The position numbers and the translations under genes are program-made. Positions 1 to 64,000 of a DNA stretch of 64,000 bases are shown piece after piece. This DNA is from an uncultured delta proteobacterium (lineage in GTDB: Bacteria; Desulfobacterota; Binatia; UBA9968), in NCBI GenBank assembly GCA_963727625.1, contig CAVSHR010000006.1:32001-96000 (forward strand), given 5' to 3'. The notes beneath the pieces are model-generated. The model did no database searches. It saw only the letters and a program-made list of their open reading frames with translations, and was not told the DNA's origin. The first letter of the stretch is position 1. Each line of letters starts with the position of its first letter.

Positions 1-508
1 AATCGATCGTGCGGAGATTTTCCGTTTGATCGCGATGAGCCTGCCCTTCGAGCAGCAAGCCGCGGCGAGCATTTTGGACTTGGGCGCGGGCTATGGCGCG
101 CTCGCGCAGTATTTGCTCAGTCACTTTCTCAATGCCACGGCGGTTTGCCAGGACGGCTCGGCGGAGATGGCCAAGCTTGGCCGCCGACGCATGAGCTCTC
201 TCAATGGCCGCTTCGAGTACATTCTCTGTGATTTTAGCAAGCCCGGTTGGAGCCGGAAGATCGATGGGCCGTTCGATGCCGTGGTTTCTTCCATCGCGAT
301 TCACAACGTCCGCTCCCCCGAGATTATCCGGTCGATCTACCAAGAAACTTTTTCACTGGTTAAACGGGGCGGCTGTTTTCTCAACTTCGACCGCATGACG
401 CCCTCCAGGACCGGGCAGATGGCGTGGCTCAAAACCGCCGGTTTTGCCAGAGTGAAATGTCTTTGGGACGGCGGCCGGCGCGCGCTTGTGGGTGGATACA
501 AGAAGTGA
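1..508 (+). CDS. Class I SAM-dependent methyltransferase (5' end probably outside the window)
   Basis: Motif I ILDLGAGYG, post-I QDGSAEM and FDAVVSSIAIHN. The frame is open back to the window edge. Confidence 0.85.
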   Translation, partial: IDRAEIFRLIAMSLPFEQQAAASILDLGAGYGALAQYLLSHFLNATAVCQDGSAEMAKLGRRRMSSLNGRFEYILCDFSKPGWSRKIDGPFDAVVSSIAIHNVRSPEIIRSIYQETFSLVKRGGCFLNFDRMTPSRTGQMAWLKTAGFARVKCLWDGGRRALVGGYKK

Positions 509-711
509 GGCGGGGATCGAGTGAACCGCCGCACCACGTCTCACCTCCGACGATTTTGCCGTCCAAAATTTTTTGGTCGCTCGCCAATGCGATATTGGCG
601 ACGGAGATGCGCAAGGCAATCTAAAACGACGCACGGGTAAAAGACCGAAGTAGAACTGCGGCCCCGATACCGAGTCAATGCGGGTTTCGCTTGCGCTAAA
701 AAAGTTGTGGC

Positions 712-921
712 CTAGTCGTCGAGCCGGAAGCCGAGCTTGATCGTCACCTGCCAGTAGTCGACTTTATTGTCGACGACATAGCCGCGCGTATCGATCACCT
801 GGAACCAGTGAATATTGTGGAGCGTCTCGCCCGCTTTGGTGATGGCGTTTTTGACGGCGTCTTCCATGGAAGTTCGAGAAGAACCGGTCAATTCGACTTG
901 CTTATAGATGTGATCGTCCAT
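712..921 (-). CDS. Dodecin (flavin-binding protein)
   Basis: 69 aa with YKQVELTGSS...AVKNAI..A.ETL....WFQV...RG...WQVTIKLGF, the dodecin pattern. GGAGG RBS upstream. Confidence 0.93.
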   Translation of the reverse strand: MDDHIYKQVELTGSSRTSMEDAVKNAITKAGETLHNIHWFQVIDTRGYVVDNKVDYWQVTIKLGFRLDD

Positions 922-1130
922 TGGAGCCTCCCTTTTTGCGTCATTTTTGGTTTCACCGTTGCGCCCTGCCGCAACAGCGATGCTCGGCTACGGGCCATTC
1001 AACCACTGAGAAACAGCCAGCTCAAGAGTGCGAGGTGAATACTTGCAGCGGGCTCGATCGATCGCCGCCGCGTCCTTCCCAGCGTCAACGGCGCGCGCAA
1101 CAGTAAGTTATTAAGCCCCGCCGCGTCTGC

Positions 1131-1199
1131 CCGCGGCCGCGTCTCGCCGAAGTCGCCCGCGTGGAACGGCTCACGCCGTATATGATCCGCGTGGTTCTT
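1131..1199 (+). pseudogene. Possible remnant of a siderophore-interacting protein (ViuB-type FAD-binding N-terminus)
   Basis: Translates as PRPRLAEVARVERLTPYMIRVVL; the resemblance ends right after. Confidence 0.4.
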
Positions 1200-1738
1200 C
1201 CGGCAAGGCACGGCGCTGCGAAGGCTTCGATGGTTCTGATCTTTAAGAGCCATCTTGCGAGACGGCTCGACGTTTCGCCCCTGCTTCGAAGAGAAGCTTA
1301 TTTTGCAGCGCCGACTGACAAACTTTGCCAATTGGATGCAGAATTTGACAGGGGAGCGCGAATTCCATACCGACTTAGGGGAAGAATTCTCCCAAACAAA
1401 GCCCTGAGCTCTCTTGGCCCATCTATTGCGTCCTCGTTCTTTCACTAATTTTAAGAGACCCTCACCGATAATGCATACTCACGGTGACGTGAGGACGCAA
1501 AGCCACAGATCAGCGGAAATGGCTGATGGCTGGACCGCCGAAGTGAGGGGTTTGATTCTGCAGCGCAGGGTCTCGACAAGAAGGAGTAATTCCCAATGGT
1601 TGAGGCCCTTTCCTATTTTCCGTTTAATTCGTTTCAATTACCGGTTTTCATTGTTCTATTCCTAAGCCTAGTAGAAGTTTCTCGTGATCTGGGACTGCCA
1701 GCTTTTGGTGCTAGGGTCGGCGAAACCAGGAGCCCCAA

Positions 1739-3142
1739 ATGACGATCGCGAGCACGTGCAATGCTATTCATGACTCCTTCGTTGCTCCCAGCCGCGCTGA
1801 GTGCTTCGGAGGTTTGGGATGGCAAGTCCAAACAGTTGGCCAACATCAAGCGAATCCGTTCGCTCTCTTGATTCTCGGTCTGGACCACTTTGAACGGATC
1901 AACGCAAGTTTCGGCTATCAAATCGGCGATTTGCTTCTAAAGGAGGTTGAATTACGCCTCCGGCAGATGCTGGGCACCCAAACTTTTCGTCGAGTTGGCG
2001 GTGCTGAATTTGTTGTGATCTTGCCTAATGGGTCGCTAACGGATGCCGCCTTCCGTGCCCACGAAATTCTCAAGGCAATTCATCGACCTTTTGAAATTGC
2101 GGAATTCAATCTCGGACTAATCGCAAGGATCGGTTTGGCGCTTTCTCAAGAACAAGAGATCAGCGCTCACACACTCCTGCACCGGGCTCGTTTAGCTTTA
2201 TCGGCAGCCAGGAATGCACGGCAAGACTTTTTCGTTTACTCACCCAAACAGGCCGATATTGAAAGCCAAAAGGCATGGCTCACGAGCGATTTGCGTCATG
2301 CTATCGACGACGATCAGCTGTTTTTAGTTTATCAACCCAAAATAGACCTCATGACCGGCCAAGTCGCCGGAGTCGAGGCGCTTGTGCGTTGGCGTCACCC
2401 CCAACTCGGGGTCATTTCGCCGGATCAGTTTATTCCGTTAGCAGAGGAAACAGGCCTGATCACGCAACTCACTCATTCGGTATTCCAAAAGGTTTTGCGG
2501 CAGTGCCGGGCCTGGAATCAAGCCGGAATGGCGACCAAAATCGCCACCAACCTCTCCATGTGGGACCTGCGGGATGAAGGATTTTCGGACCAGGTTCCTG
2601 GTCTTCTCGCAAGTTATGGCGTCTCACCTGACCAGCTTGGGCTCGAGATCACTGAAACCGCGATCATGAGCAGTTCGTCCCGTGTGGCCGAGATCCTTCA
2701 ATGCATGAAAAAAATGGGGCTGTGGATTTCAATCGATGACTTTGGAACCGGATACTCGTCCCTCGCGTATATCAAGAACTTGCCGGTTAACGAGATCAAA
2801 ATTGACAGAACTTTCGTAACCAACATGTCGGAAAATATCAACGACACGATAATCGTCCAGTCCGTTATCGACCTTGCGCACAAGCTCGGACTTAAAGTGG
2901 TTGCTGAAGGAGTCGAAAATAAAAAAACCAAGGAAATGCTCGGCAGTTTCAAGTGTGATGCGGCGCAGGGGTATTACATGAGCAAGCCGATTTCTCCAAT
3001 AGAGTTTCAGTATTGGCTGAGCAAACGTTCGCAGCAGATCCCTGCGGCCAATGCCGACAAGAGATGGATCAATAAAGTTTTGCAGTTCAATCCGTTTTAC
3101 TCATATGCTGCATCCAAAGCCGGCTTCGATGAGAGAGTCTAA
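1739..3142 (+). CDS. Degenerate GGDEF + EAL c-di-GMP phosphodiesterase
   Basis: GGAEF replaces GGDEF. EAL motifs intact (YQPK, VEALVRW, LEITE, DDFGTGYSS, KIDR, AEGVE, QGY). Confidence 0.9.
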   Translation: MTIASTCNAIHDSFVAPSRAECFGGLGWQVQTVGQHQANPFALLILGLDHFERINASFGYQIGDLLLKEVELRLRQMLGTQTFRRVGGAEFVVILPNGSLTDAAFRAHEILKAIHRPFEIAEFNLGLIARIGLALSQEQEISAHTLLHRARLALSAARNARQDFFVYSPKQADIESQKAWLTSDLRHAIDDDQLFLVYQPKIDLMTGQVAGVEALVRWRHPQLGVISPDQFIPLAEETGLITQLTHSVFQKVLRQCRAWNQAGMATKIATNLSMWDLRDEGFSDQVPGLLASYGVSPDQLGLEITETAIMSSSSRVAEILQCMKKMGLWISIDDFGTGYSSLAYIKNLPVNEIKIDRTFVTNMSENINDTIIVQSVIDLAHKLGLKVVAEGVENKKTKEMLGSFKCDAAQGYYMSKPISPIEFQYWLSKRSQQIPAANADKRWINKVLQFNPFYSYAASKAGFDERV

Positions 3143-4232
3143 GGTGTTGGCCACGCTCGATTCCTGTGACGAGATGGAAAATCGCCACTCGAAGCATGAC
3201 GAACTCGACTCTGCTGTGCCAGCTCACACTGGGAACGGGAACGAGCCGGTGCTGCAATGCCATGGGAACCTCGCGAAACTCACTCCCACGACAGATTCTT
3301 TGATGGCCTTCAAGTCGCAGCGTGAGTGCGTGATCGACCAGTCGGAGGCAGCAGATATTACGGAAGCGCAGCGTGCTCGGGAAATTCAACAGGGTGAAGC
3401 GGAAATGACCGCGCTGGAAGCGAAGCTTCAAGTGAAGGACAAGTCGGTACCTGGAAAAAATACTTCCAGAAGCGAACTGCCAGAAAGTTTTGCGGTTAAA
3501 ATCCGCGAGCTGGAGGACCTACTAAGAGTCAATGACAAGCTTCTTCAAAGTCGCGACACCGGGCTCGAAGATCTCCAGGCAAAGATCAGCGTTTCGATGA
3601 TCCAAGTAACGCGGCTGGAGTCTCTTATCCAGCATTTACGCACAGCGGCTCTCGGTGAAACGCAGCGAACCCAGGAAATCGAAGAGAAATATGCGGCGCT
3701 TGAAGCGACACTCAGGGAAAAGGAAGACAGCGCGCAAGCTTCTACGGTCACACAGCTCCGGGAGAGCTTTAATACGAAAGTTCGTATGCTTGAAAACCAG
3801 CTACAAGTGAAAGACCAGCTTTTGCAAAATCTCGCAGCCGAGTTAAAGCAAAACAAACTACCTCATAAGATCGAGGACGATGATGCGGTGAAACTCCGCG
3901 AATGCATGTCTGCAGAAGTCCAAAAACTAACCGCCGAACTAAGGGAAAAGAAAATTGCCCTGGCTTCCTACGAAAAATCTCACTGGCGCTCGATCGGACG
4001 GCGTAACTTCTGGGCAAGAATAGTTCACGGGAAACGTTTATGGAAGCCAAGTAGCTCCACTCCCTCACATCATCCTGGCACCGATGACCGAACGGGATCC
4101 ACCGCTCCATCCACACGGAATCCAGAGGAGCAAAAGAAGCCTCTGGTAAGGCCAAACATGGTGGATTCACAACGGCTCAACCCAACGCAGCTCGAAAATC
4201 CTATTAAGACCAAAAAGATCGTGAATTTTTAG
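3129..4232 (+). CDS. Hypothetical coiled-coil protein with an internal repeat
   Basis: Long ORF rich in E/K/L/Q heptads, overlapping the EAL gene stop. Start uncertain. Confidence 0.65.
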   Translation: MRESKVLATLDSCDEMENRHSKHDELDSAVPAHTGNGNEPVLQCHGNLAKLTPTTDSLMAFKSQRECVIDQSEAADITEAQRAREIQQGEAEMTALEAKLQVKDKSVPGKNTSRSELPESFAVKIRELEDLLRVNDKLLQSRDTGLEDLQAKISVSMIQVTRLESLIQHLRTAALGETQRTQEIEEKYAALEATLREKEDSAQASTVTQLRESFNTKVRMLENQLQVKDQLLQNLAAELKQNKLPHKIEDDDAVKLRECMSAEVQKLTAELREKKIALASYEKSHWRSIGRRNFWARIVHGKRLWKPSSSTPSHHPGTDDRTGSTAPSTRNPEEQKKPLVRPNMVDSQRLNPTQLENPIKTKKIVNF

Positions 4233-4421
4233 AGCCTGGCAGATCGGGGGAACCGATCGACGCTAAGCCCACTGCCTTTCCGGAGAAGGCGCAAGTTTTC
4301 CGTAGAACCGGTCCTGACCTGCCTGAGTTGCCCTAATCCGGAAGTCTTTGTCGAGCCGTGTCGGCCAAACTCTGTCGAGGGGTCAGTTATTGGGCCTCGG
4401 GAAACGATCAGAAACATCAAA

Positions 4422-4479
4422 GGTCGCGACGCGACTCTGTAGAGTGCTCTATTAGGGCGCCGGCCAAGGCGTCGCGACC
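4422..4479. repeat. Inverted repeat between convergent genes (possible terminator)
   Basis: GGTCGCGACGC ... GCGTCGCGACC, 11-bp perfect arms. Confidence 0.5.
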
Positions 4480-4534
4480 GTGCCGCGAAGTATAGAGCAG
4501 AGCATCGCGGCGATTTGCACTTGAAAAGCGATGG

Positions 4535-4888
4535 CTATTTTTTCCGCGGTTTTGCCGAGGCGGATGCCATTTCGACGCCTAATTTGTTAGCCGTCTCTCG
4601 ATCCATCGCGCCGGTGACTTTGAGCCCGTTGGTTTTTTGAAAATCCCTTAGCGCTTCCTTGGTTTTTTTACCCATCACGCCATCGACGTTGCCGGGATCT
4701 TCTCCTTTACTTTTAAGTGCCTCTTGAACCTTTTTGACCTCATCCCGACTTTGATCGTTCACGGCGCTTTTCATTGCCTTTTCCTGTTTAGGCCCGGCCT
4801 TTTGAGACTCGTCGGCAGCCCAACAAGGAACAGCTAATGTCGCAACAAATGCTGACACCAAGAGAGTTCTTCCAAATGTGGGTTTCAT
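4535..4888 (-). CDS. Secreted peptidoglycan-binding domain protein (PG_binding_1)
   Basis: Signal peptide, then VKKVQEALKSKGEDPGNVDGVMGKKTKEALRDFQKTNGLKVTG. Confidence 0.9.
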   Translation of the reverse strand: MKPTFGRTLLVSAFVATLAVPCWAADESQKAGPKQEKAMKSAVNDQSRDEVKKVQEALKSKGEDPGNVDGVMGKKTKEALRDFQKTNGLKVTGAMDRETANKLGVEMASASAKPRKK

Positions 4889-4919
4889 ACGATTCCCCCC
4901 TTCTGCCCTGGTAGATTAG

Positions 4920-4934
4920 GCAAGTGGCGTGCCA
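4920..4934 (-). promoter_or_regulatory. Sigma-54 (-24/-12) promoter of the PG-binding gene
   Basis: Minus strand reads TGGCACGccacTTGC, about 30 bp upstream of the start. Confidence 0.8.
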
Positions 4935-5268
4935 TAGAAAAACAGCCAGGCGACGCATCCTTGCGGGTCAGAACAATGCGTTCATGGGGCAATTCGCCTC
5001 GACAGTTTACCACCCTGTCACAGGACCATCAGCTATCGCCGCAATGAAGCGCGGCGCAGTCGGTTTATTATGATGCTGGGTCGTGGATTGGCGCAGTGAA
5101 CAATATCAAGTTTTTTTACATGCTGGCGCTTCGCTGAATGCACAGGATAGGCCTGGGCTTGGGAACGCTTGCGCTTCGATGATTCATTTATAATCCGGCG
5201 ATTTTAAACTCATAAGAACAACTTTCGCGGGCAATAAATTCGGTATTCCTATTGGATACGCTTCTACT

Positions 5269-5283
5269 AGGCACCGTTCTTGC
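5269..5283 (+). promoter_or_regulatory. Sigma-54 promoter of the ferritin-like gene
   Basis: AGGCACcgttcTTGC (GG-N10-GC), about 20 bp upstream of the start. Confidence 0.65.
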
Positions 5284-5302
5284 GTTTTTCTAAATATCAG
5301 AG

Positions 5303-6127
5303 GTGGCCATCATGAGGTCGTTTCCACATTGGAAGCTGAGCGATATAGCGTATGAGGACATTCGTCCCCGGCCATGGCTCAATGCGGAATCGCGCTTGTT
5401 ATATCTTTTGGCATCGGCGTCGTTCGTGGAAATCACTTCGGATCTCTATGCATCGGCGCTCGTCGATTTTTTTCGAGCGGACAGGGAAGTGACGGATTGG
5501 TTGAATAAACATTGGCTTCCCGAGGAACTCCAGCACGGCGTCGCTCTCAAACGCTACGTTAATACCGTGTGGCCGGAGTTCGACTGGGAATTCACGTATC
5601 AAAGTTTTTATCGAGAGTACTCGCAACGCTGTCAAGTCAAGGTACTCGGACCAACCTGGGCGTTGGAAATGGCGTCTCGCTGCGTGGTTGAGACGGGAAC
5701 GGCGAGCTTGTACACGATGCTGCAACGCCTGGTCAGCGACCCGGTATTACGCCGGCTCACCTGGCACATTAGAAATGATGAGATAGGGCACTACAAACAC
5801 TTCTACAGCTACTTTTGCCGCTTCCGGGAGCAAAAACCGACCGGACGTTACGCTTTGGCGCGAGCGTTATGGAGCCGCATCTCTGAAATCGATCAAGAAG
5901 ACGGCTACTACGCATACAAGCACGTGTTTACGGCCTGTCACCCCGAGCGGGTTTTCAATGACGATGATTACAGAAGGTTCTGCGACCATTATAAATCGCT
6001 TGCCCGGCAATATTATCCTTACACCATGGCGGCCAAAATGCTTCTCAAGCCGTTGGGACTCCCGCCAATGGCGAGCCAGCTAGCTGTTCCAATTATATCG
6101 GCGGGTGCAAAGCGCCTATGCGCATGA
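5303..6127 (+). CDS. Ferritin-like di-iron protein (acyl-ACP desaturase-like fold)
   Basis: Di-iron ligand pattern FVE...EELQHG...VVE...DEIGHY (two ExxH motifs). Confidence 0.85.
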   Translation: MAIMRSFPHWKLSDIAYEDIRPRPWLNAESRLLYLLASASFVEITSDLYASALVDFFRADREVTDWLNKHWLPEELQHGVALKRYVNTVWPEFDWEFTYQSFYREYSQRCQVKVLGPTWALEMASRCVVETGTASLYTMLQRLVSDPVLRRLTWHIRNDEIGHYKHFYSYFCRFREQKPTGRYALARALWSRISEIDQEDGYYAYKHVFTACHPERVFNDDDYRRFCDHYKSLARQYYPYTMAAKMLLKPLGLPPMASQLAVPIISAGAKRLCA

Positions 6128-6384
6128 TGATCACAAACGCGCAGAGTGCCTGACTTGTTTAAATTGCCTAATTCCAAAATTTGAATCGAGTACGTCGCAC
6201 GGTTGGTCGCTGGTCATCACCGGGAAAAACCCCTGGGTATGAGCGTAAGCTAGATTTATTTCTTCAGATTCGAATGCTCGTTCATGGACGCTAGGGAGTC
6301 GCTCGTGCCGCGCCCACCACCGAGGATTTTATTTTGTGGGGCCTGACGTTTACGACTTGACTATCTTTGGACAATGCGGCTTCG

Positions 6385-6693
6385 CTAACTCGCCTTGCTC
6401 ATCACCTCGGCCAAAATCTCGTTGACGAGCGACTGGTACGGCAATCCCTTGGTCTCCGCGGTTTTACGCAACCATTGATACGGGATGCGAGATTTTGAAT
6501 GTGCTTGGGTAATCGGCGATAGGCCGTCTCCAAGTCGGATCTGACGTAAACTGAGGTGATCGGCCGGGCCATGCCGTTACCGAGTTAATGCAGTTAAAGA
6601 GGAGACTATCTTTGTCTTTCCCTGACGGTAAGCAGCGCCACCCCGTAATTTTTTTTAGTGCGTCGCTGATTTCCGCAAGGCGAGGGTGAGCAT
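6385..6693 (-). pseudogene. Decayed type II toxin-antitoxin remnants
   Basis: Three fragments: antitoxin-like tail AYRQGKTKIVSSLTAL* (stop 6577); RelE-like start MARPITSVYVRSDLETAYRRLPKHIQNLA (6572); BrnA/CopG-like tail WLRKTAETKGLPYQSLVNEILAEVM* (stop 6385) in another frame. Confidence 0.55.
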
Positions 6694-6775
6694 ATGAAAC
6701 TAAGAAAACTTTATCCGGTCAAGGTACGACGTGAACCAGGGCGAAGGTTCCGGTTAAGAGGCCAACGATCGGGCG

Positions 6776-7819
6776 CTACAAAATCCGATTGAACCACAGG
6801 AGCGAAAGCAACGCGGCGACCAGGGCGAAGAGCGCGGCGGCGCCGGCGAAGAGGGAACTGATTTCCATGTCCTTCTTTTCGAGCAGGAACTTGCTGTTGA
6901 GTGAGTCGTAGATCTTCTTTAAATCGTCGGCGCTGCCGGCGTAGAAATATTGGCCGCGGGTGATGTCGGCAATCGCTTTGAGCGTGTCTTCGTCGAGTCG
7001 CACGCGCATGGACCAGCCTTGGAAGCCGATGCTCTCGCCGCTTTTCGTGCCGAAGCCGACGGTGAAGATGCGCACGCCGCGGTCGGCGGCCAGGCGCGCC
7101 GCATCGAGGGAGTCGGGCCCGGTGGTTCGCTGGCCGTCGGTGAGCAATATGATCGCCGCGGATGTGTAGGAGCCGGGCGGGACCGGCTTGAACGGCGGCT
7201 TTTCAGTTTTATCAGCCTGATCAATCGGGACTCCGCGCGGGCCGTTGCGGCCGTAGATGAACGAGCTCACTTCGATGCCGGCATCGGGGAAGATCGTTGC
7301 GAGCGCGACGATGATGCCGCTGCCGATGGCAGTGCCGCGTTGCAGTTGGAAGCGATCGATCGCACCAACGATGTCGTCGCGATTTTGTGTCGGCACCTGC
7401 ACGACCGCCGCGGTTCCGGCAAACGACACCACGCCGATGCGCACGTTGGAGGGCTGCTCGGCGACGAACGCCTTGGCGGCTGCCTGGGAGGCGACAAGCC
7501 GATTGGGCTGGACGTCGGTGGCGCGCATGCTGCCGGAGACATCCATGGCGAGGATGATGGTTTGATGTTGGGACGGTAAGGTGACCACGGCGGTGGGGCG
7601 GGCGACAGCGACGAGCATGGCGACGAGCGCGGTCAGAAATAGAACCGGCGGAATATGGCGGCGAAACCTCTGGCCCGCGGCCAGCGCTTCTTTCACCATG
7701 CTCAAATTGGCGTACTTGAGCGCGGCCTGCTGCTTGCGGCGCAAGAGATAAAAATATCCCGCCACCAGCGCGGGGACAAGCAGGAGCAGCCAGAGCATCT
7801 CAGGCCAAAGAAATTTCAT
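6776..7819 (-). CDS. vWA domain membrane protein (BatA-like)
   Basis: N-terminal BatA-like TM segments, MIDAS DVSGSM, GTAIG, LLTDG and a C-terminal TM helix. Confidence 0.92.
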   Translation of the reverse strand: MKFLWPEMLWLLLLVPALVAGYFYLLRRKQQAALKYANLSMVKEALAAGQRFRRHIPPVLFLTALVAMLVAVARPTAVVTLPSQHQTIILAMDVSGSMRATDVQPNRLVASQAAAKAFVAEQPSNVRIGVVSFAGTAAVVQVPTQNRDDIVGAIDRFQLQRGTAIGSGIIVALATIFPDAGIEVSSFIYGRNGPRGVPIDQADKTEKPPFKPVPPGSYTSAAIILLTDGQRTTGPDSLDAARLAADRGVRIFTVGFGTKSGESIGFQGWSMRVRLDEDTLKAIADITRGQYFYAGSADDLKKIYDSLNSKFLLEKKDMEISSLFAGAAALFALVAALLSLLWFNRIL

Positions 7820-8765
7820 GGCTCCCTCTTAAATGCTGCGGCAGGCCGGCGCCCGCGGCCAACTGGCTGCGCCGCTTGCGCAGGTCGGCGAAGCGCAGAA
7901 TCGCATTCACCAAATCGTCGTTGGTCGATAACTCCAGCGCGTCCACGCCGGCCTGGGCAAAGGCCGAGCGCAGCTCCTTCTCTCGCTCCTCGGCCAGAGC
8001 GGCGAAGCGCTTGCGGAAGTTACGGTCATGGGTGTCGACGAACAACTGCTCGCCGGTCTCGGCGTCGCGCATCGTGATCAGTCCGAGATCGGGCAACTCC
8101 ATTTCCAATGGATCGTAGAGCCGCACGGCGATGATCTCGTGGCGGCGCGCGAGATACGCCAGCGGCTTGGCCCAGCCGGGCGCGCTGATGAAATCGGAGA
8201 CGACGAAAACGAGCGAGCGCCGTTGCATGACCCGGAGGGCGGTTTGGAGAAAATCTCTCAGGTTGGTCTCTGCCGAGCGCGCGGGCTCGGGGCGCGAGAG
8301 TATTCTGTGCAGAATATGCAGGACGTGGCGCCGGCCGCTCCGCGCCGGAATCATCGTGTCGACGCTGTCGCCGTAGAACAGCGCGCCGACGCGATTGCCG
8401 TGACGAGTCAGGAGCCGCGCCAACAGGGTGACGAATTCCGTCGAGACCGAACGCTTTTCGACTTGCGATCCGAACTCCACCGAAGGGCTCAAGTCGAGCA
8501 GGAACCACGCCGTCACTTCGCGGTCTTCGTTGTAGACGCGGATATAGGGCGTCTGCAGCCGCGCGGTGACGTTCCAATCGATGTAGCGGACATCGTCGTG
8601 ATATTGGTACTCGCGCAGGTCCGCGAGATCGAGCCCGAAACCGCGAAATAAAGTCCGGTAGTCGCCGTGCAGCAGGCCGTCCAGGCGCCGTATCACGGTC
8701 CACTCCAGGCGGCGCAGGATGCTTTCGGCGCCGGAGGCAGGAACGGGTTGTTGGACGGGACTCAT
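7800..8765 (-). CDS. DUF58 domain protein
   Basis: G.DLADLREYQYHDDVRYIDWNVTAR and VVSDF motifs; lies in a MoxR operon. Confidence 0.92.
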   Translation of the reverse strand: MSPVQQPVPASGAESILRRLEWTVIRRLDGLLHGDYRTLFRGFGLDLADLREYQYHDDVRYIDWNVTARLQTPYIRVYNEDREVTAWFLLDLSPSVEFGSQVEKRSVSTEFVTLLARLLTRHGNRVGALFYGDSVDTMIPARSGRRHVLHILHRILSRPEPARSAETNLRDFLQTALRVMQRRSLVFVVSDFISAPGWAKPLAYLARRHEIIAVRLYDPLEMELPDLGLITMRDAETGEQLFVDTHDRNFRKRFAALAEEREKELRSAFAQAGVDALELSTNDDLVNAILRFADLRKRRSQLAAGAGLPQHLRGSHEISLA

Positions 8766-8819
8766 AGATCGCTTGCTCTGAGCATGACGAAATCGTTCAA
8801 GCCGTCGTTTCGCTCGATT

Positions 8820-8899
8820 TCGTGTTCGTGGCGCGTGTTCGTGCTCGGGACGAATTCACAATCACGATTCACACGGTAGGGGCGCCCGGTCGGCCCTAC
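8820..8899. repeat. Intergenic CGTGTT/CACGA repeat plus GTAG-type REP-like palindrome
   Basis: cgtgttcgtg-gcg-cgtgttcgtgctcg...cacgattcacacg followed by GTAGGGGCGcccggtcggCCCTAC. Confidence 0.6.
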
Positions 8900-9957
8900 G
8901 AACTTGCCGCGACTTTGACATGGGTCTCCAACGGTTTATCGGGCGCCGGGATACGCTGCATGATCCGGCCGATCAAATGATCGGGCGTGATGCCTTCGGC
9001 GAGGGCTTCATAGGTGAGCACCAGCCGGTGACGAAAGACATCCGGCACTAAATCTATTACATCCTCGGGCAAGACATAAGTTCGTCCGCGCAGGAACGCC
9101 AACGCGCGCGCGCCTTCGATGAGATTGATCGAGGCGCGCGGGCTGGCGCCAAAGGACAGGTATTTCGCCACATCGGCGACACCGAAGCGCTCCGGATCGC
9201 GGGTCGCGGTGGCAAGCCGCACGGCATATTGCTTGAGCGCCGGATCGACGTAGCCGTTCCGGCACTCTAGCTGGAGCGATTTCAACTGCTCGGTGCTGGC
9301 CATGGGCACGACGTCGTTCGGCGCTCCCGTGACGCGGTCGACGATGACGAACTCCTCTTCTTCGGTCGGATAGCCGACCAGCACTTTCATCATGAAGCGG
9401 TCCACTTGGGCCTCTGGCAACGGGTAGGTCCCTTCGGTCTCGATCGGGTTCTGCGTCGCCATGACTAAAAACGGCTCGGGCACATGGTGGCTCTCGCCGG
9501 CGATGGTTACCTGGCGCTCCTGCATCACCTCGAGCAGCGCGCTTTGCACTTTCGCCGGCGCGCGGTTGATCTCGTCGGCGAGCAGCAGATTGGTGAAAAC
9601 CGGTCCCAATGAAGTGGCGAAGTCGCCGGTCTTCTGATTGTAGATGCGCGTGCCCACCAGATCCGCCGGCACCAAATCCGGCGTGAATTGAATACGCTTG
9701 AACGAGCCGGTAATCGTCCGCGCCAGCGTCTTGACCGTAAGCGTCTTGGCAAGCCCCGGAACGCCCTCGACCAGCAGGTGTCCCTGCGCCAGCACGGCCA
9801 CGAGCACGCGCTCGAGAAAATGATCCTGGCCGACGATGACTTTCTTCACCTCGTAGAGAATGCGCTCCATGAGGGAAGCGACTTCACTGGGGTTGGTGTC
9901 TCTGTCCATATCTCGCTCTATTCTATCATTAGACTGCCGAGAGATCTCTTTCGGCAT
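8896..9957 (-). CDS. moxR: MoxR family AAA+ ATPase
   Basis: Walker [18 protein letters not shown], Walker [17 protein letters not shown]. Alternative start at 9909. Confidence 0.93.
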
Positions 9958-10059
9958 TGTTCAACCAAGCTCGGGACGAGCGGAAGGGTCCTGCAAATGG
10001 TCTGGACCTCTCCGTTCATGCCGAGCACGTTGAAGCAGGCTCCGTTGCCGCGGCTCCTG

Positions 10060-11004
10060 CTAGAACGGCGGCATGCCCGCAGCCGCGGCGGCGTTTTCAA
10101 TCGGCACCGCGAAGCCGATGCCGACGAAGACACGTTGCTCCGTCGGATTCAAAATAGCCGTTACGACGCCGATGACCTCGCCCTGGCTGTTCACCAGCGG
10201 ACCGCCCGAACTGCCGGGGTTCGCGGCGGCGTCGAACTGGATGAGATTGGTCAACACGCGCTTACCTTGCGGCGAGCGAAAGTCGCGGCGCAGGCCGGAC
10301 ACGACTCCCGCCGTCGCCGACGGGCCGATGCCGAACGGAAAGCCGACGGCGATAACTTGATCACCGGGCTTTAGATCGGCGGTGGAACGCATGGTCGCCG
10401 CGACCAGGTCATCGGGAATCTTGTGCGCCTGCAGCACCGCTAAATCATGCTCCGGCCGCACCCCGGTGACCGTCGCGTCGGATTCGAGGCCGTCAGCGAA
10501 GACAACTCGCACGCGTTTGGCGCCGAGGACGACATGGAGATTGGTCAAGATGATACCCTTGTCGACGATGACGACGCCGCTGCCGACGCCATTTTCGATC
10601 TCCTTGCCGCCGGCTTTGCCCGGTTCCAGGCGCCGCACCCGAACCACCGAAGGTCGAATGGCCTCGTACGCCTTGGCCGTCGGCGCGGGCAGAGCGTTGG
10701 TTTCGAGGGTGTGGAGTACTGCCGCGTTGATATCTTCCTGGGTGAGCTGGCGCGGCGCGGGCATGATCCAGGCGTGAGTCAACACGACGAGCAGCGCGAG
10801 TAGCACTGCGGCGCCGACCCAGAGCGCGCGGTCATAACGAGCGCAGAGGGTTCGCCAGCGCGAACGCAGTGGTTGACGCGGCACCTGCGCGGGATACGTG
10901 TTCTGGGCCTGACGGAACTCTGCTGTTTTCTGTGGCTGGCCGGCGGGGGCTGTCCCGCGGGGTGTAGACGAGCGGCTGGAGCTATAGAGCGGCGCCTTTT
11001 TCAT
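10060..11004 (-). CDS. Membrane-anchored trypsin-like serine protease (S1C, no PDZ domain)
   Basis: TM helix, GSGVV, LTNLHVV, DLAVL, NPGSSGGPL catalytic triad motifs. Confidence 0.9.
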   Translation of the reverse strand: MKKAPLYSSSRSSTPRGTAPAGQPQKTAEFRQAQNTYPAQVPRQPLRSRWRTLCARYDRALWVGAAVLLALLVVLTHAWIMPAPRQLTQEDINAAVLHTLETNALPAPTAKAYEAIRPSVVRVRRLEPGKAGGKEIENGVGSGVVIVDKGIILTNLHVVLGAKRVRVVFADGLESDATVTGVRPEHDLAVLQAHKIPDDLVAATMRSTADLKPGDQVIAVGFPFGIGPSATAGVVSGLRRDFRSPQGKRVLTNLIQFDAAANPGSSGGPLVNSQGEVIGVVTAILNPTEQRVFVGIGFAVPIENAAAAAGMPPF

Positions 11005-11526
11005 AGAAGGCCCATCCGGCTACCTCCCTTCGGCTCCCTGCCGAGGGAGGTCAAAATGATGATGTCTTCTTTCTATCCCACGTCCGGTCGAGTTGAAAGC
11101 CCCCTCAAGGCTAGGGTCGGGAACGTGGCTCGCTAGTGAAAAGCCTAAGCGAGGCACAAGGGTCATTCGTCCCGACTCTCTTTTCATTACCGGATCGTAA
11201 AATTTCGACTGCGATTGCGATCAATCGATTAGTCGGTGAAACCGCTTAGCGCCGGTAAAAATCTCCAGCGGGTGTCGAAGAGAAAAGGCACGAATCCGAG
11301 CGGCAGGCAAAAAACGCCTGGGCTGGCGTGACTCTATCAACGGCGCTGTCTTGTCTTTTTCTAGCGCAAAGGCGAAATCCATAACAAAGAAATGTTCGAT
11401 GCTGACAGCCCGCGCATCGAACATAGCTTCGACCGCTTCCGACCTGGTCAAAAGACCGCGGTGGTCGTCTGGGTGCGTCAAGATCCCTTTTGTTTGCCGT
11501 CCTGAATCGCTGATCGCAGCGCGTCT

Positions 11527-11808
11527 CTATCTGGGAATTTTGATCACCACGTCGCCGTGGATGCACGCCACGCAGGCGAGACGCTCATCCGAACCGGCTT
11601 TCATCATGTCCAACGTCAGTTCTTCGTTGTCGCTCTTCTCGCTCAGGTTCTGGCAGCCGTCGACGATCTTGACCCGGTCGGTGCCGCAAATCGCTTCAGT
11701 GCAATCATGGCGCAACTTCAAACCGTTGCGGACTGCGGCCACGAGAATGGTGGCGCCATCGTCGACTTCAAAACTAGCGCCGGAAGGCATGAAAGTAATT
11801 TTCGGCAT
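11527..11808 (-). CDS. 2Fe-2S ferredoxin with atypical C-x4-C-x2-D motif
   Basis: G.TIL.AA...G...HDCTEAICGTD...RLAC ferredoxin pattern. Confidence 0.85.
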   Translation of the reverse strand: MPKITFMPSGASFEVDDGATILVAAVRNGLKLRHDCTEAICGTDRVKIVDGCQNLSEKSDNEELTLDMMKAGSDERLACVACIHGDVVIKIPR

Positions 11809-11814
11809 ACAAGA

Positions 11815-12702
11815 CTACGCGGCCAGGCTTTTGATCCGATCGATGGCCTCATCGACCATCCACTCGGGAGTCTCGTTGGCGCCGATGACGGCAACTTTTT
11901 CTTTGCCGAGGAACCACCCGGGACGCAGATCGTCGAGTTTCTCGATCTTGTAGACGTTGGGATTAAATGCGCGGCCGACTTCGAGCATGCGGGTCGTCAT
12001 CCCTTCAGTCCAGCCGAACACGATCAGCACTTCGACCTGCTTGGCGAGCTTCTCCACTTCCGGAAGCCGCTGCAAGGAATCGATACATGCCGTGTTGCGC
12101 ACCCTCACGTTGGCGAAGCGCTCGAGAAGCCGCGCCATGATTTTTTTGTAGGTTTCGATCCAAAACGTGGTCTGGACGATCACCCCGATCGGTTCGAAAC
12201 GTGTGCGCCGAATCTTGTCCACATCGTCTTCGGTTTCGACGATGAAAACCTCGCGGCCTTTTTCCTTGGCGATCCCCTGAATGCGCGGAATGCCGTGGTG
12301 CGTCGGGCTGCTTAGCACCACCAGGTCGTAGCCTTGATCCAACAGTTCAAGCTCGGCTTCCTCCTGCTGAAGGACGAACGGGCAGGTGGCGTCGGCCAAA
12401 AGCTCAAGCCCTTGCGCGCGCGCCTGCCGGCGAATTTGCGGCGGCGCCCCGCGCACCCCGTAGATGAGCTTCTCGCCGCGAATCGACTCCATGTCGTTGG
12501 TCGAGCGAATGCCTTTTTCGCCAAGACCGTCTTTTTTGAAGGCCACGAAGTCGAGATCCGGTCTGAGCGACCAGACCGCCAAGCCGTCGCCGTACCGCTG
12601 TACCATCTTTTGATGAATCGCGCCGGCCCGGTGCACGCCGACGCACAAGCCGCTCGCCGGGATGCCCTTGGTCTCGCTAAAGTCGCCCTTGATCACTTCC
12701 AT
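11815..12702 (-). CDS. Divergent IspH/LytB-fold iron-sulfur protein
   Basis: GLCVGVHRA, DATCPFV, QTT, NTAC and TPEW align with IspH, but the substrate-binding motifs are altered. Confidence 0.85.
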   Translation of the reverse strand: MEVIKGDFSETKGIPASGLCVGVHRAGAIHQKMVQRYGDGLAVWSLRPDLDFVAFKKDGLGEKGIRSTNDMESIRGEKLIYGVRGAPPQIRRQARAQGLELLADATCPFVLQQEEAELELLDQGYDLVVLSSPTHHGIPRIQGIAKEKGREVFIVETEDDVDKIRRTRFEPIGVIVQTTFWIETYKKIMARLLERFANVRVRNTACIDSLQRLPEVEKLAKQVEVLIVFGWTEGMTTRMLEVGRAFNPNVYKIEKLDDLRPGWFLGKEKVAVIGANETPEWMVDEAIDRIKSLAA

Positions 12703-12975
12703 ATTCCCCCCTTTTAAGCGAAACGATTCGACTGAAACGGTGGAAACATTTTCAGACCACGCTTACTGCCGACCGGTGCCTATGTCAAATTTACTTAAAG
12801 GAACGCCGCTGACCCCTTTCGGTGCCGTCACGATGCCGCTGCTGCGCCCGTACCAGCGCTGTTTTTATCACTTGACGCCAATCGTGAAGCGATCCTATCT
12901 TTCGTGTACACTCGATAGGATTTGCGCAATGCGGTTTTATAACGTTTTTTTCGACCCGCCAAACAAGGAGGCATT

Positions 12976-13437
12976 ATGGCCAAGCTAAGACATATCGCCG
13001 TGCATACGCCCGACCCAGAGAAGACCGCGAAGTTTTACAAGCGCGTGTTCGACCTGGTCGAAGTGGGACGCACCGATTCGCCCATCGCCAAGGGAATCTA
13101 TTTGAGCGACGGCACGATCAACTTGGCTGTGCTGCGCTTTAAGACGGTCGAGGCTGCCGACCGGCAAGACGGACTCGGACCGGTGTTCGGCTTGCACCAC
13201 TTCGGTTTTTGGGTCGACGATATGGAAGAGACGCGGCGCCGCCTGGAAGAGTCGGGCGCGGACTATCGCTTCGGTCGCCCCGAGGCGGCCACGACGACTT
13301 TCTTCGAGGAGAAATACAAGGGACCCGACGCGGTCATGATCGATATCACGACCCATGGCTGGATCGGCGCGCAAGCGCCGGCGAAAGACGCCGAGAAAGC
13401 GAGCGAGACTGAAACACCCGCGGTCTCTGCAAAATAG
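12976..13437 (+). CDS. VOC / glyoxalase family protein
   Basis: LRHIAV..PDPEKTAKFYKRVF, GLHHFGFWVDD, GPDAVMIDI. AGGAGG RBS. Confidence 0.9.
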   Translation: MAKLRHIAVHTPDPEKTAKFYKRVFDLVEVGRTDSPIAKGIYLSDGTINLAVLRFKTVEAADRQDGLGPVFGLHHFGFWVDDMEETRRRLEESGADYRFGRPEAATTTFFEEKYKGPDAVMIDITTHGWIGAQAPAKDAEKASETETPAVSAK

Positions 13438-13710
13438 AGAATTTTGCGGTGCGCACCGGAAGGTCGCAAGCTTAGACGATGGGCGCGCAAACTCAGCTTC
13501 GGTGATTGCGCCTTTCTATTGGTTGGCGAAACAGCCCAGACCCTTTTCAGGCTCCCGTTTGGGTTCGTTCGCCGCAGCGAAAGAAATCATGGTGTAATCG
13601 CCGGGCGGTGATCAAACGGAGCAAGAAGCTATTGGAGAAATGATCGAGTCGCACGGGGTCCCGGAAACGGCCAACCAAAGCAGCCGCGACTTAGCGGGCG
13701 GGGGGCGCTT

Positions 13711-13929
13711 TTACTGGTCCGGCGCCGGCATGCAAATCCACAAAATAATGTAGATCACCAGGCCGGTGCCGTAGAGAAGTACCAGAATAAGAAACAGCGC
13801 GCGCCAGAGCCAGGCCGGCACCGGCGTGTGCTCGCCGAAGCCGCCACAGACGCCGGCGATTTTTTTATCCGCCGCCGACTTTTTTAAATTGCGCAGACCC
13901 TGCCAAAAATCGCTTTGATTATTTTCCAT
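13711..13929 (-). CDS. PspC domain protein
   Basis: LKKS..DKKIAGVCGGFGE...W.WR.LF...G.GLVIYIILWICMP. Confidence 0.9.
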   Translation of the reverse strand: MENNQSDFWQGLRNLKKSAADKKIAGVCGGFGEHTPVPAWLWRALFLILVLLYGTGLVIYIILWICMPAPDQ

Positions 13930-14256
13930 GATATTTCCTCGACCGCGCGCCGGATCGATTGCGTTTGAACAACTAAACAGTGAGTTGGAAATTTGCTCGA
14001 TGCCGGAACCGCTACTGTTTTCCTATTAGCTTGACGAAAAAGTAACTCTAAAGCCAGAGCGCGGCGGTGATTCATTTGTGATGAAGCCGCGAAATTCCCT
14101 GAGATCTGGGGCGTCGTGATCGGGTGTCTTTTCGCTTGACGGCGGGGGTCGCGCTGTCTAGTTTAGCTGAAATACGTTTGGATTATTGCCGCCTGGTAGA
14201 GCTCAACGCGGCCGTGCGATTCGGCTAAGATTACCGAATGAGTGAAAGGAGAGCCC

Positions 14257-14832
14257 ATGGCACTTTTACCGATCGGCGCAAAATTTCCCGAGATCGAGTT
14301 GAAAGATATCGATGGAGATTCGATCGCCTTTCCGGCGGCGTTCAAGAGCGCGCCGGCCTCGATCGTGTTTTTCTACCGCGGCCAGTGGTGACCATGGTGC
14401 CGGGCCCAGGTTGCGGCCTTTGTCTATGAGTACGGAAGGTATCAAGAGCACAGCGTGGCGATCGTCGGCATCAGTCCGCAAACGGCGGAGAACGGCCGGC
14501 AACTGCGCGAGCGGCTAATTCGCGACGCGCAAATCGATCAGGCGGCGCACAAGAATCACGACGCCTTCTGGCAAGACCCCAAGAGCGCGTTTCCGTTTCG
14601 CTTGATCGGCGATCCGGAAAATTCTCTGGGCCGACGGGTCGGTGCGGTACGCGAAGAACACTGGGCCGGGCCCATGGTCCATCCGACGACTTTTTTGGTT
14701 GACGCCGACGGCTTTGTCCGCTGGCGCTTCCAGTCGAAGATGGCGCAACGGCGGCCGAGCCCGATACTGCTCGCCAACATGGCGGGCGCGCTGGCGAAAA
14801 AGCTGCCTCTGCCGGTTTATATTGAAGTTTGA
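14257..14832 (+). CDS. AhpC/TSA (peroxiredoxin-like) selenoprotein with UxxC motif
   Basis: AAAGGAG RBS, ATG at 14257, frame reads ...VFFYRGQW-TGA(14389)-PWCRAQ and continues in frame into the 14455-14832 ORF (VGISP, LIGDP, PTTFLVD..G.VRW). Confidence 0.88.
14392..14425 (+). promoter_or_regulatory. Candidate bacterial SECIS hairpin
   Basis: GGCCCA-GGT-TGCGGCC stem-loop starting about 11 nt after the in-frame UGA. Folded by eye. Confidence 0.5.
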
Positions 14833-14920
14833 TGACGCGATGCGATTCGACTGATCGCACTCCTTAGATCCCCCAAAAAATTTTAGCGCGCGGGAACAGG
14901 AAGCAGGAGCAAATTACACC

Positions 14921-15787
14921 ATGAGTAAAGTCGTCGTGACCGGTGGCAGCGGACGGTTGGGGCAATTCGTTATTCGCGAGCTGCTGGCCCATGGCAATGA
15001 GGTTTTGAGCCTCGACAAAGTTTCGCCCAGGGAAAAGTTATGTCCGAGTTGGATCGCCGATTTGCGCCACTCGGGAGATCTCTTCGAGGCTTTGAAAGAC
15101 GCTTTCGGAATCATTCATTTAGGCGCCTATCAAGCGCCCAATCTCGCGCCGGAGGCCGAGACGCTTTCCAATAACGTGAGCGCGACCTACAACGTTTTGC
15201 GCGCCGCCGCCGATATGGGAGTGAATAAAGTCGTGCTGGCGTCGAGCACGGCGGCCTTCGGCTTCATCTATGCGAAAAAACTTTGGGCGCCGGATTATCT
15301 GCCGCTCGACGAACGCCATCCCTCCAAGCCGCAGGACTGCTACGGCCTATCCAAAATACTGGGCGAGCGAATCGCCGATTCCATCGTCGCGGTCCACAAG
15401 GGTATGACCGTCAGCAGCCTGCGTTTTCCCGGCGTCAACTTCGATCTCTCCTATGAAAGCTTTCGCGAGCGCTGGCGCAACCCGGCGGCGCGGGCCAGCG
15501 GCTTTTGGACTTACATCGATGCGCGCGACGCGGCGACGGCTTGCCGCCTCGCGCTGGAGGCGAGATTCAGAGGCCACGAAATCTTCATCGCGTCGGCGCC
15601 TAAGAACTGCATGATTCAGGCGACATTGGAGCTGGTAAATAAATATCTGCCCCAGGGCGCCAAAGTTAAAAAATTTTCCGGCACGCAATGGAGCTGTGTC
15701 GATTCGAGCAAAGCGCGGCGCATGCTCGGGTTCAAGCCCGAGCATCTCTGGCAGAACTACCTCAAAGAAGGGCGCAAGATCCGCTGA
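14921..15787 (+). CDS. NAD-dependent epimerase/dehydratase (extended SDR)
   Basis: TGGSGRLG, ASS and YGLSK motifs. Confidence 0.9.
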   Translation: MSKVVVTGGSGRLGQFVIRELLAHGNEVLSLDKVSPREKLCPSWIADLRHSGDLFEALKDAFGIIHLGAYQAPNLAPEAETLSNNVSATYNVLRAAADMGVNKVVLASSTAAFGFIYAKKLWAPDYLPLDERHPSKPQDCYGLSKILGERIADSIVAVHKGMTVSSLRFPGVNFDLSYESFRERWRNPAARASGFWTYIDARDAATACRLALEARFRGHEIFIASAPKNCMIQATLELVNKYLPQGAKVKKFSGTQWSCVDSSKARRMLGFKPEHLWQNYLKEGRKIR

Positions 15788-15958
15788 TGCGACTCTGTCA
15801 GCGCGCTACGCCGGGATCTATTGCTTAAAGGAAAGAGCGATCGGGTCATCGGCTGGCAGGTCGGCGCGCCATCCGCGCCGAAAGGGCGCTGAGCAGCATT
15901 AGCGCCACTCGGCAAACGTCGATCGCGCCCTTGGCTGGCATAGGAAATTAGTTCGCTT

Positions 15959-16462
15959 CTACCAGTTAATTCCCTTCGGCGATTTCGCTCTGGCTTTTTT
16001 CGGGTTCGATTTCGCCGCGTGTTTTTGACAATCGGCGCACAGCCCTTCGAGGTGGATCGAATAATCTATGACCTCGAAGCCGATGCCGCCCAAACTCGGC
16101 AAAGCGATCTTGCTCAGGCTCGGATGATCGATATCCGCGACGCGGTTGCAGCTCCGGCAGACCAGGTGGTGGTGATGATCGGTGTTACCGTCGAACCTGG
16201 CCGAGGCCTCGAAGTGGTTGGTTCGGCGCGCCAATCCTAAATCGACCAGTGTCTCAAGAGCGCGATAGATCGTCGTGCGCGACACACCCGGCATGCGTTC
16301 TTTGACGTCCTCGTAAAGCTGGTCTACCGTCGGATGATCTTCGCGGCTGAGCAGCGCGTCGAGCACGACCCGTCTCTGCACGGTCACCGGCAGGCTGCGC
16401 TCGTGCGAGATCGCTTCGAGAAGCGCTAGTTTTCTTTGCTTTAAGTTTCGAGAGGTTTTCAC
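15959..16462 (-). CDS. Fur/PerR family transcriptional regulator
   Basis: TVQR, HPTVDQLY, SRTTIYRAL, HHHHLVCRSC and GLCADC; downstream of katG. Confidence 0.92.
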   Translation of the reverse strand: MKTSRNLKQRKLALLEAISHERSLPVTVQRRVVLDALLSREDHPTVDQLYEDVKERMPGVSRTTIYRALETLVDLGLARRTNHFEASARFDGNTDHHHHLVCRSCNRVADIDHPSLSKIALPSLGGIGFEVIDYSIHLEGLCADCQKHAAKSNPKKARAKSPKGINW

Positions 16463-16480
16463 CCGGTCATTTTTCCTTGT

Positions 16481-16512
16481 GCGCGGGACGCGATTGAAGC
16501 CGCGTCCCGCGC
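16481..16512. terminator. GC-rich hairpin between katG and fur
   Basis: GCGCGGGACGCG-attgaagc-CGCGTCCCGCGC, 12-bp perfect stem; no U-tract on the coding (minus) strand. Confidence 0.45.
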
Positions 16513-16648
16513 TTCCAGGGATACTACTACGACACCTTTAAAATCGGCAAACCCAAGCCCTTGGCCACTTAACTTGTGGGGATTCCATCGCATCCTGATC
16601 ATCTATGCAGTTCAGAATACGCTTCGGAACCCCTCGCGGACGTTGTCG

Positions 16649-18866
<2,218 letters not shown>

Positions 18867-19110
18867 TTACTGCGTTGCTTTAGTTACCTATAATGCGTCG
18901 GTTCCCATCTTCGCAATTATCTTCATAAGATTTAAGTTAATGGCCCACATAATCGCCATCGCTCACATCAGTCATTAAACTATCAAGCACCGACGAGCTA
19001 TGACTCGATGTTGGCGCCGCCCCATTAACTGTCCGTGAAATCCGTAACAGCTCGCTTCTTGCTTTCTTGCCATCCGGATCTCTTTTTGGGTTTAGCGTGC
19101 TTAAGTTGAG

Positions 19111-19485
19111 TTAGGCCGCGGAACGTTTAACCGCGCTGCGGTCGGATGTTTCTTGGCGCAATCCCCGGCGCAGATAGTTGGGATCCAGACCGAGGAAGTC
19201 GCAGACATTGAGAAAAGAAAAAATCCACTGGCGATCGTCTTCAAAGACCCATTCCTCCGTTTCCCGGTAGAGGCGCCGTTCTTTCTCGGAGCGCGCCTTG
19301 CGATACTTTCGCAGGCACATCACTGCGTCCTCGAGCACCGCGAGCGCCAATTCAGCCTCCGGATCGAAAGGTGCCCGGCGCTTGAGGCCGTCGAAATACT
19401 GCGCCGCTGCGACGGCATCCGGTTGCGACAGGACGCGAATGTCGGCGCCGGTGCCCAGGCCGAAATCTTTGTTGGCAGCTTCCAT
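19111..19485 (-). CDS. Hypothetical protein
   Basis: GGAGGAG RBS; compact helical-looking sequence PEAELALAVLEDA...FSFLNVCDFLGLDPNYLRRGL. Confidence 0.75.
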   Translation of the reverse strand: MEAANKDFGLGTGADIRVLSQPDAVAAAQYFDGLKRRAPFDPEAELALAVLEDAVMCLRKYRKARSEKERRLYRETEEWVFEDDRQWIFSFLNVCDFLGLDPNYLRRGLRQETSDRSAVKRSAA

Positions 19486-19660
19486 AGGGTGCTCCTCCGA
19501 TCCGGTTTTATTTTACAATTGATAAATTATTGCAACTAATAACTATTGTCAAGACAGCTCGTCTGTTTTCGTTCTGCACAAGCGTGGCCGTCGATTGACA
19601 GCCGCGCCCGCGCTCCATTACTGTGAAGCCATTCTTTGCCGCGGAAGGGAGAACCGTTCG

Positions 19661-20761
19661 ATGGAGCGAGAAAAAAATAATCTCGTGATCGATGCCGACG
19701 CCCACGTCGTCGAGTGCGCGCGCACCTGGGAGTTCATGGACCCTTCGGAGGAGAAGTACCGGCCTATGCCGCTCGAGACCCGCGAGGAAGCCGGCGTTAG
19801 ACTGCAATTTTGGGTCATCGACGGCAAAGTGCGGGGATTTCGCTTCCCGGCGTTTTCCGCCGAGGAGCTGGACAAGCTCGCCCGTCAAGTCGGACGCAAG
19901 TTTGCCCACGCCCAGGAAGCGCGCGAGCTCGGCAACGTCGATTTGCGCCTGGAGCACATGGATGAAACCGAGGTGGATATTCAGGTGCTGCACAACACCA
20001 TGTTCATCGAGTCGGCCACCGACCGCGCCGCGGTCGAAGTGGCTTTGTACAAAAGCTGGAACTGCTGGCTGGCCGATATCTGGAACCAGGCAAAAGGCCG
20101 CTTGCGCTGGTCGTGCATGGCACCGACCCTCAGCATGCCGGATGCGCTCGATCAGATTCGCTGGTCGAAAGAGCATGGCGCCTGCGCGGTCCTGCTCCGT
20201 CCCATCGAGGGACAGCGTTTGCTCGCCGATCCCTATTTCTATCCGATTTATGATCAGGCGCAGTCACTCGACATGCCGATCGCCATCCACATCGCCAACG
20301 GCAACTCGTGGCTCAACGATTTATACAGCCATCCGGTGCGCATCGCATCGACCTTCCATCGCTTTAGAATTCCCACGGTCGGAGCTTTCAACGACATCAT
20401 CATGAGCGAGATCCATGAAGTGTTTCCCAGGCTTCGTTTCGGCTTTATCGAGGCCAGCGCTCAGTGGCTTCCCTGGGTGATGCATGAAGCGAAAAATCGT
20501 TTCAAAACGCTGGGCCGCAAATGGCCAGAACACGCGATCCACGAGTTCGGCATGTATGTCACTTGTGAGAATTCCGACGACATTCCCTACATAGCGCGCG
20601 AAGCCGGCGAAGACTGCCTGGTGATCGGCACCGACTACGGCCATACCGATACGTCGAGCGACGTGGACGCGATCAAAGTCTTCCGAAGCCGAACCGACAT
20701 GGAGCCGGCGCTGAAAAGAAAAATTTTGAGCGATAACGCCCGGGCGCTCTACGCGCTCTAA
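19661..20761 (+). CDS. Amidohydrolase_2 family protein
   Basis: IDADAHVVE, IAIH, FGFIEA, IGTDYGHTD, ILSDNARALY. Confidence 0.92.
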   Translation: MEREKNNLVIDADAHVVECARTWEFMDPSEEKYRPMPLETREEAGVRLQFWVIDGKVRGFRFPAFSAEELDKLARQVGRKFAHAQEARELGNVDLRLEHMDETEVDIQVLHNTMFIESATDRAAVEVALYKSWNCWLADIWNQAKGRLRWSCMAPTLSMPDALDQIRWSKEHGACAVLLRPIEGQRLLADPYFYPIYDQAQSLDMPIAIHIANGNSWLNDLYSHPVRIASTFHRFRIPTVGAFNDIIMSEIHEVFPRLRFGFIEASAQWLPWVMHEAKNRFKTLGRKWPEHAIHEFGMYVTCENSDDIPYIAREAGEDCLVIGTDYGHTDTSSDVDAIKVFRSRTDMEPALKRKILSDNARALYAL

Positions 20762-20794
20762 GCCGGTTGCGCTTTCCCAAGAAACAACTCGATC

Positions 20795-21808
20795 ATGCGC
20801 TTTTACATCAACATACTGACGACCTATTTCCCGGATAGCGATCCGCCCTACGACGTCTACTACCGGCAAATCCTTGAACAGATCGAGCTCGCCGAGGCAT
20901 TGGGTTGGGAATGTTTCATGTTCAATGAGCATCACTTTCTCGGCTACGGCGGGTTGGTGGCCAATCCTGCCGTCTTGCTCGCCGCCGCTGCGGCGCGCAC
21001 GTCGAAAATTCGTTTAGGACCTTGCATTGCCATCCTACCGCTGCGCCATCCGCTCCACAGTGCCGAAGATTATGCCATGGTAGATGCGATCTCCGGCGGG
21101 CGGCTCGAGTTCGGCATCGGTTCGGGCAACACCGAGATGGATTATAAAGTGTTTGGCGTCACCCGGGAAAACGACCGGCAGCGGTTGCGCGAGGCGATCG
21201 ACGTCATCTTAAAAGTCTGGGGCCGCGAACGGGCAAGCCACAAGGGAGAATTCTGGTCTTTCGATGAGCTCACGCTTTACCCCCGACCGATCCAGCAGCC
21301 GCATCCGCCGATTTGGGTCGCCGGCACTTCTGCGGAGGGTCTAGGCTGGGCGGGACGCCAAGGTTATCACATTATGACCGTCGGCCACCCGCATCCGCCG
21401 GAAAAAGTTCGCCCCGGCGTGGAGGCGTGGAAGCAAGGCCTGATCGACGCCGGTTTCGACCCGCAGGAAAAGCACTGCCAATTTCACGTGCGCACGCACG
21501 TGAACGACAGCGCTGCGCGGGCGGGCTCGATCGCCACGGCCGCGATCAAACGCTACGACGACATCTCCCGCATCGGCCGCCGCTCGCTCACCGCTGCGCC
21601 GGCGGAGTACGATTGGGATTTGATGCTCGCCACCGGCCGGAATAATTACGGTAATCCGGAACAGTGCATAAACCAGATCCACAACGCGATGCGGAACTAC
21701 TATTTCGACACGCTGACCACCACCTTCAACTTTGGCGGCATCCCCCATGGCGAGATCCTCAAGTCCATGCGCCTCTTCGGCAAAGAAGTGATGCCCGCGT
21801 TTCGCTAA
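20795..21808 (+). CDS. LLM-class flavin-dependent oxidoreductase
   Basis: NEHHF, RTSKIRLG, GRLEFGIGSG, PIQQPHPPIWVA, EVMPAF. Confidence 0.93.
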   Translation: MRFYINILTTYFPDSDPPYDVYYRQILEQIELAEALGWECFMFNEHHFLGYGGLVANPAVLLAAAAARTSKIRLGPCIAILPLRHPLHSAEDYAMVDAISGGRLEFGIGSGNTEMDYKVFGVTRENDRQRLREAIDVILKVWGRERASHKGEFWSFDELTLYPRPIQQPHPPIWVAGTSAEGLGWAGRQGYHIMTVGHPHPPEKVRPGVEAWKQGLIDAGFDPQEKHCQFHVRTHVNDSAARAGSIATAAIKRYDDISRIGRRSLTAAPAEYDWDLMLATGRNNYGNPEQCINQIHNAMRNYYFDTLTTTFNFGGIPHGEILKSMRLFGKEVMPAFR

Positions 21809-22120
21809 ATATCACCGAGAACGGCTAGTTTCGCGGCCCTGCATCCTTAAAGGATGCGAAGCTTTCCAGCGATACGCGGGAGTTTCGTCAGGTCACGCGC
21901 AAGCGAGCGAGAGCGCGGCTACCGGCACCATCAATGGCGGGATACCGTGGGGCGCAGCGACCAAAACAAATTTTCCAGTACCCGAGCAATCAATAAAATC
22001 GCTTGTGAAATCTTGACCAGAAAACAGCGGCGGATTGTCCTACCAAACGCCCATCGATCGCCAGCCTCGCGGTGTCCGAGGCTATTACCAAGACCTATTG
22101 GCGCATAAGGAAATTCCTAT

Positions 22121-22149
22121 TTGACCGCAGTCGGTGGTTTCACTAGTAT
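22121..22149 (+). promoter_or_regulatory. Sigma-70-like promoter
   Basis: TTGACC-N17-TAGTAT, about 35 bp upstream of the ATG at 22184. Confidence 0.5.
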
Positions 22150-22183
22150 CCGCCATCGATAGAGGTCACCACCGGAGTTTTCC

Positions 22184-23047
22184 ATGTTTCAGAACCTTGC
22201 CGGACTCCTGGAGCGCCAATCCAAGCTCACTCTCGCCGCTCTTGCGTTTACGATTTCTGTTCTGCTCGGCGTTGTCGATGTCGTCACCGGACACGAAATC
22301 CATTTTTTGCTTCTCTATCTAATCCCTATTTTCATCGGAAGTTGGTTCATTTCCAAAGAAACGGGCATCTATCTCGCGCTGTTCGCGTCGCTGATTTGGC
22401 TTATCGCCGCCTCCCTGAGCGGCCGTTCCTATTCATCCACCTGGATTGTTTACTGGAATCTATTCATGCGCACGGCGGCATTTGTTTTTTTCGCCGTCAC
22501 GCAGGCGTTATTGCGCGCTAAGCTGGATGAACTGTCTAATTTGGCCAGCCGCGATTTTCTTACTGGCCTGCCGAATGGTCACGCTTTCTACCAATTGACG
22601 GCAAATGAAATGGATCGAGCATTCGGGGTGGAACCGATGACCCTGGTTAGTATTGACGTGACAGGATTCAAATGGGTCAACCACCGCTTTGGCTATCCCA
22701 TGGGCGACCAGATGATGTGCACCGTCGCTCATACGATAAGACAACACGTGCCGCGGCCTGACCTGGTCGGCCGGCTGGGTGGCACGTCATTCTCTGTCCT
22801 ATTGCCCAACATCGCCTCGGATGTCGCCAATCTCATTCTTCAACGGCTTCAAATCGCGCTGCATGAAGAGCGGCGCAAGTATTCTTACCCTTTGACCTTC
22901 TTTATCAGCGCAATCGCCTGTGCCAAGGCGCCGCGCACGGTCGCCGAGCTGATGCAGGAGGCCGATGCGCAGATGACCCGGATCAAGAACGGCAAAAGAG
23001 ACTCTCTGCAGATCGCCAGAGTCGACAATCTGCCGGCGTTGAACTAA
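22184..23047 (+). CDS. Membrane protein with degenerate GGDEF domain
   Basis: About four TM helices, then DFLTGLPN, FK.VN.RFGY..GD and RLGGTSF in place of GGDEF. Confidence 0.88.
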   Translation: MFQNLAGLLERQSKLTLAALAFTISVLLGVVDVVTGHEIHFLLLYLIPIFIGSWFISKETGIYLALFASLIWLIAASLSGRSYSSTWIVYWNLFMRTAAFVFFAVTQALLRAKLDELSNLASRDFLTGLPNGHAFYQLTANEMDRAFGVEPMTLVSIDVTGFKWVNHRFGYPMGDQMMCTVAHTIRQHVPRPDLVGRLGGTSFSVLLPNIASDVANLILQRLQIALHEERRKYSYPLTFFISAIACAKAPRTVAELMQEADAQMTRIKNGKRDSLQIARVDNLPALN

Positions 23048-23279
23048 TCGCCTTGGACTCTGAGCCTGGACTCCTACCAGCAGTAAAACCCGCCTTTGCA
23101 ATCACCACGCCGCGCTTAGCCGCGCAATCCCTCCAGTTGCCATCATAATTTATTTATAAGAATGGGGCGCCCCGCGCTCCGTTCGCCGAAGGCGCTTCTC
23201 GTTTCGTTTTCTTCATCGCCCATGGGATAATCCGAAGATTCACAGGTCATAAAATCGCCGATTGAGTAAAGTCTTTTCC

Positions 23280-24049
23280 ATGCAGCTCAAATTTTTAACC
23301 GAATCGCCTTTATGGCGATCCATGCGCCATCGCAATTATCGGCTCTATCTTACCGGACAGCTGGCCTCCGTATGCGGCACATGGATGCGGCAGGTGGCGC
23401 AAAGCTGGCTGGACTATCGCCTCACTGGATCGGCGACGTTACTCGGCGTCGTCGCCAAGCTCGGCGAGGGCGCCTGTTTTGTGATCAATGGGGTCAGTTA
23501 TTCGGCGGCCATTTGATGATGGGCGCAGTCGGCTTGGGCGCGCTCATCGGTGCGCTTTCTCTGGCTTGGCGCAAGTCCCTGATCGGCCTCGGCCGGGTTT
23601 TCGTGATTGCTACGTTGGGGTTCGGCGTTGCCCTGGTCGTCTTCACCATTGCAGAGATATTCCGGCTGTCGCTGCTGCTCGCGGCGGTCGGCACGGGCTG
23701 GATGGTATTGATCGCCGGCTGTAATACCGCGCTGCAAACCCTCGCCGACGACACCATGCGCGGCCGGGTGATGAGTCTCTTTTCTATGATGCTCGTTGGC
23801 ATGGCGCCATTTGGCAGTCTGCTGGCAGGCTGGTTTGCGGATCGTATCGGCGCGCCTTTGGTGGTTACCGTGGGTGGCGTGGTTTGCGCGCTGGCTGGTC
23901 TGCTATTTGCCACGCAACTGCCGCCGTTGCGCGCAGCCGCCCGACATGCTCCAAGCCGAGAATGTCGCGGTAGAATTATTCCCCTTCTGCCAGATCGTTT
24001 ACCAGTATCGACCAATGAACTACCGCATCCAGTCACAATTTTTCCATAG
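23280..24049 (+). pseudogene. MFS transporter remnant with internal deletions
   Basis: N-terminal HRNYRLY..GQ..S..GTWM.QVAQSWL, a jump to GEGACFVINGVSY, then a frame change to MRGRVMSLF. Only about 250 codons versus about 400 expected. Confidence 0.8.
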
Positions 24050-24265
24050 TGCCACTCCATTGGAGCTTCACTTACTCTATTCGCCGGGGCTGTCCACAGC
24101 TGCAAAAGGACGAACGAGAAACGATAAGGGATGATTCGGAATACTCTCAACGCAATTCCTGGATCCCTTAGCCTTCATCCTTTTTCCTTTATACTTTTCT
24201 TCTGCTCGTTGACTTTGCGGCCCCGTTCCACCTAGATTCTAGCTGCCCGGACGACGGAGGGGAAA

Positions 24266-25234
24266 ATGGCCAATCAGACAATCACCATCGGCTGCCGCGA
24301 CTACGATCACACCCGGGCCCTCGCCGACGGCCGTGTCAAAGCCGCGGGCCTCGAAGTTAAGTTTGTCAACATCTCGCCGCCGTCGCAGATCTTCCTGCGC
24401 ATGCTTCACGACGAGGAATTCGACGCTTCGGAAATGTCGCTGTCGAATTACATGATCGCCCTGGGCAAAGGCGACCGCAGGTTCATCGCGATCCCGGTGT
24501 TTCCTTCCCGCGTCTTTCGCCATTCGTATATCTGGATCAATACCCGATCGGGCATCGAAAAACCCGAAGATCTCAAAGGCAAGAGAGTCGGCATCGCCGA
24601 CTATTCGATGACCGCGCTGCTCTTTGTGCGCGGCTTGTTGCAACACCAATACGGCGTCGCGCCGCAGGACATCCACTGGTTTCGCCGCCGTTCAGAGCAC
24701 GTCGCGATCGACATTCCGCCGGGCATTCAGATCGACAACATCGGCAAAGACGATACTCTCGACAACCTGATCGAAACCGGAAAGCTCGACGCCCTCGCGG
24801 TCACGTCGCCGCCGCGGGCTTTTTTGCAGGGATCGCCGCTGGTGCGTCGGCTGTTTCCCGATTGCCGTACCGTCGAAGCGGCGTATTATCGTGAGACCAA
24901 GATTTTTCCGATCATGCACATGGTAGTGATCCGGCGCGCCGTGTATGAACAAGATCCGACGATCGCCGTCCGGCTGTCGCAGGGTTTTGAAACCGCGAAG
25001 CAGCGCGCCTTCGAAGCTTACGAAGAAGGTTTATCGTCGTTGCCCTGGGTCAATCTAGATTTGGAATACGCCAGGCAGGTCTTGGGCCGCGACGTGTACC
25101 CCTACGGCGTTAAAAATAATTTGTCGACGCTGGAAGCGGCGGCGCTCTATTCCAACGAGCAAGGGCTTACCCGGAGACAATTTGCCGTCGAAGAATTGTT
25201 TGCGCCCGAAACCCTGGATCTTTTCGACGACTAG
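24266..25234 (+). CDS. 4,5-dihydroxyphthalate decarboxylase-like / PBP-fold protein
   Basis: YDHTRALADGRV, FDASEMSLS.Y, PVFPSRVFRHS, IFPIMH, YPYG; no signal peptide. Confidence 0.85.
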   Translation: MANQTITIGCRDYDHTRALADGRVKAAGLEVKFVNISPPSQIFLRMLHDEEFDASEMSLSNYMIALGKGDRRFIAIPVFPSRVFRHSYIWINTRSGIEKPEDLKGKRVGIADYSMTALLFVRGLLQHQYGVAPQDIHWFRRRSEHVAIDIPPGIQIDNIGKDDTLDNLIETGKLDALAVTSPPRAFLQGSPLVRRLFPDCRTVEAAYYRETKIFPIMHMVVIRRAVYEQDPTIAVRLSQGFETAKQRAFEAYEEGLSSLPWVNLDLEYARQVLGRDVYPYGVKNNLSTLEAAALYSNEQGLTRRQFAVEELFAPETLDLFDD

Positions 25235-25245
25235 AAATTGGCGTC

Positions 25246-26262
25246 TTATTTCGCCTTTTTCCTTTGCTCGGCCAAGAACCCGCTGGATTCGAGATTACGG
25301 ACAAAACTCGGGTCGATAATCTGGTCGAGATCGACTTGATTAATTTTCGGATTGACCTTACCGACGATGCGCTGAACGATTTTGTAAGCGGCCGGATTAG
25401 GCGCCAGGTCGAGCGTCGTCATCAGTCGCAGCACCTTGTACGATGCTTGAGCGTCATCGCGCTTCGACAGTCGCAGATTTTTTTGCAGAATTTTGGTGAC
25501 TTCAGTTTTATGGCCGCTGTTGAGAATAAACGCGCTCGCCTCGGCGAGGCCCTTGGTCAAGCGCAGGAAAAACTCCGGCCGGCCGGCGATGGATTCTTTT
25601 AGCGCGCAAATGCTCGGCCCCTGGTAGGGCGCCTTGAGCTCGGCGGCATCGGCCAGTGAGTGAAACCCCGCTTTGAGCGGCGCCTCGCTCAGGCTGTAAG
25701 TCATCGCTGCCGCGTCGATGTTTCCCGCCATCAGCGCCTGAGCGATAACCTGACCGTCGCCGATGACGCGAATCTTGAGGCCGAACTTTTCCGCGTCGAT
25801 GCCGAGGTGATCGAGGATGATCATCGTTTGCAGCCAGAAACCGCCGCCGATGCTCTGCACTCCGACGCTCTTGCCGCGCAGTTCTTCGATGCCTTTAATG
25901 TCTTTGCGCACGACCAGCAGCCGGGGAATCTTATTGATTGCGCTGGCAATGCAGCCGAGCTTGACCCCGCCGGCAACGGTGCTGAGGATCGTAGATTGCG
26001 CGGGATGAACCGCATCGACTTCTTTCGCCACCAGCGTCGCCACGCTGAGCGCGCCATTGCGCACCTGAATCATCGAGGCGTCGATGCCGAATTTTTTAAA
26101 AATGCCGGTGTCGATGCCCACCCACATCGGCGCCGCGGTCTCATTGTAACCGCCATAGGAAACCCGCAACGGCTCCTGCGCATAAGTGCTGAAGCTTAAA
26201 CCCCAGGCGACAATCGCGAGAGCAATTCTCCATAAGACTTTACCGCTTCGAACACCGACCAT
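25246..26262 (-). CDS. ABC transporter substrate-binding protein (NitT/TauT/SsuA-like)
   Basis: GGAGG RBS before ATG 26262, signal peptide, G.FKK.G.D, ELRGKSVGV, ALMAGNIDAA. Confidence 0.88.
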   Translation of the reverse strand: MVGVRSGKVLWRIALAIVAWGLSFSTYAQEPLRVSYGGYNETAAPMWVGIDTGIFKKFGIDASMIQVRNGALSVATLVAKEVDAVHPAQSTILSTVAGGVKLGCIASAINKIPRLLVVRKDIKGIEELRGKSVGVQSIGGGFWLQTMIILDHLGIDAEKFGLKIRVIGDGQVIAQALMAGNIDAAAMTYSLSEAPLKAGFHSLADAAELKAPYQGPSICALKESIAGRPEFFLRLTKGLAEASAFILNSGHKTEVTKILQKNLRLSKRDDAQASYKVLRLMTTLDLAPNPAAYKIVQRIVGKVNPKINQVDLDQIIDPSFVRNLESSGFLAEQRKKAK

Positions 26263-26641
26263 GACCAAACCTCCTGGTGAGCCGTGTAGGCAATCGCAAT
26301 TTTTTAACTCATCGAACGCTCGCTTCACAAACCTTGCGCGACATTGTGTCCATTGGGCAGACGCAAGCTCTCCATCAAGCGGCCATAGCCCGGGTGGCAA
26401 TCCATCTTTCTTGACTGATTTGAACGTTGAAGCAATCACACCGCGCCCGATCGCGGCGTGCCGCTTTGTCGATTCGGCTGCGACCGTAACAAACTTTTGG
26501 CCGCTGTCAATGTTTGAGCGCATCGATTGGAGAAAGAGAAGCTGTCCAATGGTTCCAAAACTGATTGACGTCAAGGGAACCATGCCTCCGGGAATTGACG
26601 CCACCAGCAGTGCAGTGGTTTTTCAACCTGCTTAGATCGCT

Positions 26642-26684
26642 CAGCAAAAAGGCCCATGTTATTTTAACATGGGCCTTTTTGCTG
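26642..26684 (-). terminator. Rho-independent terminator after pal (symmetrical)
   Basis: CAGCAAAAAGGCCCATGTTA-ttt-TAACATGGGCCTTTTTGCTG, perfect 20-bp inverted repeat. Confidence 0.85.
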
Positions 26685-26709
26685 GATCGTTGTAGCTGGG
26701 ATTAAGTTT

Positions 26710-27279
26710 TTACGAAGTCGGCTTGCCTCCGGAAACGGCGAACCGCGCCCGTCGGTTCTTAAACCAGCAGGCTTCGTTATGTTCTTTACACACCGGAATC
26801 TCTTCGCCGTAGCTGACCGTGGACATGCGATTGGCGGCGATGCCCAGAGTGGCTAGATAGTCGAACGCTGCCTGGGCGCGCTTGGCGCCGAGTGCCATGT
26901 TGTATTCCGCCGTGCCCCGCTCGTCGCAATGACCTTCGATCTGCACGCGAGCAGCGGGATTGCTCTTCAGCCACTCGGCATTTACTTTCAGTGTGGACCG
27001 CGCGCTGTCGGACAACGAAGCGCTGTCAAAACTAAAATGGACATCCTTAAGCGGGCCTTCAGCAGCTCTCTCACCGCGGCGCAACGCTTCTAGGCTGGAA
27101 GTCGTATCGGGTTTCGACGCCGCCGGCTTTGGCGCTGCGGCCATAGCGCCGGATGATGCATTAGGATTTTCCGCCGTCCATTTTGGCGGCGGGGGATTAG
27201 CGGGGTTACCGCAAGAAATTAAAAACACCGCGGTCAATAAACTCAAACCAAAACTCAATACCGCTTTTCGCGCCCTCAT
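26710..27279 (-). CDS. pal: Peptidoglycan-associated lipoprotein (OmpA_C)
   Basis: Lipobox LISC, VHFSFDS, IEGHCDERGTAEYNMALGAKRA, SYGEE, NRRA. Confidence 0.92.
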   Translation of the reverse strand: MRARKAVLSFGLSLLTAVFLISCGNPANPPPPKWTAENPNASSGAMAAAPKPAASKPDTTSSLEALRRGERAAEGPLKDVHFSFDSASLSDSARSTLKVNAEWLKSNPAARVQIEGHCDERGTAEYNMALGAKRAQAAFDYLATLGIAANRMSTVSYGEEIPVCKEHNEACWFKNRRARFAVSGGKPTS

Positions 27280-27451
27280 CGATCTAGCCCACCTTTCCCG
27301 TCCGTATTGGACTGATTTGAATGACCAATTGTGAAGCATTGCAAAGGGCCTGTCAACTCTAGAACTCGGTCAAAACAAGATTATATTTTTTGACAAAAAT
27401 TGATATCACAACAGACCAAAACGCCTTAAAGCTCCCGTAAGCTATAAAAAA

Positions 27452-28615
27452 TCAGTCCGACATAAGACGAATTCCATAGAGTTTTTCTTCTGAGCCTTTA
27501 AGCCGCTGCCAGTTTTCTCCACCGTCGTTTGTTGAATAGACCGAGCCATCCGTGTAGCCGACGCAAAGAGTCTGGTGATCGTTCGGGTGCACGGCAAACC
27601 CGCAAGTCATATGCTCATGTCCCATGGGCAGACCGCCGTCAAGCCGACTCCAACTCTTGCCGGCGTCGTCGCTCCTCAGGATTTGGGACTTAGCGCCGCC
27701 GGTCTGTGCCGCCAAGTTTCGGCTGAATTTAATGGTGTTGTAAGGTCCGGCGCGCACGGTGCGGTAACCTGGCCAGGTCACCGGTCCATTTTCCGCAGCG
27801 CCTAGGAACAGCCGATCGGGAGCGGCAGGATGGTTTGCCATGGGTATCGCGTAAGCGCGGCCCATGCCGTATTCGCACTTGAGCCAGCTTTTGCCGCCGT
27901 CGTTTGTTTGGTAGGTGCCGATTCCCGTGCTGGCGTACAATGTCTCCAAGCTCGTCGGATGGCGCGTTACCCAGTGCACGTCGCGATAGACGCGACCCTC
28001 CTCGTGCTTGCCCATCTCATAGGGCACGATACCGGCTGGATCGTTGATCTTCGGAAAAGCGGTCACGCTCGGCGGTCCGCTGATGTCTTCCCAGGCGGCG
28101 CCGCGGTCGCGGCTGCGCGCCACTCCGCCTTCTTCGATGCCGACGATGATTTCATCGGGCACCCGCGCATCGAGCACGATGCATCGCGCGTGCGCCACAT
28201 GCGGGCCGGGTGGAAACGTCCACCTGTTATAATCGGGCAGGTTGCGGAACGCCGATAGCTCGCGGAACGAGCGGCCGCCGTTTTCGCTGACATACACGGC
28301 TGCCGGAAGCGTGCCGACGTAGATCTCGTTGGCCCGCGTCGGATGCACCGCCATGGTCCAGATATCGCGATGGTCGATGCCGCCGGAAGGAAGCCATTGC
28401 CAGTTCGCGCCGTCGTCTTCGCTGACGTGAATTTCAGTCAGCGTCGCCGCGTACAAGCGCTTGGGATTGAACGGATCGTGCGCCACTTCGCGCACCGTCT
28501 CGCCTTCCAGCGCCCGGTTGAGTTCCTCGACTTTCTCTGACTTCCCGTCCCACCGACAGCGCACCAGCCCGTCGGCCTTGAGCAAGAACAGATTCAACAG
28601 ACCATTCCTCACCAT
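27452..28615 (-). CDS. BNR/Asp-box repeat beta-propeller protein
   Basis: Repeated S.D.G..W boxes (SEDDGANW, SRDRGAAW, TNDGGKSW, SDDAGKSW, TNDGGENW). Confidence 0.85.
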   Translation of the reverse strand: MVRNGLLNLFLLKADGLVRCRWDGKSEKVEELNRALEGETVREVAHDPFNPKRLYAATLTEIHVSEDDGANWQWLPSGGIDHRDIWTMAVHPTRANEIYVGTLPAAVYVSENGGRSFRELSAFRNLPDYNRWTFPPGPHVAHARCIVLDARVPDEIIVGIEEGGVARSRDRGAAWEDISGPPSVTAFPKINDPAGIVPYEMGKHEEGRVYRDVHWVTRHPTSLETLYASTGIGTYQTNDGGKSWLKCEYGMGRAYAIPMANHPAAPDRLFLGAAENGPVTWPGYRTVRAGPYNTIKFSRNLAAQTGGAKSQILRSDDAGKSWSRLDGGLPMGHEHMTCGFAVHPNDHQTLCVGYTDGSVYSTNDGGENWQRLKGSEEKLYGIRLMSD

Positions 28616-28772
28616 AAGAATTGTCTCCTACAATCGACTGTGTGCCGCGGTCATCTTCTTTTTACCGGTTCTTACCGGCAAAAATAAGGCAAGTGACAAA
28701 CCATCGTCAAGCCGGCAAATTTTATTACACAGGCTGGATATTGTACCGCGTCCTGGATTAGATTGTCGGCTC

Positions 28773-29654
28773 ATGATGCGACCGGTTCAACCACCCAATT
28801 CGGCGACCCGTAAACCGCGGCTCATCGCTCCGCCCGGCACCTGCGATACCCATCTCCACGTCTACGGCGCGCGCGAATCATATCCTCTTGCGTCCGAGCG
28901 AAACTATACGCCCGATCCGCACTCGACCCTGGACGATTATCTGAAAGTCCACCGCACGCTTGGTTTAGAGCGTGCGGTCATCGTCACCGGCAGCGCCAAT
29001 GGCACCAACAATCAGGCAACGTTGGACGCACTCAAGCGGATCGGCGGCAAATTTAAAGGCCTCGCGTTGCTTGATCCCGCAGTCACGGATGCCGAACTTC
29101 AACGATTCAAAGACGGCGGCATCACCGGCTTTCGCGTCAAAGCCAACGGGAAAGGCGGTTTGTCATATGAAGACAGCAAGAAGATATTGGCGCGCGTGGT
29201 GGATTTCGGCTGGCATGTGGAGTTCATGTCGCAATCGATGGCCGAAGTGATCGGCGCCGTACCTTTCTTGAATAGCCTAACAATCCCCTATGTCTTCGAT
29301 CACGTCGCCCATGCCGAACTCCATAATGGTGAAGATGATCGTGAATTTCGCGAGCTGCTTGCCATCCTCAAAAACGAAGAGCATGCCTGGATCAATCTCT
29401 ATAGCTTCTATCAGCTGTCAAGATCCGGGCCGCCGAACTACAGCGACATGGTCGATGTGGTACAGCAAATCATTGATACAAGACCCGATCGAGTGATTTG
29501 GGGCAGCAACTGGCCCCACGCCGGGATTGCCGTGCCCATGCCCAACGACGGCGACCTGCTCGATTTTCTGTTGGCGGCCGCGCCGGAGGAACGAACGCGC
29601 AAATTAATCCTGGCGGACAACCCGGCGAGAATCTACGGCTGGCCGAAAATCTAA
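28773..29654 (+). CDS. Amidohydrolase (LigI 2-pyrone-4,6-dicarboxylate lactonase-like)
   Basis: CDTHLHVYG, LGLERAVIV, VFDH, VIWGSNWPH, ADNPARIYG. Confidence 0.88.
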   Translation: MMRPVQPPNSATRKPRLIAPPGTCDTHLHVYGARESYPLASERNYTPDPHSTLDDYLKVHRTLGLERAVIVTGSANGTNNQATLDALKRIGGKFKGLALLDPAVTDAELQRFKDGGITGFRVKANGKGGLSYEDSKKILARVVDFGWHVEFMSQSMAEVIGAVPFLNSLTIPYVFDHVAHAELHNGEDDREFRELLAILKNEEHAWINLYSFYQLSRSGPPNYSDMVDVVQQIIDTRPDRVIWGSNWPHAGIAVPMPNDGDLLDFLLAAAPEERTRKLILADNPARIYGWPKI

Positions 29655-29688
29655 CCTTGAAAAAAGTCGAGGGCATTGTTCTGACAAC

Positions 29689-29731
29689 TTGAACGATTTG
29701 AACGTCTTGAACTGGCCCGCAACAAGTTCAA
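29689..29731. repeat. TTGAAC short repeat (9-bp period) with an inverted copy
   Basis: ttgaac-gat-ttgaac-gtc-ttgaac ... gttcaa. Confidence 0.55.
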
Positions 29732-29775
29732 TAGCACCGAGCTAATCAGTGAAAAAACATTAGGAGGAAAATACT

Positions 29776-30501
29776 ATGTACGGTTGGCGTGCTCGCATCG
29801 GTCACGTCGCCCCGTCGCGCGGCGACACTTTAGTTTACGAATTCTATCGAATGTTTCCCGAAGGCTTCATGATGCTGAACACGACCGGCACCGTGCGCCA
29901 GCTGGTCGATGGCGACTTCGAAAAGCAACTGAGTCGCATCGAGGAAGCGGTCCAAGACTTGGTCGAGAATAACTGCGACTCGATCATCTTCAGCGGCTCG
30001 CCCCTTTTCACCCGATTGCCTTTCGGCAGTGACCGGGAGCTCGGCAAAAAGTTAAGCGACCAATTCGGTGTCCCGGTGGCCGCAGGATTGACCGCCGAGG
30101 TCGAAGCCTTGAAGGTGATGCATTGCAAGAAATTGGTTGTCGGCACGCCTTATGAAGATGAGATCAACCAGCGGCTCAAGCGCCACCTCGAAGCATCCGG
30201 TTTCGAGGTTTTGCAAATCGCCGGTTACGGAGTGCGCAAGAACGCTCAGCTCACCGACCTGCCGGTGCATGCTGCCTACAAGATCGCCAAGCGTCTTTAT
30301 GCCAAGGCCCGCAACGCGGACGGAATTTTCGTTCCCTGTCCCCGTTGGCCGACCATTACCGACGTGCAACTGCTGGAGGACGAAATCGGCAAACCGATGG
30401 TGACCAGCAGTTTGGCCTGCATTTGGTACGCCATGAAGCTCATCGATATCAAAGAGAATATCGTCGGTTTCGGTCGTTTGATGGCAAGTTTGGGAAAGTG
30501 A
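29776..30501 (+). CDS. Maleate isomerase / arylmalonate decarboxylase family (Asp/Glu racemase fold)
   Basis: GWRARIG, TPY..EIN, ADGIFVPC, LEDEIGKPMVTS. AGGAGG RBS. Confidence 0.88.
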   Translation: MYGWRARIGHVAPSRGDTLVYEFYRMFPEGFMMLNTTGTVRQLVDGDFEKQLSRIEEAVQDLVENNCDSIIFSGSPLFTRLPFGSDRELGKKLSDQFGVPVAAGLTAEVEALKVMHCKKLVVGTPYEDEINQRLKRHLEASGFEVLQIAGYGVRKNAQLTDLPVHAAYKIAKRLYAKARNADGIFVPCPRWPTITDVQLLEDEIGKPMVTSSLACIWYAMKLIDIKENIVGFGRLMASLGK

Positions 30502-30597
30502 AGTCAAACCCTTATTTTTTTTACTTGCGTTACCATTTTGTAGCAGGCGATAATTTCATTCGTCTAAGCCAGATAACAGATTCAAAAGGAGGCATCT

Positions 30598-31071
30598 ATG
30601 GATTGGGTTAAAGCAGCGCTATTGACGGGACTTTTAAATTTACTGTTGATGAATTTGGCGCCGCCGATATGGGCGGCGGACTATGGCCGACGCAATTCTT
30701 GTCGTCGCGCCGATCGCCTGCAGATTCAAGACCTCGATATGACGCCTGACCCGGTGGTTGAGGGCCAGCGCGTGCGTGAGTGGAAAGTGCGCATCCGTTT
30801 CGACGGCCGGCGTAATTGCGAAACCGACATTGTCGTTCACGAAGGCGGCAACAACGTCGGCTCCCTGCGCAACTACAACCTGCGGCCCGGCATCAATGAA
30901 GTTACGATTCCCGTGTCCGAGCGCTTTAGCATGCGCGGGCGCGAACATTGTTTCACCGTCCAGGTCGATCTCGACGGCACACGCCAGAGAGTCGACGCCG
31001 ACCGCCGCTTTTGTGCCGCGCAAAGAACCATGTGGTCGATGCGCGAGCGCGGAGATCCCCGGCGGAGGTAA
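30598..31071 (+). CDS. Hypothetical secreted beta-rich protein
   Basis: GGAGG RBS, signal peptide, four Cys, alternating beta-strand pattern. Confidence 0.75.
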   Translation: MDWVKAALLTGLLNLLLMNLAPPIWAADYGRRNSCRRADRLQIQDLDMTPDPVVEGQRVREWKVRIRFDGRRNCETDIVVHEGGNNVGSLRNYNLRPGINEVTIPVSERFSMRGREHCFTVQVDLDGTRQRVDADRRFCAAQRTMWSMRERGDPRRR

Positions 31072-31152
31072 GAGATTCCTTAACTGTTGTCTTTCTGCGA
31101 CAGGCTGCGGGCAATCTGCCTGGACCGACTCGGCAAAGCGGATTCCCGCAGT

Positions 31153-32304
31153 CTAATCGCCCCAGACTTTCCTCGCCGTTTCGAGCATCACGTCTAACTT
31201 CCGGAACTGATCTTCGTCGCTCAACAAATTACCGCGCAGGCTGGATGCGAATCCGCATTGCGGGCTGAGCGCCAGCTGCTCCAGCGGCAGATAGCGCGCG
31301 GCGTCGTCGATCCGGCGCCGCAATTCATCGACGTTCTCGACCCGGCTCACTTTGGAGCTGATCAAGCCGAGGACGGCGATCTTGCCCTTCGGGACAAAAC
31401 GTAACGGTTCGAAGCCGCCGGCTCGCTCGGTATCGTACTCCAGCAAAAGCCGCTGATGGTTGAGCCCGTTGAATAATTTTTCCGCGATGGCGTCATAGTG
31501 CCCTTCGCGGTGCCACATGCTTTGACGGTTGCCGCGGCAGATGTGAATGCCGAACGTTACATCAGGACAATCAGCAATGACTTCGTTGTCAGCTCGGATG
31601 GATCGCTCCATGATCGCCAAGGGCTCTTCGCCGCGCGCGTGCATCGCCGCCAGTGAATCCGGGTCGACGTAGGCGGTATAGCCCGGGCCGTCAATGCCGA
31701 CGTAGCGACAGCCCGCTTGCGTCAATTGTCCGACCATCTGTCGCTCGATGGCAACCACGTCGCGCAAAAACTCGTCGGTGCTCGGATACACCGACCTCGA
31801 CGCCGCGCTGTCGTAGCATTGTTGGATTCGATCCGGTCCGATCAAAGTCACTTTAACCGGACGCTCGGTCAGGCTTTGGGTAAAGCGATAATCGTCGAGC
31901 AAAGAGTTTCGTAGTAATTGCAGTCGTTGCGTGACGCGCTTGCGGTTGAGCAGGATCGGATCCTGGCCTTTATGGGCGGTCGATTCATCGCTGTCGGCGC
32001 GCTTGAGAATTTCGTGGTAAGACTTAACCCCCGCCTGCCACTCCTCGACGCCGGCGACTACCGCGAAGCTTTCCATAAAACTGGTCCGGCGAAACTCGCC
32101 GTCGACGATGATTGGCAAATGATGCGCCACTTGCTTGGCGACGACAGCGCGGATCGCATCGTCCTGGACTTTCTTGACCTCGGTTTCGCTTATCTTTCCC
32201 TCGCCGCACCTGGCAAATGCATCTTTCACCGATTGCGGCCGGAGCAAGCTGCCGACCAAATCGACACGCAGAGTGTGGAGATCGACGGCTGACGCAAGAC
32301 TCAT
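31153..32304 (-). CDS. Cobalamin-independent methionine synthase II family protein (single barrel)
   Basis: VGSLLRP, DGEFRR, HICRGN, LEYD, LSPQCGF zinc-site motifs. Confidence 0.92.
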   Translation of the reverse strand: MSLASAVDLHTLRVDLVGSLLRPQSVKDAFARCGEGKISETEVKKVQDDAIRAVVAKQVAHHLPIIVDGEFRRTSFMESFAVVAGVEEWQAGVKSYHEILKRADSDESTAHKGQDPILLNRKRVTQRLQLLRNSLLDDYRFTQSLTERPVKVTLIGPDRIQQCYDSAASRSVYPSTDEFLRDVVAIERQMVGQLTQAGCRYVGIDGPGYTAYVDPDSLAAMHARGEEPLAIMERSIRADNEVIADCPDVTFGIHICRGNRQSMWHREGHYDAIAEKLFNGLNHQRLLLEYDTERAGGFEPLRFVPKGKIAVLGLISSKVSRVENVDELRRRIDDAARYLPLEQLALSPQCGFASSLRGNLLSDEDQFRKLDVMLETARKVWGD

Positions 32305-32378
32305 CAGTTCATTCCTTTCGCAAACAAGGTTCGCTAGGCTCGGTTCGCCGTCGAGGCTCCGGTTGATAGCCTTGAGGA

Positions 32379-33365
32379 TTACTTAATTTTTTGTTCGATT
32401 TCTTTTTTCACCTCGGCGACCCAGCGCAAGTCCAAGAACTTTTCTGCGGCGACCGGCGCTGCGAGCTTCATCGGCAACCGAATTTCATATTCGAGAATGT
32501 TTTTGATCCCTTCGGCCGACGGCAAGCCCGGAACGCCTTGCGGCAGAGCGCGGGCATATCCTTTGATCGCGTCTACCAGCATAGCCTTTGTGAGGTTCCG
32601 AAGTTGGAGCTTCTTCATGGCCACATCGGCGGCTTCTTCGGGCCGTTCGCGCAAAAACATCAGGCCGCGGATCACGGCTTTCATCCAACGCTTGACCTGT
32701 GCGGAGTTTTCGGCGATTTTCTTGTCTGTGGTGACATAGCCTTGGAACGGCAACGGGAAAATATCGCCGAGGTAAGCCAGATTGCGCAATCCTTCTCGTT
32801 CCGCCGCGACGGCGCCGGCAGGATCGAGCACCACGGCGGCCACGGCGCCGCTCTTGACGCCAAGAATTTTATTGCTCGGGCTCGTGCCCAGAGTGATTTT
32901 GGTTACATCTTTGGCCGTTAGGCCGGCGCGCTCGACGAACAGCGTGGTGAAACGATCCTCGCTGTCGCCGAGCAACGCCACGCCGATTTTCTTTCCTCTG
33001 AGATCCGTCGTCTGCGAAATCGATGGATGAACGATCAAATACCAGGTCGGCCGCTCGGTTTGATACAGAATCGCTTTGAGCGGTGCGCCCTTGAACGCGG
33101 CTCTAAGCCCGCTGCCGCCGGCGCCGCTGAAGTCGACATCGCCGCTGATCAAGGCCGCGATGCCCGCCGGTCCGCCGACGACGATGGTCTCATTTTCCAG
33201 CGCCTCATCCTTGAAAAAACCTTTGGCATCCGCCGAAAAGATGGACAGGTAATTCAAGTTCAAACCGGGCACCGAGGTGCGAATTTTTTCCGCCAGCGCA
33301 TCGTTGACCAAGAAAATGGCCAACACGAGAGTCAAACATGAATAGCGGTTACTCGTCTTTGACAT
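32379..33365 (-). CDS. ABC transporter substrate-binding protein (NitT/TauT-like)
   Basis: Signal peptide, KGFFKDE.LE, ALISGDVDF, DLRGKKIGV. Confidence 0.88.
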   Translation of the reverse strand: MSKTSNRYSCLTLVLAIFLVNDALAEKIRTSVPGLNLNYLSIFSADAKGFFKDEALENETIVVGGPAGIAALISGDVDFSGAGGSGLRAAFKGAPLKAILYQTERPTWYLIVHPSISQTTDLRGKKIGVALLGDSEDRFTTLFVERAGLTAKDVTKITLGTSPSNKILGVKSGAVAAVVLDPAGAVAAEREGLRNLAYLGDIFPLPFQGYVTTDKKIAENSAQVKRWMKAVIRGLMFLRERPEEAADVAMKKLQLRNLTKAMLVDAIKGYARALPQGVPGLPSAEGIKNILEYEIRLPMKLAAPVAAEKFLDLRWVAEVKKEIEQKIK

Positions 33366-33599
33366 GATCATAAGATTGCTACTCCTTGCGTCGCGATCCT
33401 GCTTTGGTATTCCATGACCGGACTCCAATCCGTTGATTCGCGTCTGGTCGATCTCTCAAAGGCAATTGTTGGGCAGGCACACCATAGGTTAGAATCGCGA
33501 TAAGCGTCAAGACGCAAGTCAAGTGAGCTTTCTAAGCGGGCAGGATCCTTATCTTCGAACCGCAGGACCGTGATGGCGGAGTACCGCCTGCAATGCAAA

Positions 33600-34392
33600 A
33601 TCTTGACATCGTGGTTATGAACGTGATCTATCGGAATTCGACCGATGGTGCGCCGGGCGCAAAAAGTGAAGTGCCGTCGTTGACGCTAATCTGTCGGGTG
33701 CGGATCTGGCCACGTTGTGGGCTGCCGGTACGACAAAGGGCAAGCTTCGTTTTTCACGACTGCGCCGATTGCGGGCATCGGCGAGCTGAAAGGCGGAGCC
33801 GTCGGTATCTCGCACTTCGGCGCGTTTTCCGATTTCGTGGCGCGCCACGTTCTGAAGAAAAATCGACTTCAGCCGATCAAAGACGTCGCGGTCATCCAAC
33901 TGGGCGGCACTCGGGAAATTATCGCCGGCATGCAAAGAAATTTGCTGCCGGGCGGATCGATATGCCCTGCCGCTGAGCCTTCAAGCGCGCGAGTCGGGAT
34001 TTCGCGAATTGTTGGGCACTGAACAGATCGCTTTGCCGTTCGACTACGGCCGTTTCGTCGTCGAACATTCGCTGCTCAAGACCAAGCGCGAAGAGCTGAA
34101 GAAAGTTTTGCACGCCACCATCGCCGCCTACGATTTGGCGATCCGGGAGCCGGCGCTGGCCAAGCAGGCGGTCGGCCAATACACCCGCACTTCCGACAGG
34201 GAAACCTCGGACGCGACCTACAAGGAAAACGTCAAAGCGTACGCGCTGCGCATCCCGTACGTTTCGGCTTCCGGCCTTTTTTCGCTGGTCGACTTCCGAT
34301 CCGAAACGGCGGCGGTGGTAAAAAAGCTCGCGTTGGGGAAAATGTACGACAACTCGCTGCTGCAAGAAATCGAGAAAGAAACGACGAAGTAA
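33600..34392 (+). pseudogene. Decayed ABC substrate-binding protein gene
   Basis: ELKGGAVGISHFGAFSDF (33717 frame) and a C-terminal part (34009 frame) lie in different frames; no intact 5' end or signal peptide. Confidence 0.7.
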
Positions 34393-34401
34393 GGATCGCT
34401 C

Positions 34402-35505
34402 ATGAAACTCGGACTCTTCGACCACATGCAAAAACACGACAATCCGGCGCTCTCTTACGTCGAGCTCTACAAAAATCATCTCGACGTTCTGGAGTCCGCC
34501 GATCAAGCCGGCATGGATTTTTACTTCGTAGCCGAGCATCACTTCGACATGGGGTTTTCCGAGTGCCCGAGTCCCGGCACTTACCTCGGCGCGGCGTCGC
34601 AGCGCACCAAGCGAATCCGCTTGGGGCCGTTGGTTTACGTCTTGCCGCTTTGGAATCCGATCCGCCTCGCCGAGGAAATCGCTCTGCTCGACAACCTCAC
34701 CGAGGGCCGGCTCGAGTGCGGATTCGGCGCCGGCATCGGCCCGTTCAGTTTCGCCGCCTACAATATTCCCTGGGAACAAAAGCGCGAGATGACGCTGGAA
34801 GCGCTGCGCGTTATCAAAGGCATCTGGACCCATGAAACTTTCAGCTTCGAAGGGCGCTACTTCAAATGCAAAGACATCGACTCGAGCATCCCGCTGGTGC
34901 AAAAGCCCCATCCGCCGCTGTGGATGCCGACGCGCAGCAAAGATTCTATTGAAGAAGCGGCGTCGAGCGGCATCAGCACCGTGCAATGGGTGCCGTCGGG
35001 AATGAAGGCTGTGCGCAAGGCGTTCGACGAATATCGAGAGGCGTATCAAAGAGCGAAGCCCGCCGGGCCCGAGCCGCACATCGGCCTGATGCGCGAAATC
35101 TACGTCGCCGAAAGCGACCAGCAAGCGCGGGCGCAGGGCGAGTATCACTGGAAAAATTTTTGGCAGCGCCGCGGCGGCGCGCGCACCTACGGCGCCCATG
35201 GCTCGACGGGCTTGTCCACGATTCTCGACGGCGGGCGCCGCCAGGAGTTGATGGATATGGAGCACTCCATCGCCGAAGGGTCGTTTATTTGCGGCTCGCC
35301 GGAAACCGTCGTCGAGCAAATCAAGAAGATCGCCAATGAAGCGGGCGCCGATACTTTCCTCGGCGAGTTCACTTTCGGCGAGCTCAGTCAAAGGCAAGCG
35401 CTCAGCTCGCTGGGTCTTTTTGCCGAGCAAGTGATGCCCACGCTAAGAAAGTTCGCGATTGACGCGCTCAATTTCCCCAAAGCCGAAGAGCAAGAATTGC
35501 CCTGA
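34402..35505 (+). CDS. LLM-class flavin-dependent oxidoreductase
   Basis: AEHHF, RTKRIRLG, GRLECGFGAG, QKPHPPLW, GSPETV. Confidence 0.93.
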   Translation: MKLGLFDHMQKHDNPALSYVELYKNHLDVLESADQAGMDFYFVAEHHFDMGFSECPSPGTYLGAASQRTKRIRLGPLVYVLPLWNPIRLAEEIALLDNLTEGRLECGFGAGIGPFSFAAYNIPWEQKREMTLEALRVIKGIWTHETFSFEGRYFKCKDIDSSIPLVQKPHPPLWMPTRSKDSIEEAASSGISTVQWVPSGMKAVRKAFDEYREAYQRAKPAGPEPHIGLMREIYVAESDQQARAQGEYHWKNFWQRRGGARTYGAHGSTGLSTILDGGRRQELMDMEHSIAEGSFICGSPETVVEQIKKIANEAGADTFLGEFTFGELSQRQALSSLGLFAEQVMPTLRKFAIDALNFPKAEEQELP

Positions 35506-35599
35506 CGCGCCGTGAGGCAAGATTTTTCGTCGATCTTGGTTGCCCCGCGAATTTCATTTGAGGGATCGCCGATGGATTTGCCGCTGATTGTTCCGTCCC

Positions 35600-35696
35600 G
35601 CGCCGCGTAGTCGCCGACGGATAAGGCCGGCTCCGTCCGGCGCAGTGCGATCAGCCGGCGACAGAGCGAAAGAATCGAACTGTTCTGATTCCGCAA
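35600..35696 (-). pseudogene. Fragment of a GH13 alpha-glucosidase-type gene
   Basis: SILSLCRRLIALRRTEPALSVGDY matches the end of the GH13 catalytic domain; no flanking homology seen. Confidence 0.5.
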
Positions 35697-35887
35697 CGCA
35701 GGTCAGACGAGTGATGTTTCGCATGACCGGCGATGGCGGCACCGGCCCATGGAAAAACGCTCGACGACCAGCGCCTGATTCCAAGATCTTGGAAAATTTC
35801 CGGGCAAATTTCTCAGGAGTAATTTTCGACGCCGGGCGCTCGACTCCGAAGTAGTGAAAATCAAAGGAAACCGATCTAACTCACTTT

Positions 35888-35903
35888 TGGCATGGGCGTT
35901 GCT
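35888..35903 (+). promoter_or_regulatory. Sigma-54 promoter
   Basis: TGGCATgggcgTTGCT (GG-N10-GC). Confidence 0.7.
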
Positions 35904-36186
35904 CAATTAAAGCAGTAGGAGGTGCACAGTATGCGAGAGGACACTCCACCTGGCTAGAAAAGAAAAAGCTCCGTGGTTGACGGAGCGCTTCTCGGCTACG
36001 AGTGGCTGGATGTTACGCCTTCACGCTAAACCCCGGAAGGTTTGATCTCGCTGCGGCGAGAACCTAAAGAAGAGGCTAAACACTAGCGGGGAACTCGGAG
36101 CGGAACTCGATAACCGGAGAAACGCTACCGATCTAGCCAGCGATTGGAAAAAAATTTACAGTTATGCCGTTGGCGCAATAACGCCA

Positions 36187-36226
36187 CAAGAGGGCTCCGG
36201 CATCGGTCGGAGCCCTCTTGCTTTTT
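36187..36226 (+). terminator. Rho-independent terminator
   Basis: CAAGAGGGCTCCG...CGGAGCCCTCTTG followed by CTTTTT. Confidence 0.8.
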
Positions 36227-36401
36227 CAGCCTCCGCTCGCACCGCTAGATCAGATCATTCGCCGGTGCCGATCGCTTTCATTGGTGGCCTAGTCTGCATA
36301 TCGTCATTGGCCCAAACTTTGCCACAAAACAAGTATGAACACTTTTTATTTAGGCAAACGGATTCACGCGCAAACTAACTTGCGCGCAAAGGAGAGAGGT
36401 T

Positions 36402-37307
36402 ATGAGCAACACTGATCTACGCAGCGGCTATCAGTGGAACTATCGGCCACAGTCACCGCAGCGGCCAAAATGGTTTGCCGCATGGCCGGGCGGCAACCGC
36501 ATCGCCGTCACTTTCAACATCATGCATGAGTGGGAGTCGGTGCCCCGTTCGACCGCGATCCGCAAACGGGGACTGACGGCGGGCGCGGAGGGCATCGATT
36601 TCTTGGCGCTTGGCGCGCGTCAATACGGCGCCAATTTCGGCTTTCGAAGGTTGCTCGACGTCTTGGACAAATTTGACGTCAAGGCTACGGTGCTCACCAG
36701 CGGGCTCATGGCAGAGCTGTTTCCCGAAACCTTGAGAGACGCGATCGCGCGCGGTCATGAAGTCGCTTGTCATCATTGGGATCAAAGCCGGCACCCCTTC
36801 GAATACGCCGGCATGGAAGAGGAACGGGGTGTGATCGTCAAATCCGTCGAAGCCATCGAGCGCGCTACCGGTAAACGCCCGTTGGGCTACATGTCGCCGG
36901 GTCCCCGGCCCAGTCCCTATACTTTGGAAATCTGCGCCGCTCTCGATTTCGCATGGAACGGCGATTACTGTGACTCGGATATACCTTACATGATCGATGT
37001 GAACGGCAAGAAGCTCGTGTCCGTCGGTTACGTGAGGCCCGGCTATACCGATAACGATCTCTTGCCGTTAGGCTTGCCTGGCGCCCTGGAGCAACTGAAA
37101 GCCGAATTCGACGCGCACTTTGAAGAAAGCGCGCGCCATCCAATGAAATTCCGCTATGCCATGCACAACTTCACCGGCGGCCGGCCCGGGTTGGCGAAAG
37201 TCTTCGAAAGATTTTTGGAATATGTGAAAGACCATCGGGGCGTGTGGTTTTGCCGCTGCATCGATATCGCGAAGTTCTGGGCAGAACACGAAGATTTGCA
37301 GCGGTGA
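36402..37307 (+). CDS. Polysaccharide deacetylase family protein (PuuE allantoinase-like)
   Basis: WPGG.RIAV, YGANFGFRRLL, GHEVACH, TGKRPLG, GRPG, GVWF. Confidence 0.88.
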   Translation: MSNTDLRSGYQWNYRPQSPQRPKWFAAWPGGNRIAVTFNIMHEWESVPRSTAIRKRGLTAGAEGIDFLALGARQYGANFGFRRLLDVLDKFDVKATVLTSGLMAELFPETLRDAIARGHEVACHHWDQSRHPFEYAGMEEERGVIVKSVEAIERATGKRPLGYMSPGPRPSPYTLEICAALDFAWNGDYCDSDIPYMIDVNGKKLVSVGYVRPGYTDNDLLPLGLPGALEQLKAEFDAHFEESARHPMKFRYAMHNFTGGRPGLAKVFERFLEYVKDHRGVWFCRCIDIAKFWAEHEDLQR

Positions 37308-37512
37308 CCTTGAACCGAAAGAGACGAAAGCCGCTCGCTAGGGTCCATTCGTTTACCGCATAAGCCGGCCTGATGACGCGATGGCCCCATCGGCGCCTAG
37401 GGTGCAACCTCGAGCGCCAAACGGTACAGCGGCAAGCGAAAGCCATGTTTCAACGCCGGGAAGTCGCGCGCGTAAGTTTAAAAACAACCTCTGACAATTG
37501 CACGCCGCGGAC

Positions 37513-39165
37513 TCATTTCGTCCCGGAAGCAAACACCGACTGCACGATCTGCCAGGCTTGGTCTTGAATCTTTTTTAAGTGATTTTCCGAGCGGAGACTT
37601 TCAGCGTAAATTTTACAGAGGTCTTCGGTGCCCGAGGGACGCACGGCGAACCAGCCGCTACGCGCGGAAACTTTTAGACCGCCAATCTCCGCGCCGTTGC
37701 CCGGCGCGCGGGTGAGCTTGGCCATGATCGGCTCACCGGCAAGCTCGGTCGCCGCCAGCGCTTCGGGTCGCAGCGCTTTGAGCGCTTTTTTTTCCGCCGC
37801 CGTCGCCGGCAGATCCATGCGCGCGTAACATGGCCGCCCCAATTCTCTGGTCAATTCATCGTACCAAGCGCCGGGGTCGCGCCCGGTGGTCGCGATGATC
37901 TCGGCGGCAAGCAGACAAAGAATGATGCCGTCCTTGTCCGTGGTCCAGACTCTGCCATCGCGGCAGAGAAAACTCGCACCGGCGCTCTCCTCGCCGCCGA
38001 AACAGATCGTACCGTCGAACAGGCCCGGTGAAAACCATTTGAAGCCGACCGGCACCTCGAAAAGCTTCCGGCCCAGGCGGTCGACGACGCGATCGATGAG
38101 CGAGCTGCTCACCAGTGTCTTGCCGACCGCCGCCTCTTTGCTCCACTGCGGCCGGTGCGTCAGTAAATAATGAATCGCCACGGCGAGGTAATGGTTCGGA
38201 TCCATCAACCCCTTTGACGGCGTGACGATGCCGTGACGGTCAGAGTCCGCGTCGTTGCCCACGGCGACTTGAAAACGGTCTTTGAAGCCGACCAGACCGG
38301 CCATCGCGTAGGGGCTGGAGCAATCCATCCGGATCTTGCCGTCATGATCCAATGTCATGAAGCGGAAAGTAGGATCGACTTTGTCATTGACGACCGTGAG
38401 GTCGAGCCGGTAACACCCGGCGATTTTCTGCCAGTAGGCCAACGCCGCGCCGCCGAGCGGATCGACGCCGATTTTCACTCCTGCCGAGGCGATCGATTCC
38501 ATGTCGATCACCGCCGTCAGATCGTCGACGTAGGGACCAAGCAGATCCGCTTCATGGGTGCTCGCGGCGTTGAGCGCGGCGGGATAGGCCACTCGTTTCA
38601 CCGCGCGATTACCGGAGCGCAAGAGCTCGTTGGCGCGCTGCTGTATCCAGTCGGTCACGTCGGTGTCGGCCGGCCCGCCTTGGGGTGGATTGTATTTGAA
38701 GCCGCCATCCGCCGGCGGATTGTGCGACGGCGTCACCACGATGCCGTCGGCAAGCGCCGTCTTTTTATCTCGATTATGAACTAGAATCGCGCGCGAGATC
38801 GACGGCGTGGGCGTAAAGCCATCGGCCTGCTGAATGATCGTCGTCACTCCGTTGGCGGCGAGCACTTCGAGAGCGGTTCTTTGTGCCGGTCCGGACACGG
38901 CATGAGTATCCTTGCCCATAAACAGCGGCCCGGAAAGTTGATTGCTTGCACGGTAATCGCAGATCGCCTGGGTGATAGCGAGAATATGCGCCTCGTTGAG
39001 CGTGCCCTCGAGGGGACTGCCGCGGTGGCCGCTGGTGCCGAAGCTCACCAGCTGCTGCGGGTTGTCAACGTCGGGCTTGCGCTGGTAATAGGCTTTTTCC
39101 AGCTGCTCGACGTCGATCAAGATATCGGCGGGCGCCGGCTTTCCCGCCAGAGGATGAATCGCCAT
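37513..39165 (-). CDS. pgm: Phosphoglucomutase (alpha-D-glucose-1,6-bisphosphate dependent)
   Basis: [41 protein letters not shown]. Confidence 0.96.
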
Positions 39166-39363
39166 GACTAATTCCTTTCTCGAAACCGATCGCGCAGGCT
39201 TTAACTATGACCGCGCGCTGTTTCAAATATACAACGGTGAAAATTTAGATCCTAGCGCGGAGCAGGATTCTTGCGCGGCCGGATGAAAGCGCAAGCGCAC
39301 CGGTTTGGATGGCTGGCGCGGCGCATCGGCGTAGAACGCCGAACCGAGCGCAACGCAGACCGA

Positions 39364-40383
39364 TTACAGATCTTTCAGCGCCGGCATCACCCGCTCGGCA
39401 AACAGCCGGATGTTATTGAGCGCCAGCTCCTGCGGCATGCCGCCGAAGTGAAACGTGCCGGAGAACGTCGTGATGCCGGCTTCTTCATGCCAGCGTTGAA
39501 TGGTGTCGCTGCAGCGCTCCGGATCGCCGACGATGATGAAACCGCGCGCCATGTCGGAGCCGATATCGCGCTCGGTGAGCCGGCGCTCGGGATCGACGGC
39601 GTGATGGATGTCGCTGTAGTTCTTCATGAACGGCGCCGCTTCGCGCATGCCGCGCTCGAAGCTGTCGGAGACATAGATGTGAAACTTGCCGAGCACCTGG
39701 CGGCCGACGAAATCATGGCCGTTATGCGCCAGAGCGTCGCGGTACACTTTCACCAACTCGCGCAGCGCGTCGGTTGAAGGGTGGACAAAGGGCACGGTCA
39801 TCAGGTCGTAACCCATCTCGCCGGCCCAACGAAAGGTCGCCTCGCTGCGCGTGGCGCCGACCCAGATCGGCGGATGCGGCCGCTGCACCGGCTTGGGCAG
39901 AACATTGACGTTCTCGTAACGATAAAACTCGCCGCGATAATTGATTGGCTGCTCCGACCACGCCTGGCGGATAATCTCCGCGCTTTCATGAAAGCGCTGG
40001 GTCGCTTCGTTTTGCTCCGCGCCGAATTTTCGATACTCCACCGGCTCGCTGCCCTTGCCGATGCCGAAGTCGATGCGGCCGTTGGAAACCACGTCAGCCA
40101 TGGCGTAGGCCTCGGCGAGATCGATCGGCCGGTGCAACGGCAGCACCGCCACGGCGACGCCGAGCCGAATGCGCGCAGCCAACTGCGCCACGGCGGCAAG
40201 AAATGTCGGCGGGTGCGGCAAGGTGCCGCCATAACCGCCGAAATGATGCTCGGTCACCCAGGCTTGATCGAAGCCGAGCTTTTCCACTTCGATGATCTGC
40301 TCGAACATGCAGCGATAGAAAGCCGGCAAGGTCGCGTCGACCTCGGGCATGTAGGTAGGCAAAATATGCGTGGCGAATTTCAT
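39364..40383 (-). CDS. LLM-class flavin-dependent oxidoreductase
   Basis: TEHHF, RIRLG, GRIDFGIGKG, PKPVQRPHPPIWV. Confidence 0.93.
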   Translation of the reverse strand: MKFATHILPTYMPEVDATLPAFYRCMFEQIIEVEKLGFDQAWVTEHHFGGYGGTLPHPPTFLAAVAQLAARIRLGVAVAVLPLHRPIDLAEAYAMADVVSNGRIDFGIGKGSEPVEYRKFGAEQNEATQRFHESAEIIRQAWSEQPINYRGEFYRYENVNVLPKPVQRPHPPIWVGATRSEATFRWAGEMGYDLMTVPFVHPSTDALRELVKVYRDALAHNGHDFVGRQVLGKFHIYVSDSFERGMREAAPFMKNYSDIHHAVDPERRLTERDIGSDMARGFIIVGDPERCSDTIQRWHEEAGITTFSGTFHFGGMPQELALNNIRLFAERVMPALKDL

Positions 40384-40415
40384 GGCGCTATTCTTCGGTC
40401 AAAAAAGGCTCATTT

Positions 40416-40722
40416 TCAACATTTCGTCGCCGAGAACCTGCACAGCGCGCTATCGTTGGTTTCGAGTGCGTCGTCGAAAGCCAACTCCTCTTCGCGCTTT
40501 AACGTTGCGCCCGACCCGTTGGCCCGGCGCATGTCCTGTCCGCGCTTCATGCCGCCGATGAGGCGCAGCAACGTCGACTTGCCGCAGCCCGACGGGCCGA
40601 TGATTGGTAAAAACGGTCCATTGCTGACATCGAGCGAAACCGCATTGACCGCGACAACCTCTGCCGACCCCTTGTCCGGGTTGCCGAATGCTTTGCTCAC
40701 GTTCCGTGCGTAAGATCGCCAT
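40416..40722 (-). pseudogene. Truncated ABC transporter ATP-binding gene
   Basis: SKAFG...[10 protein letters not shown]...[18 protein letters not shown] Walker A; frameshift after MAILRTE; the rest of the domain is absent. Confidence 0.75.
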
Positions 40723-40736
40723 GGATTCGTCTCATC

Positions 40737-40761
40737 GGGGCGCGATGAATCGCGCCCCTAC
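40737..40761. repeat. GTAG-type REP-like palindrome
   Basis: Minus strand reads GTAGGGGCGCGATTCATCGCGCCCC. Confidence 0.65.
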
Positions 40762-40956
40762 AAATAGGCGCATTCAAGAGAGGCGTCAAGGAAAATGGAG
40801 TGGGTAAGCTATCGCCAAGCGTTCCCGGTTTCAGGGGGGAGCCGCCTATTTATGGCCATTTCTCTCTCACTTATCCAGTGTTTCGAATCTGGTGGGATAG
40901 GACAAGTACTGTAGTGCTGGGAAATCCGAAAAACCCAACACTGCGATGTTTCTGAT

Positions 40957-42204
40957 TCACTTCTCCAGTCCCGGATTAGCCATGAACACGGAGGCGGCGA
41001 GTTTTTGTTTCGTCTGCGGGTGGTGGATGGTGCGCTTCAGCACAAAATCGAAGAGCAGCGGGTTGTAGTCGTAGATTTCGTTGAGTGCTTGGCGCTCGTC
41101 CGCAGTGATGAATCCGTCACGTGCTAGCGCGCGCGTCCAGATCAGGGAATTGATCGCCGGCAGCGGGTAGTCGCTGCCGTTGACCAGGCGCGGGTGCAGG
41201 TCTTGGCGCTTTAGGATCGTCAACATCGGCTCGGGCATGCGGTTGAATTGCAGCATCGCCGAGATGTCGCCGAACAGCAGGCCGACATATTTCGGGTCAT
41301 CCATCAGGCGCAGGAATAACGCAAAACAGCTCGCGGTTTTGCCAACGCCGTTGTCGAGATCCTCGCAGGTGCCGAGGCTGGCGGCGTGGGCGATGATGAC
41401 GCGGACGCCGGCGTCGAGCACACGGCGCAGCCGGAGCGGGTTGCCGAGTCGCTGATCTTCCCGGGATTCGACGGCTTGCTCTTCGCCGCCGTGGGACAAG
41501 AGAATCATCCCGTACTTCTTCATTCTTTCGTAGAAGGGAATGATAGCCTTGTCCGCCGGATCCATACCCATGGCGTTGGGCAGCCATTTGACGTATTTAA
41601 CGCCCGCCTTCGCGCGCCGATCGAGCGCTTGCAGAGCATCGCGCCGGTAGGGATGGATCGACACCACGGGGAGGAAGATATCGGGGTACCGCTCGGCCAA
41701 CTCGACAACGTAGCGGTTGGGGATGTAAATATTGGTTTTCTTGAGATTCACGCTGCCGTCGGTGTTGTACTGTTTGTCGAAAGCGAGGATCCGGTATTTG
41801 CCGTGGCGTTTGATGGCGCGTGCCAGACGCACCAGCCGGTCGATATACTCCGCGTCGGCGTTGTTTTCGTGTTTAATCCCCGAGGCGCTCTCGTAGATCC
41901 AAAACTTCAAGCGTTCGAGATTAAAGCCGCTGCGCGTGCGCGGATTCACAAACGCGTCAGGGACGCTCGTGCCGATGGCGATGATATGGGTGTGGTAATC
42001 GACCAGCCCCGCCGGATCGATGCCTTCAAAGGCTTGGTCGATTAGCGTCTGCGCCGACGGACTGGCACCTTGCGCGAGCTCTTCGGGAGTCTTTGAAAAA
42101 GCGCCGCCGATCCGGTCGATCGGGCAGCCGGTCGCAGTCAACAGAAGCGCGAGAATCAGAACTAAATGCAGCGATCGGCGGAATAAGGCGTGCGGGAACT
42201 TCAT
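40957..42204 (-). CDS. Amidohydrolase_2 family lipoprotein
   Basis: Lipobox-like LTATGC, VDYHTH, SIHPYR, KWLP, IIAHAA, NGSDYP. Confidence 0.85.
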   Translation of the reverse strand: MKFPHALFRRSLHLVLILALLLTATGCPIDRIGGAFSKTPEELAQGASPSAQTLIDQAFEGIDPAGLVDYHTHIIAIGTSVPDAFVNPRTRSGFNLERLKFWIYESASGIKHENNADAEYIDRLVRLARAIKRHGKYRILAFDKQYNTDGSVNLKKTNIYIPNRYVVELAERYPDIFLPVVSIHPYRRDALQALDRRAKAGVKYVKWLPNAMGMDPADKAIIPFYERMKKYGMILLSHGGEEQAVESREDQRLGNPLRLRRVLDAGVRVIIAHAASLGTCEDLDNGVGKTASCFALFLRLMDDPKYVGLLFGDISAMLQFNRMPEPMLTILKRQDLHPRLVNGSDYPLPAINSLIWTRALARDGFITADERQALNEIYDYNPLLFDFVLKRTIHHPQTKQKLAASVFMANPGLEK

Positions 42205-42400
42205 GATTGTCGATGAGCAAAGCGCACCAGCCAATACGCTGTCAAACGCCGGTCGCAATCTCCACTGCGCCATGCTGACGGGCTGCCTATGGATCGAACC
42301 GAGATAGACGCGGCCAGATTTCGTCTGATAAGGCGAACATTTTTGCTCCTAGTTTTGGCGGACCTGGCGCTTGTTTGCATCAGATTGGCGCGAAAATCGA

Positions 42401-42415
42401 TGGTATGCAGATTGC
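42401..42415 (+). promoter_or_regulatory. Candidate sigma-54 promoter
   Basis: TGGTATgcagaTTGC. Confidence 0.55.
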
Positions 42416-42489
42416 GATTTGGCAACAAAGGCTGCTGCCTTTCGATTTTGCAGCATGCGTCGATCCCCGGTCGGAGGAGTTGGTTCACC

Positions 42490-42870
42490 ATGGAATCGGG
42501 CTTTATATTTCGCACCAAGGAACATCGGGGGTGCGGCATCCGGGCGGCATCCTACGCGGCTGGACCGCAGAGTTGGATTCCCGAGGCTTGCGTCTGGCTG
42601 CAAACCGACGACGGGTCGATTAAGGTTTGGCTCCGCAGTTTCGCTCACTGTTTTGCCAGCGAGAAGGTTACCTTTCGCAATAAACTAGAAGCCGATAATT
42701 GGGCCTTCGACGCCGCTTGCGCGATCATCGACAGGGCGCTGCCTGAGTTCGATGCGATCTTTTCGCCGCGCGTGCCGCTTTGCACCAACCCCATGCGCAA
42801 GCTCCTCGGCGTGGTGCGCCGCCCCTTGGGAGTTTTACGCCGTATTGGCGTTCGCGCTGGTGCGGATTAA
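42490..42870 (+). CDS. Hypothetical protein (paralog 1)
   Basis: GGAGGAG upstream of ATG 42490; clear homology to 43138-43524. Confidence 0.8.
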   Translation: MESGFIFRTKEHRGCGIRAASYAAGPQSWIPEACVWLQTDDGSIKVWLRSFAHCFASEKVTFRNKLEADNWAFDAACAIIDRALPEFDAIFSPRVPLCTNPMRKLLGVVRRPLGVLRRIGVRAGAD

Positions 42871-43055
42871 CCAGAGCTCGATGGATTTGCTCGGATGCTG
42901 AGCTATTTCCGCGACCTAGCTCAAACAGAGCGGTATTTCGGTCAAGCTCTGACCGACAGGTAAATTCTAAGCATAGGCGAACGCTTTTACGCATAAGCTT
43001 GCTAAGAGAGAACGACATCGTCCGCGAAAATGCTTAGAAATGCCAATTCATCAGA

Positions 43056-43071
43056 TGGTACATGGTTTGCT
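43056..43071 (+). promoter_or_regulatory. Candidate sigma-54 promoter
   Basis: TGGTACatggtTTGCT. Confidence 0.55.
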
Positions 43072-43137
43072 TAGTATGGAAGCCATAGGAACTTGTGCCC
43101 GCAAGTAATATTTTGCAGCGGTCATGGTGGTGATTAA

Positions 43138-43524
43138 ATGAACCTAGCTGAACACGCAATTCCTGACTCCATGCGACATCGAGGATGCGGCATTCGCGCG
43201 GCATCGTATCCGGTGGGCCCGCAGTCTTGGCTTCCCGAAGCCTGTGTCTGGATGGAGACCGAGAACGGGTTACGCAAATTGTGGGTGCGCAGCTTTGCTC
43301 ACTGCTTCGACGCCGACAAGCTGATCTTTCCAAACAAATTAGATGCCGATAGTTGGGCGCTAGGCGCGGCGCGGGCGATCATCGATCGCGCGCTGGAGCA
43401 ATTTTCTGCCGCCGTTGTCCGCGCTACGGCAGAACCGGAGCGATCGCCCGACAGCAGGGGGCGCTTGGCGCGTTCCCCGATGCGGTTGTTAGACAGACTA
43501 AAGCACTTCCGCTCCTCGCATTAA
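43138..43524 (+). CDS. Hypothetical protein (paralog 2)
   Basis: Shares HRGCGIRAASY..GPQSW.PEACVW...RSFAHCF...NKL.AD.WA..AA.AIIDRAL with paralog 1. Confidence 0.8.
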   Translation: MNLAEHAIPDSMRHRGCGIRAASYPVGPQSWLPEACVWMETENGLRKLWVRSFAHCFDADKLIFPNKLDADSWALGAARAIIDRALEQFSAAVVRATAEPERSPDSRGRLARSPMRLLDRLKHFRSSH

Positions 43525-43662
43525 ATTCCAGTTTTCTTGAGATTAGAATCAGCTCTCCGAATTCACCTGCCGTGGCTCAACGGCCGAGGCTTGACAGGGT
43601 GGGGCGCCCTTTGTATTGAACAAGCACGGAGCGGCCGGGTTCAATTCAAGGGGGAGGACATT

Positions 43663-44653
43663 ATGGACTTGCAGGGTTTGAGTCTGTGGATGAAGGAACG
43701 AAACTTGAAGGGCCACTGGGAGCACTCGGATTGGTCGCAGACGGTGAAGCCCTATTTGTGGAAGGGAAAAGATATTTTCCAGGCGCTCGATTGGGCCGGC
43801 GAGGCGATCACCACCGGGGAAGCAGGGCGGCGCACGATCCAGATGCGCAATCCCGGTCTGTCGGCGGGCATGACCAACACCGTGCATATCTCGGTGCAAC
43901 TGGTTAAGCCCGGCGAAATCGCCGCGGCGCACCGCCACACGGCGGCGGCGACCCGCTTCATTGTCAAAGGCACGCCCAACGCGTACACCATCGTCGAAGG
44001 CGAGCGTTTCCCGATGTTCGAGGGCGATTTCATCACCACGCCGAACTGGACCTGGCACGATCATTTCAACAATTCGACCGAGCCGGTCATGTGGCTCGAT
44101 GGCCTGGACGTCCGTCTTGTGACTCACTTCGGCGCGATGATCCAGGAGAATTTTACGGCACAGCAGCAACCGGTCGAGAAGCCGGAAAGCTTTTCGTCGA
44201 AGATTTTCTCCCACGCGCGGCCGACCTGGATCAAGAATTCCTTCCAGGCGCCGCCCTATCGTTATCCTTGGGAAGAAACTAACACGGCCCTGCAGTCACT
44301 CAAGGAAAGCGCCGGTGACCCGTACGACGGGGTTATCTTGGAATATGCCAACCCGGTCGACGGCGGTCACACGCTGCCGACCTGTTCCTGCTCGATCCAA
44401 CTGTTTCGGCCGAAGGAAAAGACCAAGAGTCATCGACACACGAGCACGACGGTCTACTATGCCTTTCGCGGCAGCGGCATGACCAAAGTCTCGGCCAATG
44501 AATTCAGATGGGAGAAGAGCGATCATTTTCGTCGTGCCCTCCTGGCAGTGGCACTCGCATGAAAACACGACCGACGATGACGCTATTCTATTTTCGATTA
44601 ACGACCGGCCGTCCACCGAAGCGCTGGGGTTGTACCGGGAGCAAGCGGAGTAA
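43663..44653 (+). CDS. Bicupin ring-cleavage dioxygenase (gentisate 1,2-dioxygenase-like), +1 frameshift near 44524
   Basis: PGE.A.AHRHT..A.RF, TPNWTWHDH, WLDGLD, HRHT. The shifted frame continues IFVVPSWQWHSHEN...LGLYRE*. Confidence 0.88.
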
Positions 44654-44733
44654 AATAACTCGTGCTCGTGACGAATCGAGCTGTTTTGGAAATCCGGCGC
44701 CAGTCTTCGTCAGCCTAATGGTCTCGGCTCAGG

Positions 44734-46182
44734 CTAACACCACGATGAATTGAATCGTTGAATTACTTTGCCGTTTTCATTCCGCGGGAGATTTTTTTTA
44801 AATTCAATCTGACGCGGGCATTTATAGCTATCGAGCCGTTGCGAGCAATACTCGATAAGTTCATGTCGTTCAACCCTCCCCGCAGGGATCACCGCAGCCC
44901 CGACTGCCTCATCAATCTGTCCGGTTCGAATAGGGAAGACCGAAGCTTCTTTTACCTTCGGGTGGGTGCGCAGGATATTTTCTACCTCGGCCGCCTCAAC
45001 CCGGTTGCCGCCGACCTTGATGAATGAACTCTTTCGCCCGACGATAAATAGGTTTCCGTCCTTGTCGAGACGCCCCAGATCGCCCGTATAAATATAGCGT
45101 CCACGCCGGTGCGGGTGCTTGTGAAAAAACTTTTGCCATTTGGCCGCGAATTTCGAAACATTGAAAACGACTTCGCCGATCTGCCCGGGGGGCGTTGGCC
45201 TTTTGCGCTCGCTTAGGACCGCGACAGGGAAAGGACCGGAGACTTGACCGACGGCACCCGGGACTCCCGCGAAATTATAGGTAAACGCCGGAATGATCTG
45301 GGTCGCTCCATAGCGCTGACGAATCCAGATACCAAAGCGCTGGTGAAACCGGTCGTAGATGTATTTGGAAAGCGGTCCGCCCCCGGAGATACAAAGTCTA
45401 ATCGATGAAAAATCAACGGGGTGGGAAGCGGGAACGGCCGCCAGCAGCTCAAAGACCAAAGCGACGGCATAAAGAATTGTCACGCGTTCCTTCGCGATAG
45501 CGTCGATCGTCTTAAAGCGTTCAAAGCGCTCATGCACGACGACCTTACAACCTTTGACGAGCGGCACGATGACATGATTATTGATGCTCGAGCCGTTGTT
45601 GAATGGACGAATTGACAATAAGACGTCGTCGGAGGAGACTCCCAGCACGCTCGCTTTCAATTTCCCCCGTTCCAACAAAAGCTCCGCGGATTGGAAACAT
45701 ACCGCCGGCGTCCCGGTAGTGCCGGAGCTGAATACCGCGACGACCTGCTCTCGGCGCATAGCGCGCTTCTTAATAAACGGTTTTGTAAATTCCGGCACGC
45801 GCAGCCCGCTGTTTCGCTCACAAAGAATCGTGCCGCGGAGGGTGGGGCAGCTTTTCGAACAGCTGTCAACGAACTCACGGCTACCCACCGCGAGAACCGG
45901 ATGGGTCTCGAGAAACTGAGCCGGGAACTTTGCCGAGGGTAAAACAGGAATTACGGTTGCGCCGAGCGCGGCGGCGGCGTAAAAAAACGCATAAAATTCG
46001 GGCGAGGGAGGGATTCCGACGAGCAGCCGCTCTTCAATCCCAATACCAAGCTGCTGCAAGTAGGCGGCAATTGCGTCGACTTCGCGCCGAAGCTGCGCGA
46101 ACGTCAGAGAGCGTCGCTCTCCGACTACAGCGGTTTTGTCCGGGGTCTTCTTGGCTTGGTGAAGTAAAGCAGCGTAGAGCAC
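44734..46182 (-). CDS. Class I adenylate-forming enzyme (AMP-binding)
   Basis: FSSGTTG.P, SGGGPL, YGAT, YTGDLG, GR...IKVGG, LPRNENGKV. Confidence 0.88.
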   Translation of the reverse strand: MLYAALLHQAKKTPDKTAVVGERRSLTFAQLRREVDAIAAYLQQLGIGIEERLLVGIPPSPEFYAFFYAAAALGATVIPVLPSAKFPAQFLETHPVLAVGSREFVDSCSKSCPTLRGTILCERNSGLRVPEFTKPFIKKRAMRREQVVAVFSSGTTGTPAVCFQSAELLLERGKLKASVLGVSSDDVLLSIRPFNNGSSINNHVIVPLVKGCKVVVHERFERFKTIDAIAKERVTILYAVALVFELLAAVPASHPVDFSSIRLCISGGGPLSKYIYDRFHQRFGIWIRQRYGATQIIPAFTYNFAGVPGAVGQVSGPFPVAVLSERKRPTPPGQIGEVVFNVSKFAAKWQKFFHKHPHRRGRYIYTGDLGRLDKDGNLFIVGRKSSFIKVGGNRVEAAEVENILRTHPKVKEASVFPIRTGQIDEAVGAAVIPAGRVERHELIEYCSQRLDSYKCPRQIEFKKNLPRNENGKVIQRFNSSWC

Positions 46183-46376
46183 GATCGTTCAAGGTGGCGA
46201 TGGTTTTCAAGGATTAATACTGCATGTCGCGGCGCGTCAGTTCTGGAATTTATGCCCAAGCTGTGAAATATTCAATGGCCGTTACAACCTGTGCCATTTG
46301 ATTGAAACCGCCCTTGTTGGCCGTCGCGCAAGCGCTGCAATCCGGATTAGCATGGCTCGAATCAGTGAGGAGATGA

Positions 46377-47255
46377 GTGCATTTTTCGCTGATGTATCTC
46401 TGCCATAGAGCGCCGGTTCTACGCCATTTGGGAACGGTGCTTCCGTACCGCTGGTTTTTTCACTGGACTCGCTTTAGCGCTCTCGCGGCCTTTTATTTTT
46501 ATCCGCACCGGAAGCGGAGCGTAGAACCTTTGCTAAAAGCCGTCGGTACGAGCTGTCGGCGAGATGTCAGAGATTTTGCCAAGCGCTATCTGGTTTACCG
46601 GCGCTGGTTCAACGATTTGATCTACGCTTGGCCAAACTGGGCGGCGCGTTGCGAGGAATGGACTTTCGTCGACGGAGAAAATCATCTGGCAGCGGCTCTG
46701 GCGGGCGGTCAAGGCGCGATTCTTCTGACCGGCCATCAGTTTGGATACGAACGGTATGCAGCAGCCACGCTTGCGCAGAAAGGCTACAAGGTGAGCCGAA
46801 CCGGCACGGGGGCCGATCCTGAAAAACGCGTGTCGCGGTGGGGCAGAGGATCATTTAAAAGCTGGCGTTACCTCAACTATCATGGGGATTACTGGCACCA
46901 CATCCATGTCATGCGTGAACTTCGCCGCCGGCTGAAGCAAAATGGCATTGTTTTAATGTCGATCAGGGGCTTTCCGGCAGGTTCGCCGGATCTGGAAATC
47001 GATTTTTTCTGCGGGCGGTTCTTTCTGGATCCCTCAATCATCCGATTGATTGAGTCGGCAAAGGTTCCGGTGGTTCCGTATTTCGCGATATGCGACGACC
47101 ATGGAAATCTGCAAATAAAGTTGTCGCCCCCTTTGGCGCCTGAACGCACAGCAATCATGAAGGGATTTGGACAAGTCTATGCCGGTTATCTGCGGGACTA
47201 TCCTGAGTTTGCGCGTATTTGGAAAAGAGTCATCGGTCAAGAAAGCGAGTGGTAG
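46377..47255 (+). CDS. LpxL-type lysophospholipid acyltransferase family protein
   Basis: DGENHL.AAL..GQGAILLTGHQFGYE (Hx4E), FF, VPVVP, and C-terminal LRDYPE..W. Confidence 0.75.
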   Translation: MHFSLMYLCHRAPVLRHLGTVLPYRWFFHWTRFSALAAFYFYPHRKRSVEPLLKAVGTSCRRDVRDFAKRYLVYRRWFNDLIYAWPNWAARCEEWTFVDGENHLAAALAGGQGAILLTGHQFGYERYAAATLAQKGYKVSRTGTGADPEKRVSRWGRGSFKSWRYLNYHGDYWHHIHVMRELRRRLKQNGIVLMSIRGFPAGSPDLEIDFFCGRFFLDPSIIRLIESAKVPVVPYFAICDDHGNLQIKLSPPLAPERTAIMKGFGQVYAGYLRDYPEFARIWKRVIGQESEW

Positions 47256-47256
47256 C

Positions 47257-47517
47257 GTGACCCGAGCTCAAATAAAAAACAAATTGGAGAAACTCGTAGA
47301 AAAGTCCGAAGGACGTTCCAAAACGGAGTCCAAAGAGGAGGTGTTTCTCTTATTCGGCCAGGAGGGAACCTTTGATTCCGTGAGCGCGTTACAAATGGTT
47401 TTCGACGTTGAAGAAAATTTTAATATTGTCATCGAAGACAAGGAAATCCACCCGGACAACTTCCACAGCTTGGACGCATTGACCGATTTCATCCGGCGCA
47501 AAGTTTCCCAGGTTTGA
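47257..47517 (+). CDS. Acyl/aminoacyl carrier protein
   Basis: FDSVSALQMVFDVEENFNIVIED.EI..DNF.SLDAL, with the phosphopantetheine Ser. Starts 1 bp after the acyltransferase stop. Confidence 0.85.
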   Translation: MTRAQIKNKLEKLVEKSEGRSKTESKEEVFLLFGQEGTFDSVSALQMVFDVEENFNIVIEDKEIHPDNFHSLDALTDFIRRKVSQV

Positions 47518-47591
47518 GGGGGGACCGCTCCGAAGGCTCGTCACATGAGGCGCCGAGATCAACTACGATCGCTGCATCGGCAATCCGCGGC

Positions 47592-48596
47592 CTAAGGTAT
47601 TTTATAACCTAATTCCCTGGCGACTTCTTTCGCCAATCGGTCGTCGGCAATATCGCTAAACGCCGGCTTCTTATCGACGAAGCGACCGCGAGCATGGATC
47701 GATTTTACCAAGTTTTCGATGCCCGTCGGGGCCGGAACGCCGCTTTTGCTGAGGGTCTTCATGAATACGTCATAGGTCTTTGTAGCGATTTCTCGATCCA
47801 TTTTTAGGATTCGCATCATCAGCTCGACACTTTTCTCTTTTGATTTGCGGATCATGTCTTTAGCCGTTTGCAGCGCCCGGATAACGCGCTTCACCTTGTC
47901 CGGTTTGTTGTTGATATCTTTAGTCAGTGCGGTCAGACCGCCTCCGGGCATTTCCACCAACGAACCGATGTCCAGAATGTTGGCGAATCCCTTTTTTTCG
48001 GCGAAAAACATGACAGGCGGATTCAAAGACGCGGCGTCGACGAATCCAGTCTCGAGGGAGCGCAGCATCTCGGTCGGAGGAAGGGCGAGAATGTTGAAAT
48101 CCCTGGGAGTCAGGCCGAGCTTCTCCAGCGCGATAACGAGCGATACGTGGTTGGTTGCGCCCAGGCTGCCAGTGACGCCGATGTTTTTGCCCCTGAGCTC
48201 CTGCACCCTTTTAAATTTCGGATTCACCATCAGCGAATAAGAAACTCTCTCGGAAGAGAACCAAACTGCGCGCAAGGGCAGCCCGCCTAAAGTCGCGCTG
48301 ACCGATCCCGGTCCGACGCCGGCGACAAAGTCGATTTCTCCGGAAATCAGGGCCGGCGCGGATATCGCCGGCGAAATGAGAATGATTTCCGGATCGAATC
48401 CCTGCTCTTCAAAGAGCTTCCACTCCTTGGCGGCGATCAGCGGCAGCGCGGTCACGCTCAGGGAAGCATTTGCGATTCTAATTTTTTCCCTTGCCGGCTG
48501 AGCGGAGACGGGTCCGATGGCTGCGATCAGCGCCAGGACGGCGGCCGAGATGATGATGGCGCTCGAACGAGATTTCAAAAGGATCCTTCTAATCAT
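47592..48596 (-). CDS. ABC transporter substrate-binding protein (NitT/TauT-like)
   Basis: Signal peptide, ALISGEIDF, ELRGKNIGV; paralog of 50131-51129. Confidence 0.9.
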   Translation of the reverse strand: MIRRILLKSRSSAIIISAAVLALIAAIGPVSAQPAREKIRIANASLSVTALPLIAAKEWKLFEEQGFDPEIILISPAISAPALISGEIDFVAGVGPGSVSATLGGLPLRAVWFSSERVSYSLMVNPKFKRVQELRGKNIGVTGSLGATNHVSLVIALEKLGLTPRDFNILALPPTEMLRSLETGFVDAASLNPPVMFFAEKKGFANILDIGSLVEMPGGGLTALTKDINNKPDKVKRVIRALQTAKDMIRKSKEKSVELMMRILKMDREIATKTYDVFMKTLSKSGVPAPTGIENLVKSIHARGRFVDKKPAFSDIADDRLAKEVARELGYKIP

Positions 48597-48618
48597 TATT
48601 TCTCCTGATCAAAAGAGT

Positions 48619-50022
48619 CTATCTTTCCAGCGCAGACGTGGATGAGCTCTCTCCCGCCAAAATTCCAGTAACGGCGGCTTGCATCAAGCCGCCGGTGTAG
48701 CCGCCGCGGTAACCTCCCATCAAGCCGCCGATGGCGTCGCCGGCGGCGTAGAGACCCGCGATCGGTCGCTCCTCTTGATTCAAAGCTTCCGCTCGGCCGT
48801 TAATTAAGATCCCGCCCATGGTAAAGGTGATTCCTGGTATCACTTTTAAGCCGTAAATCGGTGCGCGCAAGACCTTCGGCGTGCCGGTCCGAGGTGCCGT
48901 CAGCGAATTGCCCGCGCCGGACTGCACGGCGTGATTGTACTGTCCGACGGTTTTCGTCAACGCTGCGGCATCGACGCCGATTGCCGCAGCCAGATCTTCG
49001 ATTGTCGGCGCGGTAAAAATTTCGCCGTCGTTGTCCATCAACCAGGGGTTGGGTGCCGGCGTTTTGACCGAATTGGCAAAGGCATCGTCTCTGGCGGCGT
49101 CCCAAGATTCTTGATCGAAGATCAGCGTGGCGCCGGTCACGTCTTCGGCGCGCGCCAACTCGTTGGCGACGGCGACATCGCCGCGCCCTTCGTCGACAAA
49201 TCGCTCGCCGTTGCGGTCGATCAGGAGCCCTTCGTCGATGAAGGAATCGAGTCTCGGGTACGGCCAGAAACGGTCGTCGACGAGCGCTTTGCGCGAGATC
49301 AGGTGGCCGTAGAAATATTGTAAATTAACCGCTTTGGCGCCGATCTGGAGCGCCATCCGCAAGCCGTCGCCGGTGCACTGCTTCGAACCGCGCAGCTTGC
49401 ACTGGTCGGCGTGCCGTCCGATGTACTGTCGCACCATATTCTTGTTGGCGCTGAAGCCGCCGGTGGAGAGGATCGTAGCGCGGCTGCGCAATTCGACCGC
49501 ATCGCCGGACTGGGTTCCGCCGACACCGCAGACACGCCCATTTTCAAGCAATAACTCCTGCGCTTCAACGTGGTTTAAATAATTTCCACCGAGTTGGACG
49601 AAGCGTTCCTTAAGTTTGGTCAGGGCGCGGGTGCCGACATCTTTCTTGTAAACTGGCGCAAGAGAGACTTCCCCGGACTGGTCGAGCCAGATTCGGCCGG
49701 GCGCGCTCTCCGTGATTTTGACGCCGGCGCCGATCAACCAATCGACTGCCCGGCCGCAAGTTGTCGACCAGGCCTTGACCAAATCCGGAGAGGCCACGCC
49801 TTCGGCCATGACAAAGTTATACAGCTCTCCCGGAGTCGTTCTCGGGCTTTTTCCTCCAGCACGCAAACTGCCTGAAGCCATCAGGACATTGCCGTCACCC
49901 AATGTGCCGGCGCTTTTATCGATCAAGACGACTTTTGCGCCTTGCTCGGCAGCGCGCACGGCGGCCGTGAAGCCGGCCAGGCCGGCGCCGACCACGAGAA
50001 TGTCGGAATCTATTGTATCCAT
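48619..50022 (-). CDS. FAD-dependent oxidoreductase (FAD_binding_2; flavocytochrome c / TcuA-like)
   Basis: VVGAGLAG, STGGF, TGDG, GERFVDE, TFTMGG, IAGLYAAG. Confidence 0.9.
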   Translation of the reverse strand: MDTIDSDILVVGAGLAGFTAAVRAAEQGAKVVLIDKSAGTLGDGNVLMASGSLRAGGKSPRTTPGELYNFVMAEGVASPDLVKAWSTTCGRAVDWLIGAGVKITESAPGRIWLDQSGEVSLAPVYKKDVGTRALTKLKERFVQLGGNYLNHVEAQELLLENGRVCGVGGTQSGDAVELRSRATILSTGGFSANKNMVRQYIGRHADQCKLRGSKQCTGDGLRMALQIGAKAVNLQYFYGHLISRKALVDDRFWPYPRLDSFIDEGLLIDRNGERFVDEGRGDVAVANELARAEDVTGATLIFDQESWDAARDDAFANSVKTPAPNPWLMDNDGEIFTAPTIEDLAAAIGVDAAALTKTVGQYNHAVQSGAGNSLTAPRTGTPKVLRAPIYGLKVIPGITFTMGGILINGRAEALNQEERPIAGLYAAGDAIGGLMGGYRGGYTGGLMQAAVTGILAGESSSTSALER

Positions 50023-50032
50023 TGTATTTCTG

Positions 50033-50106
50033 CCTTTGCGATCTTGCCGTCTTGGCGCGATAAAATATTCGGAATTCCTTTCGCAAAGGCGCAAAGCACG
50101 CCAAGC
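50033..50106. repeat. Intergenic CTTTGCG/CTTGGCG palindromic repeat
   Basis: gcctttgcgatcttgccgtcttggcg ... cgcaaaggcgcaaagcacgccaag. Confidence 0.6.
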
Positions 50107-50130
50107 CGTGATTATTTGCAAGCCTATCGG

Positions 50131-51129
50131 TTACGGCAGCTTGTACCCCAACTCTTTGGCTACCGCGGTTGCGAGCCGGTCATCGGCGATATCGGTAAAA
50201 ACGACTTTGCGGTCGACGTGACGGCCTTGCGATTGCACTGCCTTAACCAGAGTCTCCATGCCGACGCGGCTCGGAATGCCGGTCGGACTGAGCACCGCGA
50301 CAAACTCATCGTAGGTTTCCCTGGCGGCCTCCTTGTCCATTTTGAGCAGCTTGACGATCAGCTCGACGGTTTTAGGCTTAGATTTTTTGATTTCATCCTT
50401 GGCCATTTGGAGTGAGCGAATCACGCGTTTGGTTTCTGCGGGCCGCTCCTGAAGGGTCTTCACTAGCGTCGTAAGACCGCCGCCCGGCATGTCCACCGAC
50501 GCGCCGACGTCGTAGACCTTATTGAAGCCCTTTTTCTGCGCCCCGAAGGTCACCGGCGGCGACAGCAGCGCGGCGTCGACGTAGCCCGTCTCTAGGGAAT
50601 GAAACTGCTGGATCTGCTGCCCCGGAATCGACACCAGAACGAAATCTTTGGGATTGGCGCCGGCCTTTTCCATCGCCAGGTTGAAGGCGACATGAACAGT
50701 GCCGCCCAATCCGGTGATGGCGATTTTTTTTCCTTTCAGACTTTCCAGTGTCTTGTACTGCGGCTTGGCCATCAGCCAGTAGGAAATTTTGTCCGCGGAG
50801 AACCAGATCGCCCGGGTGGGAAAACCCCTGAGTGTGGCATTCACCGAAGCGGGACCAACACCAGCCTGATAATCGATGTCGCCTTGACTGAGGGCCGCCG
50901 GCACGATGGACGACTGCATCAGAATGATTTCCATGTCCAGCTTGTTGGCGCTGAATACGCCCCACTCCCTGGCGGCGAGCAGCGGCAAGGCGGTGATGGA
51001 AAAACTGGCGTTGGAGATTCTCAATTTGGTGCGCCGCTCTTGGGCCGACGAGTTTGGCGTCATCAAAAACGACATCACGAATGCGGCGATGGCCGATCGC
51101 ACGAAGGAGGCTCTCGTCAAGTATTTCAT
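50131..51129 (-). CDS. ABC transporter substrate-binding protein (NitT/TauT-like)
   Basis: Signal peptide, ALSQGDIDY, LKGKKIAI; C-terminus ADDRLA..VAKELGYK is shared with the 47592 gene. Confidence 0.9.
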   Translation of the reverse strand: MKYLTRASFVRSAIAAFVMSFLMTPNSSAQERRTKLRISNASFSITALPLLAAREWGVFSANKLDMEIILMQSSIVPAALSQGDIDYQAGVGPASVNATLRGFPTRAIWFSADKISYWLMAKPQYKTLESLKGKKIAITGLGGTVHVAFNLAMEKAGANPKDFVLVSIPGQQIQQFHSLETGYVDAALLSPPVTFGAQKKGFNKVYDVGASVDMPGGGLTTLVKTLQERPAETKRVIRSLQMAKDEIKKSKPKTVELIVKLLKMDKEAARETYDEFVAVLSPTGIPSRVGMETLVKAVQSQGRHVDRKVVFTDIADDRLATAVAKELGYKLP

Positions 51130-51261
51130 TCCATGGTACTCCCTTTGAATCTGTCTGCCTTAAACGGCGGGTACTTCTACTTACGCAATTTGCCGTTGCT
51201 TGACAACCTTTTCGTTCCTTGAAACTATCGCAAAAGTTTTTGTCGGCGGGACAACATTGAA

Positions 51262-53010
51262 ATGAAACCCAGCGCAACAGCGAGCGCGCCGAATCGCGCC
51301 GAGCTCGACCCGATCACGCTCGAAGTGATCCGCCACGGCATCATTTCGATCTGCGATCAGATCGACGCCAACATGACGCGCACCGCGTTCAGCCCGTATA
51401 TTTATGAATACAAAGACTACGCGGTGGGTTTCGTCGGCGCAATCGGCGAACTGCTGGCTCAATCCACCGGCGGTATGCCGGTGTTCGTCGCCGACTCGGT
51501 GGGTATGGCGGTGAAGGACGGCCTGGCGGTTTATGGCCGGGAGAATCTGCACGAAGGCGACGTAATCGTCTGCAACCACGCCGCGGTGCAGGGGCAACAC
51601 CTCAACAACACGGTCATGTACACGCCTGTGTTTGCCGGACCCAACGGCGATGAGTTGATCGGTTTCTTTTCCATTAACTGCCACTGGATCGACATTGGCG
51701 GCGGCGCCATCGGCTCGGTTTCCTATTCCTCAACCGATATTTTCATGGAAGGGCTGCAACTGCGCTCGATCAAACTCTGGTCCAAGGGCGAGCCGATCGA
51801 AGAAGTTTATCGGATCATCGAGAACAACACCCGCTTTCCCCTCGAGCTGCTCGGCGACATCGAAGCCCAGCTCGGCGGCTGTTTGCTCGGCCGCGACTTG
51901 ACGCAGGCCATGGCCGACAAGTACGGCACGGCGGTTTTTCTCGGCGCCCTCGACAGGATTCTCGACCAATGCGAGGCGGCGACGCGGGAAAAAATCCGGG
52001 CAATCCCCGACGGCGCCTATCAGCACGAAGCGTTTCTCGACAACGACGGGGTGCGCGACGAAAAGATTCCGATCAAGGTCAAAGTCATCGTCGACGACGA
52101 CGAGATGACGGTCGATTTCTCCGAGATGTCGGATCAGGTCAAAGGCTGTGTCAATTCGGGTTTCTACGGCGGCGGTCGGACCTGCGTGCGCGTCGCCTTC
52201 AAGTATCTGATCGCCACCGATGAGCCGGCCAACGAAGGAACCTTCCGGCCGGTCAAAATGATCCTGCCTGAAGGCAAGTTGATCAGCGCCGAAGCGACGG
52301 CCGCGATGGGGCTTTACAGCATTCCTTTCCCGACCGTCATCGACTGCATCATCAAAGCGTTGGAGCCGGCCTTGCCCGAGCGCGTCACCGGCGCGCACTT
52401 CGGGACGTTTTCTTCGTTGAGCTTCGCCGGCAAACGCATGGACACTGGCGCCGTGTTCAAAGCCAATGACAGCGGCCACGGCGGCTGGGGCGCGTGCGCG
52501 ACCCACGACGGCGCCGGGCCGTTTCGCACCATGGCGCACGGCGACACGCGCTTGATTCCCATCGAGTTGCAAGAGTCGATGTATCCGTTGCGCGTCGAAG
52601 AGTTCGGTTTGCGGCAGGATTCCGGTGGGCCGGGAAAATGGCGCGGCGGTCTGGGATTCGACAAACAATACGTGTTGCTCGCGCCGTGCGAGCTTTGGGC
52701 AAACTTCGACCGCATCGGCTGTCCGCCCTGGGGCGTGCGGGGAGGGAACTCAGGAAAATCCGGGCAAGTGCTCCTCTACAAGGACGGCAATGCAACGCCC
52801 GAGCTGATCTACAAGACGGAAAACCGCCAACTCGACGCCGGCGATCGCGTCCGCATGTCCACGGGGGGTGGCGGCGGCTACGGCCAGCCGCGCGAGCGCC
52901 CGGTAGAATTGGTCCAGCGCGATGTCATCCGCGGCTTCGTCTCGCGTGAAAGCGCGCGAGACGACTACGGCGTCGTGCTGGGCAGCGACGGCAAACCGCG
53001 CCGCCAATAA
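51262..53010 (+). CDS. Hydantoinase B / oxoprolinase family protein
   Basis: DPITLEVI, RTAFSP, HLNN, HWIDIGG, DSGGPGKWRGG, GGGGGYG.P.ER. Confidence 0.93.
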   Translation: MKPSATASAPNRAELDPITLEVIRHGIISICDQIDANMTRTAFSPYIYEYKDYAVGFVGAIGELLAQSTGGMPVFVADSVGMAVKDGLAVYGRENLHEGDVIVCNHAAVQGQHLNNTVMYTPVFAGPNGDELIGFFSINCHWIDIGGGAIGSVSYSSTDIFMEGLQLRSIKLWSKGEPIEEVYRIIENNTRFPLELLGDIEAQLGGCLLGRDLTQAMADKYGTAVFLGALDRILDQCEAATREKIRAIPDGAYQHEAFLDNDGVRDEKIPIKVKVIVDDDEMTVDFSEMSDQVKGCVNSGFYGGGRTCVRVAFKYLIATDEPANEGTFRPVKMILPEGKLISAEATAAMGLYSIPFPTVIDCIIKALEPALPERVTGAHFGTFSSLSFAGKRMDTGAVFKANDSGHGGWGACATHDGAGPFRTMAHGDTRLIPIELQESMYPLRVEEFGLRQDSGGPGKWRGGLGFDKQYVLLAPCELWANFDRIGCPPWGVRGGNSGKSGQVLLYKDGNATPELIYKTENRQLDAGDRVRMSTGGGGGYGQPRERPVELVQRDVIRGFVSRESARDDYGVVLGSDGKPRRQ

Positions 53011-53012
53011 CG

Positions 53013-53095
53013 CTCAAGGTTCAACGGCTTCAAAGTTCCACGTCAGAGAAAATGGCGGAGATTGTAAGCACCTTTGAACCGTTGAACTTTTGAAC
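53013..53095. repeat. TTCAA/TTGAAC inverted repeat element
   Basis: gttcaacggcttcaaagttc ... ctttgaaccgttgaacttttgaac; same family as 29689. Confidence 0.6.
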
Positions 53096-53109
53096 AGGAG
53101 TCATCTTCG

Positions 53110-55161
53110 ATGAGCTACGCCATCGCCGTCGATATCGGCGGCACTTTCACTGATTTGGTCGCTTTCGATCACGAATCGCAGAAGGTGATCTATGCGAAAA
53201 GTCCGACGACCTACGACAATCTTGTCGGCGGCATTCTCGACTGCTTCAAGAAGGCCAAAATCAAGCCGGCCGAAGCATCGCTGGTCAATCACGGCACGAC
53301 GTTGGTGATCAATTCCCTGATTCAACGCAAAGGCGCGAAGACCGCGCTGGTGACGAGCAAAGGCTTCCGCGACATTCTGGAAATCGCCCGCGGCAATCGG
53401 CCCGACCCCTTCGATCTTCACTACCAGCGCGATGAACCCTTGATTCCGCGCGAGCTGCGCCTCGAAGTGCCGGAACGGATGGACAGCAAAGGCGAGGTGG
53501 TCACGCCGCTCGATACGCTCGCCCTGAACAAACTTGCCGACGAGATCAAACAACTTGACGTCGATTCGGTCGCGATCTTTTTCATGAATTCCTATATCAA
53601 TTCGGCCCACGAAGAGGTCGCCGCCGAAAAGCTCAAGGAGCTTTTACCCGAGACTTACGTCACCTTCAGTACGGATTTGACCCGCGAGTGGTACGAGTAC
53701 GAGCGTTGCTCGACCGTTGCCGCCAACGCTTACGTCGGGCCTCAGGTGAGCACGTACATTCGCCGGCTGGACAACGATCTCAAGAGCCAAGGCTTCGGCG
53801 GCACGCTTTTCATGATGGGTTCCAACGGCGGCTTGCTGTCCGCCGATCGCACTTGCCGCCAGCCCATCGGTCTGGTTGAGTCCGGCCCCATCGGCGGTTG
53901 CATCGGCGCCAGCGCCTACGCAGAAAAGCTGGGATTCAAAAACGTCATTGCCTTCGACATGGGCGGGACGACCGCAAAGTCCGCGCTGGTCGAGAACGGC
54001 CGCTTCTCGGTCAATTCGGTCTATTACGCCAACGGTTATGTCAAAGGCTTTCCGATCAAGTCGGCGGTCATCGATATCGTCGAAGTCGGCTCCGGCGGCG
54101 GTTCCATCGCGTGGATCGATTCGCAAAACCGTTTACACGTCGGCCCGCAAAGCGCCGGCTCGACGCCGGGCCCGGTTTGCTACGGCCGCGGCGGCACGGA
54201 GCCGACGATTACCGATGCGAATCTGCTACTCGGCCGGCTCAACCCGGGGAATTTCTTGGGCGGCGAAATGAAGCTTGAAGTAGGGGCGGCACAACAGGCG
54301 GTCGCACAAAGAATCGCCACGCCGCTCGGCTATTTGGACGAAAGCGGCATGATTCAGATTGCCGATGGGATCATCTCGATCGCTATCGTGCTCATGGCCG
54401 GCGCCATCCGAAAAATTTCCGTCGAGCACGGTCTCGATCCGCGCGATTTTATTCTTTTCAGCTACGGCGGCGGCGGTCCGCTGCATTCCTGCGCACTGGC
54501 CCATGAGCTGTCGATTCCGACCGTCGTCATTCCACCGGAGCCGGGCAACTTTTCGGCCATCGGCATGCTCCTGGCCGACGCGCGCATCGATTCCTCGAAG
54601 ACCTTCGTCGGCATCCTGAGCGACAAATCCGTGCCGGCGATGGCTGAGGCCTTTACTGCAATGGAAAAAGAAGCCGCGACTGCGCTGGCGGCGGAATTCG
54701 GCACCGGCGATGTATTTTTCGAGCATCACGCCGAAATGAGGTATCGCGGACAAAGGCACAACATCAAAGTGCCGGTGTCGGGGTTAAGTGATGTGGAGCC
54801 AATTCGCGCGGCCTTTGAACGAGACTACAAGCGGCGTTACGGCCACGCCGATGCCAAGGCGCCGGCTGAATTTCAAGCGCTGCATCTGTCCGCTTTCGCG
54901 CGGCTCAAACAGCCGGAAGTTGCGCGTTTGCCGCGCGCCGCAATAAAAAATCAACCCGTGCAGACGCGCCGAATCTATTTCGGCAACGCCGGCGGTTGGG
55001 TGGACGCGCCGATCTATCATCGCGATGTGCTGGAGCCGGGTTTTAGCGCCGCAGGTCCGGCAGTGATCGAAGAATATGGTTCGACGACCGTCGTTTGGCC
55101 CGGGGACCGCTTCGAGATCGGCGTATTGCATGAGATTCGAATTCAGTGTTCCAGCACCTGA
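53110..55161 (+). CDS. Hydantoinase A / oxoprolinase family ATP-binding subunit
   Basis: DIGGTFTD, HGTT...N, ESGP.GG, DMGGTT, GGGSIA, GPQSAGS.PGP.CY. Confidence 0.94.
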   Translation: MSYAIAVDIGGTFTDLVAFDHESQKVIYAKSPTTYDNLVGGILDCFKKAKIKPAEASLVNHGTTLVINSLIQRKGAKTALVTSKGFRDILEIARGNRPDPFDLHYQRDEPLIPRELRLEVPERMDSKGEVVTPLDTLALNKLADEIKQLDVDSVAIFFMNSYINSAHEEVAAEKLKELLPETYVTFSTDLTREWYEYERCSTVAANAYVGPQVSTYIRRLDNDLKSQGFGGTLFMMGSNGGLLSADRTCRQPIGLVESGPIGGCIGASAYAEKLGFKNVIAFDMGGTTAKSALVENGRFSVNSVYYANGYVKGFPIKSAVIDIVEVGSGGGSIAWIDSQNRLHVGPQSAGSTPGPVCYGRGGTEPTITDANLLLGRLNPGNFLGGEMKLEVGAAQQAVAQRIATPLGYLDESGMIQIADGIISIAIVLMAGAIRKISVEHGLDPRDFILFSYGGGGPLHSCALAHELSIPTVVIPPEPGNFSAIGMLLADARIDSSKTFVGILSDKSVPAMAEAFTAMEKEAATALAAEFGTGDVFFEHHAEMRYRGQRHNIKVPVSGLSDVEPIRAAFERDYKRRYGHADAKAPAEFQALHLSAFARLKQPEVARLPRAAIKNQPVQTRRIYFGNAGGWVDAPIYHRDVLEPGFSAAGPAVIEEYGSTTVVWPGDRFEIGVLHEIRIQCSST

Positions 55162-55216
55162 GAACGACAGCGTAACCAAGCAGGGGGGCAAGTTGTCTTG
55201 CTTTTCCCGCTTCGTT

Positions 55217-55320
55217 TCTTCCCCCTTGATGGGGGAAGATTAAGATGGGGGTCCAGCTTCGAAGTAACCCCATTCACCCCCTCTCTAGCTCTCCCCCGTC
55301 GAGGGGGAGAGGGCCGGGGT
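55217..55320. repeat. Paired CCCCC/GGGGG hairpin repeat (REP/BIME-like)
   Basis: TCTTCCCCCttgatGGGGGAAGA and CTCTCCCCCgtcgaGGGGGAGAG in opposite orientation. Confidence 0.65.
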
Positions 55321-55358
55321 TGGGAAATCAAGTCAAGAGAATCACAGTTAAACTAGAC

Positions 55359-57064
55359 ATGAATGAACAAGCCCACCTGGACACCGCCCATGACTTTGTC
55401 GATCCGATCACCCTCGAAGTGATCCGCCACGGCATCGTTTCGATCACCGATCAGATCGACGCGAACATTTCGCGCACGGCTTTCAGTCCGTATATTTACG
55501 AATACAAAGACTTCGCGGTCTGGCTTGGTCGGCGCCGACGGCGAGCTGATCGCCCAGTGCACGGGCGGTATGCCGGTGTTCGTCGCCGATTCTGTCGGCA
55601 TGGCGGTGCGCGATGGATTGGCGGTCTACGGTCGCGAGCGCTTGCACCGCGGCGACGTGATCGTGTGCAATCACGCCGCGATCCAAGGCCAGCATTTGAA
55701 CAACACGGTGATGTACACGCCGATTTATGCTGGGCCGAATCAGGGCACGCTAATCGGTTTTTTCGCCATCAACGTTCATTGGATCGACATCGGCGGGATC
55801 ACGCCGCGCTCCAGCGATATCTTCATGGAGGGCTTGCAGCTGCGCTCGATCAAGCTCTGGTCGAAAGGCGAGCCGATCCAGGAAGTCTACCGCATTATCG
55901 AAAACAACACGCGCTTTCCGATCGAATTGCTCGGTGATATCGCCGCGCAACATGCGGGTTGCTTCCTCGGCCGGGACCTCACCCAAGCGCTGGCTGACAA
56001 GTACGGCGTCGAGATTTTTTTCCGCGCTGTGAAAACCATGCTCGATCAGAGCGAGGCTGCGGCACGGGCCAAGATCCGCGCGATTCCCGATGGCGCATTA
56101 CGGTTACGAAACATTCTTCGATAACGACGGCGAGACGGACGACCCGCTGCCGATCCGCGTGAAAGTGATCATCGCCGGCGATGAGATGACCATCGATTAT
56201 TCCGCAATTGCGGCGCAAGTGCGCGGTTGCATCAACTCCGGCTACTATGGCGGCGGCCGCACCACAGCACGGGTGGCGTTTAAATATTTGGTTGCCAACG
56301 ACGAGCCGGCCAACGAAGGGACGTTTCGGCCGCTAAATTTAATTCTGCCCGAGGGCAAAATTTTGAGCGCCCATCCGACCGCGCCCATGGGCAACTATTC
56401 GCAGCCATTCCCGACGGTGATCGACGCCATAATCAAAGCTTTGGAAAATGCCTTGCCCGAGCGCGTGACAGGCGCACACTTCGGGACGTTTTCCGGCGTG
56501 CGCTTTCGCGGCAAACGCGATAACGGCACGCCATTCGATTGCCACGACAGCGGTCACGGCGGCTGGGGAGCCTGCGCGACCCACGACGGCGCCGGGCCGT
56601 TTCGCACCATGGCGCACGGCGACACGCGCATCATTCCCGTCGAGCTGCAGGAATCGATGTATCCCTATCGGCTCGTCGAGTTCAGCCTGCGTGAAGATTC
56701 CGCAGGCGCGGGGAAGTATCGCGGTGGTTTGGGATTTCGCAAGCGTTACCAGATTCTCGGAGTGTGCGATCTTCAGGCGATGTTCGACCGGGTGAAGTAT
56801 CCGCCCTGGGGCGTGCAAGGCGGCAGGGAAGGCAAATCGGGTCGGATTACTGTCGTCAAAAAATCCGGCGCGACGGAAATTATCTACAAAAGCAAAGCGT
56901 ACCCGCTCGAGCCCGGCGATTCGATCACGGTCGAAACCGGCGGCGGGGGGGGGCTATGGCCCGCCGTCGGAACGACAGCGAAAATTGATCGAGCGCGATT
57001 TGCGGCGCGGATACGTTTCCGCCGAGGCTGCGGCGCGGGATTACGGTTTCAAGGAGCGATTTAG
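55359..57064 (+). CDS. Second hydantoinase B / oxoprolinase subunit, frameshifted (~55521, ~56097, ~56950)
   Basis: Collinear with 51262-53010 across four frame segments; each break is a +1 insertion. True stop uncertain. Confidence 0.85.
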
Positions 57065-57271
57065 CGCGGGTTTCTCGGTGCCGGTGCGGCGAGGCAGGCT
57101 TGAGCACGAGACGCCCCTTTTTGTTGCTCAAGGGCGCAGTTGGAATGCGGTTTTACGCCAAACTTGTCGAGCTGATGGTCTGTTATTCTTGGCTAGATTT
57201 GCCCCAACGCTCGCTTGGGAAATCGGTTTGACCGGATTGCCGGGCAACGAGCCGTGCTCAAGCGGCGCCGG

Positions 57272-59554
57272 TCAAGAGGCTTGCGCCGTCGGCAACGGCA
57301 TCCCGAGTTCCATAATCCGCTCCGCGTCGTTGGCATCGATCGCGGGAGAGAATAGAAACCCCTGAGCGAATTCGCAGCCAAGCTCTTTGAGCAGCCTTAA
57401 CTGATCGGGGAGTTCGACGCCTTCGGCGACCACTTGCATGCCGAGAATTTGCGCCAGGGCCACGATCGTACGGACAATTTCATAGGGACGTTTTTTGCCG
57501 CTGTCGTTCAACAAACTGGCGCGCAAACGCCGCACGAAGGAGCGATCGATCTTTAGAACGTCGATGGGAAATCGATGAAGGTAATTGAGCGAAGAAAAAC
57601 CCTTGCCGAAATCATCGAGGCAAAGCTTGACGCGGCGTTTCTTTAGTTGCGCCAGGATGTGAGCTGCCGAACGGGTATTCTCGACGATCGCGCTTTCGGT
57701 TATTTCGAGCCGGAGATACCGAGGGTCCAAGCCGGTTTCGTTGAGCACTTCGTCGATTTCTTCGATCAGATGGCCGTGCGAGAATATTTTGCTGGAGACA
57801 TTGACGCTGATAAAAACATCGTCATTGGCTTCATAGCGATCGCGCCAATCGCGCATCTGCCGGCAGGCCTCGCGAAAAACCCAACTGCTGAGCGGACCGA
57901 CCAGCCCGGTTTCTTCCGCCAGCGGGATGAACTGTGCCGGGGAAATCGCGCCTCGCCCATTGTGCTGCCAGCGCGCCAGGGCTTCGAAGCCGGCAAGTTT
58001 GCCGGTGTTTAGCGAGATGATGGGCTGGTAGTGCAGGTGAAGTTGTTTGCGCTCGATAGCCCGTTTCATATCGATTTCCAATCTCATTCGATCCAACGCG
58101 CGGGCGTGCATCCCGGCATCGAAGATTTGATAGCCGGAGCGCCGCGTCTTGGCCTGATACATCGCCATATCCGCGTCCCGCAGCAAATTTTCCGGCTGTT
58201 CTTCGCCGAACATGCTCAGGGCGATGCCGATGCTCGCGCCCACCGAGACTTCGTTGTCGTCCAAGATCAAGGGATCGGCAATTCGTTCGATGACCCGTTC
58301 CGCGACACGAACGGCGTCCTCCGGGCCGCGGATCTGCTCGACCAGGATCGCGAATTCGTCGTCGCCTAGACGCGCTACGGTATCCTCGTCCCGCGTGCAC
58401 TCGACAATTCTTTGGGCCATCTCGATCAGCAACTTGTCCCCGGTCATATGGCCAAGGCTATCGTTGATGACCTTGAACCGGTCTAAATCCAAGAACAGCA
58501 GGGCGAAGGGATGGTGTCCATGGCGCTTTGCCATCGCATTGAGGCGCAGCAGATTGTCGAGGAAGAGCGTGCGATTAGGCAGGCCGGTCAAGGCGTCGTG
58601 AAACGCCGTCCGTTTCAATTCCGATTCGACTCGTTTGCGTTCGGTGGCGTCGACGACGGAGATCAAGATGCCCTTTCCGTGCGGCGTGTGAATCGGATTC
58701 AAGCTGACCTCGATGGGAAATTCGACGCCGTCGCGGCGCAGGCCGAAAATTTCCGTCGACGATCCACCCATGCTCAAGTCGGGATTGGCAAAGAACATCG
58801 CGCGAAGCCCGGCATGCTGAGCATGAAAGCGCTCGGGCAGCAGCATGTCGATCGAACGGCCGATGAGCTCGCCCCGATGGTAGTGAAAAAGTTGCTCGAT
58901 CTTGGCGTTTACCCGGCTGATGTTGCCGATGGGATCGACGATCAGGATTCCGTTGGGCGCGGATTCCGCCGCAACTTGAAACTGCTCCTGAGCCCAGGCG
59001 CGCTCGCTGATTTCGGATTGGAGTGCGTCGCTCAAGCGGGCGATTTCGGTGGTGCCATCGCGCACCCGAAGCTCCAATTCCCGGTGGGTTCGTTTGAGGG
59101 CTTCGCGGGTCTTTGGGGCCAAGGACAGATCCTCAAGGAAGCAAGTGTAGACCAGTTGGCCTTCAGCGCGCGGTTCGCTGCAAGTGATTTGCACGGGCAA
59201 GATTTGGCCGTCGGAGCAGCGCGCCATGGCGGTTCGCGCTTGTGGTGACATGACCCGCAACGGCCGTCCGTCCGGCGCGGTGATAAAGTCGTCGAGCAAC
59301 TTGCCGACGATGCTCTCCCCTTTGAAGCCGAGCAACTCTTCAACGGCCGGATTGATCGATTCGATCCGGGTCGCCTGGTCCACGGTTAAAATACCGATCG
59401 GCGCGCCAGCCAATAGTGAACGATAACGATTTTGGCTTTCCACGAGCAGGGCCTCCCGCTGATCGGCGGCGTCATCGCTCTTTTTCGAAGCAAGACGGCG
59501 CTGCCCGGCGGGCCTGCCGACACCTGGTTTGATTGTGCGTTTAAATTTCTTCAT
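57272..59554 (-). CDS. PAS-PAS-GGDEF-EAL signalling protein
   Basis: Two PAS/PAC regions, HDALTGLPNR, DLDRFK, RLGDDEF, FEALARW, DDFGKGFSS, AEGVE. Confidence 0.93.
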   Translation of the reverse strand: MKKFKRTIKPGVGRPAGQRRLASKKSDDAADQREALLVESQNRYRSLLAGAPIGILTVDQATRIESINPAVEELLGFKGESIVGKLLDDFITAPDGRPLRVMSPQARTAMARCSDGQILPVQITCSEPRAEGQLVYTCFLEDLSLAPKTREALKRTHRELELRVRDGTTEIARLSDALQSEISERAWAQEQFQVAAESAPNGILIVDPIGNISRVNAKIEQLFHYHRGELIGRSIDMLLPERFHAQHAGLRAMFFANPDLSMGGSSTEIFGLRRDGVEFPIEVSLNPIHTPHGKGILISVVDATERKRVESELKRTAFHDALTGLPNRTLFLDNLLRLNAMAKRHGHHPFALLFLDLDRFKVINDSLGHMTGDKLLIEMAQRIVECTRDEDTVARLGDDEFAILVEQIRGPEDAVRVAERVIERIADPLILDDNEVSVGASIGIALSMFGEEQPENLLRDADMAMYQAKTRRSGYQIFDAGMHARALDRMRLEIDMKRAIERKQLHLHYQPIISLNTGKLAGFEALARWQHNGRGAISPAQFIPLAEETGLVGPLSSWVFREACRQMRDWRDRYEANDDVFISVNVSSKIFSHGHLIEEIDEVLNETGLDPRYLRLEITESAIVENTRSAAHILAQLKKRRVKLCLDDFGKGFSSLNYLHRFPIDVLKIDRSFVRRLRASLLNDSGKKRPYEIVRTIVALAQILGMQVVAEGVELPDQLRLLKELGCEFAQGFLFSPAIDANDAERIMELGMPLPTAQAS

Positions 59555-59804
59555 CTGAGTTTTAGCTCCGGCATGTTTGGACCCGTTGACCCGGTACGCG
59601 CAGCAACAAGTCCACTTTATCCATTGTTAAAGCGATGATGGCTGCAGAGCTCGTAACGGCCAAATTTGTTGAAGAATGGAACCCATGTGTGAAGCGGGCG
59701 TACCTATCTCATCGGAAATTTTGCAAATCCAGGTCCCGTGCACGGAATTTTTGTCACATTTGCTCAAAAATTTTTGTGCCGGTCAGAAAGTCGTCAATAT
59801 TCGA

Positions 59805-59820
59805 AGCAACAGAAGTGCCA
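59805..59820 (-). promoter_or_regulatory. Sigma-54 promoter upstream of the PAS-GGDEF-EAL gene
   Basis: Minus strand reads TGGCACttctgTTGCT, about 250 bp upstream of the ATG. Confidence 0.6.
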
Positions 59821-60050
59821 GCCATGCATGAAATCAAAAACTTTCTGCTCAATTGCGGCGCCGCTTCCGGAATGGGAAAATTCGTCAGAGAATGTTGCCG
59901 GAATGGCGAAATTGCATGTCGACGTACTTAAATATCTAAGAAATCACGGCTCTCGCCGGATCAAGGTCGCCGTCGGCTAGGCAAGGTTAAAGGCAGGACA
60001 ATATTTTCTAGCGTTAGTTTCGGCGGGATGTAGCAGGGGTCCCCGGTTAA

Positions 60051-60086
60051 AAACACGGCTGTGGGTTAAACCCACAAACCGTGTTT
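60051..60086 (-). terminator. Terminator of the cox-like operon
   Basis: AAACACGG.TGTGGG-ttaaa-CCCACA..CCGTGTTT hairpin with a T-tract on the minus strand. Confidence 0.7.
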
Positions 60087-60131
60087 CGCCGAGCGATTTA
60101 GGTATCCTCTTAGAAGTCTATAGGCAGCAGA

Positions 60132-62447
60132 TTAATTCTTTCGTTCCGTTCTTTGAATCACTTCCCAGAGCTTGGGCGCGGTGTAGGGCATATCGATATG
60201 ATCGATGCCTAGAGGCGCCAGCGCGTCGATGAGTGCGTTGGCCACCGACGGAGGAGCTCCGTTGGTGCCGCATTCGCCCACGCCCTTCACGCCGAGCGGA
60301 TTAAACGGATTGGGCGTGATGGTCTCGCCAAGAATCATCGGCGGCATGTCGGCGGCGCGCATCACCGCGTAGTTCATAAACGTGCCGGTTTGCACCTGGC
60401 CGTCGTCGCTGTAAATCATCTGTTCGCGCTGCGCTTCGCCGAGCCCTTGGGCCACGCCGCCGTGGATCTGCCCTTCGACGATCATCGGATTGATCACCAC
60501 GCCGCAGTCGTCTACGAGCACTAACTTTTCGATGGTGAGTTTGCCGGTGTCGCGGTCGATACTGACCATCGCGATATGAGTGCCGAAGCCCCAGGCTTCG
60601 CGCTTAGGGTCGAAAAAAGCGGTTTCCTGAAGACCGATCTCCATGCCCTTGGGGACGCGACCGCCGTACGCGGCGGTGGCGATTTGTCGCCAGCTGATGG
60701 TCTTGTCAGGCACGCCTTTGACGGCGAACCCGCCATCGGATTGAATTATATCTTCCGGCGCCGCCTCGACCAGGTGCGCTGCGATCCGCTTGCCTTTCGA
60801 GATCACTTTTTCGGCCGCAATGGCGAGCGCGCCGCCGCCGACCACAGCACTACGGCTGCCGAAGGTGCCGGTGCCCTGTTGGCTCACGTGAGTGTCGCCG
60901 TGCAAAACCGTCACGTGGTCCATCGATGTCTTCATCAACTCGGCGGCGATTTGCGCCCAGGAGGTTTCATGTCCTTGGCCGTGTGAGCTCGAACCGGTGA
61001 GCACGGTAATCTCGCCGGTGCGCTCGACGCGCACGGTGCCGCTTTCGAAGCCGGCGCCGCCGCTCGGCTCGACGAAAGTCGAAAAACCAACGCCGACCAG
61101 ATCGCCGCTCTTGCGCCGTGCGTCGCGCTGGCTTAGAAGGTCTTCGTAATTGGCCAACTTGAGCGCTTCGCGCAGCGGCTTTTCAAAATCGCCGGAGTCG
61201 TACTCGACGCCGGTGCCGGTGATATACGGAAACTGCCCCGGCTGGATAAAATTCTTGCGGCGGATCTCCAGGCGGTCCATGCCCAGCACCGCGGCGGCTT
61301 TGTCGAGCAGCCGCTCGATATTCAATACCGATTCGGGCCGGCCGGCGCCGCGATAGGGGCCGGTCGGGCAGGTATTGGTAAATACCGCGACGATCTCGAC
61401 GCGGCAGTCTTGGATCTGGTAGCTGCCACAGGCCATGCCGAGCATGCGCTGCGGCGGTCCGGCCGTGCTCGAGTGCAGATAAGCGCCGAGGTTGGCGATC
61501 ACCTTTACTTTCAAGCCGAGGATCTTGCCGTCCTTTCTGAGCGCCATCTCGGACGTCATTGCCTGATCGCGGCCTTGAATCGTCGTGATGAAATCTTCGC
61601 TGCGGGTGGCGATCCATTTGATCGGCTTGCGCAACTTTAGCGCGAGGTGGCAGGCGAGAATGTCTTCCCGATACACCGGCCCCTTGCTGCCGAAGCCGCC
61701 GCCGACGTCGGGCGCGATCAGATGAATTCTGTGTTCCGGAAAACCCATGACGTTGGCGATCTCGGCCCGCGCACGGTGCGGCCCCTGCGTCGAGAGCCAA
61801 ACAGTCAAGTTCTTGCCAAACGGGTCCGGGTTCGCGACGATGCCTCGGGGCTCCATCGCCAGGGCTACTTGCCGCGGGCTGGCGATATGCATGGTGAATA
61901 CATGATCGGCTTCGGCGAATGCTTTATCGACGTTGCCGCCGTTTTTCGTCAGCGTATAGCAAATGTTGCTGTCGATCTCTTCGCGCGCGAGCGGTGCGCC
62001 GGATTTTGCCGCTGCTTCGGCGTTAGCGATCGATGGCAACGCTTCGTACTCGACCTCGATGGCATTGGCGGCATCTTGCGCCTGTGCGCGGGTTTGCGCG
62101 ACCACTGCGGCGACAGGAACCCCAACGCAATGCACGGCGCCGCGGGCCAGCACCGGATGGGGTGGGATTTTCATGTTCGGCAGCATTTGCGACGGTGTGA
62201 GATTGAGTTTGTCACCGATGTCGTTGCCGGTGATGACGGCTTCGACGCCGGGCATGGCCTTGGCTTTGCTCACATCGATGGAAAGAATCTTCGCATGTGG
62301 ATACGGGCTGCGCTGCAGCGCTAAATGAAGCATGCCCGGCAAATGGATATCGTCCACATAGCAACCCTTGCCGGTGATCAACGGCGGATCTTCGACGCGT
62401 TTCGGCGATGCGCCGATGAGGCCGTTTGCTGTGTGTTCAGTCGTCAT
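60132..62447 (-). CDS. Xanthine dehydrogenase family molybdopterin subunit (form II CoxL-like)
   Basis: RVED...ITGKG.YVDD, DVGGGFG.K, PYRGAGRPE, GQGHET, GTFGSRS, GQIHGG, KGVGE. Confidence 0.93.
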   Translation of the reverse strand: MTTEHTANGLIGASPKRVEDPPLITGKGCYVDDIHLPGMLHLALQRSPYPHAKILSIDVSKAKAMPGVEAVITGNDIGDKLNLTPSQMLPNMKIPPHPVLARGAVHCVGVPVAAVVAQTRAQAQDAANAIEVEYEALPSIANAEAAAKSGAPLAREEIDSNICYTLTKNGGNVDKAFAEADHVFTMHIASPRQVALAMEPRGIVANPDPFGKNLTVWLSTQGPHRARAEIANVMGFPEHRIHLIAPDVGGGFGSKGPVYREDILACHLALKLRKPIKWIATRSEDFITTIQGRDQAMTSEMALRKDGKILGLKVKVIANLGAYLHSSTAGPPQRMLGMACGSYQIQDCRVEIVAVFTNTCPTGPYRGAGRPESVLNIERLLDKAAAVLGMDRLEIRRKNFIQPGQFPYITGTGVEYDSGDFEKPLREALKLANYEDLLSQRDARRKSGDLVGVGFSTFVEPSGGAGFESGTVRVERTGEITVLTGSSSHGQGHETSWAQIAAELMKTSMDHVTVLHGDTHVSQQGTGTFGSRSAVVGGGALAIAAEKVISKGKRIAAHLVEAAPEDIIQSDGGFAVKGVPDKTISWRQIATAAYGGRVPKGMEIGLQETAFFDPKREAWGFGTHIAMVSIDRDTGKLTIEKLVLVDDCGVVINPMIVEGQIHGGVAQGLGEAQREQMIYSDDGQVQTGTFMNYAVMRAADMPPMILGETITPNPFNPLGVKGVGECGTNGAPPSVANALIDALAPLGIDHIDMPYTAPKLWEVIQRTERKN

Positions 62448-62464
62448 GAGGTACCTCTTGATAG

Positions 62465-62531
62465 CGTGGTCGTGGTGGTGATTCGTATTCTCCTCTGGTG
62501 ACTCCAGTCACGAGCACGAATCACGAACACG
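62465..62531. repeat. Intergenic CGTG/CACGA palindromic repeat
   Basis: cgtggtcgtggtggtgattcgt ... cacgagcacgaatcacgaacacg; related to 8820 and 44659. Confidence 0.55.
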
Positions 62532-62535
62532 GTTT

Positions 62536-63405
62536 TCAGCCTTTTGCTCTCTCCAATGCCGCTTCAATTGCCTTGCGTGCAAAAACCGTCGCCACATGCT
62601 TTTTGTATTCTGTGCTGGCGTAAGAATCTTCCACCGGGTCGGTTTCTTCGGCGGCTTTTGCCGCTGCCGCGGCGATAATTTGGCTAGTCAACGGCTTACC
62701 GTGAAGCTCAATTTCTGTCGCAATGGCGCGCAAAGGGCCGCTGCCCAGTCCGCCGATGGCCACCCGGGCTGCAGCGCAAGTGCCGGACGCTTGCCGGGTA
62801 ATCAAAGCGCCGGCGCTGACGACGACGTAGCCGGACGCCGGATGGGGCAGTTTGGCGTATGCTGTGCCGGTTCCTGAAGACGGAATCGGCACGCGGATCT
62901 CCCTGAGAATCTCATTGGCATTCAATGCCGTGGTGTAAAAATCGGTAAAGAAATCGTCCACGGCGATGGCGCGCGCGCCGGTGGCGGATTGCGCGATGAA
63001 CGTCGCGTTGAGCGCGGTCAAGATGACCGGCATGTCGGCCGCCGGGTCGGCGTGGGCGACGCTGCCGCCGATGGTGCCGCGATTGCGCACCTGCACGTCG
63101 CCGATGACTGACGCAGCGTCGGCCAATCCCGGCACATGTTTGCGCACGAGTTCCGAGCCGGCGACGTCGGTGTGGACGGTAAGCGCGCCGATGACCAGTT
63201 GATTGCCGTCGATTTTAACACCGCGAAGCCCGGGCACGGTTCCCAGATCGATCAAAGTGCTCGGCGACTGAAGCCGGAGCTTCATTGCGGGGATGAGGCT
63301 GTGACCGCCGGCGAGAAGTTTGCCCTCTTCGCCGTGCTTGGCCATTAGATCCAACGCTTCCTCCACCGAGCGCGCCGCAACGTATCCGAAACTAGCGGGG
63401 AACAT
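62536..63405 (-). CDS. CoxM-like FAD-binding subunit
   Basis: MFPASFGY, LAGGHSLIP.MKLR, QVRNRGTIGGS.AHADPAAD. GGAGG RBS. Confidence 0.93.
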   Translation of the reverse strand: MFPASFGYVAARSVEEALDLMAKHGEEGKLLAGGHSLIPAMKLRLQSPSTLIDLGTVPGLRGVKIDGNQLVIGALTVHTDVAGSELVRKHVPGLADAASVIGDVQVRNRGTIGGSVAHADPAADMPVILTALNATFIAQSATGARAIAVDDFFTDFYTTALNANEILREIRVPIPSSGTGTAYAKLPHPASGYVVVSAGALITRQASGTCAAARVAIGGLGSGPLRAIATEIELHGKPLTSQIIAAAAAKAAEETDPVEDSYASTEYKKHVATVFARKAIEAALERAKG

Positions 63406-63493
63406 TTCGGCCTCCAATCTGAAATAGGGGTGAGGCTTGAGACGTGAGGATCGAGTCGTACATACCATCAATCGCAAAGCTTAGAGCCATCGT

Positions 63494-63994
63494 TCATCCT
63501 TTCCGCATTTTTTCGGCTGCCCATTTCACGGATTCGACGATATTGATGTAGCCGGTGCAGCGGCAGAGGTTTCCCTCGAGGGCGTGTTTGATCTCGTCGT
63601 CCGTAGGATCTGGATTGGTTTCGAGCAAATGGACCGCAGTCATGATCATTCCCGGCGTACAATAGCCGCATTGCAGGCCGTGTTTCTCCTGAAATCCCAT
63701 CTGCACGGGATGAAACGAGTCTCCGTCGGCGAGCCCTTCGATGGTTTTGACTTGTGCGCCGTTGGCTTGCACGGCGAGGACGGTGCAGGATTTAACCGCG
63801 CGGCCGTCGAGATGGACCGTACAGGCGCCGCATTGACTGGTGTCGCAGCCGACATGGGTGCCAGTCAATCCTAATTGCTCACGTAAAAAATAGACCAACA
63901 GAGTGCGCGGCTCGACCACGGCATCGCGCTTGACGCCGTTGACGGTCACGCTGATCGGCACTGCGGCGTACTCGGCCTCAGCAGTTATACTCAA
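63494..63994 (-). CDS. CoxS-like (2Fe-2S) subunit
   Basis: [32 protein letters not shown]. Start lies near the window edge. Confidence 0.93.
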
Positions 63995-64000
63995 GAGTCC

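Follow-up and report, generated by a model that had tools for sequence, protein, structure and literature searches.

IspH (LytB) is, to our knowledge, regarded as a one-reaction family, and a divergent member of this family in the DNA of an uncultured bacterium of the class Binatia raises the question whether its fold has been put to another use. The window, a stretch of 64,000 nucleotides, carries the gene for this protein, here called LytBL ("LytB-like"), directly upstream of a gene for a small ferredoxin. Is LytBL the HMBPP reductase of the MEP pathway, or a paralog with a different substrate? The first-pass annotation, comparing residues by eye, had proposed a paralog. The features concerned are the following:

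11527..11808, minus strand: 2Fe-2S ferredoxin-fold partner, 93 aa (Pfam Fer2, 41.8 bits; cut-off 21)
11809..11814, minus strand: spacer of 6 nt separating TAG, the stop codon of LytBL, from the ATG of the ferredoxin, read from the sequence
11815..12702, minus strand: LytBL, paralog of the IspH-fold [4Fe-4S] enzyme, 295 aa, with a Pfam LYTB match
12703..12975: intergenic region of 273 bp upstream of LytBL and common with the VOC gene, presumed promoter site
12976-13437, plus strand: VOC gene, divergent from LytBL across the 273 bp

The profile search gave a full-length match of LytBL to Pfam LYTB (147.6 bits, residues 17-291), and phmmer searches against solved IspH structures retrieved those of A. 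aeolicus (3dnf, E 7.5e-35) and E. coli (E ~1e-18). The AF2 model of LytBL reached a pLDDT of 94.4. With this model, Foldseek found IspH structures only at E<=0.001, with a TM of 0.80-0.86 to E. coli IspH, and a search of the ESM Atlas returned LytB clusters only. The TIGR00216 score of LytBL was 118.0 bits versus a cut-off of 187.85, and relatives scored similarly (L019, 125; P0125, 108; P0129, 127); LytBL stayed below every NCBIfam IspH equivalog cut-off.

Comparison of the catalytic residues in phmmer alignments revealed that C20, C107 and C206 of LytBL correspond to the cluster cysteines C12, C96 and C197 of E. coli IspH (numbered from what we take to be the start of the native protein), and Q177-T178-T179 to the Q166-T167-T168 loop, which is kept in all family rows. 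None of these six residues varies in clade A (119), clade B (15) or clade C (7). The diphosphate pocket of IspH is described in the accessible text of PMC8837944 as H41, H74, H124, S225, S269, T168, N227 and Q166, of which LytBL keeps only H124 (as H135), T168 and Q166. The place of H41 is taken by D51 in the alignment with A. aeolicus or by F52 in that with E. coli, the place of H74 by R84, those of P125-E126 by H136-G137 and that of S269 by E277, while the S225/S226/N227 loop becomes G-W-T-E-G-M, shorter by one residue and containing E233 and M235. Of five side chains that bind the diphosphate and could be mapped, four are replaced and H124 stays. Every point of the earlier by-eye comparison, namely an IspH fold with cluster cysteines and Q-T-T kept and pocket residues exchanged, was upheld in these alignments. 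At the replaced positions, canonical IspH sequences (n = 90) carry H in 87, E in 87, S in 88, N in 88 and S in 88 cases, whereas G137 occupies the place of E126 in 143/143 family rows, and no single acid is found at this place across the family members. According to PMC8837944, IspH retains 0.3% of its activity as the E126Q variant and next to nothing as E126D or E126A.

The conservation alignment defined a set of family-specific residues in LytBL: R47, D51, R84, Q113, E114, H135-H136-G137, R140, D208, S209, W231, E233, M235, N276 and E277. The new residues are fixed in 119/119 close relatives and largely so in two distant clades; since the positions concerned are near-invariant in the 90 canonical IspH sequences, the substitutions are not due to chance. 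R84, R140 and H136 are invariant in clades A-D, and R47 and H135 in clades A-C; clade B has Q in place of E233, and both clade B and clade C have V or A in place of E277. In the AF2 model, R47, R84, R140, H135 and H136 follow the central strands, either in a loop or in the first turn of a helix, where the pocket residues of canonical IspH are also found. From alignment and secondary-structure position, R47, R84 and R140 appear to line the pocket together with H135 and H136, and this looks like an anion-binding pocket. The first-pass annotation had envisaged a non-phosphorylated substrate, possibly neutral or cationic; what has become invariant in LytBL, however, is three arginines and an extra histidine beside the kept H135, and an anionic substrate is therefore the better expectation. 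Arginine and histidine bind diphosphates as well as other anions, and an arginine-bound diphosphate (HMBPP or another prenyl diphosphate) may also fit the pocket. As judged from the aligned residues, the substrate pocket of LytBL is rebuilt and the catalytic core of IspH is kept.

A second, canonical ispH, which the first-pass annotation had proposed as a check, was found in the same genome (G000:C3:140216-141049; LYTB 319.4 bits, TIGR00216 327.6 bits), and ispG is present as well. The family tree, from a quick search, was rooted at the midpoint and has SH-aLRT as its only measure of support; in it, 31 rows (clades A, B, C, D and P0220) are parted from 39 canonical rows by a branch with an SH-aLRT of 99. 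P0220, although labelled canonical, groups with the divergent LytBL side, and P0277, P0278, P0280, P0281 and P0289 fall inside clade B. By this tree, LytBL belongs to a small clade that branches deeply within the LytB/IspH superfamily. Taken with the missing E126 and the scores below the equivalog cut-offs, the sequence comparisons support the proposal that LytBL is an IspH paralog distinct from the MEP-pathway enzyme. Among the matches listed, at least 120 clusters share 76-93% identity with LytBL, and clades with the new residues extend to 39-44% identity. Six pairs inside the Binatia group with an estimate gave a dN/dS of 0.05-0.13; dS was saturated (>1.2) or not computable in most pairs and moderate only in the pair L019-L028 (dN 0.050, dS 0.77). 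Proteins of clade B are very rich in acidic residues (D+E 21-22%), a composition known from salt-in halophiles, and the mevalonate route is used by many such organisms. Two metagenome scans for the genomic context of clades B and C gave no match; P0288 and P0129, from these clades, stand on contigs of 44.7 kb and 26.9 kb.

LytBL was found in 51/401 genomes of the class Binatia, all within one order, and not in the other 350. It occurs in 27/27 genomes of the genus g273, in 19 of the 71 genomes of its own family (52 negative) and, patchily, in 10/21 other genomes of its own genus. LytBL is thus accessory by its distribution; it probably belongs to catabolic gene neighbourhoods and is not a housekeeping enzyme.

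The two-gene unit of LytBL and its ferredoxin, with the 6-bp gap given in the first-pass annotation, was confirmed and recurs. Both genes occur in 15 of the 71 family genomes, in each case next to each other and with gaps from a few to ~140 nt; LytBL alone occurs in four, the ferredoxin alone in none and neither gene in 52. In the own genus, the ferredoxin was not found in 5/5 LytBL-negative genomes (96-99% complete), and in g273 it is present in 5/5 genomes at a distance of 390-1540 kb from LytBL. These counts ignore the kinship of the genomes, and the co-occurrence table overstates its weight since related genomes are not independent. The ferredoxin is nevertheless a genuine partner of LytBL, even if not obligatory everywhere, as no ortholog was found in four of the 19 LytBL-positive family genomes (G656, G732, G788 and G794). 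Alignment of eight orthologs showed that only C36, C41 and C79 are invariant cysteines, that an invariant D44 occupies the place of the third cysteine in the C-x4-C-x2-C motif and that C52 and C82 of the window ferredoxin are not conserved. The set of four cysteine ligands is thus absent, and given the missing fourth cysteine the cluster of this protein is putative. The 2Fe-2S cluster of E. coli SdhB likewise has Asp for the third Cys; the C-x4-C-x2-D...C pattern of the LytBL partner resembles it within a ferredoxin fold, and the partner is a free-standing protein of 93 aa. At the locus L038, a ferredoxin reductase (Pyr_redox_2 + Reductase_C) stands divergent from a TauE-LytBL-Fdx-UbiD array. 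The structure prediction of a complex of LytBL with the ferredoxin gave no answer (score 0.01, mark 0.32) and has no bearing either way.

The divergent VOC gene of the window had also been pointed out in the first-pass annotation. The arrangement itself stands, on the plus strand of the window, but a conserved partnership was rejected: the window VOC was found by tblastn in 0/37 related loci, and blastp found one homolog, 5 kb off, in L058. There is a loose recurrence of VOC-family genes (VOC346 stands upstream in 14/37 loci, a two-domain VOC in L055, L056 and L058), but as different proteins at differing distances. Other variable neighbours are cupin, ornithine-cyclodeaminase-like, VOC, GST and NMT1-type binding proteins and DAHP synthase. 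Neighbour counts were taken from tblastn where possible; the codon-position G+C gene filter missed short genes, including the window ferredoxin and the LytBL of L006, and long antisense ORFs in G+C-rich DNA mislead plain ORF picking. A consensus scan of 12703..12975 found no promoter-like minus-strand site for LytBL and one plus-strand site (12872-12901) not above shuffles, and the scan for promoters and terminators as a whole gave nothing above shuffles. The search for sequencing runs listed no RNA run; the best DNA run had a share of 0.23.

LytBL is not expected to be an HMBPP reductase, since E126 is replaced by Gly, pocket residues are lost, the TIGR00216 score is low and canonical ispH and ispG are present. 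It probably carries out a reduction that nobody has described, on a substrate other than HMBPP, and our best guess is a ferredoxin-driven reductive dehydroxylase. The small 2Fe-2S ferredoxin with its three Cys and one Asp would hand electrons to LytBL, and a two-electron reductive cleavage would take place at the unique iron of the three-Cys [4Fe-4S] site. As in IspH, an allylic or benzylic alcohol would most likely be dehydroxylated, its hydroxyl being held by the Q-T-T loop, again as in IspH. The three arginines and two histidines would probably bind an anionic moiety of the substrate, be it a carboxylate, a sulfonate or a phosphate. In IspH the proton is donated by E126 with H124 as relay; for LytBL a different invariant acid would have to take over, candidates being D/E51, E/D114 and D208.

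In a rival reading, LytBL would serve the prenylated-FMN/UbiD system, either by making the prenyl donor for UbiX (e.g., by converting a hydroxylated monophosphate into dimethylallyl monophosphate) or by acting just before or after one particular UbiD in a single pathway. A UbiD-family gene lies 3' of LytBL in 27/37 related loci, these being the g273 loci and L038; in g273 it is within ~150 nt of LytBL in 24/26 loci, together with a SLOG-cluster-4 gene, whose protein has a Moco carrier protein among its PDB relatives, and an AI-2E transporter. The distant L038 (61% identity) has the order LytBL-Fdx-UbiD. The own genome contains 45 UbiD-family matches and a single UbiX, so that a high demand for prenyl donor is expected, and a monophosphate would suit a pocket stripped of its diphosphate residues. 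IspH-UbiA fusions, as presented in the accessible text of PMC4746011, are a precedent for IspH tied to prenyl-using enzymes. However, the 26 UbiD-linked g273 loci represent one genus with LytBL sequences 88-94% identical, which leaves two independent cases at most, and chance adjacency is not unusual where a genome contains ~45 UbiD genes. No UbiD is adjacent in the window or in the other f1/f113 loci, the own-genome UbiX stands in another operon far from LytBL (with CTP-dependent riboflavin kinase, FMN_dh-family and PNPOx-like genes), and most UbiD-rich Binatia genomes (350/401) lack LytBL. The UbiD ortholog (69-77% identity) occurs in LytBL-lacking genomes (G404, G443, G532, G628, G716 and G730) and is missing from the LytBL-positive G738, and obligatory UbiD coupling was accordingly rejected as a general rule. 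A role in the UbiD system has a small chance of being correct.

A second HMBPP reductase isozyme, with the diphosphate held by arginines, another acid as proton source and a private ferredoxin, e.g., for particular redox or oxygen conditions, would explain the intact catalytic core (three Cys, Q-T-T and the H124 equivalent). Arginine and histidine side chains are good diphosphate ligands, and the presence of ispG shows that the organism produces HMBPP. Two lytB genes in one bacterium are on record, as for M. tuberculosis in PMC4550268. Against an isozyme stand the glycine at the E126 place in every member, given the nearly dead E126 mutants of IspH (PMC8837944, accessible part), the joint replacement of four of the five mapped side chains, the scores far below all equivalog cut-offs, the patchy occurrence even in the genus with a canonical copy always beside LytBL in its own genome, and the halophile-like acidity of clade B; we consider an isozyme unlikely. 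LytBL might instead not be a reductase, its unique iron acting as a Lewis acid for hydration, dehydration or a lyase reaction, or its cluster as an Fe-S sensor. NadA, the quinolinate synthase, combines the same fold and a three-Cys cluster with a dehydratase-type reaction, an Arg-rich pocket suits di- or tricarboxylates as it does in enzymes of that kind, and four LytBL-positive genomes lack the ferredoxin; IspH itself hydrates alkynes, according to the accessible part of PMC8837944. The tight, adjacent co-occurrence of the ferredoxin, its retention when unlinked and the reductase in L038 argue for electron input, and a non-reductive function appears quite improbable. A decaying or non-functional ispH duplicate would account for the loss of the catalytic residues of the parent enzyme and for two matches that look damaged (G548, in two overlapping pieces, and G722, ending at residue 256). 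Yet all listed LytBL matches are open frames without internal stop, and the low dN/dS, the residues fixed in 119 clusters and shared by the clades at 39-44% identity, and the confident model leave decay hardly credible; the first-pass annotation had named it among the outcomes that would count against a new function.

In the reading that we prefer, LytBL is a ferredoxin-fed reductive enzyme acting on an anionic non-HMBPP substrate and accessory in Binatia, which we judge to have about an even chance of being right. The stronger statement, that ferredoxin-coupled reductive dehydroxylation of an anionic non-HMBPP substrate is the first job of the LytB/IspH-fold family outside isoprenoid precursor synthesis, and in its boldest form a partnership with the much enlarged UbiD/prFMN decarboxylase machinery of Binatia, is rated just short of even. 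The proposed enzyme shares with IspH the trefoil three-domain fold, the three cluster Cys, the Q166-T167-T168 loop and H124, and a ferredoxin-type donor, known for IspH, is inferred for LytBL. It differs in the change of E126 to Gly, in the replacement of H41, H74, S225, N227 and S269, and in invariants of its own (R47, R84, R140, H136, Q113, E114, D208 and N276), as well as in being accessory, with a canonical ispH in the genome and its own adjacent ferredoxin. M. tuberculosis, with LytB1 and LytB2, likewise has two LytB-family genes in a MEP genome; the accessible text of PMC4550268 describes this lytB pair as two IspH homologs with overlapping function, whereas LytBL has lost the HMBPP-specific residues and is set apart on that description. 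In the IspH-UbiA and IspH-RPS1 fusions (Rao et al., 2015; PMC4746011), a LytB-family protein is also tied to another function, and IspH-UbiA, through its link to prenyl-using aromatic metabolism, is reminiscent of the UbiD genes next to LytBL in g273 and L038. The IspH domain of these fusions is catalytically active or presumed to be canonical, as far as the accessible text of that source describes it, whereas LytBL is unfused and non-canonical; the accessible part of its sequence network describes no clade without the HMBPP residues. NadA and Dph2 share three alpha/beta domains and a three-Cys [4Fe-4S] cluster with an open iron; the Foldseek matches are weak (NadA 5f35, prob 0.85, TM 0.29; Dph2 6q2e, prob 0.72; TM 0.2-0.3 overall) and come with no sequence match. 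NadA catalyzes a dehydration/condensation and Dph2 a radical SAM-like chemistry. A literature search, with few subscription journals covered, found no paper on the LytBL clade or on any LytB/IspH-family enzyme whose function lies outside HMBPP reduction.

IspH has been studied mainly as a drug target and for its rare organometallic Fe-S catalysis. If the proposed function is true, this organometallic chemistry has been reused for another substrate, and LytBL offers a naturally occurring variant with which to examine what in the IspH mechanism depends on E126 and the diphosphate. The case would also be a warning for annotators of IspH-family proteins. The three-Cys and Asp ferredoxin and the possible UbiD link are entry points to the metabolism of the uncultured Binatia, and in its boldest form, if true, LytBL would provide the prenyl monophosphate donor for prFMN, whose cellular source is still unsettled.

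The gene of the LytB/IspH-fold paralog (LytBL) is followed by a ferredoxin gene (Fdx), which begins 6 nt past the TAG stop of LytBL.

Genes in and around the LytBL unit of the window
11815-12702, reverse strand: LytBL, a 295-codon open frame; Pfam LYTB over residues 17-291 (147.6 bits)
11527-11808, reverse strand: Fdx, 93 codons, 2Fe-2S ferredoxin fold; Fer2 at 41.8 bits
12976-13437, divergent from LytBL: VOC/glyoxalase-family gene, 273 bp between the two genes
8896-9957, reverse strand: MoxR-type AAA ATPase, followed at 7800-8765 by a DUF58/VWA protein as is common for MoxR
10060-11004: trypsin-like protease, near the MoxR pair

The genome of the window (15 contigs, 6.6 Mb, 98.45% complete, 6.3% contamination) contained two LYTB matches, LytBL and a copy on contig C3 at 140216-141049 (319.4 bits). 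The latter scored 327.6 bits with TIGR00216, above the cut-off, and the canonical IspH residues were present in its alignment; ispG was found as well (420.7 bits). The first-pass annotation had regarded LytBL as a paralog and not the MEP-pathway enzyme; with a canonical ispH and ispG in the same genome, LytBL is indeed a paralog alongside the MEP pathway. A quickly built maximum-likelihood tree with 70 rows (SH-aLRT support, midpoint root) separated the LytBL group from canonical IspH by a branch with a support of 99, placing 31 rows (12 of clade A, the close Binatia relatives; 11 of clade B, the P0125 group; five of clade C, the P0129 group; two of clade D; and the odd protein P0220) against 39 canonical rows, and clades A and B were joined at 91. 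The AlphaFold2 model of LytBL (mean pLDDT 94.4, built on 101 aligned sequences) matched only IspH entries of the PDB at E<=0.001 in Foldseek, with TM values of 0.80-0.86 to E. coli IspH, substrate-bound entries included. LytBL is a member of the LytB fold superfamily but not of the HMBPP reductase family, HMBPP being the substrate of IspH.

To map its residues, LytBL was aligned by phmmer with IspH proteins of known structure (A. aeolicus 3dnf at E 7.5e-35 and E. coli entries at E about 1e-18); the E. coli numbers rest on what we take to be the start of the native protein. The cluster cysteines C20, C107, and C206 are retained, as are the Q-T-T loop (Q177-T178-T179) and H135, corresponding to H124. 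R84 occupies the place of H74, H136-G137 replace P125-E126, E277 stands at the place of S269, and the S225-S226-N227 loop is replaced by G-W-T-E-G-M, shorter by one residue. At the place of H41, alignment with A. aeolicus IspH puts D51 and alignment with E. coli IspH puts F52. Each point of the earlier by-eye reading was matched by these alignments. Passages of a review (PMC8837944) list H41, H74, H124, S225, S269, T168, N227, and Q166 as the diphosphate pocket of IspH and give 0.3% activity for E126Q, with E126D and E126A almost inactive. Comparison of this list with the alignments revealed that LytBL still has the cluster site and the loop that holds the hydroxyl, and that it has lost the proton donor together with most of the pocket for the diphosphate.

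The substitutions were followed through an alignment of 119 clade A, 15 clade B, seven clade C, two clade D, and 90 canonical IspH proteins.

Residues at LytBL positions in the LytBL family and in canonical IspH
84: R in 143/143 of clades A-D; H in 87/90 canonical IspH
137: G in 143/143 of clades A-D; E in 87/90 canonical IspH
136: H in 143/143 of clades A-D; mostly P in canonical IspH
140: R in 143/143 of clades A-D; mostly G, A or S in canonical IspH
47: R in all of clades A, B, and C; G in 83/90 canonical IspH
276: N in all of clades A, B, and C; A in 78/90 canonical IspH
233: E in clades A and C, Q in B; S in 88/90 canonical IspH
235: M in clades A and B, mostly K in C; N in 88/90 canonical IspH
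277: E in clade A, V or A in B and C; S in 88/90 canonical IspH

Q113, E/D114, D208, and S209 are likewise family-wide. In the AlphaFold2 model all family-specific residues lie in loops or first helix turns that come after the central strands in each of the three domains, where they are predicted to occupy the places of the canonical pocket residues. Pairwise dN/dS between LytBL and its orthologs of the Binatia group was 0.05-0.13; dS was unsaturated in a single pair, L019-L028, for which the ratio was 0.065 (dN 0.050, dS 0.77). These results demonstrated that the substitutions are conserved in homologs, fixed and without decay. Two possibly damaged copies were seen, one matching in two overlapping pieces (G548:C427:468-1732) and one with a match ending at residue 256 (G722:C20:13840-14610).

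A search of 5.8 billion proteins returned 369 hits; the 120 matches listed were 76-93% identical to LytBL, nearly all of 294-307 residues, and several were named as Binatia or 'Deltaproteobacteria' MAG proteins. The sources annotate family members as HMBPP reductase or hypothetical proteins. When 1.84 billion cluster representatives were scanned in full with HMMER, the divergent group proved to be small (30 proteins with E<=1e-30, many of them fragments); full-length relatives beyond the Binatia group were P0125 (44% identity), P0129 (39%), P0141, and P0144, and canonical IspH followed at <=133 bits. Clade B (P0125, P0277-P0290), the nearest outgroup clade, is strongly acidic (D+E 21-22%, K+R about 9%), a composition resembling that of proteins of salt-in halophiles.

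Among 401 sampled genomes of the phylum, the paralog occurred only in the genome of the window; the best matches in the others (<=143 bits, 34% identity) were at the level of canonical IspH. Within the class it was present in 51 of 401 genomes, a count that takes in two genomes flagged unpublished (G728, G738). Besides the genome of the window, its own family f1 had the paralog in 19 of 63 genomes (10 of the 21 others of its genus), family f112, with the single genus g273, in 27/27 and family f113 in 4/4; 17 other families had none (0/306). LytBL is therefore accessory and restricted to one order. The 37 public loci are labelled Candidatus Binatia or 'Deltaproteobacteria', except for one, L038 (61% identity), which is labelled as an alphaproteobacterial MAG.

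Both LytBL and Fdx were searched in the same 71 family genomes. Fifteen had both, always on one contig and separated by between a few and about 140 nt, four had LytBL only (G656, G732, G794, and the partial G788), none had Fdx only and 52 had neither, a pattern that is no statistic because related genomes are not independent. The Fdx query gave no match in five of five own-genus genomes without LytBL (96-99% complete). In g273 Fdx does not adjoin LytBL; an ortholog (64-70% identity) was kept in all five genomes tested, 390 kb-1.5 Mb away. Fdx is a true partner of LytBL, as first proposed from the adjacency in the window. Only C36, C41, and C79 are invariant cysteines among eight Fdx orthologs, C52 and C82 of the window protein being extra and not conserved. 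An invariant D44 occupies the third-Cys place of the C-x4-C-x2-C motif, similar to E. coli SdhB, which has an Asp ligand of the same kind.

The divergent VOC gene, which had been noted as a neighbour, is not conserved, being found by tblastn in 0/37 loci, and none of the MoxR ATPase, the DUF58/VWA protein, and the trypsin-like protease of the window is conserved beside LytBL elsewhere. Across the f1 and f113 loci the neighbouring genes are variable and include cupin, ornithine-cyclodeaminase-family, 4Fe-4S dicluster, GST, carboxymuconolactone-decarboxylase-family, luciferase-like, and DinB genes, NMT1-type solute-binding proteins with ABC transporter genes, DAHP synthase with an ATP-grasp gene, and a Mrp/NUBPL Fe-S carrier. 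Elsewhere in the window, a catalase-peroxidase-like gene (16649-18836, reverse strand) spans two overlapping frames, 16854-18836 (660 aa) and 16649-17362 (237 aa), both matching Pfam peroxidase, the longer one ending in Arg/Gly-rich nonsense; the frameshift near 17360-17400 means either that the gene is truly a pseudogene or that the assembly is wrong there. Next to this gene lies a Fur-family regulator (15959-16462). An AhpC/TSA-family ORF of 125 aa (14455-14832, forward strand) covers profile positions 64-123 of 124, the last half only, and is either truncated or starts in another frame.

In g273 (26 loci) LytBL is followed by a UbiD-family decarboxylase and a SLOG-cluster-4 protein, with an AI-2E transporter next in 23 of the 37 loci. 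The UbiD proteins share 92-96% identity (best PDB relative 7pda), and PDB relatives of the SLOG protein include a Moco carrier protein. L014 and L016 have an extra 1.3-1.5 kb between LytBL (5001-5882) and UbiD (7418 and 7160, respectively), which the other 24 are without; a DUF4143/AAA_14 ATPase gene lies near LytBL in several g273 loci. The order in L038 is TauE-family exporter, LytBL, Fdx, UbiD, with a ferredoxin reductase (Pyr_redox_2 and Reductase_C) and a TPP enzyme divergent from this unit, a layout that makes an electron chain from NAD(P)H through reductase and ferredoxin to LytBL plausible. Involvement in the UbiD/prFMN system, to which the UbiD gene downstream of LytBL in g273 and L038 points, appears unlikely. 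The adjacency was seen in one genus and one outlier, and an ortholog of the g273 UbiD (69-77% identity), found in 48 of the 71 family genomes, occurs in six own-genus genomes without LytBL and is missing in the LytBL-positive G738. In the genome of the window it lies on another contig than LytBL, among unrelated genes. The link between LytBL and UbiD is a lead, not a rule. This genome has 45 UbiD-family matches on nine contigs (for example C5:355379-356812, C4:402634-404052, and C2:378683-380092; two with an internal stop, two short) and a single UbiX. The expansion is very large, and preliminary candidate counts, 19-132 across 71 relatives, hint at a family-wide trait. The UbiX row (C5:1088000-1092500; L050, 6673-10196), with CTP-dependent (archaeal-type) riboflavin kinase, FMN_dh-family, PNPOx-like, and XdhC-like genes, looks like a flavin/prFMN supply operon.

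We argue that the substrate of LytBL is not HMBPP, because E126 and the diphosphate pocket are replaced wholesale and fixed in the family, LytBL fails every IspH equivalog model, the clade is separate, the distribution is accessory and a canonical copy exists in the same genome. An alternative HMBPP reductase is quite improbable. A non-redox hydratase, lyase or sensor is a slightly weaker candidate still, and decay, against which the family-wide fixation and low dN/dS speak, is extremely improbable. Retention of the cluster site and of the hydroxyl loop argues for IspH-type chemistry, with which the dedicated Fdx and the L038 reductase concur: a substrate oxygen would bind the unique iron and undergo two-electron reductive cleavage, with electrons supplied by Fdx. 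The substrate had been proposed to be neutral or cationic; the new invariant side chains (three Arg, an extra His beside the retained one, and two or three acids) would instead, through the Arg and His residues, suit an anionic group such as a carboxylate, sulfonate or phosphate, a diphosphate also being possible. In the full-text literature searched, of incomplete coverage and without supplements, neither a LytB-family enzyme with another substrate nor the LytBL clade was described. We give about an even chance to LytBL being a ferredoxin-driven reductive dehydroxylase, or a related C-X reductase, which would act on an anionic non-HMBPP substrate in accessory catabolism.
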